Source of the DNA: Candidatus Bathyarchaeota archaeon
GTDB lineage: Archaea > Thermoproteota > Bathyarchaeia > TCS64
DNA length: 64,000 nt
Assembly: GCA_963769425.1 (NCBI GenBank)
Contig: CAVYLP010000006.1
Coordinates: 512,001-576,000, forward strand
Reading direction: 5' to 3'
Shown: positions 1 to 64,000 of the stretch, in pieces
Position numbering within the stretch: the first letter of the stretch is position 1
Layout of the letters: every line of letters begins with the position of its first letter
The notes under the pieces: model-generated
What the model was told of the DNA's origin: nothing
Databases searched by the model: none
Seen by the model: the letters and a program-made list of their open reading frames with translations, nothing else
Made by a program: the position numbers and the translations under genes

Positions 1-2
1 AC

Positions 3-1145
3 TTCCTGCGGAGCGCGGCCTCCGCCCTCACCCCTGTGCTCATCGTCGAGCTGGGGATAAGCCGCGCCGCGATGGGGCTGCTCATCACTGGGTACTTCCT
101 AATCTACGGGATAATGCAGCTTCCCGCCGGTGTGCTCACAGACGTGCTCGGACCCAGAAAGTCGATACTCTGGTTCACCGGCCTCACGTGTATCGGCTGC
201 GCCCTCTTCTACCTTAGCTACAGGTACGAGCTCCTCCTCGCCGCCCAGATCATAATGGGCATCGGAACCAGTGTCTTCTACATAAACGCCGTCACTGTCA
301 TCATCCGCTGGTTCCCGCCCGAGAGGAAGGCCACAGCGATAGGCGTACTGAGTGCCGCCAGTGGAGTGGGTGGCTTCGCGAGCTACATAGGGTTCCCCCT
401 CATCCAGTCTATCCTCGGGAACTGGAGGGATCTCTACGTCGTCATGCTCGTCCTCCTCGTCGCCAACTGGGGGATAAACATCTTCGTCCTCAAGGACGGC
501 CCTACGCCAGTTGTGTCCGTGAAGAGAGAGCCGCGCAACATCGTCGCCTCCTTCAGGCAGACCCTCTCTGACAAGAGGTTCGCCCCTATGCTCTTCATCT
601 ACACGCTGCTTGGCTTCAACTACGTCCTGCTCTCGTGGGGCACGCAGTTTCTGATCGAGTCGAAAGGGCTGACCTACGTGGAGGCGGGGTTGGTGACGAG
701 CCTCGGCACCGTCGCAGGTTTCCTCGGCTGCCTCTCAATGGGTGTGATCAGTGACAGGCTCAGGAAGCGGAAGACCCCCATCATAGCCTTCTTCGGCCTC
801 TACCTCCTCTCTCTCGCCGGGGTCGTGCTGATGCCCGGTGGCCTAAGCGTAGCCCTCTACGCAGGCCTCTGGTGCCTAATGGGCTTAGGCAATAGTGTAT
901 GGGTCATCTACTTCAGCATGGTTGGTGAGGTCCTCCCAGTCCGCAAAGTGAGCATCGGCCTCGGACTACTAAACGGCGCGAACATAGTCTTCTCAAGTTT
1001 AATGACGCCTCTCTACGGCAGTCTCGTCGACCAAACGGGAAGCTTCTTCATCCCCGGCCTCATCAGTATCGGCGTGGCAGCCGTAACATTCGCCGTTCTC
1101 CTTCTCTACACGAAGGAGACTTACGGCAACGTCATCAAGGAGTAG
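3..1145 (+). CDS. MFS transporter, 5' end outside the window
   Basis: About 11 hydrophobic segments; MFS loop motifs GVLTDVLGPRK and GVISDRLRKRK; the frame is open from position 3 (FLRSAASALTPVL...). Confidence 0.9.
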   Translation, partial: FLRSAASALTPVLIVELGISRAAMGLLITGYFLIYGIMQLPAGVLTDVLGPRKSILWFTGLTCIGCALFYLSYRYELLLAAQIIMGIGTSVFYINAVTVIIRWFPPERKATAIGVLSAASGVGGFASYIGFPLIQSILGNWRDLYVVMLVLLVANWGINIFVLKDGPTPVVSVKREPRNIVASFRQTLSDKRFAPMLFIYTLLGFNYVLLSWGTQFLIESKGLTYVEAGLVTSLGTVAGFLGCLSMGVISDRLRKRKTPIIAFFGLYLLSLAGVVLMPGGLSVALYAGLWCLMGLGNSVWVIYFSMVGEVLPVRKVSIGLGLLNGANIVFSSLMTPLYGSLVDQTGSFFIPGLISIGVAAVTFAVLLLYTKETYGNVIKE

Positions 1146-1184
1146 TTGCAAACCGTTTTAGACGCATACATCCGATCCTAGTGT

Positions 1185-2528
1185 ATGTGGACGGTCAACT
1201 CAGAGTCGGGCAGGCTCAACGCGGTTCTTATCCAGGATAGCGTCGAGTCCTTCTGGGAGAAGAGGCTCCCTTTCGAAGGTGTTGAGTCGAACCTGCAGTA
1301 TTTGCCGCGGTGCGTCCATCCCCAGATGGAGGGAGGGCACAACGAGTGGCTTCAGCTCCCGAAGATGCTGGGGGAGGAGGGCGTCAAGGTCTTCGAGGTC
1401 ACTAGTATAATGGGGAAGGCGCTTGAGAAGGCCACTTTTAAGGAGAAGAAGGCGATCATCAAGGAGATCTGGGAGGGCTTCCCCGCGGCGCCGAAACCGG
1501 AGGAGTTCAAGCTAGAGCACCTCATCTACGGCTACCCCGAGGCACCCTACTACGATGCCAAGCAGGATAGGGTGGTCCTCCCCGACTTCCGCCGAGTCGC
1601 GTGGCCCTACAGCAGGGACACCAGCTTCACGACTCAGGTGGGGACCGTCATCTGCAATATGCGCCGATACAGCAGGCGCCAGGAGGTCAGGGTGGTGAAG
1701 CTCGCCTATGAGCTTGACCCAACGCTATCGAAGCACGTTGAGGTCATCTGGGACGCGAACGAGGCGGGGGGCGTCACCACTGAGCCGCCGAACGTGGAGG
1801 GGGGTGACACGCAGATTGTGGATGCTGAGACGGTCGCCATCGGTATGGGGCAGAGGAGCACCCTCACCGGAATCAAGCGCTGTGCAGAGGAACTCTTCAG
1901 GCACGACCGCGAGGGCAAGATCAGGTACGTCTGCGCTGTACAGCTCCCCGACTACCCCGCCCTCGACTACATGCACCTCGACGTGACCATCAACTACCCG
2001 GACAAACAGCGCGCCCTCGTCATGCCCTACGTCTGGGACACCGAGGTCGTCAAGGGGATGCCACCCAAGAAGCTCCTGCTTAAGACGCTAGAGGCGCTGC
2101 GGCAGCAGAGCGACGCCGACTACCGCCCTATGGGGCCGATGATCCACCCCGACGGCTTCAAACACGGGGGAAGGACGACGATCTACGTCAACAAGGGGGG
2201 GAAGCTCGAACCTCTTCGCACAGAGGTGAGCCTCATCGACTTCCTAGTCAAGGAGGGCAAACTCGACGCGGACGGCATCATGTACGTTGGGGGGTTGCCC
2301 GAGAAGGAGAACGATGTGGGCCACCTCTACGCCGCCTTCCTCGAGCAGGCGCGCGGCGCGGGGAACATAGTCGCCACCCGGCCCAAGTCGGTGATCGCCT
2401 ACCAGAGGAACAAGAAGACCATCGGTGTGCTCAGGGAGAACGGGATAAAGGTCCACGAGTGGGAGGACAGCTACCTCGACCTACTCGGCGGGCCACACTG
2501 CAGCACGAGCCCGCTGAGCCGCGACTAG
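1185..2528 (+). CDS. arcA: Arginine deiminase-like amidinotransferase (pentein) family protein
   Basis: N-terminal VNSESGRLNAV; motifs SRD, EGGD, MHLD and C-terminal GGPHCSTSPL (Cys-His-Asp/Glu catalytic set). Confidence 0.75.
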   Translation: MWTVNSESGRLNAVLIQDSVESFWEKRLPFEGVESNLQYLPRCVHPQMEGGHNEWLQLPKMLGEEGVKVFEVTSIMGKALEKATFKEKKAIIKEIWEGFPAAPKPEEFKLEHLIYGYPEAPYYDAKQDRVVLPDFRRVAWPYSRDTSFTTQVGTVICNMRRYSRRQEVRVVKLAYELDPTLSKHVEVIWDANEAGGVTTEPPNVEGGDTQIVDAETVAIGMGQRSTLTGIKRCAEELFRHDREGKIRYVCAVQLPDYPALDYMHLDVTINYPDKQRALVMPYVWDTEVVKGMPPKKLLLKTLEALRQQSDADYRPMGPMIHPDGFKHGGRTTIYVNKGGKLEPLRTEVSLIDFLVKEGKLDADGIMYVGGLPEKENDVGHLYAAFLEQARGAGNIVATRPKSVIAYQRNKKTIGVLRENGIKVHEWEDSYLDLLGGPHCSTSPLSRD

Positions 2529-2764
2529 CGTCTCGTTTTCCGCGTCACTACGCCGAAGCCCTTTACACCCTGGAAGCTGGAGCCGAGGAGGAAGCTGCTC
2601 CCCACCAGCCCCGTGTTAGTGACAACGGAGATGACAATCTCCCCGGCTGCCTCGAGGGACTCAAGGTACTCACCGAAGCTCTGCAAGTCCTCCTCGAAGG
2701 ATTCGATCGGGTAGTAGTATATCCTGAGACTTGGTCCGTCGTGTTTGATTTGTGGCTCGGCCAT
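2525..2764 (-). CDS. Small hypothetical protein (79 aa)
   Basis: ATG preceded by GAGG/AGGA; fills the gap between convergent genes; protein-like composition. Confidence 0.6.
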   Translation of the reverse strand: MAEPQIKHDGPSLRIYYYPIESFEEDLQSFGEYLESLEAAGEIVISVVTNTGLVGSSFLLGSSFQGVKGFGVVTRKTRR

Positions 2765-2809
2765 GTCCTGCGCCTCACTTTCGTGGGTAGGGGGCGCAGA
2801 TAAAGGTGG

Positions 2810-3598
2810 TCAGTGCACGCTCTTGATGAACTTGGCGACCTCACCGTAGAAGTAGTCTGGGTTGTCGCTCATCATTACATGCCCCGCCCCGGGGACGTAG
2901 ACGAGGGGGAATAGGGCCGCCATCTTCTTCTCGCTAGTCCAGAGACCCTTGTTCTTCTCCCCGTAGACGACGAGTGTGGGGACCTTGAGCGCCTTCAGCT
3001 CCCCCGCGAGCTTGTCCTCTTTGCTGACCTTGACGAGGTCTTCGCTGCTGCGGTACATGGTGACGGCTCCAGCCTTCCTTTGGCTCTCCATCATACTCGG
3101 GGCGTAACCCCTCTTCACCATGCCTTCGAGGTCCTTCTGGAATCCCGTCTTCGCATACTCGTCGAACGTGTACTTGGTGATGACGAGGTTGCTCCCGAAG
3201 CAGTCGTCGAAGTCTATGTTACCCTCGCAGTAGACGATGCCCTTGACGCGTGGGCCGAGTAGCTCCGCGAGGTAGACGCCTATGGGGCCACCCATGCTGT
3301 GTGGGATGAGGAGCACGTCGCCCTTGATGCCGACCGCGTCGATGAGCGCTTTGACAGCCTGCGCCTGCTCTCTCATCGTGTACTTGAAACCCTTCGGCGC
3401 GGGCTTGGAGTCGCCGAATCCGACGAGGTCGGGGATTAGTATGCTGTACTGCGAGAGTTCGGGGTAGTCGTGTATCGGCTGCCAGTAGTCCTTCGAGCCG
3501 CCAAGCCCGTGGATGGGGACTATGGTCATGGGCTTCTTGCCCTTGTGGTATGTGTAGGAGAAGGTGTATCCACCCGCCTTGATCGTCTCGCTCTTCAT
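2810..3598 (-). CDS. Alpha/beta-fold hydrolase
   Basis: HGLGG oxyanion motif, PDLVGFGDS, nucleophile elbow PHSMGG, C-terminal AGH. Confidence 0.9.
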   Translation of the reverse strand: MKSETIKAGGYTFSYTYHKGKKPMTIVPIHGLGGSKDYWQPIHDYPELSQYSILIPDLVGFGDSKPAPKGFKYTMREQAQAVKALIDAVGIKGDVLLIPHSMGGPIGVYLAELLGPRVKGIVYCEGNIDFDDCFGSNLVITKYTFDEYAKTGFQKDLEGMVKRGYAPSMMESQRKAGAVTMYRSSEDLVKVSKEDKLAGELKALKVPTLVVYGEKNKGLWTSEKKMAALFPLVYVPGAGHVMMSDNPDYFYGEVAKFIKSVH

Positions 3599-3637
3599 GG
3601 CTAGCGGGTGTGTGGAGGAGGTATATGAGAATGGGGG

Positions 3638-4702
3638 CTAGAAGTGGCGGAAGCAGCGCTCGTCCGTGAAGGCCATTGCGATGCCGAACTCGTTGCACGC
3701 CGCTATGACTTCGTCGTCCTTTATGCTTCCCCCCGGCTGGCAACACGCCTTGATGCCGTACTTGGCGAGGGCGTCGATGCTGTCGCGGAACGGGAAGAAG
3801 CCGTCGCTGGCTAGGACGGCGTCCTTGAGCCTGTCCTTGTGGCCACGCTCCTCCGCCTTCTGGAGGGCCTGCCTCACCGCGATGACGCGGTCCTGCTGCC
3901 CCGTGCCGACGCCGAGGGTCTGCCTGTCGTCAGCGAGGACGACGCCGTTGCTCCGGACGTTGAGGTTCACGTACCAGGAGAAGAGCAGGTCGCGTGTCTC
4001 CTTCTCGGTGCCCTTCCTCTCGGTGACCCAGCGGAAGTCGTTGACACTCCTCATTCTCGTGAGCATGGGTGCGCTGAGGACGAAGCTGCCGTCCGTCATG
4101 GTGCTTATGACGAGCGGCCACGGGTCCTCCCCGACGAATCGGCTGCCGGCGTAGATGTTGTCGACCTGGATTATGCGTATGTCCTTCTTCTGCTCGAAGA
4201 CGGGCATCGCCTCGGGGGCGAAGCCGGGTGCCACGACCGCCTCGACGTAGTTGCTCATTATTTCCTCGGCGGTCTCCTTGTCGACGGGCTTGTTGAAGCC
4301 GGCGACGCATCCGAAGGCGGCGACTGGGTCGCTCTCCCACGCCCTCTTGAAGACCGCCTTGAGACTATCACCCTTCCTCGCTGCTGCTACCCCACTTGGG
4401 TTAACATGCTTCATTATGGCGCAGGCAGCCTCGTCGAAGTATCGCACTATGTTGCAGGCGTTGTTCATGTCCTCGATGTTCGTCTGGCTGAGGCCGCCCT
4501 TGCCCGTCTTGAGGATCTTCATGGCGCCGACGGTGAGCTTGCCCTCCTTCGGGGCGTAGTACGCCGCGGGTTGGTGGGGGTTCTCGCCGTACCTGAGGCT
4601 CTGCGCCTTGTGGTACTCGATCTCCTGGTCCCCGAGGGTGATCTTGATCTTCTCGGGGAAGCTCTCCTCGAGCTTAGTCCTGTATAGCTTCTTTATGCTC
4701 AC
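3638..4702 (-). CDS. purH: AICAR transformylase (C-terminal domain of PurH)
   Basis: LRYGENPHQPAA, KHVNPSG, SNGVV, LASDGFFPFRD, QPGGSIKD, RCFRHF. Confidence 0.92.
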   Translation of the reverse strand: MSIKKLYRTKLEESFPEKIKITLGDQEIEYHKAQSLRYGENPHQPAAYYAPKEGKLTVGAMKILKTGKGGLSQTNIEDMNNACNIVRYFDEAACAIMKHVNPSGVAAARKGDSLKAVFKRAWESDPVAAFGCVAGFNKPVDKETAEEIMSNYVEAVVAPGFAPEAMPVFEQKKDIRIIQVDNIYAGSRFVGEDPWPLVISTMTDGSFVLSAPMLTRMRSVNDFRWVTERKGTEKETRDLLFSWYVNLNVRSNGVVLADDRQTLGVGTGQQDRVIAVRQALQKAEERGHKDRLKDAVLASDGFFPFRDSIDALAKYGIKACCQPGGSIKDDEVIAACNEFGIAMAFTDERCFRHF

Positions 4703-5304
4703 TTCTTCTTCCCCTCCTTCTCTAGGTATGTCGTTATGGCTGAGTCGTAGGCTGATGTGCGACGGAAGGCCGCCTCGGCGAGTTCCCTGACGAGTTTCTT
4801 GGGTATCTCGCCCTTGTTCTCCTTGAGTGCCTTGATGATCTCCGGATACTGCTTGGGGTCCGTGACCACGGTGACCTTGCCGTAGAGTAGCGCTGCCTTT
4901 GCGGCGCTGCGTATCATGGTTGGGCCTCCGATGTCGATGTTCTCGGCAGCCTCAAGTAGCTCCGCGCCCTTGGCGACCGTCGCCTCGAATGGGTAGAGGT
5001 TGACGACGACCATTTCGAACGGCTTGATGCCGTGCTTGTCCATGAACTCTCTGTGCTCGGGCACGTCCCTGCTGAGTAGGAGGCCGCCGTGTACACGTGG
5101 GTGGAGTGTCTTTAGGAGGCCGCCGGGGCTCTCGGGGTGGCCCGTGTAATCGCTCACCTCGGTGAGCTTCGTGTATCCGAGTTCGTTGATCTTCTTGGCG
5201 GTGCCGCCGCTGCTCACTATCTCTGCGCCGATGGCGCCGAGGGCCTTGACTAGATCCTCTAAGCCGGATTTGTCGGAGACGCTTATGAGGGCGCGCTTGA
5301 TCAT
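4699..5304 (-). CDS. purH: IMP cyclohydrolase (N-terminal MGS-like domain of PurH)
   Basis: RALISVSDKSG, SSGGTA, KTLHPRVHGG, VVNLYPF, ENIDIGGPTMIRSAAK. Confidence 0.92.
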   Translation of the reverse strand: MIKRALISVSDKSGLEDLVKALGAIGAEIVSSGGTAKKINELGYTKLTEVSDYTGHPESPGGLLKTLHPRVHGGLLLSRDVPEHREFMDKHGIKPFEMVVVNLYPFEATVAKGAELLEAAENIDIGGPTMIRSAAKAALLYGKVTVVTDPKQYPEIIKALKENKGEIPKKLVRELAEAAFRRTSAYDSAITTYLEKEGKKK

Positions 5305-5398
5305 GCCTTTCGACTTCCTTGCTGGGGTAGGCTCCGTGTCTCGTTATTAGAACTTGCCCTCAAACGGAGAGCAGAATTAACAGGTTTAGTTAAAAAGT

Positions 5399-6859
5399 CT
5401 AGAGGAGACGGTTAGGGCCGGGCATCATGATGTCGTGGGGCGCGATCTCCTGGTAGCCGCGCTCCGTTACGAGTGCGAGCCTCGCCCTGTCCCACATCTG
5501 CTGGATGTCGGAGGCGCCTATGTAGCCCATCGCGGCCTTGAGGCCGCCGACGTACTCGTGTATGATGTCGGCGACGGGGCCCCTGTAGGGGACCCAGCCC
5601 TCTACTCCCTCGTTTATCGCTTTGCTGGGTTGGCTGTAGCGGTCTTGGGCATAGCGTTTCTTTCTCGCCCTGGCGCTGCCCATACCGTAGTACTCCTTAT
5701 AGTAGCGGCCCTCCATGGCGACTAGGCGCCCAGGGGATTCGCTGCACCCGGCGAAAACGTTGCCCATCATGGCGGCGTTGGCGCCGACGCTGAGGGCGAC
5801 GGCGATGTCGCCTGGGTTGCGTAGCCCGCCGTCCGCGATGACACTGATCTTGGCCTTGTTGTTCCTCACGGCGTCCGCGGCGTTACTGGTGGCGTATAGT
5901 GTCGGTGCACCCGCTCGGGTGACGACGCTTGTGGAGCAGATGGAACCGGAGCCGATTCCGCATTTCACACCTGCGATGCCGTCGAGCTTGGTTATGCAGT
6001 CCTCGGCGGCTTGGTAGGTGCCTATGTTGCCGACTATGACTTCGGCGCTCATCTCGTTGATGAGCTTCTTGGCGGCATCGAAGCAATTCTTGTTGTGGAA
6101 GTGGGCGACGTCGGTGAAGATGATGTCGACGTATTTGTCAAGCGCCTTGGCGCGTTCTAGGTCGAACGGGCTTACCGCTGCGGCGCAGATGAGGCGCCCC
6201 TCCTCGTCTCGGATGGCGTCGGGGAAGTCGCCCTTGAGGGTGATGTCCTTCATGGTGATCAGTCCCTTAACGTGGCGATCATTGTCGACGATGGGGAGCT
6301 TCTCTATCTTGTGCTTGTGAAGCACTTGTTTGGCCTCGTCGAGGGTTATGTCCTCGGCGCCTGTGATGACCTTCTTGGTCATTATGTCGCGGACTTTGAG
6401 GGTCTGCTCGGCAAGGCGTACGTCGCGCCATGTTGCTATACCTACGAGCTTTCCCCCGCGTCCTACGACGGGGAAGCCCTTGATGTGGTGCTCCTCCATG
6501 AGTTTGAGGAGCTCGCCGACGGTGGTGTCGGGTGTGACCGTCACCACGTCCCTGATTATTACCGCCTCGGCGCGCTTCACGCGGCGCGCCATGTCCACCT
6601 CCTCCTCCGCCGAGCAGTTCCTGTGGAGGACGCCTAGTCCGCCGTTGCGTGCCATGGCTATGGCCATGTCGGACTCGGTGACTGTGTCCATCGGGCTGCT
6701 GAGGAAGGGGGAGTTGAGCGTGATATTCTTCGTTAGCCGGGTTACGACCGTGGCCTCGCTTGGTTCGAGGGTCGTCCAGCCGGGGAGGAGAATCACGTCG
6801 TTGAAGGTGAAGGCGGTGTCCGCGTCTTTGAACTTGTCACGGAAACCCATCACTAGCAC
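5399..6859 (-). CDS. guaB: IMP dehydrogenase with CBS pair (start may be ATG 6850)
   Basis: TFNDVILLP, SSPMDTVTE, GIGSGSICST catalytic loop, ADGG, YYGMGS, EGVEG. Confidence 0.95.
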   Translation of the reverse strand: MLVMGFRDKFKDADTAFTFNDVILLPGWTTLEPSEATVVTRLTKNITLNSPFLSSPMDTVTESDMAIAMARNGGLGVLHRNCSAEEEVDMARRVKRAEAVIIRDVVTVTPDTTVGELLKLMEEHHIKGFPVVGRGGKLVGIATWRDVRLAEQTLKVRDIMTKKVITGAEDITLDEAKQVLHKHKIEKLPIVDNDRHVKGLITMKDITLKGDFPDAIRDEEGRLICAAAVSPFDLERAKALDKYVDIIFTDVAHFHNKNCFDAAKKLINEMSAEVIVGNIGTYQAAEDCITKLDGIAGVKCGIGSGSICSTSVVTRAGAPTLYATSNAADAVRNNKAKISVIADGGLRNPGDIAVALSVGANAAMMGNVFAGCSESPGRLVAMEGRYYKEYYGMGSARARKKRYAQDRYSQPSKAINEGVEGWVPYRGPVADIIHEYVGGLKAAMGYIGASDIQQMWDRARLALVTERGYQEIAPHDIMMPGPNRLL

Positions 6860-7130
6860 CTATATTTTAGAAGGCATCTCACCTTACGCATCTTATATAC
6901 TTTTGGTTTATCAGAGCGCTGATGTTTGACATAATCTTGTTAAGTACGGATGGTTTTGGATGATCCTCTCATCCCTTTTTTGGGTCGGAGATGGGTCAGA
7001 AGGAAGCGAGGGAAAACTCCGACAATTAAGATCATTTACGCACTTTTGTAAATATTCGATATTAACGGAGATCTATTTTAGCCCTATTTTTTCAAGTGGA
7101 GCCTTTTTGAGCAAAGAGGCGAGTTCTCCC

Positions 7131-7733
7131 CTATTTTTCGGATATACGACGTATGTATTCTAGATCCTTGGCAGTGTCGACATCCATGAGGGATTTCAGG
7201 TTGGGATCAATGGCTCTAATCTCGTCCATTGGGACTCGCGTAACGTCAGGTAGAGTGTCAAGGATTAACCTGAGTCTCTTCTCCCCCGACTCGATTAGTA
7301 CTAGGGCAGCGTCGGATGCCTTCCTCGACCTATAGACTGAGTGGAGGGGTTCGACCCAGCCGTTCGGCCAGTATGGCGTAGCTGCATCGTGCCCTGCAGC
7401 CTTAGCGAAGAGAAGCTCGACGACGCGTGGGTCGATGAGGGGTTGATCACCGCCGGTGAGGAAGGTGTACTCGCCGCGCGCCTCTTTTAGGCCAGTATAT
7501 GCTCCGACGAGTGGTGAGCCTCGGGGGAGGCGATCGGCGACGACTCTTGCACCGAAGGACGCGTAAGCCTCCTTCTGAGCCTTTGAGCCAACGACTATTA
7601 CAATATCTTCGACGATGGGTTTGAGCCGCTCAACAATGTGGGTAATTATGGGTTCCCCGTTAAGGATTATTAGCCCCTTATCTCCGCCCATTCGGCTGGA
7701 TTTTCCTCCCACGAGGACCACGGCTGAGCGCAT
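7131..7733 (-). CDS. mobA: Molybdenum cofactor guanylyltransferase
   Basis: VLVGGKSSRMGGDKG, SPLVG, GDQP, EPLHSVY; probable start ATG 7733. Confidence 0.88.
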   Translation of the reverse strand: MRSAVVLVGGKSSRMGGDKGLIILNGEPIITHIVERLKPIVEDIVIVVGSKAQKEAYASFGARVVADRLPRGSPLVGAYTGLKEARGEYTFLTGGDQPLIDPRVVELLFAKAAGHDAATPYWPNGWVEPLHSVYRSRKASDAALVLIESGEKRLRLILDTLPDVTRVPMDEIRAIDPNLKSLMDVDTAKDLEYIRRISEK

Positions 7734-7868
7734 TACAACTCTTCTTATTGATGTATGCGGTGAAAAAGATTGCATATAGCCTACGGTTTTGTAGTTGATT
7801 AGCGAGCTGTAAATGGTTGCGATCTAGATATCCAGAAGTAGAGAATAGCTAAAACCAGGGGATGTTTC

Positions 7869-7929
7869 TGTACCTCTAGCACGCAAACTGTACCCTATGG
7901 GAGAATATTTGGTACCCGGTAGGAGGGTA
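7869..7929 (+). repeat. One good copy (7911-7929) and two decayed copies (7869, 7889) of the GGTACCnnGTAGnnGGGTA motif
   Basis: ggtacccggtaggagggta at 7911; tgtacc at 7869 and 7889 gives 20 and 22 bp spacing. Confidence 0.6.
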
Positions 7930-8016
7930 TAGCGATTTCTCCACATTTAATCTCAACAGGGGGGATTACACGCACTGTGGTGTAACCCATGTTTGATTAT
8001 TGGCTGAACGTTAATC

Positions 8017-8415
8017 TCATCTCGGCGACCGCGCCGGCCTTATTGCGCCCCTGTCGGGTAGGCCAAGCCTCCACGCTGGCGCCCCGGTCATCTTGTGGAC
8101 GGCCTCGGGGAGCGAGAGGGCGTCCCCACCCACGTAGCGCTGGAGGACGCGTGGGAAGGTGCCGAAGCTCCTCGGGTGCACCGGGGAGGTCAAGCCACCC
8201 CGCTCGGATGTCCCATCGGAACCTATCATGACCGCCTCGTGCCTCATTAGGACCCTGATGTCGTCCTCGAGGCCGAAGAGGCATGAATGGGACGTTATCG
8301 TCCTCGGTGACGATGATGTCGTATGCGGTGTCGATCGGGTCTCGCTTCAGCTCGTCTGCTATCTGCTTGACCGTCTTTCCGCTGTATGCCCGGTATGCTT
8401 CGCTCTCCAGGTAGC
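8017..8415 (-). pseudogene. Internal fragment of an N-acyl-D-amino-acid deacylase (amidohydrolase)
   Basis: GKTVKQIA...DPIDTAYDII, then after a frameshift near 8280 VMIGSDG...HPRSFGTFPRVL...LSLPEAVHKMTGAPAWRLGLPDRGAI; N- and C-terminal parts are absent. Confidence 0.85.
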
Positions 8416-8425
8416 ATGTTAACCA

Positions 8426-8639
8426 TGTGCCTGGTAGCTGGGTACCGGCGGTACCCACTAGCAGGGTACATGGTACCTAGTAGCAGGGTACAGGTGCACA
8501 TATCCGTGCAAGTTGGTACCCAGTAGGAGGGTACCACGGTACCTAGTAGCAGGGTATACGGTACCCTGTAGGGGGGTACGCGGTACCCAGTAGGGGGGTA
8601 TAACGTTTTTTCATTGTCTCTGTACCATGTAGCAGGGTA
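8426..8639 (+). repeat. Tandem array of 8 copies of a 19-bp quasi-palindromic motif, period about 22 bp
   Basis: Copies start at 8426, 8450, 8472, 8515, 8538, 8560, 8582 and 8621; consensus GGTACC(C/T)AGTAG(C/G)(A/G)GGGTA; a further decayed copy lies at 8763-8781. Confidence 0.9.
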
Positions 8640-8859
8640 CCGCAATTTTCCGCGTGTCTGTTCCCCGTCGGGAAGGTGTGGTGCGTAGCTGGTTGTGTGT
8701 GTATTCCTCGTAGTTTAGGTATCGAAAAAAAACGCCATTTTTGTACCTGCCAATAGGAATCAGATTCCTAGTAGGGTGGTATGGCTCATTGGCTGAACTC
8801 AATTAATTCTATCACATCGGACAATATCCTTAATCCGGCTGATAGGCTCATAGACCTCA

Positions 8860-9237
8860 ATGTCCAGGATATTTAACGTGAATGAAGCTCGGAAGTCCAT
8901 GAATCCAGGTGTTAGCGACATGTACTGGCTTGTCGACAAGGACCTCGGTGCATCAAAGTTTATGACGGTTCTCTACGAGTACCAGCCTAACTTCTCTACA
9001 AAACGTGTCCACTACCACGAGAAGCGCGAAAGTGCCTATATAGTCCTCGAAGGGGAAGCCCGCATCCATCTTAATGGCGAAGACCACATCCTACATCCAG
9101 GTGATGCTGCCTACCTCTCACCAATGGATATCCACGGCGTTGTCGGCTCAGGGCCAAAGGGACTCAAGATGATTGAGATATGGGCACCGCAAGAGAAGGA
9201 TGTCATCTACCTCGAGGACGGCAAGGTAGTAGAGTGA
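8860..9237 (+). CDS. Cupin-domain protein
   Basis: HYHEKRESAYIVLEG and GDAAYLSPMDIHG cupin motifs. Confidence 0.9.
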   Translation: MSRIFNVNEARKSMNPGVSDMYWLVDKDLGASKFMTVLYEYQPNFSTKRVHYHEKRESAYIVLEGEARIHLNGEDHILHPGDAAYLSPMDIHGVVGSGPKGLKMIEIWAPQEKDVIYLEDGKVVE

Positions 9238-9416
9238 AACTTAACAGGATCCCCGAAATCTGATTATCGTACCCGTGGAAACCTACCCCATGAATAGCTG
9301 GGTGTATCTCACTTTCGTGTACTCGGGATGAAAACATGGTTGCCTATACTTGGGATGAACCTGGTCACGGGGATCATTAGAGCCAGGATATCGAGTTGGA
9401 AAAAAAGGGGCCTGCT

Positions 9417-10388
9417 TCATTTCTGATATTGTAAAATTACGAATGTGTTTGGCAAGATCGGCGGGCGAGGCCTCGGTTGCTCGACCGTGGGTTCAGGCGT
9501 CGGGCCGTATTCTGCGGTTGGTAGAAATAGAGCATGTGTCCTAAGGTCGATTGTCATGGTTCGCGCCCCACGCTGAGTCGCGATCGTATCCAGAATGGAG
9601 AAGCTATCCGGAGAATCCTCTCTTACGATCGTCAGGGTTCCCTCCCCGTTGGACGCGAAGACAAGTTTCCTCTCGGGGTCAAACATGCAGCCATCGCAGC
9701 CGCCGCCAATCGGTAACGAGGCGAGTACGCGCCCGTCGTCGGCGTCTAGCACGATCATGAACTTGTTGCGGGTCACCGAGAAGAGGCGCCGATTCTTCAA
9801 GTCAATGGCGAGCCCAGTGGGGGACTCTCCGGGTGCGATAGGCCACCTTGATAGGACCTCAAGCGTCTTCGAGTCGATCACCATGACCTCACTCGTGTCC
9901 TCGTTGTTGACGTAGACGTGCCCCAGACCGTCCGCGACGGAGAACTCGGGTTTGCCGCCGAGGGGAATGGTCGCTATGACCTCTCCGGTCGCCGCGTCAA
10001 TGACGGACGCATCGTGGCTAACGCCGTTGAATACGAAGACCCTCTTCGAGGACGAGTCGAAGCGGATGGCGTCCGGGTTTTTACCCACGGCTACCTCCTT
10101 CATGACCTTCAGGGTATTAAGGTCGAAGATGCTCACCGTCGAAGCGCGTCCGTTGCTCGCGAAGCCTCGTCCAAGCTCGCTGGCAATCGCCACCCCGTGC
10201 ACCCCCTCGGTCTTGAAGACCACGCCGACCACATCGAGTGTGTCCGCGTTTAGGACGTGGACCCTGTCGTTGTGGGTGACGTAGAGGCGACGCGCCGCTT
10301 CGTCGACTACCAGGTAGTCCCATCCTCCCTCGCCACCTATGAGGAGTTTTCTAGTCAAGTGGTAACCCGATGGTGATTTGCCCGCCAT
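9417..10388 (-). CDS. YVTN/YncE-type beta-propeller protein
   Basis: GGEGGWDY start; repeated blades (HGVAI, NPDAI, GKPEF, PTGLAID); GARTM. Confidence 0.85.
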   Translation of the reverse strand: MAGKSPSGYHLTRKLLIGGEGGWDYLVVDEAARRLYVTHNDRVHVLNADTLDVVGVVFKTEGVHGVAIASELGRGFASNGRASTVSIFDLNTLKVMKEVAVGKNPDAIRFDSSSKRVFVFNGVSHDASVIDAATGEVIATIPLGGKPEFSVADGLGHVYVNNEDTSEVMVIDSKTLEVLSRWPIAPGESPTGLAIDLKNRRLFSVTRNKFMIVLDADDGRVLASLPIGGGCDGCMFDPERKLVFASNGEGTLTIVREDSPDSFSILDTIATQRGARTMTIDLRTHALFLPTAEYGPTPEPTVEQPRPRPPILPNTFVILQYQK

Positions 10389-10575
10389 TTTGTGTCAACA
10401 GCTTGGGGTTCAAGCGGGGATATAAGACGTGACAGGAGATTTGTTGAAAAGTATAGATGAAAAATGTGAGCCGTTTCAGAAAACAAGTGCACGTTTGAGC
10501 CTTTTCTCGATATACAAAAACGGGGTCTGGGAGTCTAGACAAAATTGTTATGCGGTGTGAGGGGGGTAGAAGGGC

Positions 10576-11784
10576 ATGGCGAACAAGGGTGTAAAGGTTC
10601 CCACATTGTTGTGGTATGGGAAGAAGGAACTGACCCTCTCCTTCCCGCCGGAGTGGAATATTAATGTTCTAAGGATGGACGGTCACGATGACAAGAAGCT
10701 GAGTGGAGGGGGAATCGAGCACGCCTTCTCAAAGCCCATCGGCTCAAAGCGGATCCGCGAACTGGCCAAGAATCGCAAGGAGGCCGTCATCATGTTTGAC
10801 GACATGACCAGGCCGACCCCGATCAGTGAACTCGTGCCCTACATCTTGAAGGAGTTGAATGAGGGGGGCATCTCCAACGATCACGTAAGGTTTGTCTCGG
10901 CTCTCGGTGCCCACGCCCCCATGGACCGGGAGGACTTCGTCAAGAAGCTCGGGGAGGACATTGTCGAGGAGTTCCCGGTCTTCAACCATAACCCATTCGG
11001 TAATTTGACGGACCTCGGGAAGACGACGAGGGAGACGCCGGTCAGGATCAACAGCGAGGTCATGGGCTGCGACCTGAAGATAGGCGTTGGCCTTTGCTGC
11101 CCCCACACGCAGGCGGGCTTCGGCGGCGGGGGCAAGGTGATACTACCGGGCGTCTCCTCGATTGAGACGATCATCGCCAACCACAAGCTCGCAACGAAGT
11201 GGGGGGCGATCGAGGACTGCCTTTTCCGCCTCGATATCGAGGAGACGGCGAGGATGGCGGGACTGGATGTCAAGGTCGACACAATTGTGAACGAGAAAGC
11301 AGAGCTTACGGGAATCTACGTCGGGGACTTCATCGCCGAGCACAGGGAGGCCGTCGAGAGGGCGAAGAAGGTCTACGCCATCCACCCCCAGAAGAAGTAC
11401 GACGTAGTCGTCACAAACGCCTACATGAAGCACAACGAGGGGCTGCTCGCCGTACGGCTGATCAACAACATGATCAAGCCCGGGGGAACGGCGGTGTTCG
11501 TCGAGGACGATCCGAAAGGGCCGGTGTGGCACTATCTCGAGGGAAAGTTCGGAAAGGACTCCGGTGGCCCCTTCTGCGCCCTCCACAGGCCCATGAGAGA
11601 CGTTGGCAAGGTGATAATCCACTCACAGTACAAGATGAAAGACCCCTGGTACCCACTATACGACCCGGATAATCAGGTCTGGATGAAGAAATGGGACGAC
11701 GTGGTCGAGGAGCTTCGAAATAGGCATGGGGACCACGCGGACGTCGCCGTGATCCCGGAAGCCACCATCACCATACCCGGATAA
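10576..11784 (+). CDS. LarA-family (nickel-pincer) racemase/epimerase homolog
   Basis: DDMTRPT, ALGAH, PHTQAGFGGGGKVILPG, IIANH match the LarA N-terminal domain. Confidence 0.85.
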   Translation: MANKGVKVPTLLWYGKKELTLSFPPEWNINVLRMDGHDDKKLSGGGIEHAFSKPIGSKRIRELAKNRKEAVIMFDDMTRPTPISELVPYILKELNEGGISNDHVRFVSALGAHAPMDREDFVKKLGEDIVEEFPVFNHNPFGNLTDLGKTTRETPVRINSEVMGCDLKIGVGLCCPHTQAGFGGGGKVILPGVSSIETIIANHKLATKWGAIEDCLFRLDIEETARMAGLDVKVDTIVNEKAELTGIYVGDFIAEHREAVERAKKVYAIHPQKKYDVVVTNAYMKHNEGLLAVRLINNMIKPGGTAVFVEDDPKGPVWHYLEGKFGKDSGGPFCALHRPMRDVGKVIIHSQYKMKDPWYPLYDPDNQVWMKKWDDVVEELRNRHGDHADVAVIPEATITIPG

Positions 11785-11819
11785 TTGTGGAAGTAGAGTG
11801 AAGAGTTCAGTTTTTAATA

Positions 11820-11895
11820 TGGAGCCGGGCGAGGGATTCGAACCCCCGTAGAGCTGCTCTGCAGGCAGCCGCCTAAACCGCTCAGCCAACCCGGC
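11820..11895 (-). tRNA. tRNA-Cys (GCA), CCA encoded, no intron
   Basis: Reverse complement folds as GCCGGGT/GCCCGGC acceptor stem, GCTGC-CTGCAGA-GCAGC anticodon arm, GGGGG-TTCGAAT-CCCTC T arm, then TCCA. Confidence 0.97.
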
Positions 11896-11948
11896 GCGCA
11901 AGAGAGAAAGGAGAAGGGGGCTGAATATAACTTTTCAGCTACCCGATC

Positions 11949-12284
11949 TCAGTGCGCCTTCGAGGTCTTACGGATAAGCTCGACGGCCTTCTCGTCGCCG
12001 TGGCGGGCTCTGTACGCTTCTATCCCAGCCCTGTAGACGGCACTCCTCCTCCCCTCGGGGTCGTTCGGGTCGAACATCTCCACGAATTTGTCGCAGGGGA
12101 ACTCACCGCAGGCGCCGCAGTGCTTCGCCTTGTGCTCCTGCGCGCAGGTGTAAGTCGGGCATGTCCCCCAGAAGGGCTTGCCCTTGATCTCCGTGCAACC
12201 AGCGCAGCTCGGCTGCTTTTCCCCCGTGTGCCACTCGCATGAGCCACAATCTAAGCCGCATGGACTCATCATCGTTTTAGTCAT
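11949..12284 (-). CDS. Cys-rich DUF3795-like protein
   Basis: CGLDCGSC...CAGC...C...C...HCGACGEFPC; start placed at ATG 12284 because the longer ORF runs into tRNA-Pro. Confidence 0.8.
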   Translation of the reverse strand: MTKTMMSPCGLDCGSCEWHTGEKQPSCAGCTEIKGKPFWGTCPTYTCAQEHKAKHCGACGEFPCDKFVEMFDPNDPEGRRSAVYRAGIEAYRARHGDEKAVELIRKTSKAH

Positions 12285-12358
12285 AACAACACCGATCGCC
12301 TTGAGGCTTGTCGGTTTAAAAGTGGTTCGAATAATCGTCAACTGGTGTTGGGTGAATG

Positions 12359-12437
12359 TGGTGGGACCGCCCGGATTCGAACCGGGGACCACGCGGGCCC
12401 AAGCCGCGTATCTTAGACCAAGCTAGACCACGATCCC
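12359..12437 (-). tRNA. tRNA-Pro (TGG), CCA encoded, no intron
   Basis: GGGATCG/CGGTCCC acceptor stem, CGCGG-CTTGGGC-CCGCG anticodon arm, CCCGG-TTCGAAT-CCGGG T arm, then ACCA. Confidence 0.97.
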
Positions 12438-12547
12438 AGCACCCGGTTAATCGTAGCGGCTGCGTTTTATCTTTATCCCCCCGCAGGGGTTGTCTTGGGA
12501 ATTTATTTGACAGTGAAAGCTAAAAAGAGGGGGTGTAACTAGATTAT

Positions 12548-13111
12548 TTGGTGTATTCGTCGAGTGGCGTTGTGCCCCGGGCAGGGTTAGGTGGAGAGAG
12601 AATGGGTCCTATAATCGGAGTTGAAGCGGTGAGGATGCTCAACGAGGGTTCATTCAATTTGATGACCACCACCGAACTTGACGAGATGCCCTTTGGCCCC
12701 CATTCGAGGAGGATACTGGACGAGGTCACCTTCTCCCCCATCAGGGAACCGGTAAAGGTCAAGCTAATTGCTCGCAAGGTTGGGCTCTCGGAAAAGCAGG
12801 CAAGTCTAAGCCTCGAGTGCATGGTCAACAGGAGAGATCAAGTCTTCACTAAGTTCAAGGACCCCGACCTCATCAAGTACTCTATTCAGGCACAAACCCT
12901 CCGGACGCCTGTGAGAACGGGTTGGCTCAACGAGGCTCTAAGCGACCTCACAGTAGCAATCGACGAGTTGGGAGAGAGTTATCTGGCGACGAAGCTGGAC
13001 AGGCTCTTCGGAAGCTACAACAGGCTCCCTTGGAATTATATACCACTTATAAAGTTCAATGAGCAGCCGATCTACGCGCAGATGCAGCTCGCAGCGATGA
13101 AACTTCTCTAA
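12548..13111 (+). CDS. Hypothetical protein, possible winged-helix domain (start probably 12602 or 12635)
   Basis: HTH-like segment VKLIARKVGLSEKQASLSLECMV; fills the gap between tRNA-Pro and pgk. Confidence 0.55.
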   Translation: MVYSSSGVVPRAGLGGERMGPIIGVEAVRMLNEGSFNLMTTTELDEMPFGPHSRRILDEVTFSPIREPVKVKLIARKVGLSEKQASLSLECMVNRRDQVFTKFKDPDLIKYSIQAQTLRTPVRTGWLNEALSDLTVAIDELGESYLATKLDRLFGSYNRLPWNYIPLIKFNEQPIYAQMQLAAMKLL

Positions 13112-13119
13112 GCGTGGGC

Positions 13120-14340
13120 TTAACCCCACCGTTTCTTCGACTTAGCCATGGCTTCTATAACGGGTAAGTCCTCGCCTGCGAGTAGGCTTAACATGGCTCC
13201 GCCGCCGGTACTGACGTGCTTCATCTTGTCGTCTATTCCGAGCATGCTGGAGAGGCCGCCCAGGTGGCCTCCGCCGACTACGGTGTAGCCGGGGGCTTCC
13301 GCTATGACACGTAGGAGTTCCTTGGTTCCGACGTCGAAGCCGCGGCGCTCGAACATGCCGAGGGGGCCCTCTGCGACGACGGTGCCCGCCTCCCTGATGA
13401 ATTTGCTGAACTTCGCAACCGTGTTGAGGCCGATGTCGTAGATGTTTGTCTCGTCGGTGATCTGGCTGGTGAGGACCTCGATGCGTCCGCCCTTGGTGTC
13501 TAGGGCGACGTCGACGGGGAGCTCTATGTTCTTCTTGTACTTCTTGAATATCGCCCCTGCCTCGTCGACGAGCTTCCTGTCCTCCGGCTTGAGCGCCGCG
13601 TAGCGCTCGGGCATTGCGCCTCCCGCCATGTGGAAACTGTCGCGTATGAGTCCGCCGATGAGTATGTGGTCCGCGATCTTGTCCTTGAGGACGCGGTTGA
13701 TGACGGGGATGCGGTCGTCTACCTTTGCGCCGCCTAGGAGGTAGACGGTGGGGCGGGCGGGGTTGTAGATGACCTTGTTGAGGGCGCTGAGCTCCTTCTC
13801 CATGAGGCGCCCCGCCACCATGGGCATCACCTCGCCGAAGGCGGTTAGGCTCGCTGAGCCCCTGTGGGCTGCGGCGAAGGCGTCGTTGACGCAGAGGTCG
13901 AAGTAGGGGGCGAGGGTCTTGACGAGCCCCGTCTCCGCCAGTTTCTCGGGGGGCGCGTCGAGGTTCTCATCCTTGTGCATGCGGAGGTTGTTGAGGACGA
14001 GTATCTGGCCGGGTTCGAGGGCCTTTATGGCCTCCTGGGCCTTGGGCCCGTCAATGTCCTCTACGAACTTCACCCTCCCGTTGTTATACATCTGTAGGAC
14101 CCTCGTGTGGGCTTCGAGGTTTGTGAAGTCGTACTTTCCGGGGCGGCTCTGGTGTGCTCCGAGCACCACCTTTGCCTCCCTGAGATCCTTTAGGGTTGCC
14201 TCCGTCGCCCGTATCCTCGCGTCGTCGAGTATCCTCTTCGAAGCCGGGTCGAGGGGGCTGTTTATGTCCACTCTGAGGAAGACGCTCTTCCCCTTCACGT
14301 CTACGTCGTTTATCGTTAGAAAGTCGAACATTATGGGCAC
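13120..14340 (-). CDS. pgk: Phosphoglycerate kinase
   Basis: LRVDINSP, AHQSRPG, NDAFAAAHR, LGGAKV, VGGGH, HVSTGGGA. Confidence 0.96.
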   Translation of the reverse strand: MPIMFDFLTINDVDVKGKSVFLRVDINSPLDPASKRILDDARIRATEATLKDLREAKVVLGAHQSRPGKYDFTNLEAHTRVLQMYNNGRVKFVEDIDGPKAQEAIKALEPGQILVLNNLRMHKDENLDAPPEKLAETGLVKTLAPYFDLCVNDAFAAAHRGSASLTAFGEVMPMVAGRLMEKELSALNKVIYNPARPTVYLLGGAKVDDRIPVINRVLKDKIADHILIGGLIRDSFHMAGGAMPERYAALKPEDRKLVDEAGAIFKKYKKNIELPVDVALDTKGGRIEVLTSQITDETNIYDIGLNTVAKFSKFIREAGTVVAEGPLGMFERRGFDVGTKELLRVIAEAPGYTVVGGGHLGGLSSMLGIDDKMKHVSTGGGAMLSLLAGEDLPVIEAMAKSKKRWG

Positions 14341-14419
14341 TCCTCGTGGGGTCGCCTCTACTCAAACCTTAGCATGCCGTATAAAAGAGGTGTCGCCCGG
14401 ATTATGCCACATTTGGGGC

Positions 14420-15371
14420 TTAGACGCAGGTGAGCCGGAGGAGGGTGTCGCCCTCGTTTACGGTGAAGTGGGTGCGGAGGAATGTGACGGTACCGTCGTA
14501 GGGTGCCTTTACTTCCTGTAGGTTGTCACCGACGAGGCTGTAGACGGAGCCGAGTAGCTGCCCCTCCTTCACCTTGCCGCCGACGTCGACGAGCTTCCTC
14601 CAGACCCCGCCGCGGGTGGCGTGGAGTCGCCTCGACTCCGGGTCGACGGGCACCTTCCTCACTATGGGGTCGCCGGGGCTGATGCCGAGGTGGCGCATGA
14701 GGTTGTAGACGCCCTTGGCGAACCACCAGGCGTCCTTCTCCCTGATCGGGTAGGGGGCGCCCGCCTCCGTCATAACGCATGGGATACCCAAGCGGGGCAC
14801 GACCTCGCCCGTGTTGCCTGCGACCGCCGCTGTCTCGATGTAGTCGACGTCCCAGCAGCCTGCCATCTCCAGCATCTTACTCCGCAGTACCTCGTCATCA
14901 GTGTTGAAGACGAAGACGCTTCTCGTCGCGTCCTCACCGAGATCGGCTGAGTGGGCGTCGACGACGGCGTCCGCCTTGCTCAGAAACTCGGTCCAGACGG
15001 CGTGGGCGACCCTCTTCGTGAGGGGCCCCTCCGGGTCGCCGGGCCAGACCCTGTTCTGGTTGAGGTGGTCCCACGGGTTATCATATGGGGCACGGGCCTC
15101 GAAGCCGGTTGTGTTTACGACTGGGACTATGATGAGCCGACCCATCAGCGTGGATGGGGTCAAGCTCCTCGATTATCCTCATCAGCCCCTCGATCGGGGT
15201 ACACTCGAGGCTGTGGACGCCTCCTAGGACGCAGAGTGTGGGACCCGGGAAGAAGCCGTTGAAGGCCACCCATGGGACCCTGACCTCGTGGGTCGACGCC
15301 TCGGAGACCCTGAGGTATCCCTTGCCCCGGGTCCCCGGCTGGACCTCGACCCCAGCTATGCTCAGCGACAC
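14420..15371 (-). CDS. Succinylglutamate desuccinylase/aspartoacylase (M14-like) family deacylase, frameshifted at G-run 15156-15159
   Basis: GGVHSLE in the upstream frame joins IIVPVVN...NQNRVWPG...VDAHS...TEAG plus a C-terminal biotinyl-like domain once one base is removed. Confidence 0.85.
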
Positions 15372-15381
15372 GACTCGGCAC

Positions 15382-16539
15382 CTAGAGGGTGTAGTTGGCG
15401 ACGTAGGGGGCGCGCCAGTCCTTGTACCAGCCCACGACGAGTGGGCCGTCCTCCTCGATGAAGACGGTGTCGCTGCTCCAGAGAAGTTCACCCTCTGGGC
15501 CCTCAACAACTGGCCGGAGCACGATTGCCATACCCGGGCAGAGGACCGTATCGTCCTTCGCCGAGATGTACGGTGCCTCTACGTCAGCGACTCCGATGCC
15601 GTGTCCCAGGGCAAGCTTCTCGACTATCTTAATGCCCCTGTCCTTCGCCGCGGCCTTCATCGCCTTGTAGACGTCGCTGCACTTGGCGCCGGGCTTCATG
15701 CAGGATAGGGCGGCCTCCCTCAGGGCGACGAGGTGGTTGTACGCCTCCCTCTGCTCCGTCGTGGGGTAGCCCTGGGTCATAAGTCGGCTCCCGACGCCCC
15801 AGTAGCCGTCGAGGCTGTACCGGGCCTCCATCCTCACGTACTCCCCCGGCATGAGCTTCTTCTCGTGGCCTATGCCGTAGTAGGGGGCGCGTGGCCAAAA
15901 CTTGGCCGCGTTGGGGCCGCTGGCCCCCTGGCTGACACTGTGCCCGCCGACGACATCCAAGCCACGTTCTAGGCAGTGGACCCTCATCTCCTCGCTGAGG
16001 CTCATCTCGCTGCGTGTGCTCGTGATAAGGACGTGGTGCTGGGTGCCGAAGATGCCGTGGTCGACCTTGTATGAGACATCCTCAAGCAGCTCTAGCTCCT
16101 CGTCTGTTTTGACGGCGCGTAGCTCACGAATGAGTCCGTCGCAGCTAGCCCATGTGGCTCCGGGGAGACGCTTCTTTAGCAACTCCAGGGTGGCCTCGGG
16201 GACCCTGAGGAGATCGATGCCTATGCGGGCTTCCTTCTTGGTCTTGAGGAGGCTGCCCACGGCTTCGGCGAATGCGTCTACTCCACCCGAGTAGGTCTTT
16301 GCCTTCTTGACGCTGCTGAGGGCTACGACTGTCTCCTCCCACTCCTCGGGGGCGATGATTGTCGGGTCGCCCCTTTTGGGCCAGAGGACCGCCACCGGTG
16401 AATCTGGGTAGAGCACTAGGAAGGGGATCGCGGCCCCTGCCATGTAGGCGAAGTTGTCGGCACCCGTCACGAGGACGGCGTCGAAGGTCGAGCCCTTCAC
16501 ACCCGCGCATATCTTATCGTAGAGTTCCATGTCATTCAT
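15382..16539 (-). CDS. M24 (pita-bread fold) peptidase/creatinase-like protein with most metal ligands substituted
   Basis: Creatinase-N-like domain, RAVKTDEE, GYW, GHGIG..EAP; the expected SD, EP and ED positions read GV, RP and SD. Confidence 0.8.
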   Translation of the reverse strand: MNDMELYDKICAGVKGSTFDAVLVTGADNFAYMAGAAIPFLVLYPDSPVAVLWPKRGDPTIIAPEEWEETVVALSSVKKAKTYSGGVDAFAEAVGSLLKTKKEARIGIDLLRVPEATLELLKKRLPGATWASCDGLIRELRAVKTDEELELLEDVSYKVDHGIFGTQHHVLITSTRSEMSLSEEMRVHCLERGLDVVGGHSVSQGASGPNAAKFWPRAPYYGIGHEKKLMPGEYVRMEARYSLDGYWGVGSRLMTQGYPTTEQREAYNHLVALREAALSCMKPGAKCSDVYKAMKAAAKDRGIKIVEKLALGHGIGVADVEAPYISAKDDTVLCPGMAIVLRPVVEGPEGELLWSSDTVFIEEDGPLVVGWYKDWRAPYVANYTL

Positions 16540-16544
16540 CCTCC

Positions 16545-17693
16545 TCAGTGGACGGCCCTGAAGCCGATCACCTCGTAGATCGTCTCCCAGTTGCGGTACC
16601 AGCTCAGCTTTCTTGAGCCCTCGTTTGTGATCTCGTAGACGTCCCTGTCGACATATATCTCCCTGCGTGGGCCGAGTGTCGGGACGCCGAGCGCGACGAC
16701 GTTACCCGCCTTAAGCTCCTCGGGGTACCCCTCGACTATGTAGGGGGCCTCGAAGTGGCTGCAACCGACGCCATATCCGATTATGGGGCCGTGGAGCTTG
16801 ACTCCCATCTTCTCAGCCTCGGACTTGACCTTCTCGTATATCTTGTCGCACCGCGAACCGGGGATGAGTAGGCTCTCGGCGAGGAGCTTTAGCGCCTGGT
16901 TCTCCTCGTAGGCGTCCTCGACCTCGATCGGTGCGTAGCCTGTGTACGCCATCCTGCTTATGCTCGACCAGTAGCCCATGCTGCTCGTCGTCATGTCGGT
17001 GCGGATCAGCAGGTCCTCGTCGACGTCGCCGCGGTGAGGTGTATACTCGAGGCGGGTGTCGTCACCCATCGTCACGGCGAGGTGGCCGACGCCGCTCGCG
17101 CCGCTCTCGAAGGCGTGGACCCTAACGCGCTCCGCGAACTCGGGGACTGTGTAGCCTGGACCCCAGAGGGTGCCCTCGAGGTGGTTGAGGCCGTGGATTA
17201 TGCCCCTGTCGGCGAACTCGCAGCTGCTCTCGATTAGGGCGACCTCCGCGGGCGTCTTCGTGAGCCTCGCCTCGGCTAGCACGCCGTCCACGGGGGTTAG
17301 CTTCGCCTTCGTCGAGGCCTTGAGGGCCTCGACTATGCCGGCGGGGGTGCGCTCGGCATCGTACCCGAGGGTCCCCTTGTTGAGCCCCATCTCGGTGAGG
17401 GTCTTCGCTAGTGTCTTGACGAAGGCGGCTGGGTGCGGCCCGTCGTTCTCATCATACGCGACGGCACCCTCCATCCAGCCCTGGTCTTTCACGGCCTGGA
17501 GCCAATCGGCGGGGGTGACAACGGCGCAACTGTTCCCCTCGGATGGGATTATCGCCGCAGCGCGCCTCTCCGGGTAGTTATCCGCGAATGGGAGGGTTGC
17601 GCCGGTGAGGTACCGGAAGTTATCCGCCCCGAATGCTACGAAGGCGGAGCACCTGCTCGCGTCGACGAGCCTTCTGACAATGGTTTCATCCAT
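16545..17693 (-). CDS. Second M24-fold paralog with most metal ligands substituted
   Basis: NFRYLTG, RLTKTPAE, GYWSSISR, GYGVG..EAP, LGVP, VDRDV. Confidence 0.8.
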   Translation of the reverse strand: MDETIVRRLVDASRCSAFVAFGADNFRYLTGATLPFADNYPERRAAAIIPSEGNSCAVVTPADWLQAVKDQGWMEGAVAYDENDGPHPAAFVKTLAKTLTEMGLNKGTLGYDAERTPAGIVEALKASTKAKLTPVDGVLAEARLTKTPAEVALIESSCEFADRGIIHGLNHLEGTLWGPGYTVPEFAERVRVHAFESGASGVGHLAVTMGDDTRLEYTPHRGDVDEDLLIRTDMTTSSMGYWSSISRMAYTGYAPIEVEDAYEENQALKLLAESLLIPGSRCDKIYEKVKSEAEKMGVKLHGPIIGYGVGCSHFEAPYIVEGYPEELKAGNVVALGVPTLGPRREIYVDRDVYEITNEGSRKLSWYRNWETIYEVIGFRAVH

Positions 17694-17764
17694 GGTGTAC
17701 TTCTCCTATTTAGAACGAGTTAGAGTATCGGGACCGGGCGTTAAGAAACTATTCCCGGAGGCGC

Positions 17765-19090
17765 CTACCTGATCTTGACGTACTCGTAGGCCTTCGTGGC
17801 GTTCTCGAAGCAGAAGTGTACCTTCTCGAAGCCGCTGCGCAGGTCGGCCACGTCCGCCTGGACCTTCTTCGGGTCCTCGCCGTCGACGACGACACGCTTC
17901 ATCAGCTCCGCGACCTCAGTCATCTCGCCCTCCTTCATGCCGAGGCGAGTGAGCTCGGCGGTGCCGAGGCGTATGCCGCCGGGGTTCATGTAGTGGCGCC
18001 CCTCCTTGACGTCCCATGGTAGGAGGTTGCGGTTGATGATTATCCCCGCCTTCTCCAGGCTCTTCTCAACCATTCCGCCGTCGCCGTACTTCGTGATGTC
18101 GATGAGGAGTATGTGGCTCTCCGTGAATCCCTTATGCTCGGCGAGCACTTTGAAGTTCCGCTCGTAGAGCGCCTGCCCCAGCGCCTTGCTGTTCTTGATT
18201 ACTTGGGTGGCGTAGGCTTCGCCGAACTGGATCATCTCGGCGCTGGCGATGGCGACGCCGGCGAGGGCGTGTAGGTGGTGGTTACTGACGAGGCCGGGGA
18301 GTGTCGCCTTTTTGATGGGCTCCGAGTACTTGTCCCAGCTAAGGACGGTGCCGTGCTGTGGGCCGAAGAAGGTCTTGTGGGTGCTGACCGTGACGGTGTC
18401 GACACCCTCCCTGAGGGGGTCCTGGAACCTCTTCCCGGCGATGAGGCCGCTGACGTGTGCGCTGTCGTAGTGGATCATGGCGCCGGCGTCGTGGAATACG
18501 CCCGCGAGTTCCTTCACCGGGTGGGGGAAGGGGAAGACGCTGCCCCCGAAGATGACGAGCTTCGGGGCCTTGCCCTCCTCGACCAGCTTCATGAGTCTCT
18601 GCGCAGTCTTGTCGACGTCGATGTTCAGCTCGTCGTAGTCGAGGGGCAGATACTCGACCTCGAGGCCTGTGACGGCGCCGGCTGTTCCTCCGAGGTTCTT
18701 CCTACCGTATGTTATGTGGCCTCCGCATGTGATTGGTAGGGCCATGATGGTGTCGCCAGGCTCCGTGAATGCGGTGTAGACGACGAGGTTTGAGACGACG
18801 CCGGAGATTGGGCGGGGGTCCACGAACTCTGCTCCGAATAGCCTCTTCTCAAGCTCGATGCACGTGGCCTCCACGCGGTCTATGTACTCGCACCCCGCGT
18901 AGACGCGCTCGCCGACCCAGCCCTCCGCGTACCTGTTACCGAAATCCGTGGTTAGGGCTTCGCGAACAGCTGGGCTCGGGATGTTCTCGCTCGCTATGAG
19001 GGGGATGTACCTGTTGAACGCTTTGTGGTGTTCCTGCAGTGTGCCGAGTATCTCGTCGTAGTACTGGCGTGGAGTCTTGACACTCATCAC
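17765..19090 (-). CDS. glyA: Serine hydroxymethyltransferase (archaeal type)
   Basis: LIASEN, RYAEG, GGHIT, DSAH, STHKTFFGPQ (PLP lysine), GIRLGT. Confidence 0.96.
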   Translation of the reverse strand: MMSVKTPRQYYDEILGTLQEHHKAFNRYIPLIASENIPSPAVREALTTDFGNRYAEGWVGERVYAGCEYIDRVEATCIELEKRLFGAEFVDPRPISGVVSNLVVYTAFTEPGDTIMALPITCGGHITYGRKNLGGTAGAVTGLEVEYLPLDYDELNIDVDKTAQRLMKLVEEGKAPKLVIFGGSVFPFPHPVKELAGVFHDAGAMIHYDSAHVSGLIAGKRFQDPLREGVDTVTVSTHKTFFGPQHGTVLSWDKYSEPIKKATLPGLVSNHHLHALAGVAIASAEMIQFGEAYATQVIKNSKALGQALYERNFKVLAEHKGFTESHILLIDITKYGDGGMVEKSLEKAGIIINRNLLPWDVKEGRHYMNPGGIRLGTAELTRLGMKEGEMTEVAELMKRVVVDGEDPKKVQADVADLRSGFEKVHFCFENATKAYEYVKIR

Positions 19091-19151
19091 GTATCCAGAT
19101 GAGCCATGAAGCCGGAAATTTATGCTTTACCAAACGACACCGGTTTTGGGC

Positions 19152-19517
19152 TTAGTAGAAGTGCTGGATCTCTATGACGTAGCCCTCCGGGTCCTTGAGC
19201 ATGAATTGACGGAGGTTCATCCCTGGCTCGTCATGGGGCTCGTTCATCGTTGAGACGCCAAGTTTCTTGAAGTGGGCGTACCACGCATCTACATCGGGGA
19301 CTAGTATTGTGACCATGACGGGTTTATCCCTGCTAGGCCTCAGGCTCCCCTTCTTACCGTCAACGAGCCCTACGTTTGCAGTATCTGTAAGCTTCAGTAT
19401 CTTTGCCCAGCCCTGGTCAACGATGACTTTGAGGCCCATAGTCTCGGTGTAGAATTTCGTGGCCTTCGCGAGGTCGTCGTAGTATAGGAAAGTGACTAGA
19501 CCGTCGATCTTCGGCAT
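19152..19517 (-). CDS. VOC/glyoxalase family protein
   Basis: DLAKATKFY...GL, VPDVDAWY, KDPEGYVIEI. Confidence 0.88.
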   Translation of the reverse strand: MPKIDGLVTFLYYDDLAKATKFYTETMGLKVIVDQGWAKILKLTDTANVGLVDGKKGSLRPSRDKPVMVTILVPDVDAWYAHFKKLGVSTMNEPHDEPGMNLRQFMLKDPEGYVIEIQHFY

Positions 19518-19825
19518 GTGACATATGTTCCTATTTTGTGCTCTTTAATTGTCTGTTTCTATTGCGTTATGATATGAGGTTAATTCGCTCTTTTAAGTTG
19601 TAACTTGGCCCCTATTTGGCCGGGGGGAGTTGGAGGCGTTAAACGTTCCTGTGGCTGGTTAATTACACCTCGCTACCCGACATGAGGAAAAATCATGGAA
19701 TGTGCTACCCTAACTAGGAATAACGTACTTAGTCCTTGATGGGGGGAAGCGGTTATATTCTTTTATCGGTGACTGACACTCGATAAGTGTTATAATTCCG
19801 GGTACCGTTGATCTCATTGATTTCT

Positions 19826-20695
19826 ATGGTGGATGAGCAGAAGGGTAGCGGTAATCTGAGGTGGGTCTCGACGGCTTGGCTGGAGGAGCACCTTGGAGAC
19901 GATCTGACGATTCTTGACACGCAGCCGGACTGCCACGACTACTTCCAGGCGCACGTCCCGGGAGCAGTGGCGTTGGAGGAGAAGACGCTGCGCGCCCCGC
20001 TGAGGGGGCTTCCCGCCGTCATACTCCGCCCCAGCTACGTCGCATCCCTATTCGGCAGGGTGGGGATAAGCAACGACAGACCGGTCGTCGTCTACACCGC
20101 CAAGGGTGGGTGGAAGGGCTGGGGGGACGGACTGGAGCAATGCATGGTCGCCTATGTCCTCCTCAGGATGGGGCACGGGAAGGTCTACCTCCTCGACGGC
20201 GGCATGGATAAGTGGATAGCCGAGGGGAGGAAGACGAGCCAAGTCTTCCCCAAAGTGAAGCCGGCCACGTTCAGACCCAAGCTCCGCGAGGACTTCTACT
20301 TAACCATGAAGGAGGTCAAGGAGTTTAAGGAGGAGAAGGGGGTCGTCCTCCTCGACGCACGTCCACCGAACATCTACAGGGGGGAGGCGGGGCCCTGGAT
20401 AAAATCGGGGCACATCCCCGGGGCCGTCAACCTCCCGTGGGCGAGCCTCATGGATGATAACAACAAGGCTCTGCTCAAGCCCGTGGCAGAGATCAAGAGG
20501 CTAGCCGATGCCATCGGTGCCACGAAGGAGAAGCGGATAATCTGCAGTTGCGGCACCGGCAGGGAGGCGACCAACGAGTTTACTATCTTCAGGCACCTCC
20601 TCGGGTACCCCAACGTCAAGGTCTATGAGGGGAGCTGGACGGAGTGGAGCAGCAGGCCGCGCAACCCCGTCGCCAAGGGGCCGAACCCGAGGTAG
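19826..20695 (+). CDS. Tandem-domain rhodanese (thiosulfate/3-mercaptopyruvate sulfurtransferase)
   Basis: WVSTAWL, HVPGAV, LDGG, DARP, GHIPGAVN, active loop CGTGRE, YEGSWTEW. Confidence 0.92.
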   Translation: MVDEQKGSGNLRWVSTAWLEEHLGDDLTILDTQPDCHDYFQAHVPGAVALEEKTLRAPLRGLPAVILRPSYVASLFGRVGISNDRPVVVYTAKGGWKGWGDGLEQCMVAYVLLRMGHGKVYLLDGGMDKWIAEGRKTSQVFPKVKPATFRPKLREDFYLTMKEVKEFKEEKGVVLLDARPPNIYRGEAGPWIKSGHIPGAVNLPWASLMDDNNKALLKPVAEIKRLADAIGATKEKRIICSCGTGREATNEFTIFRHLLGYPNVKVYEGSWTEWSSRPRNPVAKGPNPR

Positions 20696-20701
20696 AAGCT
20701 A

Positions 20702-22075
20702 ATGAGGCTAGAGGCTGTCAAGGACCGCGGCATCTCCCACATGAGCTACTACCTAAGCGAAGGTGGGGAGGCCGTCGTCGTGGACCCGAGGAGGGACGTT
20801 GAGGTCTACATTAACCTCGCTAAGGAGGACTGCGCCAAGATCAAGTACGTCCTCGAGACCCATCGGAACGAGGACTACGTCGTCGGCAGCCTCGAGCTCA
20901 AGAAGGTGTCTGGAGCAGAGATTTGCCACAGCAAGGACCTCCCATTCGGCTACGGGGACCACAACCTCACGGAGAACGAGGTCATCAGCATCGGGAGGCT
21001 AAGGATCAGGGCCATCGCCACACCGGGGCACACCTTCGACAGTTTCTGCTACGCCGTTGTGGACTCGAAGTTGGGGCAGGAGCCGACTATGGTCTTCACG
21101 GGGGACACCCTCTTCTCCGGTGACGTGGGGAGGACCGATCTCGCCGGGCCCGAGCATCAATCAAACCTCTCCGGGTTACTCTTCGACAGCCTCCACGATA
21201 AGATACTCCCCCTTGGGGACCAAGCCATCGTCTACCCAGCACATACGGCTGGCAGCATCTGCGGGAGCAGGATCAGCGACAGGGATGTGACCACTGTTGG
21301 CATCGAGAGGAAGACGAACTCACTCCTTAACCTTGACAGAAAGGAGTTCATAAGAAACAGGGTCGAGAATCGCATGCTCCGGCCCCCCTACTTCACCCGG
21401 ATGGAGGAGTGGAACCTCAACGGCCCACCCCTCCTTCGGTACGCCACAGAGCCCAAGCACATACAGATAACGGACTTCGACTCCCTCTGGAGGCAGCCCG
21501 ACATCATCGTCATCGACACGAGGAACCCGGACGCCTTCGCCGCGAGTCACATACCCGACTCACTCAGTATCTGGCTCGAGGGCTCATCCTATCACCCCGG
21601 CTGGGTAGTTGGCCACGACAAGAGAATAATCCTCGTCGTGGAGAGGAGAGAGGACGCGGAGAAGGCGACAGCGTACCTGAGGAGGATAGGGCTCGACAAA
21701 GTGGTTGGCTACCTCTGTCCAGGTATCGACGGATGGAGGAACAGGGGGCGCCTAACCGAGTCCTTCGGCGTCCTCACTGCCCAAGACCTGAAGGACGTCC
21801 TCGGCAGGGATGCCGTGACCCTCATTGATGTTCGTGACCCAGAGGAGTACGCCTCGGGACACATACCTGGGGCCGCCAACATTTACGTAGGTAACATAGA
21901 TGCGGAGGCGGGAAACATCTCAGGCGAGAAGCCGGTCGTCGTCACCTGCAGCTGGGGCGGCAGGGCGAGCCTAGCCACCAGCATTCTGAAGCGCCGCGGC
22001 TTCAAGACCGTATCCAATCTCCTCGGTGGGATGAATGCTTGGAGGTCCCTGAACTACCCTCTCGAGAAGAGTTGA
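20702..22075 (+). CDS. MBL-fold (persulfide dioxygenase-like) domain fused to two rhodanese domains
   Basis: VVDPRRD, ETHRNEDY, TPGHT, FTGDTLF..DVGRTDL, PAH; C-terminal rhodanese loop CSWGGRA. Confidence 0.88.
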   Translation: MRLEAVKDRGISHMSYYLSEGGEAVVVDPRRDVEVYINLAKEDCAKIKYVLETHRNEDYVVGSLELKKVSGAEICHSKDLPFGYGDHNLTENEVISIGRLRIRAIATPGHTFDSFCYAVVDSKLGQEPTMVFTGDTLFSGDVGRTDLAGPEHQSNLSGLLFDSLHDKILPLGDQAIVYPAHTAGSICGSRISDRDVTTVGIERKTNSLLNLDRKEFIRNRVENRMLRPPYFTRMEEWNLNGPPLLRYATEPKHIQITDFDSLWRQPDIIVIDTRNPDAFAASHIPDSLSIWLEGSSYHPGWVVGHDKRIILVVERREDAEKATAYLRRIGLDKVVGYLCPGIDGWRNRGRLTESFGVLTAQDLKDVLGRDAVTLIDVRDPEEYASGHIPGAANIYVGNIDAEAGNISGEKPVVVTCSWGGRASLATSILKRRGFKTVSNLLGGMNAWRSLNYPLEKS

Positions 22076-22112
22076 TCTAAGAGGGTTAAATCCCGCGGTT
22101 CAAAACTGTGGA

Positions 22113-22589
22113 GTGATGACTATGGTTGAAGTAGGCGTCAAGGTTCCAGAGTTCACACTCTTCGACTACGAGCTGAAGAAGCGTAGCCTCAAGGAGTTTA
22201 GGGGAAAGAAGCTGGTTCTCGCCTTCTTCCCAGGGGCTTACACAGGGGTCTGCGATAAGGAGATGTGCACCCTTCGAGACGCGTTGGCGAAGCTGGGTAA
22301 GTTAGATGCCCAGGTTATTGCCGTGAGCGTGAATGACCCATTCGCCCTGAAGGGCTTCCACGAGGATAACGCCCTAAACTTCCCCCTACTCAGCGACTAC
22401 ACCCGCGAAACCGTCAAGGCCTACGGGGTAGAGCTACCCGACTTCGCGGGGCTCAAGGGATACACCGTCGCCAAGAGGAGCGTCTTCATACTCGACGCCG
22501 ACGGCGTACTCAAGTGGAAATGGGTATCCAATGACCCAGGGGTTGAGCCCGACTACACCGAGATCGAGAGGCAGCTCAAGAAGTTCTGA
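22113..22589 (+). CDS. Peroxiredoxin (BCP/AhpE-like)
   Basis: FFPGAYTGVCDKEMC (PxxxTxxC), FPLLSD, KRSVFILD. Confidence 0.92.
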   Translation: MMTMVEVGVKVPEFTLFDYELKKRSLKEFRGKKLVLAFFPGAYTGVCDKEMCTLRDALAKLGKLDAQVIAVSVNDPFALKGFHEDNALNFPLLSDYTRETVKAYGVELPDFAGLKGYTVAKRSVFILDADGVLKWKWVSNDPGVEPDYTEIERQLKKF

Positions 22590-22653
22590 GCGGGGCTAAA
22601 AACGGGCCAAATTTTATTAAGATACACTCCTCAGCGTACATGAGGTTCTATAA

Positions 22654-23004
22654 ATGAGGAGTTATGTCAGAATCTACGGCCCGCCGCTTCTCAAGGCCCT
22701 CAGGGCCCTCGAGAAGTTGGCGATCAGCACGTCGGAGGTGTGCATCATGGACTCGATGATCGAGACGGCTGCGCCCCAGTTCAACACGCAGGAGGGTATC
22801 ATGAATTACTTCTCGGCCGTCGGTGGCATCCCGGAGAAGCGCTGCGGCACGATACTCGCCAAGAGCGGTATAAAGATGGGTGACGTCGACTTCGTCTTCG
22901 AGTGGTTCAAGGAGCCGAAGGTCGAGCAGATCAACATGCTCATCGGGCAGATTGATGAGGTGTTGGCGCCGCTCGGCGTACAGTACACCATTGCAACGAA
23001 GTGA
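22654..23004 (+). CDS. Hypothetical protein
   Basis: Clean ORF with GAGG RBS and typical codon usage, followed by a T-rich tract. Confidence 0.75.
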   Translation: MRSYVRIYGPPLLKALRALEKLAISTSEVCIMDSMIETAAPQFNTQEGIMNYFSAVGGIPEKRCGTILAKSGIKMGDVDFVFEWFKEPKVEQINMLIGQIDEVLAPLGVQYTIATK

Positions 23005-23059
23005 GGGGGCTTTCCTCTCTTCTTTTTTTAGAATCCCCCAATAGATAGAGCGTACTGAT

Positions 23060-24442
23060 TTATTGGCTGTTTTGCCCCGGTTTCTGGAGGTGCCAGACGC
23101 ACCGCTGCACGACCTCGGATAGGGCCGGATGGATGTGCATCGAGTCCACGAGGGGGTAGACCGAGCCGTCGCCCGCGTTCATCGCGACTATGACCTCGTG
23201 TATGAGGATGGGGGCCTGTGGGCCGACTATGTGGCAGCCGAGTATCTTGTATGTCTTCTCCTCGACGAGCATCTTAACGAAGCCCTCCTTATCCCCCATC
23301 GCGTCGCCGTATGCCGTATCTGAGAATGGGTAGACGCTGACGAGGTACTTCAGACGGCGCTTAGCGGCCTCCTCTTCGGTTATGCCCACGCCGGCGACCT
23401 CGGGCCAGCTGAAGACCGCGTAGGGGACCTTGTCGTAGTCGAGCGCTTGCCTGTGGCCGTCCTCGTAGGCGTGCCAAACGAGCTCTGCCTCCCTGTTTGC
23501 CACGTGTTTGAACATGGCCTTTCCCGTTGCGTCACCGAAGGCCCAGATGCGGGGCTTCGAGGTCTCGAAGAACTCGTTCACGGTGATGTAGCCGCGGTCA
23601 TCCGCCTTCACCCCTGTTTTCTCGGTCTTGAGGATGTCTGAGTTTCCCCTGAGGCCCGAAGCTATGAGGAGGGTTTCGGCCTCTATGGTCTTCTCGCCCT
23701 TCGCATCGGCGACGGTCACCGCTTTAATTCCCCTCATTTCGGTGACGCTCTTCACCTCGGTGGATGTGAGGATGCTCATGCGTGTGCCCAGGGCTCGTGT
23801 GATGGTCTCGCCTATCTCTGGCTCGGTTTGGCGGAGGAGGGTTGGACTTCGGCTGATTATCGTGACCTCAGCACCGATGGCGCTGAAGAAGTGGGCGAGC
23901 TCGCACGAGATGTACCCCCCGCCTGCTATGATCATGCTCCTCGGCGGAGCCTCTAGGTCGAAGACGTTCCTGTAGGTGAGGTACGGCACGTTCTCGATGC
24001 CCTTGATCGGGGGAATCTCCGGTCTCGCCCCGGATACGAGAAAGATATCCTTCGCCTCGATGGTGTCCTCCCCCACCTTCATCTTATAGTCGCCGACGAA
24101 TTCGCCCTGCAACGGGTAGTAGGTTAAGTTAGGGACCTTTGATACGCTCTCCTCCATGTGGTGCCTATCGTGGCCGACGCTGGCGCGCATCCTCTCCATG
24201 ATGGCTTTGAAGTCTATCTTGTCGATGGTCGCTTTGACGCCGAGGGCGGAGACACGTCTCGCTTCCTGGACGACGTCAGTGGGGTAGATTATCATCTTGC
24301 TGGGGATGCAGCCCCTGTTGAGGCAAGTGCCGCCGAGTGGGTCCTTGTCGACGAGGGCTACCCTGAGCCCCTTGTTTATTGCACCCTCAACGATGGTCAT
24401 GCCTGAGCCGGAGCCGACCACGAGGACGTCGAAGCGCTCCAT
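23060..24442 (-). CDS. Class-I pyridine nucleotide-disulfide oxidoreductase (dihydrolipoamide dehydrogenase/mycothione reductase-like)
   Basis: GSGSG FAD motif, GGTCLNRGCIPSK, GGGYI, C-terminal HIHPALSE. Confidence 0.9.
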   Translation of the reverse strand: MERFDVLVVGSGSGMTIVEGAINKGLRVALVDKDPLGGTCLNRGCIPSKMIIYPTDVVQEARRVSALGVKATIDKIDFKAIMERMRASVGHDRHHMEESVSKVPNLTYYPLQGEFVGDYKMKVGEDTIEAKDIFLVSGARPEIPPIKGIENVPYLTYRNVFDLEAPPRSMIIAGGGYISCELAHFFSAIGAEVTIISRSPTLLRQTEPEIGETITRALGTRMSILTSTEVKSVTEMRGIKAVTVADAKGEKTIEAETLLIASGLRGNSDILKTEKTGVKADDRGYITVNEFFETSKPRIWAFGDATGKAMFKHVANREAELVWHAYEDGHRQALDYDKVPYAVFSWPEVAGVGITEEEAAKRRLKYLVSVYPFSDTAYGDAMGDKEGFVKMLVEEKTYKILGCHIVGPQAPILIHEVIVAMNAGDGSVYPLVDSMHIHPALSEVVQRCVWHLQKPGQNSQ

Positions 24443-24478
24443 GGCTCTGGGAGTGGAGGGGCGGATAAAATAGGTTGT

Positions 24479-25714
24479 CTACTCCAGCTTTACGGCGCCG
24501 TACTTGTTGTAGTAGTCGAGCCAGAGCCTCTTCATCTCGGGGTCAAGGCCATCCTTGATGAGGCCGTAGATTGTTTTAATGTTCTGTATGCTGAAGACCT
24601 TGATTCCGAGGGTTTCCTCGATGCTCTCGCTTGGGGTCTTCTCCTCTATGTGCTCGGCGTCACCCATCTTCTCCTGCCTGTCGACGGCGATGACTAGGCC
24701 CACGACTTTGTGGTCCTCCAGCAGGTGGAGCTTCTCGAACGTGTCGATCTTCGTGGCGCCTGTGGTGATGGTGTCGTCGACGACGAGGATGCGCTGCCCT
24801 GGCTTGTAGTAACCGGCGCCGACGATTACCTTGTCGGCGGTCATGTCGCCGTAGCTCTTCTCCTCCTTCCTGTCGTACATGAAGCGCTTCTTCATGCCGT
24901 AGAGTTCGCGGAGCCCCTCGCAGGTAAGGGCTGCTAGGCTGATGCCCTTGTAGCTGGGGCCGAAAACGTAGTCGAAGTCGTGTATCTCACCCTTCTCGAC
25001 CTGCAGGGCGATGTAGCTTGCGAAGGCCCACTTAAGCTTGGCGAGGCTCTCGCCGTCTGTGAGGGCGCCGAGGTTTACGAAGTAGGGGCTCTTGCGTCCG
25101 CTCTTCAGCGTGAAGGGCTCCTTGGGGGTGGGCTGGAACCGGAGTGCGCCACCCTTCACGAGGGCGTCGAGGAGGACTCTCTCTATCTTCTCTTGGCTGA
25201 CCAACCCGCTGCCCTCCATAGCGATTCCGTCTTTGGTGAGTTGTTCGAGTATAGGGCCGTAGTAGGTGACGCTACCACAGTATGTACAGTTGAGCTTCGT
25301 CTCCTCGATTCTTTCACCTTTCTCGACCTTGAAGATGGTCTTGGGGGGCGTGTAGGGAGTGTTCGTCGGGCAGAGGGGGTTGGGGCACCTGAAGATGCCC
25401 TCGACCTGTTTCGGGAGTTGTATCTTCCTCTTCTCTTTTACGTCCCAGTCCTGGATTATGTTCAATGTGGCATCTGGGGCCAGGAATGCTATGAGGTCTA
25501 TCTGCCTGTTAGTTAGGTACGTGCCCTCGACCTTAATGAGGTCCTTACGTCCCATCGTCTTACTGTCCACGTTTTGTGCTATGAATGCCTGAGCATCCGG
25601 CTCTATCTTCAGAAGGCGAAGTATTTGGAAAGCTTTCCCCGCGGGGATGTGATCTATGACGATGCCGTTGTCTATCTTACTGACGAGGAGCTCCCGCTTG
25701 CTCGTAGAATCCAC
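24479..25714 (-). CDS. pyrI-pyrE: Fusion of aspartate carbamoyltransferase regulatory subunit (PyrI) and orotate phosphoribosyltransferase (PyrE)
   Basis: LLVSKIDNGIVIDHIPAG, KDLIK, CPNPLC...CTYC, continuing in frame into FTLKSGRKSPYFVN, DRKEEKSYG, VVDDTITTG; start estimated at GTG 25714. Confidence 0.9.
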   Translation of the reverse strand: MDSTSKRELLVSKIDNGIVIDHIPAGKAFQILRLLKIEPDAQAFIAQNVDSKTMGRKDLIKVEGTYLTNRQIDLIAFLAPDATLNIIQDWDVKEKRKIQLPKQVEGIFRCPNPLCPTNTPYTPPKTIFKVEKGERIEETKLNCTYCGSVTYYGPILEQLTKDGIAMEGSGLVSQEKIERVLLDALVKGGALRFQPTPKEPFTLKSGRKSPYFVNLGALTDGESLAKLKWAFASYIALQVEKGEIHDFDYVFGPSYKGISLAALTCEGLRELYGMKKRFMYDRKEEKSYGDMTADKVIVGAGYYKPGQRILVVDDTITTGATKIDTFEKLHLLEDHKVVGLVIAVDRQEKMGDAEHIEEKTPSESIEETLGIKVFSIQNIKTIYGLIKDGLDPEMKRLWLDYYNKYGAVKLE

Positions 25715-25813
25715 CCGGTTCAATCCCGTGGCAGATATGTAAAAACTTATCTGATGCCCGCTGGGGGTTTGAGGGTTTAAATTAGTGGTCCGCATTGGTA
25801 TCGGCGAGCCCCG

Positions 25814-27013
25814 TTGAAGCCGGAGACTCGAGAATACGTCCTGATGATCATCGGCGGGACGCTGACTATGTCCGCGGGAGGCATAGTGCAGCCGGTCTTC
25901 GCTCAGTTCGTGAGCTGGGAGTTCTCTGCACCAATCTTTCTCGTCGGACTCGCCGTTTCCGGTTACTTCGTCGTGAGGATGCTGGCGGAGTTCCCGATCG
26001 GAGTGCTGAGCGACAAGATCGCGCTGAGGAAGCTCCTCATTGCGGGCGTTTCTTCGGGATCGCGGGCGCCATAGCCTGCTACTTTACGAGCAACATCTAG
26101 GTCCTGATCGTGGCACGTGCCCTCTGGGGGTTGGGGGACGTGAGCTTCTTCTGCATAGGCATGACCTATGTAGGGAGCCTTCCCAAATACAACGAGGGGG
26201 AGGTACCTTGGCATCTTCCAAGCGGTGGAACTGACGGGAAGCTTTCTGGGTCAAACGGCTGGTGGGTTTCTCGCCTCAGCAATCGGGATTCGACCCGACT
26301 TCTTGGTCAGCACCGCCGTGGGTTTCACGGCTCTAGGTGTTGTGTTTTTTATTCGTGGCAGTGGGTCGCAGCCGAAGCTCGGTCGCCTTTCCTCATTACT
26401 GCCAAGCCGCTCTGTTTTTAATCGGTTGTTTAACAGGACCCTAGTCGCGTGCTGCCTCATCAACTTCGTCTGTATGACGATGAATAATGGTCTCATGTGG
26501 ACACTGATGCCTCTTTATGCGACTGGGCAGCTTGCCTTCAGCCTTGCCGGTTATGGAGTCCTTGTTTCTTTGAGCACTATATGGAATGTCTTCGGGAGCT
26601 TCTCAGGGGGACTCTCTGACAAGTTCGGGAGGAGAAGGGTGTTAGCCGGTGGGTTCGTTATTGGAGCACTCAGTTTAATCGGCCTTGCCTTAACGGCTTC
26701 GTTTGATGCGATGCTTCCACTTATGTTCGTGAATGGGCTTTTCTGGGGGATAGTTTATGGTGTGACGCCTGCCTTCATAGCGGACTCAGTCCCTGGTGAA
26801 TACAGAGGTATGGCCATCGGTACCTACTGTACATTCTTCGACTTCGGGGGGGTTGCTGGTCTTATTATTTACTCCTCTTTATTGACATTCGTGAGCCCAC
26901 CCTTCGGTTACGTTCTGGCGTTCTATTTTGGAGCAGCGACCCTAATGCTCAACTTATTGCTCGTACTTCAATTGAAGGAAAATTTGAAACCTCAGGATAT
27001 CGGTTCTGCGTAA
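25814..27013 (+). pseudogene. MFS transporter pseudogene
   Basis: GVLSDKI and GGLSDKFGRRR motifs are spread over three frames: frameshift near 26050, in-frame TAG at 26098-26100, second frameshift near 26200. Confidence 0.8.
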
Positions 27014-27032
27014 AACGCTAATGAAAATCTTG

Positions 27033-27809
27033 TCACCAGGCTGTATAGCCTCCATCGATCAGGATTGTCGATCCTGTCACGTAGCTGGAGGCTTCCGAGG
27101 CGAGAAATATCGCAAGTGGCGCTAATTCCTCTGGTTTACCGGGGCGTCTCATGGGTATGCTCTCTATCCAAGTGGGGCCATACGCGGGGTCGTCGAAGGC
27201 TTTGTGAGTCATCGCGGTGTCCATGTAGCCAGGAGCGATAGCGTTGACCCTGATGTTATATGGCGCCCATTCGACGGCGAGGCTCCTAGTAAGATGGATG
27301 ACGGCGGCTTTGGAGGTGTTGTAGCTAGCTTGCGGCTGAGGGTGGTTTACTATGTAGCCTGACATGGAGGCTATGTTGATGATGCGGCCTCTTCGCTGCT
27401 TTATCATCTGACGCCCTGCGGCTTGGCTGCAGTAGAATAACCCATTGAGGTTGACGTTGATGACGTCTTCCCAGTCCTTCTCTGTTACGGACTCGGCTGG
27501 GCACCATTTCGTGATGCCCGCATTGTTCACAAGGAAATCTAAATGCCCGAATCGCTCAACTGTCTTCTCAACCATCGCCTCAATGCTTAATCGGTTCTTC
27601 ACATCGGTCTCGACGAAGAGGGCCTCACCGCCGTTTGTTTCGATCTCCTTGGTGGTCTCTGGGCCTGTGTCTGGGTTGAGTTCAGCGACTACAACTTTGG
27701 CCCCCATTTCAGCGAATGCTAGGCTGAATACCTTGCCGAGTCCTTGTCCTCCGCCCGTGACTACGCCTATTTGTCCCTTTAATGAGAACTTGTCTAATAG
27801 AGCTCCCAC
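27033..27809 (-). CDS. SDR oxidoreductase (sugar/polyol dehydrogenase-like)
   Basis: TGGGQGLG, NNAGI, ASMSG, YNTSK, NAIAPG, DGGYTAW. Confidence 0.92.
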   Translation of the reverse strand: MGALLDKFSLKGQIGVVTGGGQGLGKVFSLAFAEMGAKVVVAELNPDTGPETTKEIETNGGEALFVETDVKNRLSIEAMVEKTVERFGHLDFLVNNAGITKWCPAESVTEKDWEDVINVNLNGLFYCSQAAGRQMIKQRRGRIINIASMSGYIVNHPQPQASYNTSKAAVIHLTRSLAVEWAPYNIRVNAIAPGYMDTAMTHKAFDDPAYGPTWIESIPMRRPGKPEELAPLAIFLASEASSYVTGSTILIDGGYTAW

Positions 27810-27856
27810 GTGGAGTTCACCTAATATATTTGTGCCTATCTTGTTGAAAAGGTGAG

Positions 27857-28726
27857 CTAGTCCGCATCGCTGTGAGCTCTTGGTGGCTCGACGTGTATAG
27901 TGAGGCTGACCTCGGGGAGCTCCTTGTGGAGATCCTCTTCTAGGTGTTTAGTGAGGTCATGGGCCTTCTGAACGGTAATGTTGGGGTCCACGGTGAGGTG
28001 GAGTTCGGCGAATACTTTGTTCCCACTTCTTCGGGTCTTCACATTGTGGTAGTCGACGAACTCTGGGTGATGCTCATTGAGGAGTTCCTCGATCTTCCGC
28101 TGCTCTTCATCCGCAGCCTGGTCGAGCAGACCGCTGCCCGCCTTTAACACTAGGTCGGTTCCCATCTTGAAGACTAATATCGCCACTACAAGAGCGAGGA
28201 GTGGGTCTAGTATCGTCCATCCCGTGAGGCTCGCTATGAATAGACCGATGACAACGCCGATTGATGAGACGACGTCGGAGAGTAGGTGTTTTGCGTCGCC
28301 TTCGAGTGCCATCGAGCCATGTTTCTTGGATGATCTCATCAGGTACATCGAGAGACCGGCGTTTGTGGCTGTTGCGAGGATAGAGATAGCTAGTGCGAGA
28401 TCTAGGCTACCTAGCTGAACGGGGTTGAAGAGCCTACCTATCGCTGTGTAGGCGATTAGTAAGCCGGCTACTATGACGAGTGCCCCTTCAATGAAGGCGG
28501 AAATGTTCTCGACCTTCTGGTGACCGTAAGGATGATCCATGTCCGCGGGTGTTCCTGAGATGCGTACGGAGATGACCATCATGAAGGAGGCGATGATGTT
28601 CACTATCGACTCCAGGGCGTCGGATAATAGGGCTACGGATCCAGAGAGGAAGAATGCGGCTAACTTAAGGCAGAATACGATGAAACCGCCGATGACGGCC
28701 ATCGTAGCTGACTGGTTCTTACTCAC
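27857..28726 (-). CDS. Cation diffusion facilitator (FieF-like)
   Basis: SVALLSDALES, HPYGHQKVE, HLLSD and a C-terminal dimerisation domain. Confidence 0.92.
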   Translation of the reverse strand: MSKNQSATMAVIGGFIVFCLKLAAFFLSGSVALLSDALESIVNIIASFMMVISVRISGTPADMDHPYGHQKVENISAFIEGALVIVAGLLIAYTAIGRLFNPVQLGSLDLALAISILATATNAGLSMYLMRSSKKHGSMALEGDAKHLLSDVVSSIGVVIGLFIASLTGWTILDPLLALVVAILVFKMGTDLVLKAGSGLLDQAADEEQRKIEELLNEHHPEFVDYHNVKTRRSGNKVFAELHLTVDPNITVQKAHDLTKHLEEDLHKELPEVSLTIHVEPPRAHSDAD

Positions 28727-28834
28727 CCTTTTACACCTAACGGTAGCTTAGTCTCTCCCCAAGGCGTGGTAAAAAGATTGTTATCTTCCAAATCCATAAG
28801 AGGGATATAGGAAATACAAGGGTGTAGTGCTGGG

Positions 28835-29620
28835 TTGGTCATGGGGAAGGCTAAGGTTGATTCCCTCGAGGATCTGAGAAAGGACCTAGCTGAAAGTGAG
28901 CGTAGATACAACGAGTTACTCGCCGATGTCGAGCATCGCGCTCATGAGATAGCTGTATCTGATTTCCAGACCGAGATGACTCGGGTCTCATCAGAGTTAG
29001 CTCATGACCTCAGAGGACCCCTACAGACAATTACGAACAGCCTATTCCTCATGGAGCGTAAGCCTGGGGATACAACGTACTTCCCTAAAATAGGTGAGGC
29101 ATTGAAGCAAGCGACCTCCCTGCTCGACGCCTTCAGGGAGTACTATCGGGGTTATGAAATAACACCGATGCAGGGCGACATCAACAAGTTACTAGAGAAG
29201 GCACTTGAGGATTCAGAGATCCCATCAACCATCAAGGTTTCGACTGATCTTGGTCAAGGTCTTCCACCGGCTATGCTGGACCTCATAAAGGTTAAACGAG
29301 TATTCTCGACAATCATCAAGAACGCCGTGGAGGCAATGCCTGACGGTGGTAGCTTAAGCATATCAACAAGACTTGTAGGAGACAAGATCCTATCGTCTTT
29401 TAGTGACACAGGGATTGGTATCCCGGAGGCGGCGCGTGAAAAGATTTTTGTGGCCTTCGGTCAGAAGAAGAAGGGCGGGTTCGGACTCGGGCTCGCAGCT
29501 GCGAAGAGGATAATCGAGGCCCACGGTGGTTCTATAACATTTGAGAGTGAGACGGGTAGGGGGACTACGTTCACAGTAGCTATGCCCGTTGGAAAGCATG
29601 AGTTACCGCGAAACATTTAG
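28835..29620 (+). CDS. Small cytoplasmic histidine kinase without a sensor domain
   Basis: Coiled-coil N-terminus; H-box AHDLRGPL; N-box KNAVEAM; DTGIGI; GFGLGL; GRGTTF. Confidence 0.9.
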   Translation: MVMGKAKVDSLEDLRKDLAESERRYNELLADVEHRAHEIAVSDFQTEMTRVSSELAHDLRGPLQTITNSLFLMERKPGDTTYFPKIGEALKQATSLLDAFREYYRGYEITPMQGDINKLLEKALEDSEIPSTIKVSTDLGQGLPPAMLDLIKVKRVFSTIIKNAVEAMPDGGSLSISTRLVGDKILSSFSDTGIGIPEAAREKIFVAFGQKKKGGFGLGLAAAKRIIEAHGGSITFESETGRGTTFTVAMPVGKHELPRNI

Positions 29621-29647
29621 AAGCTCGAAAGTCCCCTGCTGAAATCC

Positions 29648-30712
29648 TTGGTCTCGATACCGAGTTCTGAGGCGCTCCGGAAAGCGATTCCGGGCGTTGC
29701 TTACTGTGTCGTAGTCGCACTTGCATCATTCCTCATCTGGGGTTTCTATAAACCAGTTAGCCCGTTGATGTGGGCATTCGTAATCAGCATCGCGGTCGCC
29801 AACGTCATTGGGTTCAGGAGCTCGATGAAGACGGGAATTGGTTTTTGCTCCGGGCAGCTATTGAGGTTCGGGGTGGCCGTCCTCGGTTTTGTGACGAGTG
29901 CTCTAATCTGGACGAGGGTTGGTGTCGGAGTCGTCGCAGCCTTCGTTGTGATCATTGCGGCGTTGAGCCTGAGTCTCTGGCTCGGCTCTAGGTTGGGGCT
30001 CGGCCACCGGCTTGCATCGCTGATTGGCGTTGGTACGGCGATCTGTGGCGCCTCGGCCATCGCTGCCCTAACTCCCGCGATCGGCGCCAAGGAGGAGGAG
30101 TCTGGCCTCGCGGTCGCTGGTATAACCCTGTTCGGGCTCGTCTCGATGTTTCTCTACCCCTTCCTCTTCCTCAACACGCCGGTAAATGGACTCCTTGGAG
30201 GGAATTTGAATGCCTATTCCATCTGGGTCGGAGCAGGTGTGCATGAGACAGCGCAGGTAATCGCTGCGGCGGGGGCGGTCAACGAGGCAGCTGTTCAGGC
30301 GGCGATGCTGATCAAGTCTGTGAGGATATTCATGATAGGACCTGTTGTCTTCCTCCTGTCGTGGTACTGCTCAACATGCGAGAAGAAGGTTGGTGGGGCT
30401 AAGTCTTTCGTCGTCCCCCTTTTCGCCGTGGCCTTCACAGTTGGGTCGTTGGTCTGCGCCTTCCTGGACGTGAACACAGCCTCGCTTCTGGGTGCGGGCA
30501 TCGACTGGGTGGCCATAAAGGGCTACGTCTCGGGAACTCTCCTCCCCTTCTTCTTTGCTACCGCCTTCGCAGGGGTCGGCTCCAAGGTGAGCTTCAAGAG
30601 TATAGCCGCTTTGGGAGCTAAGCCGATACTCGTCGCGGCGACGGTTGCCGTGACCGCGGGTGTGCTCGCCTTCGTCACAGCGGTCCTTCTCCTGCCCTAC
30701 ATCGCCGTCTAA
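29648..30712 (+). CDS. YeiH/putative sulfate exporter family membrane protein
   Basis: LIGVGTAICGASAIAA, VHETAQVIAA, IKSVR; multiple TM segments. Confidence 0.88.
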   Translation: MVSIPSSEALRKAIPGVAYCVVVALASFLIWGFYKPVSPLMWAFVISIAVANVIGFRSSMKTGIGFCSGQLLRFGVAVLGFVTSALIWTRVGVGVVAAFVVIIAALSLSLWLGSRLGLGHRLASLIGVGTAICGASAIAALTPAIGAKEEESGLAVAGITLFGLVSMFLYPFLFLNTPVNGLLGGNLNAYSIWVGAGVHETAQVIAAAGAVNEAAVQAAMLIKSVRIFMIGPVVFLLSWYCSTCEKKVGGAKSFVVPLFAVAFTVGSLVCAFLDVNTASLLGAGIDWVAIKGYVSGTLLPFFFATAFAGVGSKVSFKSIAALGAKPILVAATVAVTAGVLAFVTAVLLLPYIAV

Positions 30713-30768
30713 GGGCTCCGGCTTCGATAGGCGTTTATCACGCAACGCCCTGATATTTCCTGATCCTC

Positions 30769-31545
30769 ATGGTCACCGTTTCTAATCGCCTCATCTTCAA
30801 TCACCTGGAGGAGCCCCGCGTCCGTCGCGTATTCGAGTTACTCGAAGGGGACACGGAGGTGCAGACCTACCTCAAGATGTCGAATGAGATGGTCGTCAAG
30901 AGGTTGAACTATAATGACCACGGCCCCGTCCACGCGAGGATCGCTGCGGGGAGCAGCCTTGAGATCCTAGACTTAGTGGGGAGGGAAGCGGAGCCGACGA
31001 CGGTTGCTAACGGGATTTGTGACTTGGAGGGGGCGAAGCTCGTCACAATGGTGGGCAGCTACCTCCACGACATCGGTAACAGCGTCCACAGGGCAGCGCA
31101 CATAATGCACAGCTGCTACCTCGCCGCGCCCATCTTGGAGCGGTTGTACTCCGCCGTCTACCCGGGTGAACACGAGCATGTGCTGAAGATGAAGTGCGAA
31201 ACTCTCCACGCCATCTACGCCCACGAGGACCCGATTCAGGCCCTGAGCATCGAGGCGGGTGCGGCGAAGGTCGCGGATGGCACTGATATGGCTGAGGGGC
31301 GGGCAAGGATACCTTACCGGGGCGGGAAGGTTGACATGCATAGCATCTCGGCGACGGCAATCAAACGTGTTGATCTTGAGGCGGGGAAGGAGAAGGCGGT
31401 CAGCGTGAAGATCTACATGGATAATCCCTCGGGTGTCTTCCAGATCGAGGAGGTAATCGGGAAGAAGGTGGAGACCTCCGGGTTATCTAAGTATGTCGAG
31501 CTGGTTGCCATCGAGAATGGCAGGGAGATAAAGACGGTGGGTTGA
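30769..31545 (+). CDS. HD-domain phosphohydrolase
   Basis: YNDHGPVH, YLHDIGN, AHE, ADGTDM..GRARIP. Confidence 0.88.
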   Translation: MVTVSNRLIFNHLEEPRVRRVFELLEGDTEVQTYLKMSNEMVVKRLNYNDHGPVHARIAAGSSLEILDLVGREAEPTTVANGICDLEGAKLVTMVGSYLHDIGNSVHRAAHIMHSCYLAAPILERLYSAVYPGEHEHVLKMKCETLHAIYAHEDPIQALSIEAGAAKVADGTDMAEGRARIPYRGGKVDMHSISATAIKRVDLEAGKEKAVSVKIYMDNPSGVFQIEEVIGKKVETSGLSKYVELVAIENGREIKTVG

Positions 31546-31655
31546 GCCCCGTTTCGGTTGGCTTGTAAGCGGTAGCTGGTAATAACGTGTTCACGGCCTC
31601 CCTTGCTTGTTAGTTGTGAGGCTGTAATTTGTTTGGTTGTAGAGTGTTCTATTTT

Positions 31656-32954
31656 TTAAAAGGGTTCTTGGTTGAATTGGAGGATCTTCTCACACCAAGA
31701 CGCGACGCCTAGGAGACTTGCCTCGCCGTGGGGTCTACCCACCAACTGAGCACCTAGAGGCAGACTTTCTTCGTTTAGCCCGGAGGGGATGTTCACCGTT
31801 GGGAACCCTGTGAAGCTCCAGGGGACGTTGAAGGCGGCGTCGCCTGTTGATGTGAGGCCTTTTAGGGGAGGGGTTATGGTCGCTGGGGTGAGAAGGGCGT
31901 CGACTCTCTCCATCGCAACGAGCATTTCCCGCCTGAATATCCCGCGTATCCTCTGCGCGTGGAGGTAGGTCGACGAGGGTATAATGAGCCCCGAGTAGAC
32001 CTCTCCCTGGATGTTCGGCCGGTAGGAGGTGGGGCTCTCCCTGAACTTTGGCTCGTGGACTGCTGCGGCTTCCGCGAACATGATGACCCTATGGGAAGGG
32101 TGCACAACCGGGAAGGATTCCGGCAACACAAATTCAACCACGTCGGCCCCGTTCCTCTTCAACTTCTCCGCCGTCTCGGCGTAGTTCCGGGTGATATCAG
32201 CGGTCCCAGCCTCGTTGAAGTAGCTGGTTGGGAGACCGATTCTAGGTTTTCTGATCCGCTTAGGTGGTTCCATCCCGGTCAGGGCTTGGAGCGTCATAGA
32301 GAGGTCCTCTACACTTCTCGCCATGAAGCCGACGTGGTCGAGGCTCCACGACTGTGGGTAGACGCCCTCCGTGCTCAGGAGGCCATGTGTCGGCTTGATC
32401 GCGGGAACCCCGCAGAAGGAGGCGGGGCGGGTGATTGAGCCGCCGGTCTGTGTACCGAAGGCTAGGGGGCACATCCGAGACGCGACGGCGGCCGCGGAGC
32501 CGCTGCTGGAGCCTCCTGGGGTGTACGCCGTGTTCCAGGGGTTTCTCGTTGGGGCAGGGTCGAGGTAAGCGAACTCGGTCGTCTCCGTCTTGCCGAGGAT
32601 TATCGCGCCGGCCCTCCTCAGCTTCGCAACAACCACCGCGTCGGATTCAGGTATGTAATCTGAGAACAGGGGGGACCCCATCGTCGTCCTCAGCCCCTTC
32701 GTGTTGAAGATGTCCTTGACCCCGACGGGGATGCCATGCAGGGGACTCCTAAGCTTCCCCGCTGCTACCTCCTTGGTGAGGGCTTTAGCCGACCTCAGTG
32801 CGCCCTCGGCGTCGACGGTTACCCAGGCGTCGAGCCTCGGTTCAAGCTCAGTGATTCGATCTAGGAGGGATTCGACCAACTCCGTGGGGGTCAGCTGCCC
32901 GTTTCGCATTTTCTCCGCTGACTCGGTTACGGTGAGTCTATACGGCTCCACCAT
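31656..32954 (-). CDS. Amidase signature family enzyme
   Basis: LHGIPVGVKD, GKTETTEFA, PGGSSSGSAAAV, GTQTGGSITRPA. Confidence 0.93.
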   Translation of the reverse strand: MVEPYRLTVTESAEKMRNGQLTPTELVESLLDRITELEPRLDAWVTVDAEGALRSAKALTKEVAAGKLRSPLHGIPVGVKDIFNTKGLRTTMGSPLFSDYIPESDAVVVAKLRRAGAIILGKTETTEFAYLDPAPTRNPWNTAYTPGGSSSGSAAAVASRMCPLAFGTQTGGSITRPASFCGVPAIKPTHGLLSTEGVYPQSWSLDHVGFMARSVEDLSMTLQALTGMEPPKRIRKPRIGLPTSYFNEAGTADITRNYAETAEKLKRNGADVVEFVLPESFPVVHPSHRVIMFAEAAAVHEPKFRESPTSYRPNIQGEVYSGLIIPSSTYLHAQRIRGIFRREMLVAMERVDALLTPATITPPLKGLTSTGDAAFNVPWSFTGFPTVNIPSGLNEESLPLGAQLVGRPHGEASLLGVASWCEKILQFNQEPF

Positions 32955-33135
32955 AATGCCCCTCCTTTCGTGGCTCGCCGGCTGGCTCGTCGCCGGGCTC
33001 GAGAATATAGATATCCACCGCCCACGCCATCTCGGCCGTCTTAACGATGGCCTGCTCAGGCGGGTCGAGCTTGATGCCCAATCTGACCGCGGACTCTAGA
33101 TATTCCTTTATGTACTCTTCCTTCGTCTTCGCCAA
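32938..33135 (-). CDS. Small protein overlapping the amidase start (possible GatC/AtzG-like subunit)
   Basis: 65 aa, helical N-terminus and DEPA motif; GGGG/AGG RBS; 17-nt overlap with the amidase. Confidence 0.55.
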   Translation of the reverse strand: MAKTKEEYIKEYLESAVRLGIKLDPPEQAIVKTAEMAWAVDIYILEPGDEPAGEPRKEGHYGGAV

Positions 33136-33206
33136 GGTGTCCCCCTCGGCGAGGTTAGGTCGAGCGGCTACTTATCGAATGTGGTCTGAGTTACACTGAG
33201 AGGAGC

Positions 33207-34097
33207 TTATTCCTGGGGAAGGCTCAGCCACTTGAGGTCCGCCTCGGCCGCTATGTAGCCGAAGCCCGTCCAGCCACCCGTGTCGAGGATCTCGTTGTAG
33301 ACTTCAACCGCCTTCTCCTCGCGCCCGTTGTAGGTGTACCAGTTGCCGACGCCGTAGCCCACGGTCGCGACCGCCAATGGCCCCTGCTCCCTCGCTTCAT
33401 CCATGACCTGCTCCGGCGTCACGATTCCCTTGTACATTAGGAGGAGCTTGTGGTAGTGCTGATTCTCGATTATGTCCATCGCCTCGGTGATGGGGGCGAG
33501 TAGGTCCTCTGCCTCCTGCTTCCGCTCGAGGAGGCGGAGGGTCATGTATGTCCAATGGGTGGTGGCGACGAGCTTGTCGGGTATCTCGCTCACCTTGAGG
33601 CACTCCTCGTAACAGCTGAGGGCTGATTCGTAGTCGCCGACGAGGTAGTAGGCGAGACCGAGGTGGTACCAGACGTTGAAGTGGAGGCTACTTACTGGTT
33701 GGTTGCGCTCGTTGGGTATACCGTCAGGCTCGACCTCGTCGACTGTTCCCTCTATGAGCTCCCCCGCGGTCTCCAGGTCGTCTATCGCTTGGTCGAAGAG
33801 GCGGAGGCTTATGAATCGGTGACCCCTGTGGCGGTACATCCTCGGATCATCGGGGTGGGCTTCGATTCCAAGGCTGAAGATTGAGGCAGCCTCGCGTATC
33901 CTCCCCAGGTAGGCTGTGCGTCTGCCGAGCCAGATTATGGAGTCTGCGTCCTCTGGCATCTGCTCCCATTTCTTCAGAGCCTCATCATAGAGGACTATCT
34001 GCTTCTCCACGACCTCGGGGCGAGGGGGCTGCTGGTTTAGTGGTTCTCCGAAGAGGCTGAATGCCTCCGGTGCCTCTGGTAGTTTAGGTTTGGGCAT
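33207..34097 (-). CDS. TPR-repeat protein
   Basis: WLGRRTAYLG, YRHRGH, WYHLGLAYYLVGDY..A..Y repeats; probable ATG at 34097. Confidence 0.85.
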   Translation of the reverse strand: MPKPKLPEAPEAFSLFGEPLNQQPPRPEVVEKQIVLYDEALKKWEQMPEDADSIIWLGRRTAYLGRIREAASIFSLGIEAHPDDPRMYRHRGHRFISLRLFDQAIDDLETAGELIEGTVDEVEPDGIPNERNQPVSSLHFNVWYHLGLAYYLVGDYESALSCYEECLKVSEIPDKLVATTHWTYMTLRLLERKQEAEDLLAPITEAMDIIENQHYHKLLLMYKGIVTPEQVMDEAREQGPLAVATVGYGVGNWYTYNGREEKAVEVYNEILDTGGWTGFGYIAAEADLKWLSLPQE

Positions 34098-34296
34098 GGA
34101 ATCACCGGTTTGATAAAGATACGCTGGTGGCATCTAATAAGACTCCTGAGTTCTTCTGACGTCGACAGAGACTCCCCAAAACACTTGGTAGTTAACATTT
34201 AATGATGTAAGTCATCAAGCAAAAGTCAATTATCCCTTCAAGGGTTGGGGAGAGTTGAAAACATTTTAATCATCAAATTGAGAGAAAAAAGAGCTT

Positions 34297-35490
34297 TTAA
34301 AATTGTTTTGACAATTCGTAGGCTAAGGCAAGATACACCTTAGCCTGGTCAACAAGGGTGTCGACGTAGACGAGTTCGTTTGGACCGTGCATGTGCTCAC
34401 CGGAGGGGCCGAACCCTATGGTGGGGATTCCCGCTTGTCGGTAGTAGGCTCCGTCTGTGCCCCCGGCCCACTCGACGAAGAGCTCTGGCTCCCGCTTGAG
34501 GGCGACCTTCACGGCTTTCTTGAAGGCGTCCCCGAGTTCTGAGTCAGGGTCGGTGTAGTTTGCGGGGGTGTAGATCCATTTACCGTCTTTGTCTCGGGGG
34601 GCTTCTATCTCCCAGCGCCAGTCTGGGTCGCCCTTTCCCGCTTCGTCTAGTGTCTGCTTGACCTCTGAGGCGACTGTATCAGGGGTCTCTCCAGGGATCA
34701 TGCGGCGATCGATGCTGATGGTGCACTCGTCGGGAACCTGATTGCCCGCTGAGCCGGCTTGGATGGCATTGACGCTGATGACGGGGGCCCCAATCCAGGG
34801 GTGCCACTTGTCTATGGGTTTCTCGAGGGCGAGGACGCCCTTGCTCGCTTTGGCTATTGCGTTGATGCCCTCGTATCGGGCGTAGGCTGTGTGGGTGGCG
34901 CGTCCCCTGAACTTGATCTTGAATCCCCATATGCCGCGTTCGGCTACCCGTAGCTTGAGGTTGCTCTTCTCCCCGATGACGACGTAGTCGGGGCGCCTGA
35001 GGTTACCCTTCGCCATCTCGTCGAGGAGTACCTTAGTGCCGTGTGTTGCCCCCTTCTCCTCGTCTGGGACGAGGTGTAGGGTGACGCCGAGGGGGAGGTT
35101 GAGTCCCTTGATTATACCAGCGACTTGCATCATGACCGCGCAGTTGCTCTTCATGTCGCAGCTCCCCCTCCCCGTGAGGGTGTTGCCGATCAGCTGGGGG
35201 TCGTAGGGATCGGTCTGCCACGCGTCTCGACTGGCGATGGGCACGGTATCGAGGTGGCCGTTGAAGGCGAGTAGCCGCTTTGCCCCCGGGTTGATGGTGG
35301 CGGTGAGGATGGGGCGCTCCTCGGGGCCGTAGAGCCGCGTCTCGACCCCTAAGCCCTCCATAATATCGCGGGCGAGGAGGATGACGCGCTTCTCCTCACC
35401 GGTCACGCTGGGGACTCTAATGAGTCTCTTCGCGGTTTCGACTATCTCGTCCTTGTTGATCCTATTCAGTGCCTCGTCGAGGGTGGGCAT
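34297..35490 (-). CDS. M20 family metallohydrolase (ArgE/DapE-like)
   Basis: NGHLDTVP, GRGSCDMK, DEE, GE, GGTD, HGPNE. Confidence 0.92.
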   Translation of the reverse strand: MPTLDEALNRINKDEIVETAKRLIRVPSVTGEEKRVILLARDIMEGLGVETRLYGPEERPILTATINPGAKRLLAFNGHLDTVPIASRDAWQTDPYDPQLIGNTLTGRGSCDMKSNCAVMMQVAGIIKGLNLPLGVTLHLVPDEEKGATHGTKVLLDEMAKGNLRRPDYVVIGEKSNLKLRVAERGIWGFKIKFRGRATHTAYARYEGINAIAKASKGVLALEKPIDKWHPWIGAPVISVNAIQAGSAGNQVPDECTISIDRRMIPGETPDTVASEVKQTLDEAGKGDPDWRWEIEAPRDKDGKWIYTPANYTDPDSELGDAFKKAVKVALKREPELFVEWAGGTDGAYYRQAGIPTIGFGPSGEHMHGPNELVYVDTLVDQAKVYLALAYELSKQF

Positions 35491-35520
35491 AATACGTCGG
35501 ATTATGGTTGCCGGAGACGT

Positions 35521-37356
35521 TTATAGGGTCTCGGATCCCGCAACGGTCGCCCCAGCGCCCTTGGCCCAGGGGCTGATGAGGTCCTGGTGCTGGGCGTACC
35601 GTTGGTCGAGGAGCCAGTAGTGGCACCAGTCGTCACGGCTCCTGATGCCTCGGCCGAGGGCTTGGTTTGCGGCTCGGAAGGCGTCCATGGTGTACCATCT
35701 GTTTCCGAGGCCCATGCTTCGGCGGTCGTAGTAGGCGATTTGGGCGCGGACTAGGGGGTCGCCGTAGTTGGCATATGGGACGCCGACGAGGATGATGCCT
35801 CGACATTGGTCGTCTGGGAAGTTGCTCCCCTCACTATTTCTGCCGCGGAAGACGCATGTGAGGACCGCGCCCTCGGGTGTGACGGCGGCGGCCTTGTACC
35901 GGGTGACGGTGTCCTGGTTCATGCGGGCGTCCCGCCCCTCCCTGAATAGGGGCTTCCCCGCGAGGTAGGGTCTCCCCCCTGTGACCTTTACTAGCCCTGC
36001 GTGGGTCCAGGCGTCTAGGCTCCTCTCCATTAGGTCGCGTTGGGGGAAGAAGATTAGGGCGCCATTGGGGACGCCGACGAGGGCCTCGGAGATTGTCTCG
36101 CCTATGCGGAGGAGCATCTCGGGGCTCCTGTCTCGGTAGGTTGTGGTGACTCGTGGGTCGATTGTCATCTTGATCTTTTCGCTGGTCTGTATGGCGGGGT
36201 AGCTCCTGAGCTTGGCGCCGCGTAGGCCGAGGACCTCAGCGAATAGTTGGAGGGGGCTAATGGTACCGCTCATTATGAGTGTGCCCGCGGAGTCGGTGAC
36301 GACGGGGTCGATGGCGAGGCTAGGGTCGAGGCACCTGTACTCGAGCTGGTTTGAACCGTGGCTACCCTTCTGGTAGATTGCGACGTACTTGTCCTTGCGG
36401 CTCTCCATGAGGAGCTCGATGAACGCGAGGACTCCGTTTAGGTAGCTGAGGGGCGGCTCCCCCGCCTTCTCCTTCCTCCCCCTGATGGCCTCGACTGCTG
36501 GGGCATAGTGTTCGGTGAAGGCCGTGAGGTCTCCGCCGAGGGCCATAGCGACGTTCTCGTACATGTCCTCCGCCTTCACGAGGATGGGTTGGTCGGTAAT
36601 GATCTCCGCAAGGTGGTCCTCCAGCCTCTTGAGGGGGGTCTTGTTTAAACCAACAGATTTGAGTTCGTCGGAGGCAGCCGCGAGACTTCGGTCACTTAGT
36701 GTATCGCTGAGGGTCTCCTGTCCGACCTGGTCAGCGTTGTGCCCCTCGTCGAGGACGAGGAGCCTCCCCTCGAGGTCGAGGCCGGTCATGAGCCTGATTT
36801 TTTGGTCGAAGACGTAGGGGTAGGGGCAGACGGTGAGGCGCCTCGTCTTCGCGACCCTCCGTGCGAGGAAGTATGGGCAGAGTCTGGACCGCCTCCCCGT
36901 GGCGACTAAGGTCTCGACGGAGAGCACCTTCGGGAGTCCGGCAGGCGTTTCGTTAAACTCGGACCGGTAGGGGCACCGCTCCTCCTTCCTGAGGACTCCA
37001 CAGAGCTCCTGTGCCTCTCTGCTCGGTATCCCTCTGCAGTCGGGGTTCAGGCATAGGTGGTCCCGACTCGCGAGATTCACAGCTGTGTAGGAGGCGTTGG
37101 CGTGGGCGTTGATCTTCTCGACCTCGGCAAGGACTTGGCGGACCTGGTCGTGGGTCCTGGTGGCGTAGACTATAGGCTTGTCGAGGGGGAGGAGGGCACT
37201 GAGTGCTGAGACGGTTTTCCCGAAGCCGTTGCATGCCTCCGCTATGAGTGTGCCCCCGGCGCCCAGCGTCTCCTCTGCGTCGTTCATGAAGTTAACTTGC
37301 GGAGGATAGGGCTCGTAGGGGAAGAGGCTCCTCCAATCCTCGCTGGGCTCGGGCAT
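35521..37356 (-). CDS. xpd: XPD/Rad3-type Fe-S DNA helicase
   Basis: FPYEPYPPQ Q-motif, ACNGFGKT, Cys cluster, DEGHN, MSGT, SEG.NF, QALGRGIRS..D. Confidence 0.9.
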   Translation of the reverse strand: MPEPSEDWRSLFPYEPYPPQVNFMNDAEETLGAGGTLIAEACNGFGKTVSALSALLPLDKPIVYATRTHDQVRQVLAEVEKINAHANASYTAVNLASRDHLCLNPDCRGIPSREAQELCGVLRKEERCPYRSEFNETPAGLPKVLSVETLVATGRRSRLCPYFLARRVAKTRRLTVCPYPYVFDQKIRLMTGLDLEGRLLVLDEGHNADQVGQETLSDTLSDRSLAAASDELKSVGLNKTPLKRLEDHLAEIITDQPILVKAEDMYENVAMALGGDLTAFTEHYAPAVEAIRGRKEKAGEPPLSYLNGVLAFIELLMESRKDKYVAIYQKGSHGSNQLEYRCLDPSLAIDPVVTDSAGTLIMSGTISPLQLFAEVLGLRGAKLRSYPAIQTSEKIKMTIDPRVTTTYRDRSPEMLLRIGETISEALVGVPNGALIFFPQRDLMERSLDAWTHAGLVKVTGGRPYLAGKPLFREGRDARMNQDTVTRYKAAAVTPEGAVLTCVFRGRNSEGSNFPDDQCRGIILVGVPYANYGDPLVRAQIAYYDRRSMGLGNRWYTMDAFRAANQALGRGIRSRDDWCHYWLLDQRYAQHQDLISPWAKGAGATVAGSETL

Positions 37357-37497
37357 CGCCTAGTAGGATACTGGTATCCAATATAAGCGGCGTGGATAGA
37401 AGGGATAAGATGATTAGAATATCTCCTAATTTGCTAAATCATTAAAATAATAAAATACTAATTTATTAATTAGTTAAAATAGTAAAATAGGTCGTAG

Positions 37498-38778
37498 GTG
37501 AGATCGTTGACCGAGTTAAATTTAGAGATGGCACTTTCTAATTACGTCGATTACGCCAATGACATCGAGTTAGTTCCAAGAGATATTATTTTACAGGAAG
37601 GGAATTTTATCAATGCGATAATTGGGCCTAGACGATCTGGGAAGACGTCTTTGATGCTCCTATACATGAAGAGCCTCGACGTTGAGAAAAGTAATAGGGT
37701 ATTCATTAATTGTGAAGACATCGCATTTGTCGGAATCACCGTAAACGATCTCAATAGATTAGAGGAGGCCATCTTTCGCGTATACAAACCCGATAAGACT
37801 AAAGACATATACCTATTCGTCGATGAGGTCCAAACTTTTCCGGAGTGGTCTAGGTGGGTTAGAACCCTCTTTGACCGGCGTAGATACAGAATATTCATAA
37901 CTGGATCAACGTCGGATCTATCTCTGGATAAACTTCCCTCCGAGCTCCGTGGTAGAGCCGTCAACACCTTGGTTTTACCCTTTTCATTTATGGAGTACCT
38001 GAAAACTAAGAGTGTGGCGGTCGAGGAGTACATGAAGCCTGATGAGACCGCGAGGGTTTTAGTGGCTCTCTCCGAGTATCTGGAATTCGGCGGATATCCG
38101 GAGATAGTGAAAAGGACGGATCTTTCAATGAAGCGTATAATGCTCTCCGAGCTGTACGCCACAGTGATACAGCGGGATCTTATCGATAGATATAAGATCA
38201 GAAAGACTGCTGTTTTCAAGGCGTTTGTGAATTCACTTTTCGGTTCAGCTTGCAGAGACGTTTCCATTCCTGCTGTCGTCGACTGGTTTGAGGCGCAGGG
38301 GAACAAGATTAGCAGTGTAACAGCGTCCAACTACCTAAGCTACTCACAATCCGCATTTCTTTTCTTCTTGGTTTTCCCATACTCTCGTAAGATAAAAGAG
38401 AGGAATACTAAACCGAAGTTATACGTTTCTGACTCCGGAATACTCGGGCTCTTCGACTCTGATAAGGGAAAGTTGTTGGAAAACGCTATAATGGTGGAGT
38501 TGATCAGACGACACGAGAACGTTCATTATTACCGGACAACGAGTGCCGATGTGGATTTTGTAATCGCTAAAGATAACAAGCCGCATGAACTCATTCAGGT
38601 CAGTTACTCTATAAATGACCCTGGAACGTATGCTAGGGAGATCAATTCTCTATTGGAGGCTAGTAAAAAACTGAAATGTGAGAGCCTTACAATCATCACT
38701 TTCAACGAAGAAAATAAAATCACACAAAATAGCAGAGTCATCAATGTAATACCCGCATGGAAATGGTTTCTGAAGTAA
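37498..38778 (+). CDS. AAA+ ATPase (AAA_14 plus DUF4143-like C-terminus), AT-rich
   Basis: GPRRSGKT, FVDEVQ, ITGS, LRGR, FGGYPE, KLYVSDSG, LLEN, DVDFV..ELIQV. Confidence 0.9.
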   Translation: MRSLTELNLEMALSNYVDYANDIELVPRDIILQEGNFINAIIGPRRSGKTSLMLLYMKSLDVEKSNRVFINCEDIAFVGITVNDLNRLEEAIFRVYKPDKTKDIYLFVDEVQTFPEWSRWVRTLFDRRRYRIFITGSTSDLSLDKLPSELRGRAVNTLVLPFSFMEYLKTKSVAVEEYMKPDETARVLVALSEYLEFGGYPEIVKRTDLSMKRIMLSELYATVIQRDLIDRYKIRKTAVFKAFVNSLFGSACRDVSIPAVVDWFEAQGNKISSVTASNYLSYSQSAFLFFLVFPYSRKIKERNTKPKLYVSDSGILGLFDSDKGKLLENAIMVELIRRHENVHYYRTTSADVDFVIAKDNKPHELIQVSYSINDPGTYAREINSLLEASKKLKCESLTIITFNEENKITQNSRVINVIPAWKWFLK

Positions 38779-38807
38779 AAAGAGGCCCTTAGACACACTG
38801 GCTCCGA

Positions 38808-39782
38808 CTATGTAACACGGGTGGCCTTAGTCAGCCTATATTGTAGGCGTGCGATTGTTGTTCTAAGAGCCTTGATGGGGCGGTGAGGTTTCTCGAATAT
38901 TCCCATGACTCCGTTGGGTTCGATCATGAGTATGAACACTATGAAGAGCATTGGGTAGAGGGCTTCGTAGTCGACAGCCTGTAATCCGAAGATGGCGATG
39001 GCGATAATGCCGAGTGCCTTCTGGGAGAAGGCGGCGAGGAAGCCCCCAATCACGGCTCCAGTGACGCTGTGGAGGCCACCCATCACGCTCCCCGCCATCA
39101 CGAGCACGAGGAATTGGTCGTTGTAGCCCAGCCCAGTGTACTGCCAGAGGGGGATCAGTCCCCCAGCTAGGCCTGCTAGCGCCCCGGTCATGAACCAGCT
39201 GAGGGTGTGTATTACATTGATGTTTATTCCGAGGCTCGATGCGAGTGGTTCGTCCTCGGCGACGGCCCTGAAGGCGATTCCCTGTTTCATTTTGGTGAAG
39301 AATAGGTAGAGGGAGACGACGAGTACAACACAGATTGGGAGGGTCACTAGGAGGACTCCAGGGTAGCCCTCCCACTGGAAGTCGCTCCCCATGAGGCTGA
39401 AACCAGAGGTAGGTGCACCTTGGCTGAATAGGAACCAGTAGCTGTATATCGAGACGAGGGATGCCAGCATCTCGGCGATGGCGAAGAAGGCGAATGTGAT
39501 CGTGATCTCGTGTGCGCCTGTCGCTTTTATTGGCCGCACTACGAGGAAGTAGAGGAGCAGACCCACTAATCCGCAGAATAACATGGCAAATGGGATCGCA
39601 GAGTAGGGATCAAACCCATAGATCTTAACGAGACTGAAACTTACTACTGTTCCTAGAGTTGCGATTGCGGTGTGCCCGAAGTTGGGGAACTTCTCCACCA
39701 TGTAGGTGAACGTGAACCCGACGCAGAGGATTATGACGACCCCCATCTGTACCAGGGTACCCACTACGAGGGTGGAGAGCAT
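38808..39782 (-). CDS. livH: Branched-chain amino-acid ABC transporter permease (LivH-like)
   Basis: GFTFTY..FPNFGH, GIAFRAVAEDEPLASSLGIN, GALAGLAG, MGGL.SV.GA. Confidence 0.85.
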   Translation of the reverse strand: MLSTLVVGTLVQMGVVIILCVGFTFTYMVEKFPNFGHTAIATLGTVVSFSLVKIYGFDPYSAIPFAMLFCGLVGLLLYFLVVRPIKATGAHEITITFAFFAIAEMLASLVSIYSYWFLFSQGAPTSGFSLMGSDFQWEGYPGVLLVTLPICVVLVVSLYLFFTKMKQGIAFRAVAEDEPLASSLGININVIHTLSWFMTGALAGLAGGLIPLWQYTGLGYNDQFLVLVMAGSVMGGLHSVTGAVIGGFLAAFSQKALGIIAIAIFGLQAVDYEALYPMLFIVFILMIEPNGVMGIFEKPHRPIKALRTTIARLQYRLTKATRVT

Positions 39783-39883
39783 CCTACCCTCCTAGGCTCG
39801 GGGGTTTAAAAAAATGTCGCAGGTATGATCCTAGCTCCCGCTGGGAGTTTGAAATGAGAAAAAATAGAAAGAGGGGGATTTGT

Positions 39884-42761
39884 TTACGCGATCTTGCGAC
39901 TGATCTGCATCAGGGCTACGATTGCGGCTAGTGCAGCTACCAAGCTTGCGCCGATTGCTGCGTAGACGAGCGTCGTGAGGCCGTTTGCTGCGGCTGCGGC
40001 GTTGTCTGCTGCGGTCTTAGCGTCGTTCGCTGCGGTAGTTGCTGACGTTGCCTGAGTGCTCGCGGCAGTTGCAGCGGCGCTCGCAGCTTGTGCTGCGGTG
40101 CTCGCGGCAGTTGCAGCAGCTGCTGCAGAGGTAGCGGCTGTCGAGGCTGCGGTGGCTGTGGTTGCGACGTTACCGATCGTGGCTGCAAGGCTGGTCACAC
40201 TAGTTGCTAGATCAGTGATCTGCTTTTGTAGAGCAACGATCTGCACATTACTCGTGCCCGTAGAAGTGGGCGTAACAGCGAAGCTGCCGCTTGCAATCGT
40301 GCTGCTATCTGTGCCGATCCACTTCCAAGTGTAAGTACCGTTAACAGCGTCATTTGCTAGAGTCATCGGGTTACTGCCAGCAGTCTGGCTTGAGTACGGG
40401 GCTGTAAACCAGTCACCCGTCTTAACCCAAGTCTTCAATGCGTCACCACTGAAGACAACGGCACCAGTAGGATCCATGATCTTCAGCATACTGCCGTAGA
40501 CCACACCCGTTGGGTCGTTGCCGAAGGAGTGCTCCAGCGTGAAGGAGATCGTTTCTCCTGCTGCGAAGGATGCCTTCCTAGGTGTAGCGACGACATGAGT
40601 TGGACCAATGACGAAGCTAGTCGTTGCCTTGAATGCACTGGAAGATGTGTCAGTTGCGTTGATGTAGTAGTTACCCGCACTAAGTTTTGTGCCGCTGGGT
40701 GATGCGATCCACCAAGCAGCGAGATTTCCACTGCCAGTGTTACCAGCAGTCCCGGTTATTACAGCGGGACCAGGAGTTGGCCAAGTGTTGTTTTTAACGT
40801 CCATTGTCCACCAGTTACCGATAACGCCGGTACTGGTCAAATTATAGAGGACGAAGTTTACACTAGGGCCAGATCCATCGAAGCCTTTGCCTGTTATAGT
40901 AACGTTGAAGCCGCTTGGGAAGGTCGTCGAGGAGGTTGTGATAGATGTACCATATGTTACGGTGAATGCCGTGGTTATCGGGATTTTAGAAGAGACATCA
41001 AACACTTTTATTGTATATATGCCAGGCGTCAGAGTGGGGATAGTTAGTTCAGTGGGGGGTAGAGCACCGCCAGTGTTGACGGACGCGCTTGAGACAAGCG
41101 TAGTCCAGGTGCTACCAGTACCGATGCTTACGTTGAAAGTGCCAGGGAACGTGAAACCAAAGCCTGTTAGGGTAGTGTGCCAACCAACAGGTCCGCTCGT
41201 ATCTGCAAGAGATATTAGAACATTACCGATATTGAAGGCAGAAGTGGCAGATAATGTCGCATTAGCGATGTTTGCATTGACCTTGTAGCTACCGGATGGC
41301 TGAAGTGGCACAGTAAATGTGCTGCTAAAGGTTCCATCTGCAAGAGTCTTTGTAGTTCCAAAGTTTGCAATGGTTGCAGTATTAGCGGTGTTGACGAGGT
41401 CAACAGACACTGTTATGCCAGAGACCCTCTCATAAGAGGCACCTGATACCGTTACGGTAGAGCCTTGTGCACCGAATGAAGGTGTCACAGTCACTGATGG
41501 CTGTCCTGTGATCTGGAAGTCTGCTGAAGCTGAAATAGCAGTACCGTGAGCCGTGACCGTGATGGTGTAGTCATCCTTTATGTTCTTGCCAGTCGGGACA
41601 ATAACATCAAAGGAGAATCTGCCAGATGGGTCAGCTGTTGGAATGTGCGATGGGTTGTAAACTTGCATGTACTGAGGTGTCATACCAGGCTCAGTGAGTA
41701 CAATGTCGCCTGAAGCTGGAGTGGGATGTTGGAATGTAGAACCTGGCTGGGAATCCGCGACCAAGAACGTGTATAATACTGCCAGATACCGCTGATGTTG
41801 GAGTGATACTGATTGTGGGTCCTACATTGAAAGTTGCGGTGTAGTATACACCGTCGCCATCAAGGGCTTCGATCGCTCCAGTTGAGGGGTTAGTTAATGT
41901 TGATGGAATAGTTACAGAGGTCTGAACGGAACCAACGCTGTTAGTTGTGACACGACCTAATGAGATCAGGGTCGCAGCAGTGAATGCGTAGTAACCGTAG
42001 CCAATGTTAATGGCTGCTCCATTAGCGGGTGTTCCTGCTGTTGTGAAAGTGATCGCAACAGCGCCAGTTATGTAGTTAATGCTGCCTGAGCTAATGGTAG
42101 TGCCAGTGATATCACCACCGGAGTCTGTTCCTACGGCAGTTCCAGCGACGTAAACCGTTACAGTCCCAGGCTTTACTAGCCCGTTGGCGAGTGTCCCAGT
42201 GAATCCCGTCGTAGAGCCGTCACCAGTAGCCAAGTTCTCATAAGGTGTACCAACTGTTGTAACAGGGGTCCAACCAGGAACTGGCGTATTTCCGTTGTTG
42301 TAAGCGATTTTAACGTCGATAGATCCTGAGAATCCGTAGAGATTGAGGGTGATAGAGTCACCAGGAAGTCCAGAGGATGAGGTCATCTTGATGTATGAGT
42401 TGACTGTGAATAGGGCACTGAAGGTATTAGCGGCTGAGTCCTTTATCCAAACATAATGGGCGCCGTTAGTAGCCTCTGGAACGTCGAACCAGATCTCATA
42501 GTTACCACTACTCTTTACAGTAGTGCTGTTCATGAGACCATTTACACCGTTCCATGCGTGTGTCACGTCATCCCAGTAGAGTTGGATGGTGGTCCCAGCG
42601 GGCTCACCCGTTCCAGTGACCTTTATGGTATCGCCCTTCTTTCCATTAGAAACGTTCAAGAAGGGACCAGTAACAATAGCATTAGAGAATATCGTAGATG
42701 GAATTAGAGCTAGCATCATTGAAGCAATTACTATCAATGGTAGAGCTTTCTTACCATTCAT
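39884..42761 (-). CDS. Large Thr/Gly-rich cell-surface (S-layer-like) protein, about 960 aa, frameshifted near 41750
   Basis: Signal peptide MNGKKALPLIVIASMMLALIPSTIFSNA; Ig-like repeats (G..VTVSG..F/Y); Ala/Thr coiled stalk; C-terminal TM with basic tail (LVYAAIGASLVAALAAIVALMQISRKIA); removing one C joins VLGRGF to QPGSTF. Confidence 0.85.
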
Positions 42762-42855
42762 TTTTTCTTTTTTCACCTTGTTTATCGTCTCGGTAGAGGG
42801 TATGAGAGACTCAAACCTATCTACCACGACGATTGAGAAAACGAGACCACGATCC

Positions 42856-42915
42856 TACTTAAGCGTATGTCTACAGCCACCAACCTTTGTATACAGGAAT
42901 GGGACAATGTATACA
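42856..42915 (-). promoter_or_regulatory. Putative TATA box with three TGT(A/C)TACA boxes at exact 20-bp spacing
   Basis: TGTCTACA at 42868, TGTATACA at 42888 and 42908; CTTAAGTA on the minus strand at 42856-42863. Confidence 0.55.
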
Positions 42916-43111
42916 ATAAAATGGATTGTCTCAAAAAAAGGGAACATGAAATATGTATGATAAGTAAGCTTTTTCAGAGAATTGATTAAAAAAAATTTCA
43001 CGCCAACTTCTTATAAGTCACAGGTGAAATTGACTGTAAATATTTAGTAAGTTAAAAATATCAAATAGTGAAAGATATTAAAGTCAAAAATGACTTAATA
43101 AATGTTAAAAA

Positions 43112-43699
43112 TCAAGATTTGTGTCTGATGTACTTTATAGTCGCCATTCCGCGGAGGCTGTCTTTTTCAACTTCAGCATACCCAAGGGATTCCATTAACC
43201 CGTGAACATAGCTGAGCAAGAGATTTGTAAATTCTTCCGACATCTCAAAGCCTGTGAACCTGAGCACGGCGTCGTCGCCATCTACAATCTCAACCTCGTC
43301 AAGGTTCCAACTTGCCAGTAGATCCCTTCGAATGAAGGGGATTATCTCATCTGCAGTGAGTTTACCCGATAAATAGCGTCCGTACCATCGACCTGCTTCC
43401 TCCCATAGTGCGGGAAGATCTTCAACGCGACCATTTCTCAGGTCAGCTACAAGTTGACCTAGACTACTTCTTGGAACCATCATAGCTCCTGCTCCTCTGT
43501 GTATTTCGCCCATCCTGTAGGCTTCCACCGCTTCCACAAGAGGTGCCCCAAGTGTCTCAGCTCGTAGAGCCTCCTCTAGAACTTCGGTTGCGTATCCGGT
43601 AAGGCTCGTCCCCTTCTTGTTGGAGACATCCCTCAATCTATCAACGAGTTCGCTTGGGAGCATCAGAAGCTTCGCGTCTTCTGGTTGTTTCTTGGTCAA
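43112..43699 (-). CDS. Hypothetical protein with N-terminal ribbon-helix-helix-like domain
   Basis: LLMLPSELVDRLRDVSNKKGTSLTGYATEVLEEAL; TTG start after AAGGAG; paralog of the upstream gene. Confidence 0.7.
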   Translation of the reverse strand: MTKKQPEDAKLLMLPSELVDRLRDVSNKKGTSLTGYATEVLEEALRAETLGAPLVEAVEAYRMGEIHRGAGAMMVPRSSLGQLVADLRNGRVEDLPALWEEAGRWYGRYLSGKLTADEIIPFIRRDLLASWNLDEVEIVDGDDAVLRFTGFEMSEEFTNLLLSYVHGLMESLGYAEVEKDSLRGMATIKYIRHKS

Positions 43700-43703
43700 C
43701 TCA

Positions 43704-44271
43704 TCACTCCTTAGCAAGCCGCAATTTTATGATACCTCGACTGGCCTCGTTCTCTAGCGTTTTATAACCGAGAACCTGGAAGGCTGCCTCGATGAATGTT
43801 GCAAAGACTTCAGTATAGCCCTTGGTGTAGTGCTCGTTAATGCAACTAACGATGAGTTCATCCCTTTTTCCAGCTCTCAGCTGTGAACTGGCTACCGTGA
43901 GTCATGAAGGAGAGGGCGTCGGTTAAGTCTTTGATTGGCTCTTTTCCTTTGCTCTTGAAGTATTTACCGTACCAGAAGCCCATGTCCCGCCATAGGTCTT
44001 TGATCTTTTCTTTATCCTTGGCATAGGCGGCGTCGACGACCTGATAGTAGAGGTGCTCGACGGTGAAGGTGAGGCCCATCTCGCGGGCGCGCTCCATGTC
44101 GCTCCGGCGATCAATCGCCTCCTTCAGGTTTGTACCCTGCTCCTCAGCGCGGAGCGCTTGCTCAAGAATATCGTTGACTGTCTGGTAGACCGTGAGGCCA
44201 CGCTTCTCCGCTAGCTGGGCAACCCTGTTCGCTAGGTCATCATCCGCAGCCAGCATCTTTCGCTTAGACAA
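43704..44271 (-). CDS. Paralogous RHH-like protein, frameshifted near 43865
   Basis: KMLAADDDLANRVAQLAEKRGLTVYQTVNDILEQALRAE; the alternative frame continues DELIVSC...YTEVFATFIEAAFQVLGY...SRGIIKLRLAKE*, matching the neighbour's C-terminus. Confidence 0.7.
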
Positions 44272-44387
44272 GCTACGCCTCCCGGTCCGAAGTTTCCATT
44301 TGGACTAATACTCCTACGGGTCTAAAACCTTTACCAATTACCCTTTTTCTAGGTTATATGGACTGGGTCAAAGAATTTAAAGAGAGG

Positions 44388-44409
44388 GTTTAGAACGGCT
44401 GTTCTAAAC
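44388..44409. promoter_or_regulatory. Perfect 9-bp inverted repeat (operator or terminator hairpin)
   Basis: GTTTAGAAC-GGCT-GTTCTAAAC between the carS stop and the RHH pair. Confidence 0.4.
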
Positions 44410-44435
44410 TTCGAACGGTTACGAACTCTATGGTT

Positions 44436-44924
44436 CTACCAGGGTTCTTTCTTCCAATTTAGGCCCCAGGCGAATAGGTTTGAAACGTAGTGAACGGGAA
44501 TCGTCGTTAATATCATCGCCACGTCTTGCTGCCACATTGGTCTTGGCTCTACGATGCTCCCGAGGAGGATGGCTACGATGATAAAGCCCACTTGATCCCA
44601 CAGAGGGAGAGATTTACCGGGCTCAAGGCCTAAGCGCCGCTTTATGAAGGCAAATAGCAGGTCGCCACCTATCGCACCGACAGCGAAGAGAGTTCCCTGG
44701 AGAACGTTTCCCTGAGCGACGGCGAAGAGAGCCCCGACGACAACACCCGCAAGTGTACCGTAGTTGGTCTTGTGGTCACCGAGGATTCGCCTCCCGTCTC
44801 TCCAGTTCCGGCCTCCGTCAAGTGGGCCACCACCGTGTAAAAGGACCGGGGCAGCGTTGGCAAAGTAAGCGGGTAGGAAGAGCCAGATCGTACCCAGGAA
44901 CCAGTTAATCTCCTCGGTCACCAA
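44436..44924 (-). CDS. carS: CDP-archaeol synthase
   Basis: LPAYFANAAP, PLDGG, DGRRILGDHKT, GDL..AFIKRRLG, DQ..F, N..A..L..K.EPW. Confidence 0.92.
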   Translation of the reverse strand: MVTEEINWFLGTIWLFLPAYFANAAPVLLHGGGPLDGGRNWRDGRRILGDHKTNYGTLAGVVVGALFAVAQGNVLQGTLFAVGAIGGDLLFAFIKRRLGLEPGKSLPLWDQVGFIIVAILLGSIVEPRPMWQQDVAMILTTIPVHYVSNLFAWGLNWKKEPW

Positions 44925-45610
44925 CGCTGCTCATCACCTAGCCCAGTCTGCGTTATCGTGAATCTGGTCGCGCCTCTGAGGCCTTCCGGCTTTTCGACGG
45001 TGGCCTGTTTCACTCCCTGCGTCGCTGTGTTATCGATCCTTATGACTGTGTCGCTCCAGTACCGGAGGAGGCGCTGTGCGACGGGCTCGACGGCTGGAAC
45101 GGGGGAGTCGAGGACGCTCCTAACCTGGCCGGTGAGGAGAACTGCAACGCTCATGGTGAGCGCGGTCTCTTTCAGGGAGCCAAGCTGCCTGTTCAGCTCC
45201 TTGTTCTCCGAGAAGGTCTTCTGGGCGTTCCCCGTCTCGACCCTATATAGACCCGTTACGGAGTCGACGCAGGCCAAGTCACCACCAGTTAGCTGATCTG
45301 CTAAGTTATCGATTGCGTCTGCCTGTTCCTCGAAGGTCGACGGTCGGATGTAAATTAGTCTCTGGAGGAATGCAGGATCACCAGTCATCTGGGTGAGGCG
45401 GGTAGGGGCAAACTTTGCATCCGAGTCGATGTAGACTAGTTTAGCGGCGTGGTCCAAGCGGAGGAGGTTAGCCGCGGCGCTTAGAGCCAGTGTGGTCTTC
45501 CCTGAGGCGGGCTCACCGTAGACGAGGGTAACACTGCCCCTAGACAGCCCTCCCGACAGCAGGGCATCTAAGCTCCCCGAGCCTGTGGGTACCCTTCGTC
45601 CAGCCTCCAT
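44918..45610 (-). CDS. radB: DNA repair protein RadB
   Basis: TGSGSLDALLSGG, GEPASGKT, YIDSD, VDSVTGLYR; RecA core only, no RadA N-domain. Confidence 0.8.
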   Translation of the reverse strand: MEAGRRVPTGSGSLDALLSGGLSRGSVTLVYGEPASGKTTLALSAAANLLRLDHAAKLVYIDSDAKFAPTRLTQMTGDPAFLQRLIYIRPSTFEEQADAIDNLADQLTGGDLACVDSVTGLYRVETGNAQKTFSENKELNRQLGSLKETALTMSVAVLLTGQVRSVLDSPVPAVEPVAQRLLRYWSDTVIRIDNTATQGVKQATVEKPEGLRGATRFTITQTGLGDEQRW

Positions 45611-45627
45611 CAGTTAAGGTCACCTAG

Positions 45628-46614
45628 TTATTTAGCCGGCGTATCACAGACGCGCCAAGAACAGCCTCTCCCTGCTCCCTTGAGCAAATCCTCGACTTCT
45701 CGGGATTTGACAGCGGTCGTTGCTCCTGGTGCGGTGACGCATGACGCTCCCGCTGCCTGCCCTTCGAGCAGGGCACGCATGAATTCGTCCCCTGAGGCCG
45801 CCGAGGGGTCCCTAGTCTTCATTAGACTGTGAATGAGTCCCGCGCACAGAGCGTCCCCGGCCCCAGTCGTGTCGACCTCATCGACCCTGAAGCCCGGCAT
45901 GGCGATCTCATCCTCGCCCCGCAAGGCGACGAGGCCTGAGGGCCCCGTCGTGAGGATTATCGTATTTGCCCCCAGTCTGCGTAGCTTCCTCGCCGCAGAT
46001 AGGGGATCAACGAGCCCTGTGACTCGCCGCGCCTCATCCTCGTTGAGGTGAAGGATGTCGATGCCCCTGAGGGCCCTCGTGAGGTGGCTCCAGTCGGGCT
46101 CAGTGGGGGGGATAACATCCACTACTGCGACTGTCCCCGATGCATGTGCGGCAGCGAGGAGCTCCTCAAGATCCGCGTCTATGTACCTCAGGCCTCCAAT
46201 CGTGCCTAAGAAGAGGATGCGTGGCGCCTCTGTAAGAATACACTTGACATGCTCTGGTGTGAGTAGGGTGTTGGCAGCTAATTCGGCGATGAACCGCCTA
46301 TCCTCCCCCTCCACAGTAAGCGCTATGTTCTTCGCAGTTGGGGTTGATTTGAGCACCTGAGGTCGAGCGTCGACCCCTGCTTCCTCTAAGGTCTCGCGAA
46401 TATACCTCCCTAGGATGTCGTCCCCGACGCAGCCAGCGGCTGCGACTCCTCTTTGTCCTAGCTGAGCTAGGTCGACGCTGACATTTGCGGCATGACCGCC
46501 TATGTTTAGGGTAATTCCCTTTGGGGCGTAGATTAGGCCACCCGGGGGAGTAATTGCGGGTAGATGGGGGGCCACTATATCGATCATGAAGCTACCGGCG
46601 CAGAGGACATCCAC
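45628..46614 (-). CDS. PfkB-family carbohydrate kinase
   Basis: GGHAANV, GCVGDD..G, NEDE, DTTGAGD. Confidence 0.92.
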   Translation of the reverse strand: MDVLCAGSFMIDIVAPHLPAITPPGGLIYAPKGITLNIGGHAANVSVDLAQLGQRGVAAAGCVGDDILGRYIRETLEEAGVDARPQVLKSTPTAKNIALTVEGEDRRFIAELAANTLLTPEHVKCILTEAPRILFLGTIGGLRYIDADLEELLAAAHASGTVAVVDVIPPTEPDWSHLTRALRGIDILHLNEDEARRVTGLVDPLSAARKLRRLGANTIILTTGPSGLVALRGEDEIAMPGFRVDEVDTTGAGDALCAGLIHSLMKTRDPSAASGDEFMRALLEGQAAGASCVTAPGATTAVKSREVEDLLKGAGRGCSWRVCDTPAK

Positions 46615-46761
46615 GAGAGGTCGCGTTTGATTCGTACCGTGGATGTTTAATTGTTGTGGGGAGGGTATACGTATTCAACTTCGTAGGTTTTTCATGATGG
46701 TATGTATCATCTCAAGGCCCTGGAAAAGAAGTTGATGTTTGAAGGCTCGGGGGAGAGTGTT

Positions 46762-46980
46762 TTAGGATACGGTTATGGCTGAGACGGGACAGGAGTCTGA
46801 CGCGCGCTGAGCATCGGTCTTTGCGTCGTCGTTGAAGGTGCCAACGGATTTGCCGTTGCTCTTTCCGCCGATGACTTTGGATTTGCCCTCCGAGTCTCCT
46901 TCGTAGTGGGCTGGATCTGTTCCGTAGCATACGCCGCAGGCTATGCAGTTCTCCCTGTCGACCTCGATCTTGTAGGACAT
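46762..46980 (-). CDS. Monocluster ferredoxin
   Basis: CIACGVC...CPVSAI. Confidence 0.92.
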   Translation of the reverse strand: MSYKIEVDRENCIACGVCYGTDPAHYEGDSEGKSKVIGGKSNGKSVGTFNDDAKTDAQRASDSCPVSAITVS

Positions 46981-47080
46981 GGAGTTTTTCACTCGGAGTC
47001 GGGTTAGGAACGTTAATATTTAAAGGTTGAATGTCACGTTTCTGGGTTTTTATAATTAGTTGGTTTGGGTTTGTCGACTA

Positions 47081-50000
47081 TTATTGTGTCTCCCTGGGTA
47101 GGGTGACAGTGAAGGTTGTTCCCTTCCCATATGTGGTAGTGAAGGTTAATTTGCCACCATGGGCTTCGACAGCCCTTTTACTGAAGGCTAGGCCGAGTCC
47201 GAGTCCCTTCGCTTTGGTGGTGTAGAAGGTGTCGAATATCCTAGAGACAGCTTCCGGAGGGATTCCGGTGCCTGTGTCACTGAAGTCGATACGGATATCT
47301 CCGTTGTTGAGGGTGGCTGACATGGTGAGCTCGCCACCTCCGGGCATAGCTTCGTAGGCGTTCCTCGTGAGGTTCTCAAACACTCTGTGTATTAGTTCCG
47401 AGTCTATCTTGGCATTCCCCGTTTCCTCAGGGAGAGTCACCTTGAGCTTCACTCCCTGGGGGGGTGGGTTTTCATCGGCAACCTTCCTGATGAGGGAGGT
47501 GATTTCGGTCTCCTCAGGCCTGAGAACAATCTCTCGTGTCCCGGATCGGAGCTCCTCTATCAAATTGAGGGAGCGGTTGACGCTGTCCCGGATGAGGCCG
47601 AGCATCTTTGTTGTCCTGTCAGGGTAGATTAGAGCCATCTCTGCAGCTTGTGAGGCGGAGCTGAGGGGATTCCTGAGATCGTGTGCGATCATAGCCGTGA
47701 GCTTGCTCATGGCCTCCATCCTCTCCGCGTGTAGGAGCTTATCCTGCAGTCGGTTCTTCTCGGTGACGTCTCTGGCGGCAGCGAAGATGCCCGCCACATC
47801 CCCGGCTGGGTCCCTGTAGACCGTTGCATTGTATAGGACCTCAGTCACCTTCCCCGAGGTGTGACGTATTGCGAGGGGGTAGTCCCGTACGTAGCCCTCG
47901 GCGAATACTCTTCTTACGACCTTCCCTAGCCTTCTCAGGCTCTGTGAAGTAGTCGGCGAACTCGCTGCCTATCAGCTTCTCTCTGGGTACCCCGGTTGCC
48001 TGTATAGTTGCCTCGTTAACGTCCGTTATCTTGCCATCTGCGTTGATGGTGACAAGGGGGTCAAGGCTCGCCTCGATGAGGCTCCTCGAGTAATGGGATG
48101 CCGCCTGCAGTCTCTCCTCGACCTCTTTCCTACGGGTAACATCCCTCGCCGCGGCGAAGATACCCTTGACCTCCCCCGCCTCATCCCTGTAGACTGTGGC
48201 GTTGTAGAGGACATCAGTAACCTTTCCAGAGGAGTGGCGGATAGCTAAGGGATAATCTCTTACCTGCCCCTCTTCAAAGACCCTACGATAGCCGATGCGG
48301 GCTTTCTCCGGCTCGGTAAAGTAGTCGCTGAAGTCGCTTCCTATTAAGTGGGTGCGATCCATACCTGTAACGAGTTCTGTCGCCGCGTTGACATCGGTGA
48401 TCCTCCCCGCGGGGTTAATGGTTACAAGGGGGTCGAGACTCGCCTCGATTAGGCTCCTTGTATATAGAGAGGCAGCTATTAGCTCCGCCTCAGCCCGCTT
48501 GAGAGATGTAACGTCCCTAGCCGCAGCGAAGATGCCAGCTATCTGTCCATCGGGTTTCCTATAGACCGTGGCATTATACAGTACATCTGTTGCTTTGCCG
48601 GAGGTGTGACGGATTGCCAATGGATAGTCCGTCACCTGTCCCTTCTCGAAGACCCTACGGTAACCGATACGAGCCTTCTCTGGATCTGTAAAATAATCGC
48701 TGAAGTCGCTGCCAATCAGTTTCCTGCGGGTCACCCCAGTAACCTGTACAGTGGCCTCGTTGACGTCAGTGATTTTACCCTCGACGCTTATGGTGACTAA
48801 TGGATCTTGGCTCGCCTCTATGAGGCTTCGGGTGTAGAGGGATGCGGCCCTTAGATTGGCTTCCGCTTTGTTTAGAGAGGTTACGTCCCTCGCCGCGGCG
48901 AAAATGCCGATTATCTCGCCGAGGGGGTTCCGATAGACAGCTGCGTTGTAGAGGACATCCGTAACTTTGCCCGAGGTGTGACGGATCGCAAGCGGGTAAT
49001 CCGTCACCTGCCCCTTATCGAAGACCCTACGGTAACCGATGCGGGCCTTTTCGGGCTCAGTGAAGTAGTCACTGAAGTCGCTACCTATTAGGCGTTCGCG
49101 CTCGACGCCAGTTACTAGTTCAGTAGCTAGGTTAACGTCTGTAATCTTGCCAACTGCACTAATTGTAACTAGGGGATCAAGACTTGCCTCGAGTAGACTC
49201 CGATTGTAGAGGGACGCGGTTTCAAGCCTGTCCTTCGCAATGGTGATCTCTCTGGTCCTCTCGGCGACTGTGCTTTCAAGGGTGGCGTTATATTTCTGGA
49301 GATCCTCCTCTGAAGACTTTAGCTCCTCGTTTGTGGCGTCTAATCTCTGGTTGAGTTGCTGGAGCTGCTCGTTGCTGACCCTGAGTTCCTCCTCGATGGC
49401 CTGGAGCTCCTCGTTCTTACTCTGCAGCTCCTCATTGGATGCCCTGAGCTCCTCCTCGGCTGCACCGAGATTCTCGTTTGTCGCCCGTAGCTCCTCGTTA
49501 GAGGTTCTGAGCTCCTCCTCAAGTTTCTTCTGCGCCGTTATGTCCTCTATAATCGATATCCTGTAGGGGCGGGAGGTCTTAGCAATCGATGATGTGACCC
49601 GCACCCAGACCCGCTCTCCCGTCTTGCGGATGTAGCGCTTATCGATCGTGTAGCTACGCACCGTATCGTCAAGTAGGTCGCTGAGGAGCAGCTGTTCCCG
49701 CTTCAGATCCTCGGCATCGGTTAAGTCGCTGAACCTGAGCTTACGGATCTCCTCGTGGGAGTAGCCGAGGATCTGGCTTAGGGTATCGTTGCCCCTCAGG
49801 AATCGCCCATCGAGGTCAAGCATTTCGATCCCGACGGCGGCCTGCTCGTAGGTCGCCCTGAACCTCTCTTCACTCTCGCTGAGTGTATCGTTGATGGACG
49901 TAAGCTCCTCGTTGGTTGTTCGAAGCTCCTCCTCCGTGGAGGCTAGTTCCTCGTTTGAGGCGGAGAGCTCCTCGTTAGATGCCCTGAGCTCCTCCTCGGC

Positions 50001-51983
50001 CGCGGTTAGGTTCTCATTTGTGACCCGAAGCTCCTCGTTGATGGCCTGAGTTTCCTCGGTGAATTTCTGTAGCTCTTCGTGGTTTACCTGTAGTTCGAGG
50101 TGGGCCTTCTCTAGCTCGCCCTCCTTCTCCTTGAGCTTGGTGATGTCCTCGATGCAGACAAGGACCTTGGCCTCCCCCGAGATGGTGACTGGGACCGTGG
50201 AGACGAGCACGTTGATGGTCTTCCCTCCCCCGTCGTTTATGAGGTGAAGCTCGGCCTCGGCCTGGCGTATCTCCCTCCCCCCCTTCAGCGTCGCGTTGAC
50301 GGAGCCGCGTACCATGCACGTCTTGCAGGAGGGGCCGTAGCCGCAGCCGTCGGGGTCGTCGAGGGAGTGGAGGCAACGTATGGCCTCCCCTGCCCTCAGG
50401 CCGATGAGCTGCTCCGCCCCTCTGCCTGTGAACGACTCGACGGAAGGGTTGACCTGGGTCACAACCACGTCGGAGTCGACAACGAACATTGGGATGGGTG
50501 AGCCGGTGAGGATGGCGGTTAGCTGGCGCTCCCTCTCCCGCAGTTCCTCCTCGGCCCTCTTCCGCTCGGTTACGTCTTCGAAGACTATGACGAAATATCC
50601 CCTCTCCGGTGAGTAGGCGTGGGCGGAGATCCGCCTCCTCTGTCCCACGAGGTTCTCCATCGTCGCGGGTTGGCCGGTGAGTGCGACGGCACCGAGGGCG
50701 TCGATCCAGTACTCCTCGATCCCGGGGATGAGCTCCTTTATGGTCTTCCCCTCGACCTCCCCCGGAGGTATCTCCACGAGCCTCTCGTAGGCCGGGTTCA
50801 CGTCGATGTGTAGGAAGTCCACGGGCTTGCCCTGGTCGTCGAGGATGATCTTGCAGAGGGCGAAGCCCTCAGTCATTGAGTTGAATAGGGCGTGGAAGCG
50901 GTCCTCGCTGGACCGGAGGGCCACCTCGAATCGCCTGCTGTCGCTGCTCTCGATTTTCTCCCACTTCCCGAGGCGTTTGAGGAGGGCGAACTGGTGGTTC
51001 TTTATGACGTCAATGATCTCCTCGGTGCCGCACTTCTCCAGGGAGTAGGTGCAGAGGGCTATCATCCTGTGGTCGCCGATGGCGTCCTCCACCATCCTCT
51101 CGTAGTCGGTGAAGGCGTCCCACCGCTCTGGTTCGAGCCAGAAGGTGTTCCCGGTGAGCCTCAGCCCCTTGTAGCCCCTTTTGATGGCGGAGTTCATCCT
51201 CTCAACCCAGCTGTTGAGGACATTCTGGGCGTCGAATGCTCCCCCCTTCAAGTACCAGTCCCTGTAGGATAGGATCTCGATCTGTCCTTGCTCCTTGTAC
51301 TGCTTGAAGTCGGGGACGGCTCTCTCCATGGCGGCCTCAGCATCCTCCTTCTCCAAGGGGTCGGCGGTGACCCACATACAGTACTCGCCGCCTCTAAGGC
51401 CTTCAACAAAGTATGGGACGAGGGTGTCGACTAGGTCCTGCTTTGTCCTGTAGAAGAGGCAGAAGTGGGTGCCCCATGGCACGTCACCGACGGGTTCGAG
51501 TCCGCTCCGCCGCAGATCCTGCGGGGGGCTCGTAGCCTGCCCCGGATTGATTGACTCCCTCAGGGCCTCCTCGACGCGTCTTCTCTCGACGAGGTGGCGT
51601 ATCCGCCTAGCGAGAACGAGGAAGTGGGCTGCCGCCTTCTCCTTCCTCAGGTAGTCGTCGGCGCCGGCCTTAAAGGCGGCCTCCGCCACCTCCTCGCTCC
51701 CCTTCCCGGTGTAGATTATGAAAGGGGTCTGGCTGTGGGTTTTCACCTCACGGCAGAACTGGATGCCGTCCATCCCGGGCATGCTGAAGTCTGAGACGAC
51801 GCAGTCGATATGTTGTGATTGGAGGATCTTGAGCGCCTCGGCGGCGCTTGGGGTTAGGAGTATCTCAAGAATCGGGTCGGCGTCCTCAAGGGACAGCTTC
51901 GTGAGCTCGATCTGGAACTCCTCGTCGTCGACGACGAGGACGCGGATTGAGCCTGTTGTAGGGAGTTTCTGTTTTTCCCGCAT
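47081..51983 (-). CDS. Giant hybrid sensor kinase REC-MEDS-(PAS)n-coiled coil-HisKA-HATPase, about 1630 aa, frameshifted near 47915
   Basis: REC (VVDDE, SDFSMPGMDG); MEDS (GTHFCLFY...LRLTG...LCTY); three PAS domains; heptad coils; four 124-aa PAS repeats; AHDLRNPL, N-box and G-boxes in ORF 47081-47848, which completes the fourth repeat. Confidence 0.9.
47730..49215 (-). repeat. Four intragenic PAS-encoding tandem repeats, period 372 bp
   Basis: Equivalent SLIEASLDPLVTI positions at 48061, 48433, 48805 and 49177. Confidence 0.9.
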
Positions 51984-52099
51984 GTTACTCGCCCGGGGGG
52001 TATGAGGAGAGGAAGTTGCACTATGGTTTAACCTTAATCATTGCTTTATCGTGTCCCTTTGAAACGGGGGTCTCGATGGGTTCGTCGACTCCTGAACTA

Positions 52100-55000
52100 T
52101 CAGGAGCTACGCCGGGGCAGGATGATGGTGAAGGTTGTTCCCTTCCCCGTCTCGGTCTCGAATGATAATGTGCCACCGTGGGCCTCGACAGCCCTCTTAC
52201 AGTAGGTGAGACCAAGCCCCATGCCGCCAGCCTTTGTCGTGTAGAGGGGGGCGAAAATACGAGATCTTACCTCCTCGGGGATACCCACGCCCGTGTCGCT
52301 AACGGCGATGATGGTGCCAGTGTTACCTTTCTTGACCTCGATTGTGAGCGTGCCCCCATGGGGCATCGCCTCGACGGCGTTCTTCACGAGGTTGTCGATG
52401 ACCCTATGCATGATATCCGGATCGATGCTGATTGAGTCAAGCCCTTCCCCTATGATGTGGGTCACCTCGACGTTGTCCGGTATTGTTGTTCCCTGGAGCA
52501 CGTGATTGACTAATCCACCCAGATCTGTCCGCACTGGTTGGGGGACGATCTCGCGTGTGCTTGATCGCCAGTTGGCGATCATCCTCAGCGACCTAGTCGC
52601 ATTCTCCTCAATGAGTTTAAGCATTCGGGGCGTCAGGTTGGGGTCCTGCTTCACCATCTGTATCGATTGAACGATCTGGCCTAGAGGACCACGCAGATCG
52701 TGCGCAACCGTTGCGCCCATCTGCTCCACCGCTGCGATCACCTCGGTCCTACGAAGCCTCTCCTCGAGCTCGATGCTTTCAGTCATATCCCTCGATATGA
52801 CGCCTAACCCATCGCCGACCCTGAAGGCGGACGCCTCTAGGACAAAACCATTGGAATCAGCTACTCCCCGCAGCCTCTCGACGTGCCAAGGTTCACCCGT
52901 TTTAAGCAGCTTCAGGTATGCACGGTACCATTCGGTAGCCTCCACCCCGGGGTAGAGTTCCTTCAGGTTCTTACCGATCAGATCCTCTTTCTTAGTCCCG
53001 GGTGCGAACCTAGCGATTACGACGTTATTTACATCGATGAGGTTCAGGTTCCTGTCGTAGATGGAGAAGCCCTCTGTGGCCGAGTTCATGAAGGCTGTCA
53101 GCCTCTCCTGGAGTTCCCGTTTCTCCGTTATGTCGTTGAATATGATGCCTACTCTCTTGATCTCCTCCGCTCCTACTGGGGAAGGCATAGACGTCGTACC
53201 AGCGATTCAGCGCCTTCGCCTCGTTTGTGAAGCGTATGGGCTCCCCCGTCAGGGCGACTTTACCGAATATCTCAAACCAGTATGCCTCGTGGTCCGGGGA
53301 GAGGCTGCGCATCAGCTTCCCCTTAGCATCGTGCAACCCAGTCTGTCGCTCGAAGGAGGCGTTGATCTCCATGAATCGATAGTCCACGGGCTTGCCCTGC
53401 TGGTCGAAGACCATCTCTACCGTGCAGAAGCCCTCGTCGATGCTGTTGAAGAGGGTGTGGTAGTGTTCCTCACTCTCGCGGAGCTTTGCCGTCCTTTCAT
53501 CAACCATCTTCTCAAGCTTGTTGGCGTAATCCTGTACCTGCTCGTTGGATGACCTCAACTCCTCTTCGGTGGAGGCGAGTTCCTCGTTTGAGGCGGAGAG
53601 CTCCTCGTTTGCGGACCGCAACTCCTCGTTGATTGCGGCGAGCTCCTCCTCGGAGTCCCTAAGCCGAGCATTTGAGACTCTCAGCTCCTCCACCCTGCGA
53701 TTGCGTTCGGTGACGTCTCTGTCGATGGCGACGTACCCGTTCGGTTCTCCCTGCTCGTTTTTCAGGAGGATGACGCGGGACTGAACATCGATCTTCCGCC
53801 CATCCTTGGTAGTTCGTGTGGACTCCGACTCGTTCCTTCCAGTCGTGGCTATCGTGTCGATGTGTTCATCGCGGGTGGCGCCGATGTAGACGGGTTTGAG
53901 GAGCTCGACACCGATCCTTCCTATCGCCTCGTCTGCGGTGTATCCGTATAGTTGTTCAGCCATGCGGTTCCAGTAGGTGATCCTGTACTGGTTATCGTAT
54001 CCTATGACCGCGTCGTTGGCGTTGGCGAGCATGACGGCTTGCAGGGCTACTTCCTGCTCGGCCATCTTCCTCTTGTCGATGTTCTTCATGTAAACGCGCA
54101 CCCTGTCCGTGTCGGGGACGAGGTAGAGGGAGAGCTCGTACCAGACGCCGCTGATCTCGGCATCTACCGTGAGGGCCTTCTTTTCCTCGCCTTGCAGTCG
54201 GGCGACAATCTCCCCCCAGTTAAACATGAGGGGGGCAGTAGTCCCTACACGATTGAGGTTGGGGAACGTGGCCTTGGCCGCTGGGTTCGTGGAATGTACT
54301 TTTCCGGAGAAGTCGGCCTCAACTATTGGGTTAGGGTTGAGCTGTGGGAAGGAGGCTAGCCTCTTGATCTCCTCATCCGCCTTTCTCCGCTCCGTGTTGT
54401 CGACGATGGTGTACGCGTATCGGGGGACTCCCGCCGAGTTGACGGCGAGGAAGTTCACGGTGGCAGAAAGCCAAGCCACCTTACCCCCCCGATTATCCGT
54501 GTACTCGAATTCGACCTGCTTCCCGGTGATCCTGCTCTCTTCGAAGTGGCTGATCCACATTCGTATGGTCTCAGGCGCTTCACCGAGCTCCGTGATCGTC
54601 TTGTTGCGAATCGCCTCGGGTGTCAGCCCCAGGAAATCAGCAGTGGCTGTGTTGACCATCACGAATCGAAAGGTGGAGCCGTCGATCACCTCGACTATGC
54701 CACGCATCACTCCCGGCCTGTCGAAGAAGCTGTGCAGGACTGATTCGCTCTCCTTGAGGGCCTCCTCAGCCATCTTCCTCTCGGTTACGTCGTGGGCGAC
54801 GACGAAGGCTCCGACGATCTTACCTCCTATGTACGTGAACTTGATGTTGAGGACGCCCCAAATCCAGCTCCCATCCTTCTTCACCACCTTGTACTCGACG
54901 GAATCGTCAGGGACCTCCCCCGCTTGAGCTTTCCTGACGCGGTCGAGGAACTTTATCCCACTCTCCTTGTCGAGGATGTCCAGGGGGCTCATCGTGAGGA

Positions 55001-55549
55001 ACTCGGCCTGCGTGTAGCCGACGATCTTGCACATGGCGTCGTTTACAGAAGTGAACCGCTTCTGAATGAAGTCAACCTCGTATATCGCTGTGGGGGCATA
55101 CTGTATTAGGTGCCTGTACCGCGCTTCACTTTCCTTGAGCGCGTCCTCGGCTCTCCTCTTTCCACGGCGTGCCTGATCCTTCTCGCCAGTATCTGGTAGT
55201 GAGCGAGTGTCTCCTCCTTCCTCACGTAGTCGTCGACGCCCGCGGCGAACGCGGCGGTGGCCACCTCCTCGCTCCCCTGACCAGTGTAAATAAGGAAGGG
55301 GATCATGCTCGTCTTCCTGACCTCGACGCAGAGCTGGACGCCGTTCATCTCCGGCATCTTGTAGTCGGAGACTATGCAGTCGAAGTTCTGTTCAGAGAGC
55401 AGCTTCAGCGCCTGAGATGGCCTAGTCGCTGAGGTGATGGTGAAGAAACCTTCGAGGTTGATCGTCGTCAACTCGAGAAAGGACTCTTCGTCGTCGACGA
55501 GGAGGATGTGGATCGACGAATTCTTGGAGCCATTGGGTTCTTCCTGCAT
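52100..55549 (-). CDS. Second hybrid sensor kinase REC-(PAS)n-coiled coil-HisKA-HATPase, frameshifted near 55158 and 53178-53181
   Basis: REC ORF 55106-55549, PAS ORF 53025-55034 and kinase ORF 52100-53188 join with single-base corrections (HAVE-RRAEDALKESE; VYAF-PVGAEE). Confidence 0.87.
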
Positions 55550-56008
55550 AGTACTCGCCTAAAGCGTATGTGAGGAAGGATTATCACCTACGTTTAACCT
55601 TAATCATAGGTTGGCTGCACCCCCAGAGGGAGTTGATAAGGCTGCTTCGGTGAGGAATCGGCCTATCGGACACGACGAGTACCAAGGCACAGAACCTTTC
55701 GTCATGGGTCTCCGTTATTTGTGGTATACAATATATTCTAATCAGGATATGCTGGCCATTAATTACAGCGGTTATGAATTATCGTCGGCTGACACTAAGC
55801 TTATTACCCCGGGGGAGAACATCTGATCGGCTCCAGGCGGTCCGATGGTGCCGGAGACCAGACAATCGACTCGTTTAATCGACCCATCTTTGGGCGGATC
55901 CCCTTACGCCCACCGGGGGGGCCCCGGCTGAGGCCCACCGACTAACTCGCTTGGGACAGCTCAGACCTTCACCACGAGGCGAGGCCGCTCAGAGCCACAG
56001 GGGATAAG

Positions 56009-56311
56009 ATGACGCTCGAGATAGACGCAAAGTACAAGCAGTATTACCTACTCGACCAGAAGAAGGGGAGCATAGACCAGTTCGTCTGCCCCGTTGAGGG
56101 ATGCGGCTTCCAAACAGACCAGGGCCCCGGAGCACTAAGGATGCATATGATAATCTCCGCCGATCCCAACTGCAAGGGGAGGCACTGCAAGAAGCACGAG
56201 GACTATGTCAGGGAGCACCCCGAAACCGCTTCGCAGGAATGGGTGCACTATCTAGCTAAGTTCCCGTCGAAGCTCCACGCAGAAACAGGAATCAGTAATA
56301 TAAAAGAGTAG
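56009..56311 (+). CDS. Small Cys/His-rich putative zinc-finger protein
   Basis: FVCPVEGCGF......LRMHM....C...HC..H. Confidence 0.7.
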   Translation: MTLEIDAKYKQYYLLDQKKGSIDQFVCPVEGCGFQTDQGPGALRMHMIISADPNCKGRHCKKHEDYVREHPETASQEWVHYLAKFPSKLHAETGISNIKE

Positions 56312-56563
56312 GAAAATTTTCCCTATTTTTCTTTGATTTTTAAAGGTTAGAAGAGATTTAAGCATGTCTTCTTAGAGGCAGTACAAAATAGCCTAATTCT
56401 TTTGTTTGTTATTCTTCGCCTTGTTCTACGTTGCGTTTTTCGGAATCTCGAGTTCTAGAAATTTCTCAATTAAGACCATTGAATCTTTCCAAATTTTGTT
56501 TTGGGCAAACTGAATCTGAGTTAATCCTCTTCATAATTACATCGATTTTGTTAAAGTTCGATT

Positions 56564-56734
56564 CTATACGAGATAGCCGAGTTCCCTTAAGTATCTTCGG
56601 ACTGCGCTCTTGACAAAGTCTGGGACGCTGGTGTATCCATGGTTACCATTAGCGATAACTTCCTCAATTTTTGCCGCTAAATTCTCGGGGAGGTTGACAG
56701 TGTGGTATTTATATTTTTTTTCGTCGTTGGACAT
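56564..56734 (-). CDS. Ribbon-helix-helix (CopG/Arc/MetJ-like) protein, 56 aa, not in the ORF track
   Basis: Translated by hand: MSNDEKKYKYHTVNLPENLAAKIEEVIANGNHGYTSVPDFVKSAVRRYLRELGYLV*. Confidence 0.8.
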   Translation of the reverse strand: MSNDEKKYKYHTVNLPENLAAKIEEVIANGNHGYTSVPDFVKSAVRRYLRELGYLV

Positions 56735-56848
56735 TTCTAGGTTTTTTCAGCCGTTCTTTATTTAAAAACATTTTTAAATGGTATGATTTTGCTAATTTTA
56801 ATTAAAAAAAACCGATGTCATTAGTAAATACATGCGAGCCAACGAGTG

Positions 56849-57559
56849 CTAGGAGCGGCCAAAGATGGGGATAGAGGCCCCAGTTACTGCTCTTGATGAC
56901 TCCGAGGAGAGGAATAGTATGACCTCGGCGATGTCCTCGGGGCTCACCCACTTGGAGGTATCCGCCTTGGGCATCTTCTCCCTGTTCTCCGCAGTATCGA
57001 TGGTGGCGGGCATGACGCAGTTAACATTTACCTCGTACTTTGCCAGCTCTTCGGCAAGAGCTTCGGTCAGGGTGACTATGCCCCCCTTCGAGATGGCGTA
57101 GGCGATATTCCCCGCCCTCCTCCCCCTCGGGGTCGCGTTCTTCGCAGCGACGCTCACGATCCTACCCCAATTCCTCTCGATCATCCCAGGGAGGACAGCG
57201 CGGCTGCAAAGCCACACTGATCTTGTGTTCAGGGTGACCATCTTATCGAGCATATCCTCCTCAGACTCCTGCAGGGGCATCCCTCCCGCGTAGCCCCCCG
57301 CAATGTTGAGGAGCACGTCAACCCGCCCAAGCTGCTTCGTGACCTCGCCAACGAGGGATGAGACGCTGGCGGGGTCGGTGACATCAGCCTTGAACCCGCT
57401 GATCTTGCCTCCCCCAACGTATTCGACTAGTTCATTTAGCTTGTCCTCGCTCCTATACACAGCGGCCACGGTCGCCCCCTCGGCGAGGAACCTCTTAGCG
57501 ACGACCCTGCCTAGTCCACCAGTGGCGCCGGTGACGAGAGCCACCCTGTTGCTCAGCAT
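56849..57559 (-). CDS. SDR oxidoreductase
   Basis: TGATGGLG, NIAGG, YAISK, NCVMPATIDT. Confidence 0.92.
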   Translation of the reverse strand: MLSNRVALVTGATGGLGRVVAKRFLAEGATVAAVYRSEDKLNELVEYVGGGKISGFKADVTDPASVSSLVGEVTKQLGRVDVLLNIAGGYAGGMPLQESEEDMLDKMVTLNTRSVWLCSRAVLPGMIERNWGRIVSVAAKNATPRGRRAGNIAYAISKGGIVTLTEALAEELAKYEVNVNCVMPATIDTAENREKMPKADTSKWVSPEDIAEVILFLSSESSRAVTGASIPIFGRS

Positions 57560-57671
57560 CCTTAACCCGGTGTTATCGTCGGAACGGGTCTTTATAGACG
57601 ATGCCCGGTGTCAGGTCAGAAAGGAAAGCCGGGTTGCACATATTAATAAAGAAAAAATCCGAAATAAGACC

Positions 57672-57908
57672 ATGTCAAGGAAGACCGAGGAGAGCGGGGA
57701 CATCTTAGTTGCGAAGGAGTTCGAGGCGACACGCGCCAAGGTTTGAAGGGTCTGGAACACTCCCGGGGAGGTTCAGAGGGGTGGGGTCCTCAGAACTTCA
57801 CAGCGCCAACGATAAAGATCGACCTCGCGGTCGGGGCCCTTCGCTGACAAGTACAGCTGGGTGAACGACAGGTATGGCGTCTCATGGCAGCTATTCTTCA
57901 CGAGATGA
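57672..57908 (+). pseudogene. Chimeric remnant: SRPBCC/AHSA1 N-terminus joined to PhnB-type VOC C-terminus
   Basis: MSRK..ILVAKEFEATRAKV*RVWNTP...WGPQNFTAPTIKIDLAVG followed directly by PFADKYSWVNDRYGVSWQL. Confidence 0.7.
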
Positions 57909-57975
57909 CCCGGGAACCCACCCGTAAAAGGCCACCGGGGTCCGGTTTTTTATTCCGTATGGGCTTGGGATCACC

Positions 57976-58815
57976 GTGGGGACACACGAGGGGGACGCCG
58001 TCAGGCTCCGCGTCGGCGACGCCGAGGTCGTGATCACGGATGAACCCTGGCCGAGGAGACTGCGTTCGAATAGCCTCCAGAAGGGGGCGATCCTGACACT
58101 CGCGGGTGTCGACGTGGCGGGCGAGGGGGTCGGATTCGGCGTCCCCGTCGCCCACATCGGCGAGAGCTTCGTCTACTCCACACATGCTGAGGTCGAGGAG
58201 ACTAACGGGGGGGCGAGGAAGACCTTCGAGATGGACGCCGTCTCGACGAAGCGGTGGGGGAGCCGGCTACTCGCCGGCCTCCCCGGGCCTAATACTCTGT
58301 TCGACGGCTGGCTCATGGGGAACCTCTCACCCCTGTACCGCTCTAGAGGGTTCGCCCAGGTCGTCGCCAATGGGTTCTGGAGGTTCGAACGCTCAACTGG
58401 GGTTATTGAACATGGTTTCTCATCCACCGAGACGAGGGGAAGCGTCTCCGTGGAGTACAAAGTTGAGACTGACGCCATCAGGGTCACGGTGGACCCCGCA
58501 GGGTTGGGCTCTGGCTGTAAGAGACTCAGCGTGATGAACGAGCTCGACGCGCGGGTCTTCGACTCGTATGACGACTCAGATGGTTTACAGCTTCGCGGAT
58601 GGCGCGTGGGAGCGTGGAGCCCAGTCGAGGCGGATTGGGCGCGGTTCAGGGCAGCTGACGGCTCAAGCTCCTTCAAGCTGGAGAGGGTCGAGGGCGCACG
58701 ATTGTTCAGGGGTAGGGAGATCGTACCGGGTCACCTCTCCTGGGCGGGCCTAGCGTATGAACTCAGGAAGCCCCTGCACAGGTTTACTTACACCGTCGAG
58801 GTTGGACGTTGCTAG
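57976..58815 (+). CDS. Hypothetical beta-rich protein
   Basis: Long ORF with typical codon usage; no motif recognised. Confidence 0.7.
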   Translation: MGTHEGDAVRLRVGDAEVVITDEPWPRRLRSNSLQKGAILTLAGVDVAGEGVGFGVPVAHIGESFVYSTHAEVEETNGGARKTFEMDAVSTKRWGSRLLAGLPGPNTLFDGWLMGNLSPLYRSRGFAQVVANGFWRFERSTGVIEHGFSSTETRGSVSVEYKVETDAIRVTVDPAGLGSGCKRLSVMNELDARVFDSYDDSDGLQLRGWRVGAWSPVEADWARFRAADGSSSFKLERVEGARLFRGREIVPGHLSWAGLAYELRKPLHRFTYTVEVGRC

Positions 58816-60203
58816 CCCCCACGCAGAATACGATTATAGAGGTCGTAAACCCCGTCGCGGAGCTCCTCGGGTATGACGGGGTATGGTTGAGGAGTCATGT
58901 AGAACTCGTAGTCGCGTCGGAACCTCTCGTTCCCCGCGCCTCCCTCACCGGAAATACCGTTGTAGATGCTTGTCTCCATGTATCTCTGCAGGAACCTGTT
59001 GTTGGGCTCCCTCTGCGCCGCCATGTAGAGGGCGAGCTCCTGCTCCTCCCTCCCCAGCCCAGAGCGGTCGAAGCCGAAGGTCTTCTCCCCGTTGAGGGCG
59101 GAGAAGAGGTTGGCGTGCTCCTCCGTGAACATGTCCTCCCAGAACCCGACCCTCTTCGGGTCGTAGCCGAGGCCCCGGATGAAAGCGTTGGTACGGGCGC
59201 ACTTGCTGCAGGCGCAGCACCATCTGTGGTCCTCGGCTGGGGGGTCCTCGCAGAAGCAGCTCATCTGGTACTTTGCGAGGTCGGGGTAGGCTTCGTGGAG
59301 GACCTTAGTCACCGCTATCTCGTTGAGGGGACCGACAAGGCTTCCCACCCTCGCGGAGCCGTTGGTGAGTATGCGGGCGGCGCTGTCTAGCTGCTGGGTC
59401 CAAGCACTGCTCTGGTCGAAGCAGTAGTTGGTGCGGAACCCCTCGGGGTGGGAGGCCTCCTTGTCACAGCTGTTCTCGTTGCCGAAGAAGACGTACCGGG
59501 CTCTGGAGTGGATCATGAAGGGAAGGAAGAGGACGAGGTAGTAGAGTAGCTGGCTTCCCCAGCCGAGGCTTGAGGGCTTGTATCCCATCCTGCGCCCGTC
59601 GTGGAAGACACCGGGCTCGTGGCGGATCATGTGGTACTCCACCCCGAACTCCGCCGCCATCCTCTTGAGGAGGCTGCGCCTGTGCTTCTCCTCGTAGATG
59701 TTCGAAGGCTCCACGACGTTGACGAGTATGGGCTCTATGCCGAGCTCCCTGCAGACCGCGAGAGTGAGTAGGCTCTCCTTCCCGCTCGTGAAGCTGATTA
59801 TCGCACGGTCTCTAGGCTTGTACCCCTTCCCCCAGACAACGGTCTCGCCCCCCTCGTAGACGAAGTCGGTGTTATAGTAGCGCCGGATGTACTCGACGGC
59901 TGGGTGGCCGTCGAGTAGGGCGGTGCTGGGGAGATCGTATACGGTGCTCTTGAAAGCGAAACTCTCCAGCATGGGCTGCCTCGTGCCGTAGACGATGCCC
60001 CTTTTGCCGAGGACCATGGGAAGGTAGTTCGTGGAGAGGAATGCGATGTGGTCCGTGATTAGCTTCTTCGCGTCCTCATCGAGGCTCCCCCAGACGCCGG
60101 AGGGGTATCCGACCCTATATTGGTCCCCGTTTAGCCTAATCTCTAACCCTCTGCCATCGTATTCGGCGTCCACCCGCAGATAATCTTCCCTGTTGAGCAA
60201 CAT
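58812..60203 (-). CDS. Adenine-nucleotide alpha-hydrolase (PP-loop-like) protein, MurL-like
   Basis: ISFTSGKESL, FGNENSC, YQMSCF...RWCCACSKC. Confidence 0.65.
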   Translation of the reverse strand: MLLNREDYLRVDAEYDGRGLEIRLNGDQYRVGYPSGVWGSLDEDAKKLITDHIAFLSTNYLPMVLGKRGIVYGTRQPMLESFAFKSTVYDLPSTALLDGHPAVEYIRRYYNTDFVYEGGETVVWGKGYKPRDRAIISFTSGKESLLTLAVCRELGIEPILVNVVEPSNIYEEKHRRSLLKRMAAEFGVEYHMIRHEPGVFHDGRRMGYKPSSLGWGSQLLYYLVLFLPFMIHSRARYVFFGNENSCDKEASHPEGFRTNYCFDQSSAWTQQLDSAARILTNGSARVGSLVGPLNEIAVTKVLHEAYPDLAKYQMSCFCEDPPAEDHRWCCACSKCARTNAFIRGLGYDPKRVGFWEDMFTEEHANLFSALNGEKTFGFDRSGLGREEQELALYMAAQREPNNRFLQRYMETSIYNGISGEGGAGNERFRRDYEFYMTPQPYPVIPEELRDGVYDLYNRILRGG

Positions 60204-60378
60204 CTCATCCGGAGGGTCTTTCGAACAACTGTTAGATAGAGAAGGAATTTATTTAAATTTAACCCTTATAAAGAGGCGAAAGAAGCTTTCCCAGTAAAAA
60301 TATCCCCTATTGGGGAAAGGGGCCGTATTTTTCCTTTATTTACCTTTTTAGGCCCCAATTATGCGTTCGATTCCTCGG

Positions 60379-60882
60379 TTACTCGGGCTGCTCCCACTGG
60401 TCTGGAGGGGCGTGGCCGTGTGTGAGGACGTCCCTGAAGAGCTGGTTCCACATATCCTTCTCCAGGATGACCTCCTTCTTCGCCACCATCTTCGTCAGGT
60501 TGTTGATGAGGAGGTGGTGCCTCACCTCGTCGCTCTTTATGTGATTCAGCATCATCCTGATGCGCTCGTCCTTCGTCTTCGCGAGGAGGTCGTCAACCGT
60601 CTTTATCATGTTGCCCTCGACCGCCTCGTGCTTCTGGAGGCTGGCGACGAGTTCGTTGTACTCGTCCTCCCCGAGGCTTAGGCTGTCGCCGTTGGCGATG
60701 GCGGCGCACGCCTTGAAGAGGCCGGAGTGCTTCTTGCTGTCGACGGCTATGGAGCCGATTATGTCCCTGAATATCTCGTTGCCATAGCCGCGGACCTCGC
60801 CGTCGAGCTTTACGGCGTAGTCGTTCTCCAACACGGATAACTGCTTGAACTTCTCGGCCATCTTCGGGTCCTTCTTGCTCAT
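60379..60882 (-). CDS. Ferritin-like four-helix-bundle protein
   Basis: Duplicated E...DSKKH and E...DEVRHH helix pairs. Confidence 0.8.
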   Translation of the reverse strand: MSKKDPKMAEKFKQLSVLENDYAVKLDGEVRGYGNEIFRDIIGSIAVDSKKHSGLFKACAAIANGDSLSLGEDEYNELVASLQKHEAVEGNMIKTVDDLLAKTKDERIRMMLNHIKSDEVRHHLLINNLTKMVAKKEVILEKDMWNQLFRDVLTHGHAPPDQWEQPE

Positions 60883-61004
60883 TTAGAATGCACCTATCTC
60901 CGGATTGGGAAGGATTCTTGATAAACCTTGACTCGGGTCCCCGTAACCCTTTTCAGGGATGTTTGCTCAGATAGCTGAGCCCCGTGTGTGGGTGAGGTGT
61001 CGTT

Positions 61005-62723
61005 GTGGCCGAGGACGCTATACTTCTACTCGTCGTGCCTCTACTCGCGTCGAGCGTCTTCGGCATTTTAGCGAGGCGTCTCGGCTTCTCAGCCGTCGCT
61101 GGCTACATCCTGGGCGGCGTGATAGTTGGCCCCATCCTCCACCTCGTCGACACCCAGAGCCCCCTCCTCAGCTTCTTGAGCGAACTGGGCATCATCCTCA
61201 TCTCCTTTGAGATCGGGCTCATTGTGAAGCTCGACTTCCTGAGCCGTAGCGGGTTGAAGTCGGGTGGCATCGTGGCGGTGGAGGTGGTGATCGTCTCCGC
61301 GTTGACGATGTTCTTCGGCACGGTCCTTCACCTCGCCTGGGGGGACGTGCTCGTCCTCGTCTTCATGGCGGTGAACACGAGCACCGCGATCACCTTCAAG
61401 ATGCTTGAGGAGAGGGGAATCAAGGACCCGGGGACCAGGGCGACGATCCTCGGCGTCGGAGCATTCGAGGACATAATAGCAATTGTCGGACTGAGCCTCT
61501 TCCCCGTCCTGGCCGCGGCTGGGAGGCCGAACCCTCTCAGCCTCATCCAGCTCCTAGTTAGCATCCTCCTCAGCGTCATCTTCATGATCTACCTCGGCCT
61601 CCGAGTCCTCGGACGCCCCCTCAGGTGGGCTGCTGGGAAGGAGAGCGAGATATTCCTAGCCTTAAGCCTTGCAGTGGTGCTCACCTATGCCTACGTCGGC
61701 GTCCTCACGGGGTTGAGCACGGCCTTCGGCGCCTTCATCGCTGGGCTCGTCGTCAGCAACCTCGGCGTTCAGGAGGTTGTGGAGGAGAGGATGAGGAGCA
61801 TAAGGGACCTTAGCGGCCTCATCTTCTTCTCAAGCATCGGGGCGAGCCTCCCGCTCGTCCACGACCCCACGCTCATTGCCGTCGCCATAATCGTCTCCCT
61901 CTTCGTCGTCTTCGTCAAGTACGTCGGCTTCAGCCTGAGCAGCTGGGTGATGGGGATCAGGCTGGAGGAGGGCTTCAGGCTCGGGCTCTATATGCTTGCG
62001 ATAAGCGAGTTCGGCGTAATCGTGGCGCGAAACGCCGCCGACTCGGGCCTCGCGAGTGAGAGCCTATACATGGTGAGTGTCATAGCCCTCGCCGGCTCCG
62101 CTATCATGTCGAGTGGGTTGATAATGTTTGAGAAGACATTGCCGGAGCGCCTCGCATCCCTCTTCCCGAGGCAGCTCAGGGAGAGGCTGGAGGGGACCTT
62201 CAAGGTCGTTGGTGAGGCTCTCGGCAAGGAGTCGGCGGTCTTCGAGGAGATACGCTCCGCTTTCTGGGAGCTGCTCAGGAGGGTGGCCATCATCCTGCTT
62301 GTCGTCGGTGCCGGGAATATAGTCATAACCTACGCGACGCCGGTCCTGATCCCCCAGCTGCTCAGGGGCTACGTCGACGCGGCCGTGGCAATCTTCACCA
62401 TAATAGTCGTCTTCATAGTCAGCGTTAGGATGCGCCGCGTCTACAGAAGGTTGATCAACGGCGTCGCCTCCCGGATGGGTCGACAGAGGAGTGTGAACGA
62501 CCGCGTTGAGAGGTTCCTCTACCTGGTCACCCTCGCCCTAGTGGCGACGACGATCCTCCTAGTCAGCTTCCCCCTGATTCTCAGGACCTTCGGTGGAGCA
62601 CTCGGCGAGCTGGGCAGCGGCCTCATTGTGCTCGTCGTGATCGTGGTGTTCTTCTTCTTCGCTTGGCGCGCTGCGTTAAACGCGACCCAGAGGCTGGAGG
62701 AAACATTCCAGATCAAGGGCTAG
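61005..62723 (+). CDS. CPA2-family cation:proton antiporter with extra C-terminal TM helices
   Basis: GYILGG..VGP, SELGI..ISFEIGL, TSTAI, FEDI, GAFIAG, FFSSIG, ISEF. Confidence 0.9.
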   Translation: MAEDAILLLVVPLLASSVFGILARRLGFSAVAGYILGGVIVGPILHLVDTQSPLLSFLSELGIILISFEIGLIVKLDFLSRSGLKSGGIVAVEVVIVSALTMFFGTVLHLAWGDVLVLVFMAVNTSTAITFKMLEERGIKDPGTRATILGVGAFEDIIAIVGLSLFPVLAAAGRPNPLSLIQLLVSILLSVIFMIYLGLRVLGRPLRWAAGKESEIFLALSLAVVLTYAYVGVLTGLSTAFGAFIAGLVVSNLGVQEVVEERMRSIRDLSGLIFFSSIGASLPLVHDPTLIAVAIIVSLFVVFVKYVGFSLSSWVMGIRLEEGFRLGLYMLAISEFGVIVARNAADSGLASESLYMVSVIALAGSAIMSSGLIMFEKTLPERLASLFPRQLRERLEGTFKVVGEALGKESAVFEEIRSAFWELLRRVAIILLVVGAGNIVITYATPVLIPQLLRGYVDAAVAIFTIIVVFIVSVRMRRVYRRLINGVASRMGRQRSVNDRVERFLYLVTLALVATTILLVSFPLILRTFGGALGELGSGLIVLVVIVVFFFFAWRAALNATQRLEETFQIKG

Positions 62724-62816
62724 CATTCTTTCGATGTTCTAATAATCGAGAGACAAGGCCGCCTAATGGGAATGTCGGGTGTATGGACCCTCGGGGAGGA
62801 TCATCGATCTGTGTGG

Positions 62817-63155
62817 CTAGGCCTCGGAGCGGTTGACGACCCTCTTGTTGACGCGTGTGAGGCTAATCTTCTCGTTTAAGTAGCGCTCTACCTCGTCGGC
62901 GTCGAATGGTTGGCAGCTGTAAACGTCTATGCTGATGCGGTTGCCCTCGGTGAAGGTGTGGATAGCTATGTGGCTCTTGTCTATGACGACGAAGCCCGTC
63001 CATCCCGGGTTGCAGGCGTTACCCTCGACGATGACGGGGCCCGCGATTATCTTCATGCCTATCCTGCCCGGGAGCTCGTGTAGGATGGATTCGACCGTCT
63101 CGCTAGCGACTGGGGCGCGCATCACGCCGTCGAGCATCAGGTGCAGGCCGATCAT
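62817..63155 (-). CDS. Pyruvoyl-dependent decarboxylase proenzyme, SpeD (AdoMetDC) family
   Basis: GLHLMLDG, GWTGFVVIDKSHIAIHTF, IDVYSC. Confidence 0.85.
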   Translation of the reverse strand: MIGLHLMLDGVMRAPVASETVESILHELPGRIGMKIIAGPVIVEGNACNPGWTGFVVIDKSHIAIHTFTEGNRISIDVYSCQPFDADEVERYLNEKISLTRVNKRVVNRSEA

Positions 63156-63241
63156 TCCTGCTGGATGCGGATATGTCCCGATATAAACCTTGGTGGTGCC
63201 CCTTCCCACGTTTTAAATCGGGTACCACCCGAATATCATCC

Positions 63242-63760
63242 ATGGTTGACGAGGTTCTGGTTAGGGAGATCGGGAGGCGCGCCCTCTTCTACGACAAGTA
63301 CAGTGGCTGCAGTCAGTCCGTGCTGCTCGCGCTCCAGGAAGGGCTGGGCGTTGGTGACCTTGAGTCTTTCAGGGCGGCGACGGTGCTGAGCGGCGGCGTC
63401 GCGAGGCGTGGGGAGACGTGCGGTGCGCTGCTGGGGGCGCTGATGGCGGTGGGCCTCGTCGACGGTAGGAGCAGGATGCCCGACACGCCCGCCTACGCGG
63501 CTGCCTGCGCCGAGGCGGACGCGATCGCCACCGAGTTCCAGCGCCGAGTCGAAAAGGAGTTCCACCTCAAGGAGCCGCTCAAGTCTACGATCTGCTGGGA
63601 CATCCAGAGGGGCATCTACGGGCGCAGCTACGACCTTCGCGACACGGGGCAGAGGGAGGCGTTCTACGCCTGCGGGGGGCACGGCGACGAGGGGTGCCCG
63701 AAGGTCTGCGGCATAGCCGCTGAGGTAGCGGCGGAGCGGCTCCTTCCAAATATCAAGTAG
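63242..63760 (+). CDS. C-GCAxxG-C-C family putative redox protein
   Basis: GCSQSV, GGV..GETCGALLG, TIC.DI, C-terminal CPKVC. Confidence 0.85.
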   Translation: MVDEVLVREIGRRALFYDKYSGCSQSVLLALQEGLGVGDLESFRAATVLSGGVARRGETCGALLGALMAVGLVDGRSRMPDTPAYAAACAEADAIATEFQRRVEKEFHLKEPLKSTICWDIQRGIYGRSYDLRDTGQREAFYACGGHGDEGCPKVCGIAAEVAAERLLPNIK

Positions 63761-63800
63761 ATGTGTCATGGTTTAAATCGGCCTAAGCCACGTCCCAGAT

Positions 63801-64000
63801 ATGGTAAACGCTGAGAAGGTCAAGGCGATAAGGGCGAAGGCCCACGCGAATGAGAACATGAGCGGTTGCAGTCAGGCAGTTATTGCAGCGCTTCAGGAGG
63901 GGCTCGCCATCGGCGATGTTCAGAGCCTCAAGGCGGCTTCTGCCTTCGCCGGCGGCATGGCGAGGAGGGGGGAGTCCTGCGGCGCCCTCGTCGGCGCCTT
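63801..64000 (+). CDS. Second C-GCAxxG-C-C family protein, runs off the window
   Basis: MVNAEKV...SGCSQAVIAALQEGLAIGD...AGGMARRGESCGALVGA. Confidence 0.85.
   Translation, partial: MVNAEKVKAIRAKAHANENMSGCSQAVIAALQEGLAIGDVQSLKAASAFAGGMARRGESCGALVGA

Follow-up and report, generated by a model that had tools for sequence, protein, structure and literature searches.

What is the array of eight copies of GGTACCYAGTAGSRGGGTA that occupies one strand between positions 8426 and 8639 of the 64-kb stretch of archaeal DNA analyzed here (hereafter the window; C6:512001-576000 of a six-contig, 2.55-Mb assembly, G000, which is 91% complete)? An eight-unit array accompanied by an A+T box resembles plasmid iterons, and the preliminary description of this DNA had compared the array with iteron origins, centromere-like partition sites, and recombination-site arrays. 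On the evidence below, the window locus is most unlikely to be an origin of replication, a centromere, or a locus-specific switch, and the origin and centromere reading is dropped for it. Because it is a member of a dispersed family and was inserted at the cost of a neighboring gene, it is better described as a REP/BIME-like repeat, and we lean, with some reserve, toward regarding it as a lineage-specific, probably mobile, mosaic repeat whose units would be stem-loop or dyad sites for a putative trans-acting protein. Arrays of this kind break short-read assemblies, can inactivate genes, and could pass for origins, centromeres, or operators.

Organization of the array in the window

A position matrix gave eight plus-strand units from 8426 with start-to-start distances of 24, 22, 43, 23, 22, 22, and 39 bp (mean unit spacing, ~22.2 bp), the same steps as those of the eight same-orientation copies reported in the preliminary description. 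When the consensus was searched with up to three mismatches, ten matches were found in the window, all on the plus strand, against an expected 0.08, and none of 100 shuffles had more than one match; TRF reported a period of 22 bp over 8449-8600 (6.9 copies, score 125). With four mismatches, the first unit, at 8426, fits the consensus least well. The 43-bp step is explained by a linker (Table 1) that three homologous arrays carry in equivalent form at the same place, and the 39-bp step to the terminal unit recurs in most cassettes of the family described below. Two ORFs, of 116 and 153 aa, overlap the array and matched no Pfam family; because a period of 22 bp is incompatible with a repeated peptide, the array is non-coding. 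The suggestion that bound sites would lie on one face of the helix does not strictly fit this spacing, since ~22.2 bp is slightly more than two turns and successive sites would rotate.

Table 1. Features of the repeat element and its flanks, in window coordinates
Position	Strand	Feature	Remarks
7911..7929	+	Outlying unit GGTACCCGGTAGGAGGGTA	One mismatch to the consensus; spacer unit, with the MobA-like gene on one side and the amidohydrolase remnant on the other
7997..8407	-	3' remnant of an Amidohydro_3 pseudogene	Truncated by the repeat element, frameshifted; no Pfam hit
8408..8425	+	Left junction of the repeat DNA	Degenerate unit-like CCAGGTAGCATG straddles the junction (8407-8418)
8426..8490	+	Units 1-3	8426-8444 (weak), 8450-8468, 8472-8490
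8491..8514	+	24-nt non-unit linker	Small hairpin, TGCAC 8495-8499 / GTGCA 8506-8510
8515..8600	+	Units 4-7	Starts 8515, 8538, 8560, 8582; 0-1 mismatch each
8599..8611	+	Conserved box TATAACGTTTTTT, running into T6	Common to ~20 cassettes
8621..8639	+	Terminal unit TGTACCATGTAGCAGGGTA	Starts 39 bp past the start of unit 7
8688..8761	+	Second module	Degenerate GATTCC-type unit, A8/T5 stretch, inverted unit ACCTGCCAATAGGAATC
8763..8795	+	GATTCCTAGTAGGGTGGTA unit and tail	Exact family member
8828..9237	+	Return to unique sequence	TATA-like CCTTAATCC at 8828, Cupin_2 gene at 8860-9237; both in G002

A GATTCC inverted-dimer module with an A/T stretch interleaves with unit arrays in mosaics, the window region 8688-8795 included. 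Copies of 8688-8761 that are 74-79% identical lie at C3:170441, C3:176587, C3:378925, and C6:958059. The unit at 8763, which had been taken for a decayed copy of the array unit, in fact belongs to a sister subfamily: it is an exact GATTCCTAGTAGGGTGGTA, a unit with 11 identical copies genome-wide; it abuts its inverted partner at 8744-8761, the two together forming an imperfect palindrome of ~2 x 18 bp, and repeat homology stops at ~8795. The inverted dimer ACCTGCCACTAGGAATC-N-GATTCCTAGTAGGGTGGTAT (window 8744-8795) could fold into an ~18-bp hairpin that contains an internal loop. Elsewhere in the genome, the inverted-dimer module is found at C3:264019-264282, C3:378738-378999, and C6:437506-437678, in copies that are 91-95% identical; it repeats at 43-, 45-, and 66-bp steps, and CCTGCCACTAGGAAYC stands at both its start and its end.

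Support for the array in independent reads, which the preliminary description had asked for, was obtained for part of its length. A 186-nt contig from an independent run aligned to 8597-8781 free of substitutions and with a single gap, and a second contig spans 8472-8612 with 16 differences, whereas none of the contigs from the four DNA runs spans the whole array. That no single public contig does so would be expected to speak for a neutral minisatellite or an assembly artefact, a reading to which we give practically no chance: the independent 186-nt contig agrees with the assembly at every aligned base, three homologous arrays with identical internal architecture occur elsewhere in the assembly, and conservation of the unit is position-specific.

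A dispersed family of intergenic repeats

The array units belong to a family that extends over the whole genome. The 19-mer with up to two mismatches matched 27 times, against none for the reversed control, and the genome-wide matrix scan that had been proposed as a check gave, upon iteration, 167 units in 56 clusters, against 14 units with the reversed matrix. Spacings between units on the same strand peak at 21-24 bp (50 cases), 43-45 bp (17), and 65-66 bp (12). Conservation is concentrated in CC (positions 5-6), GTAG (9-12), and GG (16-17), at 1.2-1.9 bits each, and information is low (0.1-0.8 bits) at positions 7-8 and 13-15 and in the linkers. This uneven pattern, in which constraint falls on CC, GTAG, and GG and spares positions 7-8 and 13-15 as well as the linkers, bears out the earlier argument that recognition and not slippage has shaped the unit. 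The non-uniform constraint also fits a factor acting in trans, as had been suggested.

The arms around the core are complementary above chance. Outer arm positions were Watson-Crick pairs in 312 of 635 cases, against 262 +/- 9.6 when the arms were shuffled between units, and none of 2000 shuffles reached 312; this moderate excess comes from pairs 3-5, numbered from CC/GG toward the outside, and has faded once pair 6-7 is reached. At least six arm pairs are complementary (GGTACC/GGTACC, TGTTCC/GGAACA, TGATCC/GGATCA, CTGTCC/GGACAG, ATTCC/GGAAT, and ATACC/GGTAT), and non-palindromic subfamilies exist as well (GTTCC...GGTGTC and GACTCC...GGTTCC). Because the excess of G-T over A-C combinations (80 to 34; ratio, 2.35 versus 1.84 in shuffles) is mostly compositional, it indicates no folding strand, and the fold z-scores of the strands were alike (-4.2 for plus-strand DNA, -5.2 for plus-strand RNA, and -4.3 for minus-strand RNA). 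Judging from the sequences, the covarying arms would favor recognition of a stem shape together with the invariant GTAG over a regulator that reads the arm bases. A model in which separate units pair into stems that carry GTAG as a 5' tag was rejected; it works inside arrays alone and fails for single units.

Larger blocks are shared between loci. The 210 bp at 8434-8643 are 77-79% identical to C3:290534-290744, C4:178028-178238, and C4:396486-396675, and the internal order of units, hairpin linker, units, box, and terminal unit is common to these three homologues. Blocks of other subfamilies, 173-712 bp in length, have 89-95% identity between loci. A shared module, consisting of N units, (T/G)ATAACGTTTTTT, ~9 nt, and one terminal unit, is present in ~20 cassettes at ~16 loci spread over five of the six contigs; the box varies among cassettes as (T/G)ATAACG(T/A)TTTTT, and the arms of the cassette units differ (GGTACC, GTTCC, ATTCC, GATCC, and ATACC). 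All 16 cassette loci fall between ORFs, and the sequence downstream of the terminal unit is unique at each of the four GGTACC arrays. In several cassettes (C5:80858, C6:641479, C1:235751, C6:495075, and others), a unit-like CCAGTAGAGGTA(G/C)GCCTTGC occurs 50-90 nt past the box; the hairpin that follows the CCAGTAGAGGTA motif has one compensatory stem difference, GCGAGG versus GCAAGG, and could be a short transcript.

The genes next to the cassettes have little in common. Thirty flanking proteins are unrelated, including ribosomal protein S15, RpoB, an ABCE1-like protein, D-aminoacyl-tRNA deacylase, thiolase, TatC, and QueT, and a Pfam search found no transposase, integrase, Rep, or Par among them; two of the 30 are receiver domains. 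Of the 20 cassettes, 12 share the orientation of the gene downstream and 10 that of the gene upstream, which is no better than chance, and the units have no placement bias toward gene 3' ends. Two single-domain response-regulator receiver genes, at C2:142302-142751 and C4:396864-397391, are each convergent to a cassette and lie 226-265 bp from the box, which may be a coincidence or a duplicated flank. A master copy was sought as a gene bracketed by inverted arrays, and a single inverted pair was found (C6:260082-/260357- and 323705+/323998+). This pair was rejected as a mobile element because it encloses 63 kb of core genes, among them those for RpoB and S15. The inverted composite blocks, of two cassettes each, lie 63 kb apart at C6:260040-260620 (minus strand) and C6:323400-324060 (plus strand), and could be the substrate or the scar of a large inversion.

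Insertion at the amidohydrolase locus and distribution among relatives

In G002, a genome of the same genus, the corresponding locus consists of a MobA-like gene, an intact amidohydrolase gene, an A+T-rich spacer of 590 bp, and a cupin gene, in this order, and the array is absent from this spacer at the orthologous site. The G002 amidohydrolase is 527 aa long and matches Amidohydro_3 at an E value of 9e-32. The remnant in the window aligns to residues 332-383 of this protein with 73% identity and then continues as frameshifted sequence. From this comparison, ~390-420 bp of repeat DNA took the place of ~1 kb of amidohydrolase coding sequence and the old spacer; the amidohydrolase gene was inactivated by the arrival of the repeat element. 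A contig of the X4 run tracks window 8022-8407 and then diverges into unlike sequence. The G002 spacer that corresponds to the 7911 region contains GATTCC-type units on the opposite strand. On the cupin side, CCTTAATCC lies ~32 nt ahead of the ATG and is kept in G002, which suggests that the cupin gene mRNA is leaderless or has a very short leader.

At a second locus, the spacer at C4:177784-178320 measures 537 bp in G000, ~143 bp in G008, and ~50 bp in G009, and arrays are missing at both orthologous sites in the sister genomes. The tandem-core pattern CCNNGTAGN{13,16}CCNNGTAG had 86 matches in G000, against 7 for the control, and among the other 300 genomes of the class none had more than 17 and most were close to their controls. 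The expansion was confined to G000 among the 301 genomes, a restriction that may be overstated because short-read bins make up most of the remaining genomes, and such fragmented assemblies may lack their repeats. Exact 19-mers are present in 5 of 61 relatives, G000 included, and G002 has a few GATACC-armed units with a 22-bp spacing.

These data can be brought together in a tentative scheme. The building block is a head-to-tail unit of 21-24 bp with the conserved core CC-NN-GTAG-N2-3-GG; on either side of it, most subfamilies have 3-4 more bases that are complementary though subfamily-specific. Whole modules, comprising units, (T/G)ATAACGTTTTTT, and a terminal unit, would have been copied to ~16 intergenic sites, and the number of units would then drift through tandem gain and loss. 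The copy in the window would have arrived in this lineage and removed ~1 kb of the amidohydrolase gene together with the old spacer. A putative trans-acting protein may recognize the invariant GTAG together with the closing C-G pairs, whether these are presented by a stem-loop or by a duplex dyad, and might spread or maintain the repeats, by analogy with RAYT for bacterial REP/REPIN. We infer mobility as the cause of the dispersal; dispersal by recombination instead of transposition is possible.

Comparison with known elements and competing readings

Bacterial REP/BIME repeats of the GTAG type are extragenic imperfect palindromes of ~20 bp with an invariant GTAG, which occur in many copies and fall into subfamilies (PMC3733652), and bacterial REPINs are mobilized by RAYT Y1 transposases (PMC3116915); the portion of the REP survey considered here lists GTAG repeats for bacterial phyla only (PMC3733652). 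As far as the portions of these sources considered here describe such repeats, the present family resembles them in its short, GTAG-bearing palindromes, its strictly extragenic position and many copies, its subfamilies with differing yet complementary stems, its clustering in mosaics with other motifs, its inverted dimers able to form long hairpins (here 8744-8781), and its lineage-specific expansion. Like REPs, which measure 20-40 bp, the units are short imperfect palindromes able to form a stem-loop, with the exception of some subfamilies that are not palindromic. The differences are that GTAG lies between the arms, in the loop position, whereas in REP, according to the same portions, it stands at one end outside the stem; that no Y1/RAYT gene, and so no cognate RAYT flanked by the repeats, was found; that there is no 3'-end placement bias; that the host is an archaeon; and that head-to-tail arrays dominate. 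By analogy, the element would work like REP/BIME, yet it falls outside the GTAG-REP family because of the loop position of its GTAG and the absence of a RAYT.

Searches for a mobilizing enzyme covered several families. PF01797 (Y1/RAYT) had no match in G000, with positive controls matching in 6 of 14 genomes, and PF07282 (TnpB) had no hit in G000 either. Phage_integrase gave one hit in the genome, at the distant C4:282254, and rve one sub-threshold hit, at C6:213988. An all-against-all BLASTP comparison of 2,546 crude ORFs found only small multi-copy families, none of which adjoins arrays, and neither a terminal inverted repeat nor a target-site duplication was seen at the boundaries that could be defined, those of two subfamilies. 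The family is similar to MITEs in being non-coding, 100-700 bp long, and dispersed, with insertion polymorphism between close genomes and copies that are 89-95% identical; it is unlike them in that terminal inverted repeats, target-site duplications, and a related autonomous IS were not found. The ~170 GTAG-core units in ordered arrays without RAYT suggest either convergent hairpin repeats or a new mobilizing enzyme. It is conceivable, if on the doubtful side, that the family is an archaeal counterpart of REP/REPIN-RAYT that dispenses with Y1, its GTAG-loop units, in inverted dimers and in head-to-tail arrays with a 22-bp period, being copied and maintained by a single-copy host enzyme and its box and terminal unit forming a processing or priming end or an outward promoter.

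A locus-specific role as iteron origin, partition site of the centromere type, or array of recombination sites, the comparison made in the preliminary description, has in its favor the eight same-orientation units of ~19 bp at ~22-bp spacing and the short A+T-rich box alongside. The iterons of theta plasmids are, as commonly described, same-orientation repeats of ~19 bp (17-22 bp) with a period of ~22 bp, in 4-8 copies next to an A+T-rich stretch, and the array agrees with them in the orientation, length, and spacing of its repeats. It differs in that its A+T box is only 13 bp long, that no rep gene is adjacent, its flanks being the amidohydrolase remnant and the cupin gene, and that it occurs not at a single locus but at ~16 dispersed chromosomal loci beside unrelated genes. 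The ORB and mini-ORB repeats of archaeal oriC are likewise dyad-containing and have a G-run; in contrast to inverted ORBs around a DNA-unwinding element with orc1/cdc6 adjacent and a skew switch, the window array has all its units on the plus strand, no orc1/cdc6 nearby, and many loci. The earlier observation that the 64-kb window holds no cdc6 or integrase gene was confirmed; the sole Cdc6_C (PF09079) hit in G000 lies on a different contig, at C1:24396-24674, and no array unit was found within the 3.3 kb around it. The GC-skew switch that had been suggested as a check was not seen, the skew being +0.081, +0.046, and +0.078 in three 2-kb bins and the cumulative skew rising throughout. With respect to parC/parS, which occur at one or a few loci beside parA/parM and adaptor genes, no ParA/ParB-type Pfam hit occurs among the 30 flanking proteins, which also lack Rep and integrase, and the element is again present at ~16 loci. 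Since an element that is multi-copy, dispersed, and, as its absence from the orthologous site of G002 indicates, dispensable is hard to reconcile with an origin, a centromere, or a locus-specific recombination array, we hold this reading to be highly improbable.

The box between the last array unit and the terminal unit raises the question of transcription. The motif GAAAAGGTTTTAAT, a BRE/TATA-type promoter obtained from the sequences that precede 42 tRNA genes in G000, starts ~40 nt ahead of the mature 5' ends of the tRNAs (for example, at window 11896-11955 and 12438-12497, minus strand) and is useful for promoter annotation in this lineage. Against the tRNA-promoter matrix, the boxes scored 2.0-9.1, with a tRNA median of 11.2; scores of at least 6 are reached by 0.3% of all positions in the genome. 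The likeness of the box is to the BRE half of tRNA promoters, a T-run standing in place of the TATA part. The box is possibly a promoter that is weak and depends on a factor, or else a terminator of the oligo-T type, and gene orientation supports neither. In a fuller form of the former idea, the cassette would be a promoter under array control, with the units as operators, ATAACG and the T-run as a weak BRE/TATA, and the terminal unit over the transcription start, and its copies would rewire neighboring genes or drive short non-coding transcripts. The fixed place of the box, which follows the last array unit and precedes a terminal unit ~39 bp farther on, is consistent with such a cassette, as are the likeness of ATAA(C/G)G to the BRE half of GAAAAGGTTTTAAT, the co-orientation of the downstream gene at 9 of 16 loci, among them that of the cupin gene 261 bp away, and the existence of 'mobile promoters' in prokaryotes, as described in the part of the source considered here (PMC3575422). 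We nevertheless consider it unlikely: the box scores below the tRNA median and has no counterpart of the A that is nearly invariant in the TATA part, the orientation of cassettes with respect to genes is at chance level, and the cupin gene retains its own TATA-like element at 8828, as in the array-free G002.

Two further readings assign the arrays a structural or an RNA-level role. The units could serve a nucleoid or chromosome-architecture protein as landing pads, the 22-bp repeat permitting polymerization along DNA, and the spread of ~16 loci over five of the six contigs, the spacing that stays regular over gaps (43-45 and 65-66 bp), and the conserved core with variable arms would all agree with this. 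An essential architectural system is expected to be conserved, so the absence of arrays from two orthologous sites in sister genomes and an expansion in one of 301 genomes count against it; moreover, the 43-66-bp steps are partly occupied by degenerate units or other modules, and the idea seems to us quite unlikely. The array might also be transcribed into up to 8-10 stem-loops with GUAG loops ending at a U-run, which would act as a protein sponge, a terminator, or an insulator. The T6-7 run that follows the last array unit in ~20 cassettes and the plus-strand RNA fold z-score of -5.2 point in this direction, yet both strands fold with similar z-scores, no more than 10 of 20 cassettes have an upstream gene in their own orientation, the window copy is 5'-truncated and has no conserved upstream promoter, and a search of Rfam with window 7000-10000 returned no match at E values up to 1. 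A transcribed hairpin array is, on this evidence, very unlikely, and a REP/BIME-like mosaic repeat is the description that we prefer.

A search of the open-access literature, limited in scope, found no published account of such archaeal arrays. Matches to the box plus unit in other sequence collections, in which records close to G000 may be missing, were set aside. In a genome-contig collection, 42 loci matched, of which five were read and proved coding or unrelated and 37 were judged by their record titles. In metagenome contigs, five loci matched, four of them protein-coding and one a non-coding simple repeat, all unrelated to the family; three of the four coding matches represent one conserved motif, which we take to be that of an acyl-CoA synthetase. 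Among the genome-contig matches, a gammaproteobacterial MAG (contigs L052, L058, L062, and L082) contains four classical, GTAG-headed REP copies (GTAGGCCGGGATAAGG...), which are unrelated to the archaeal family.
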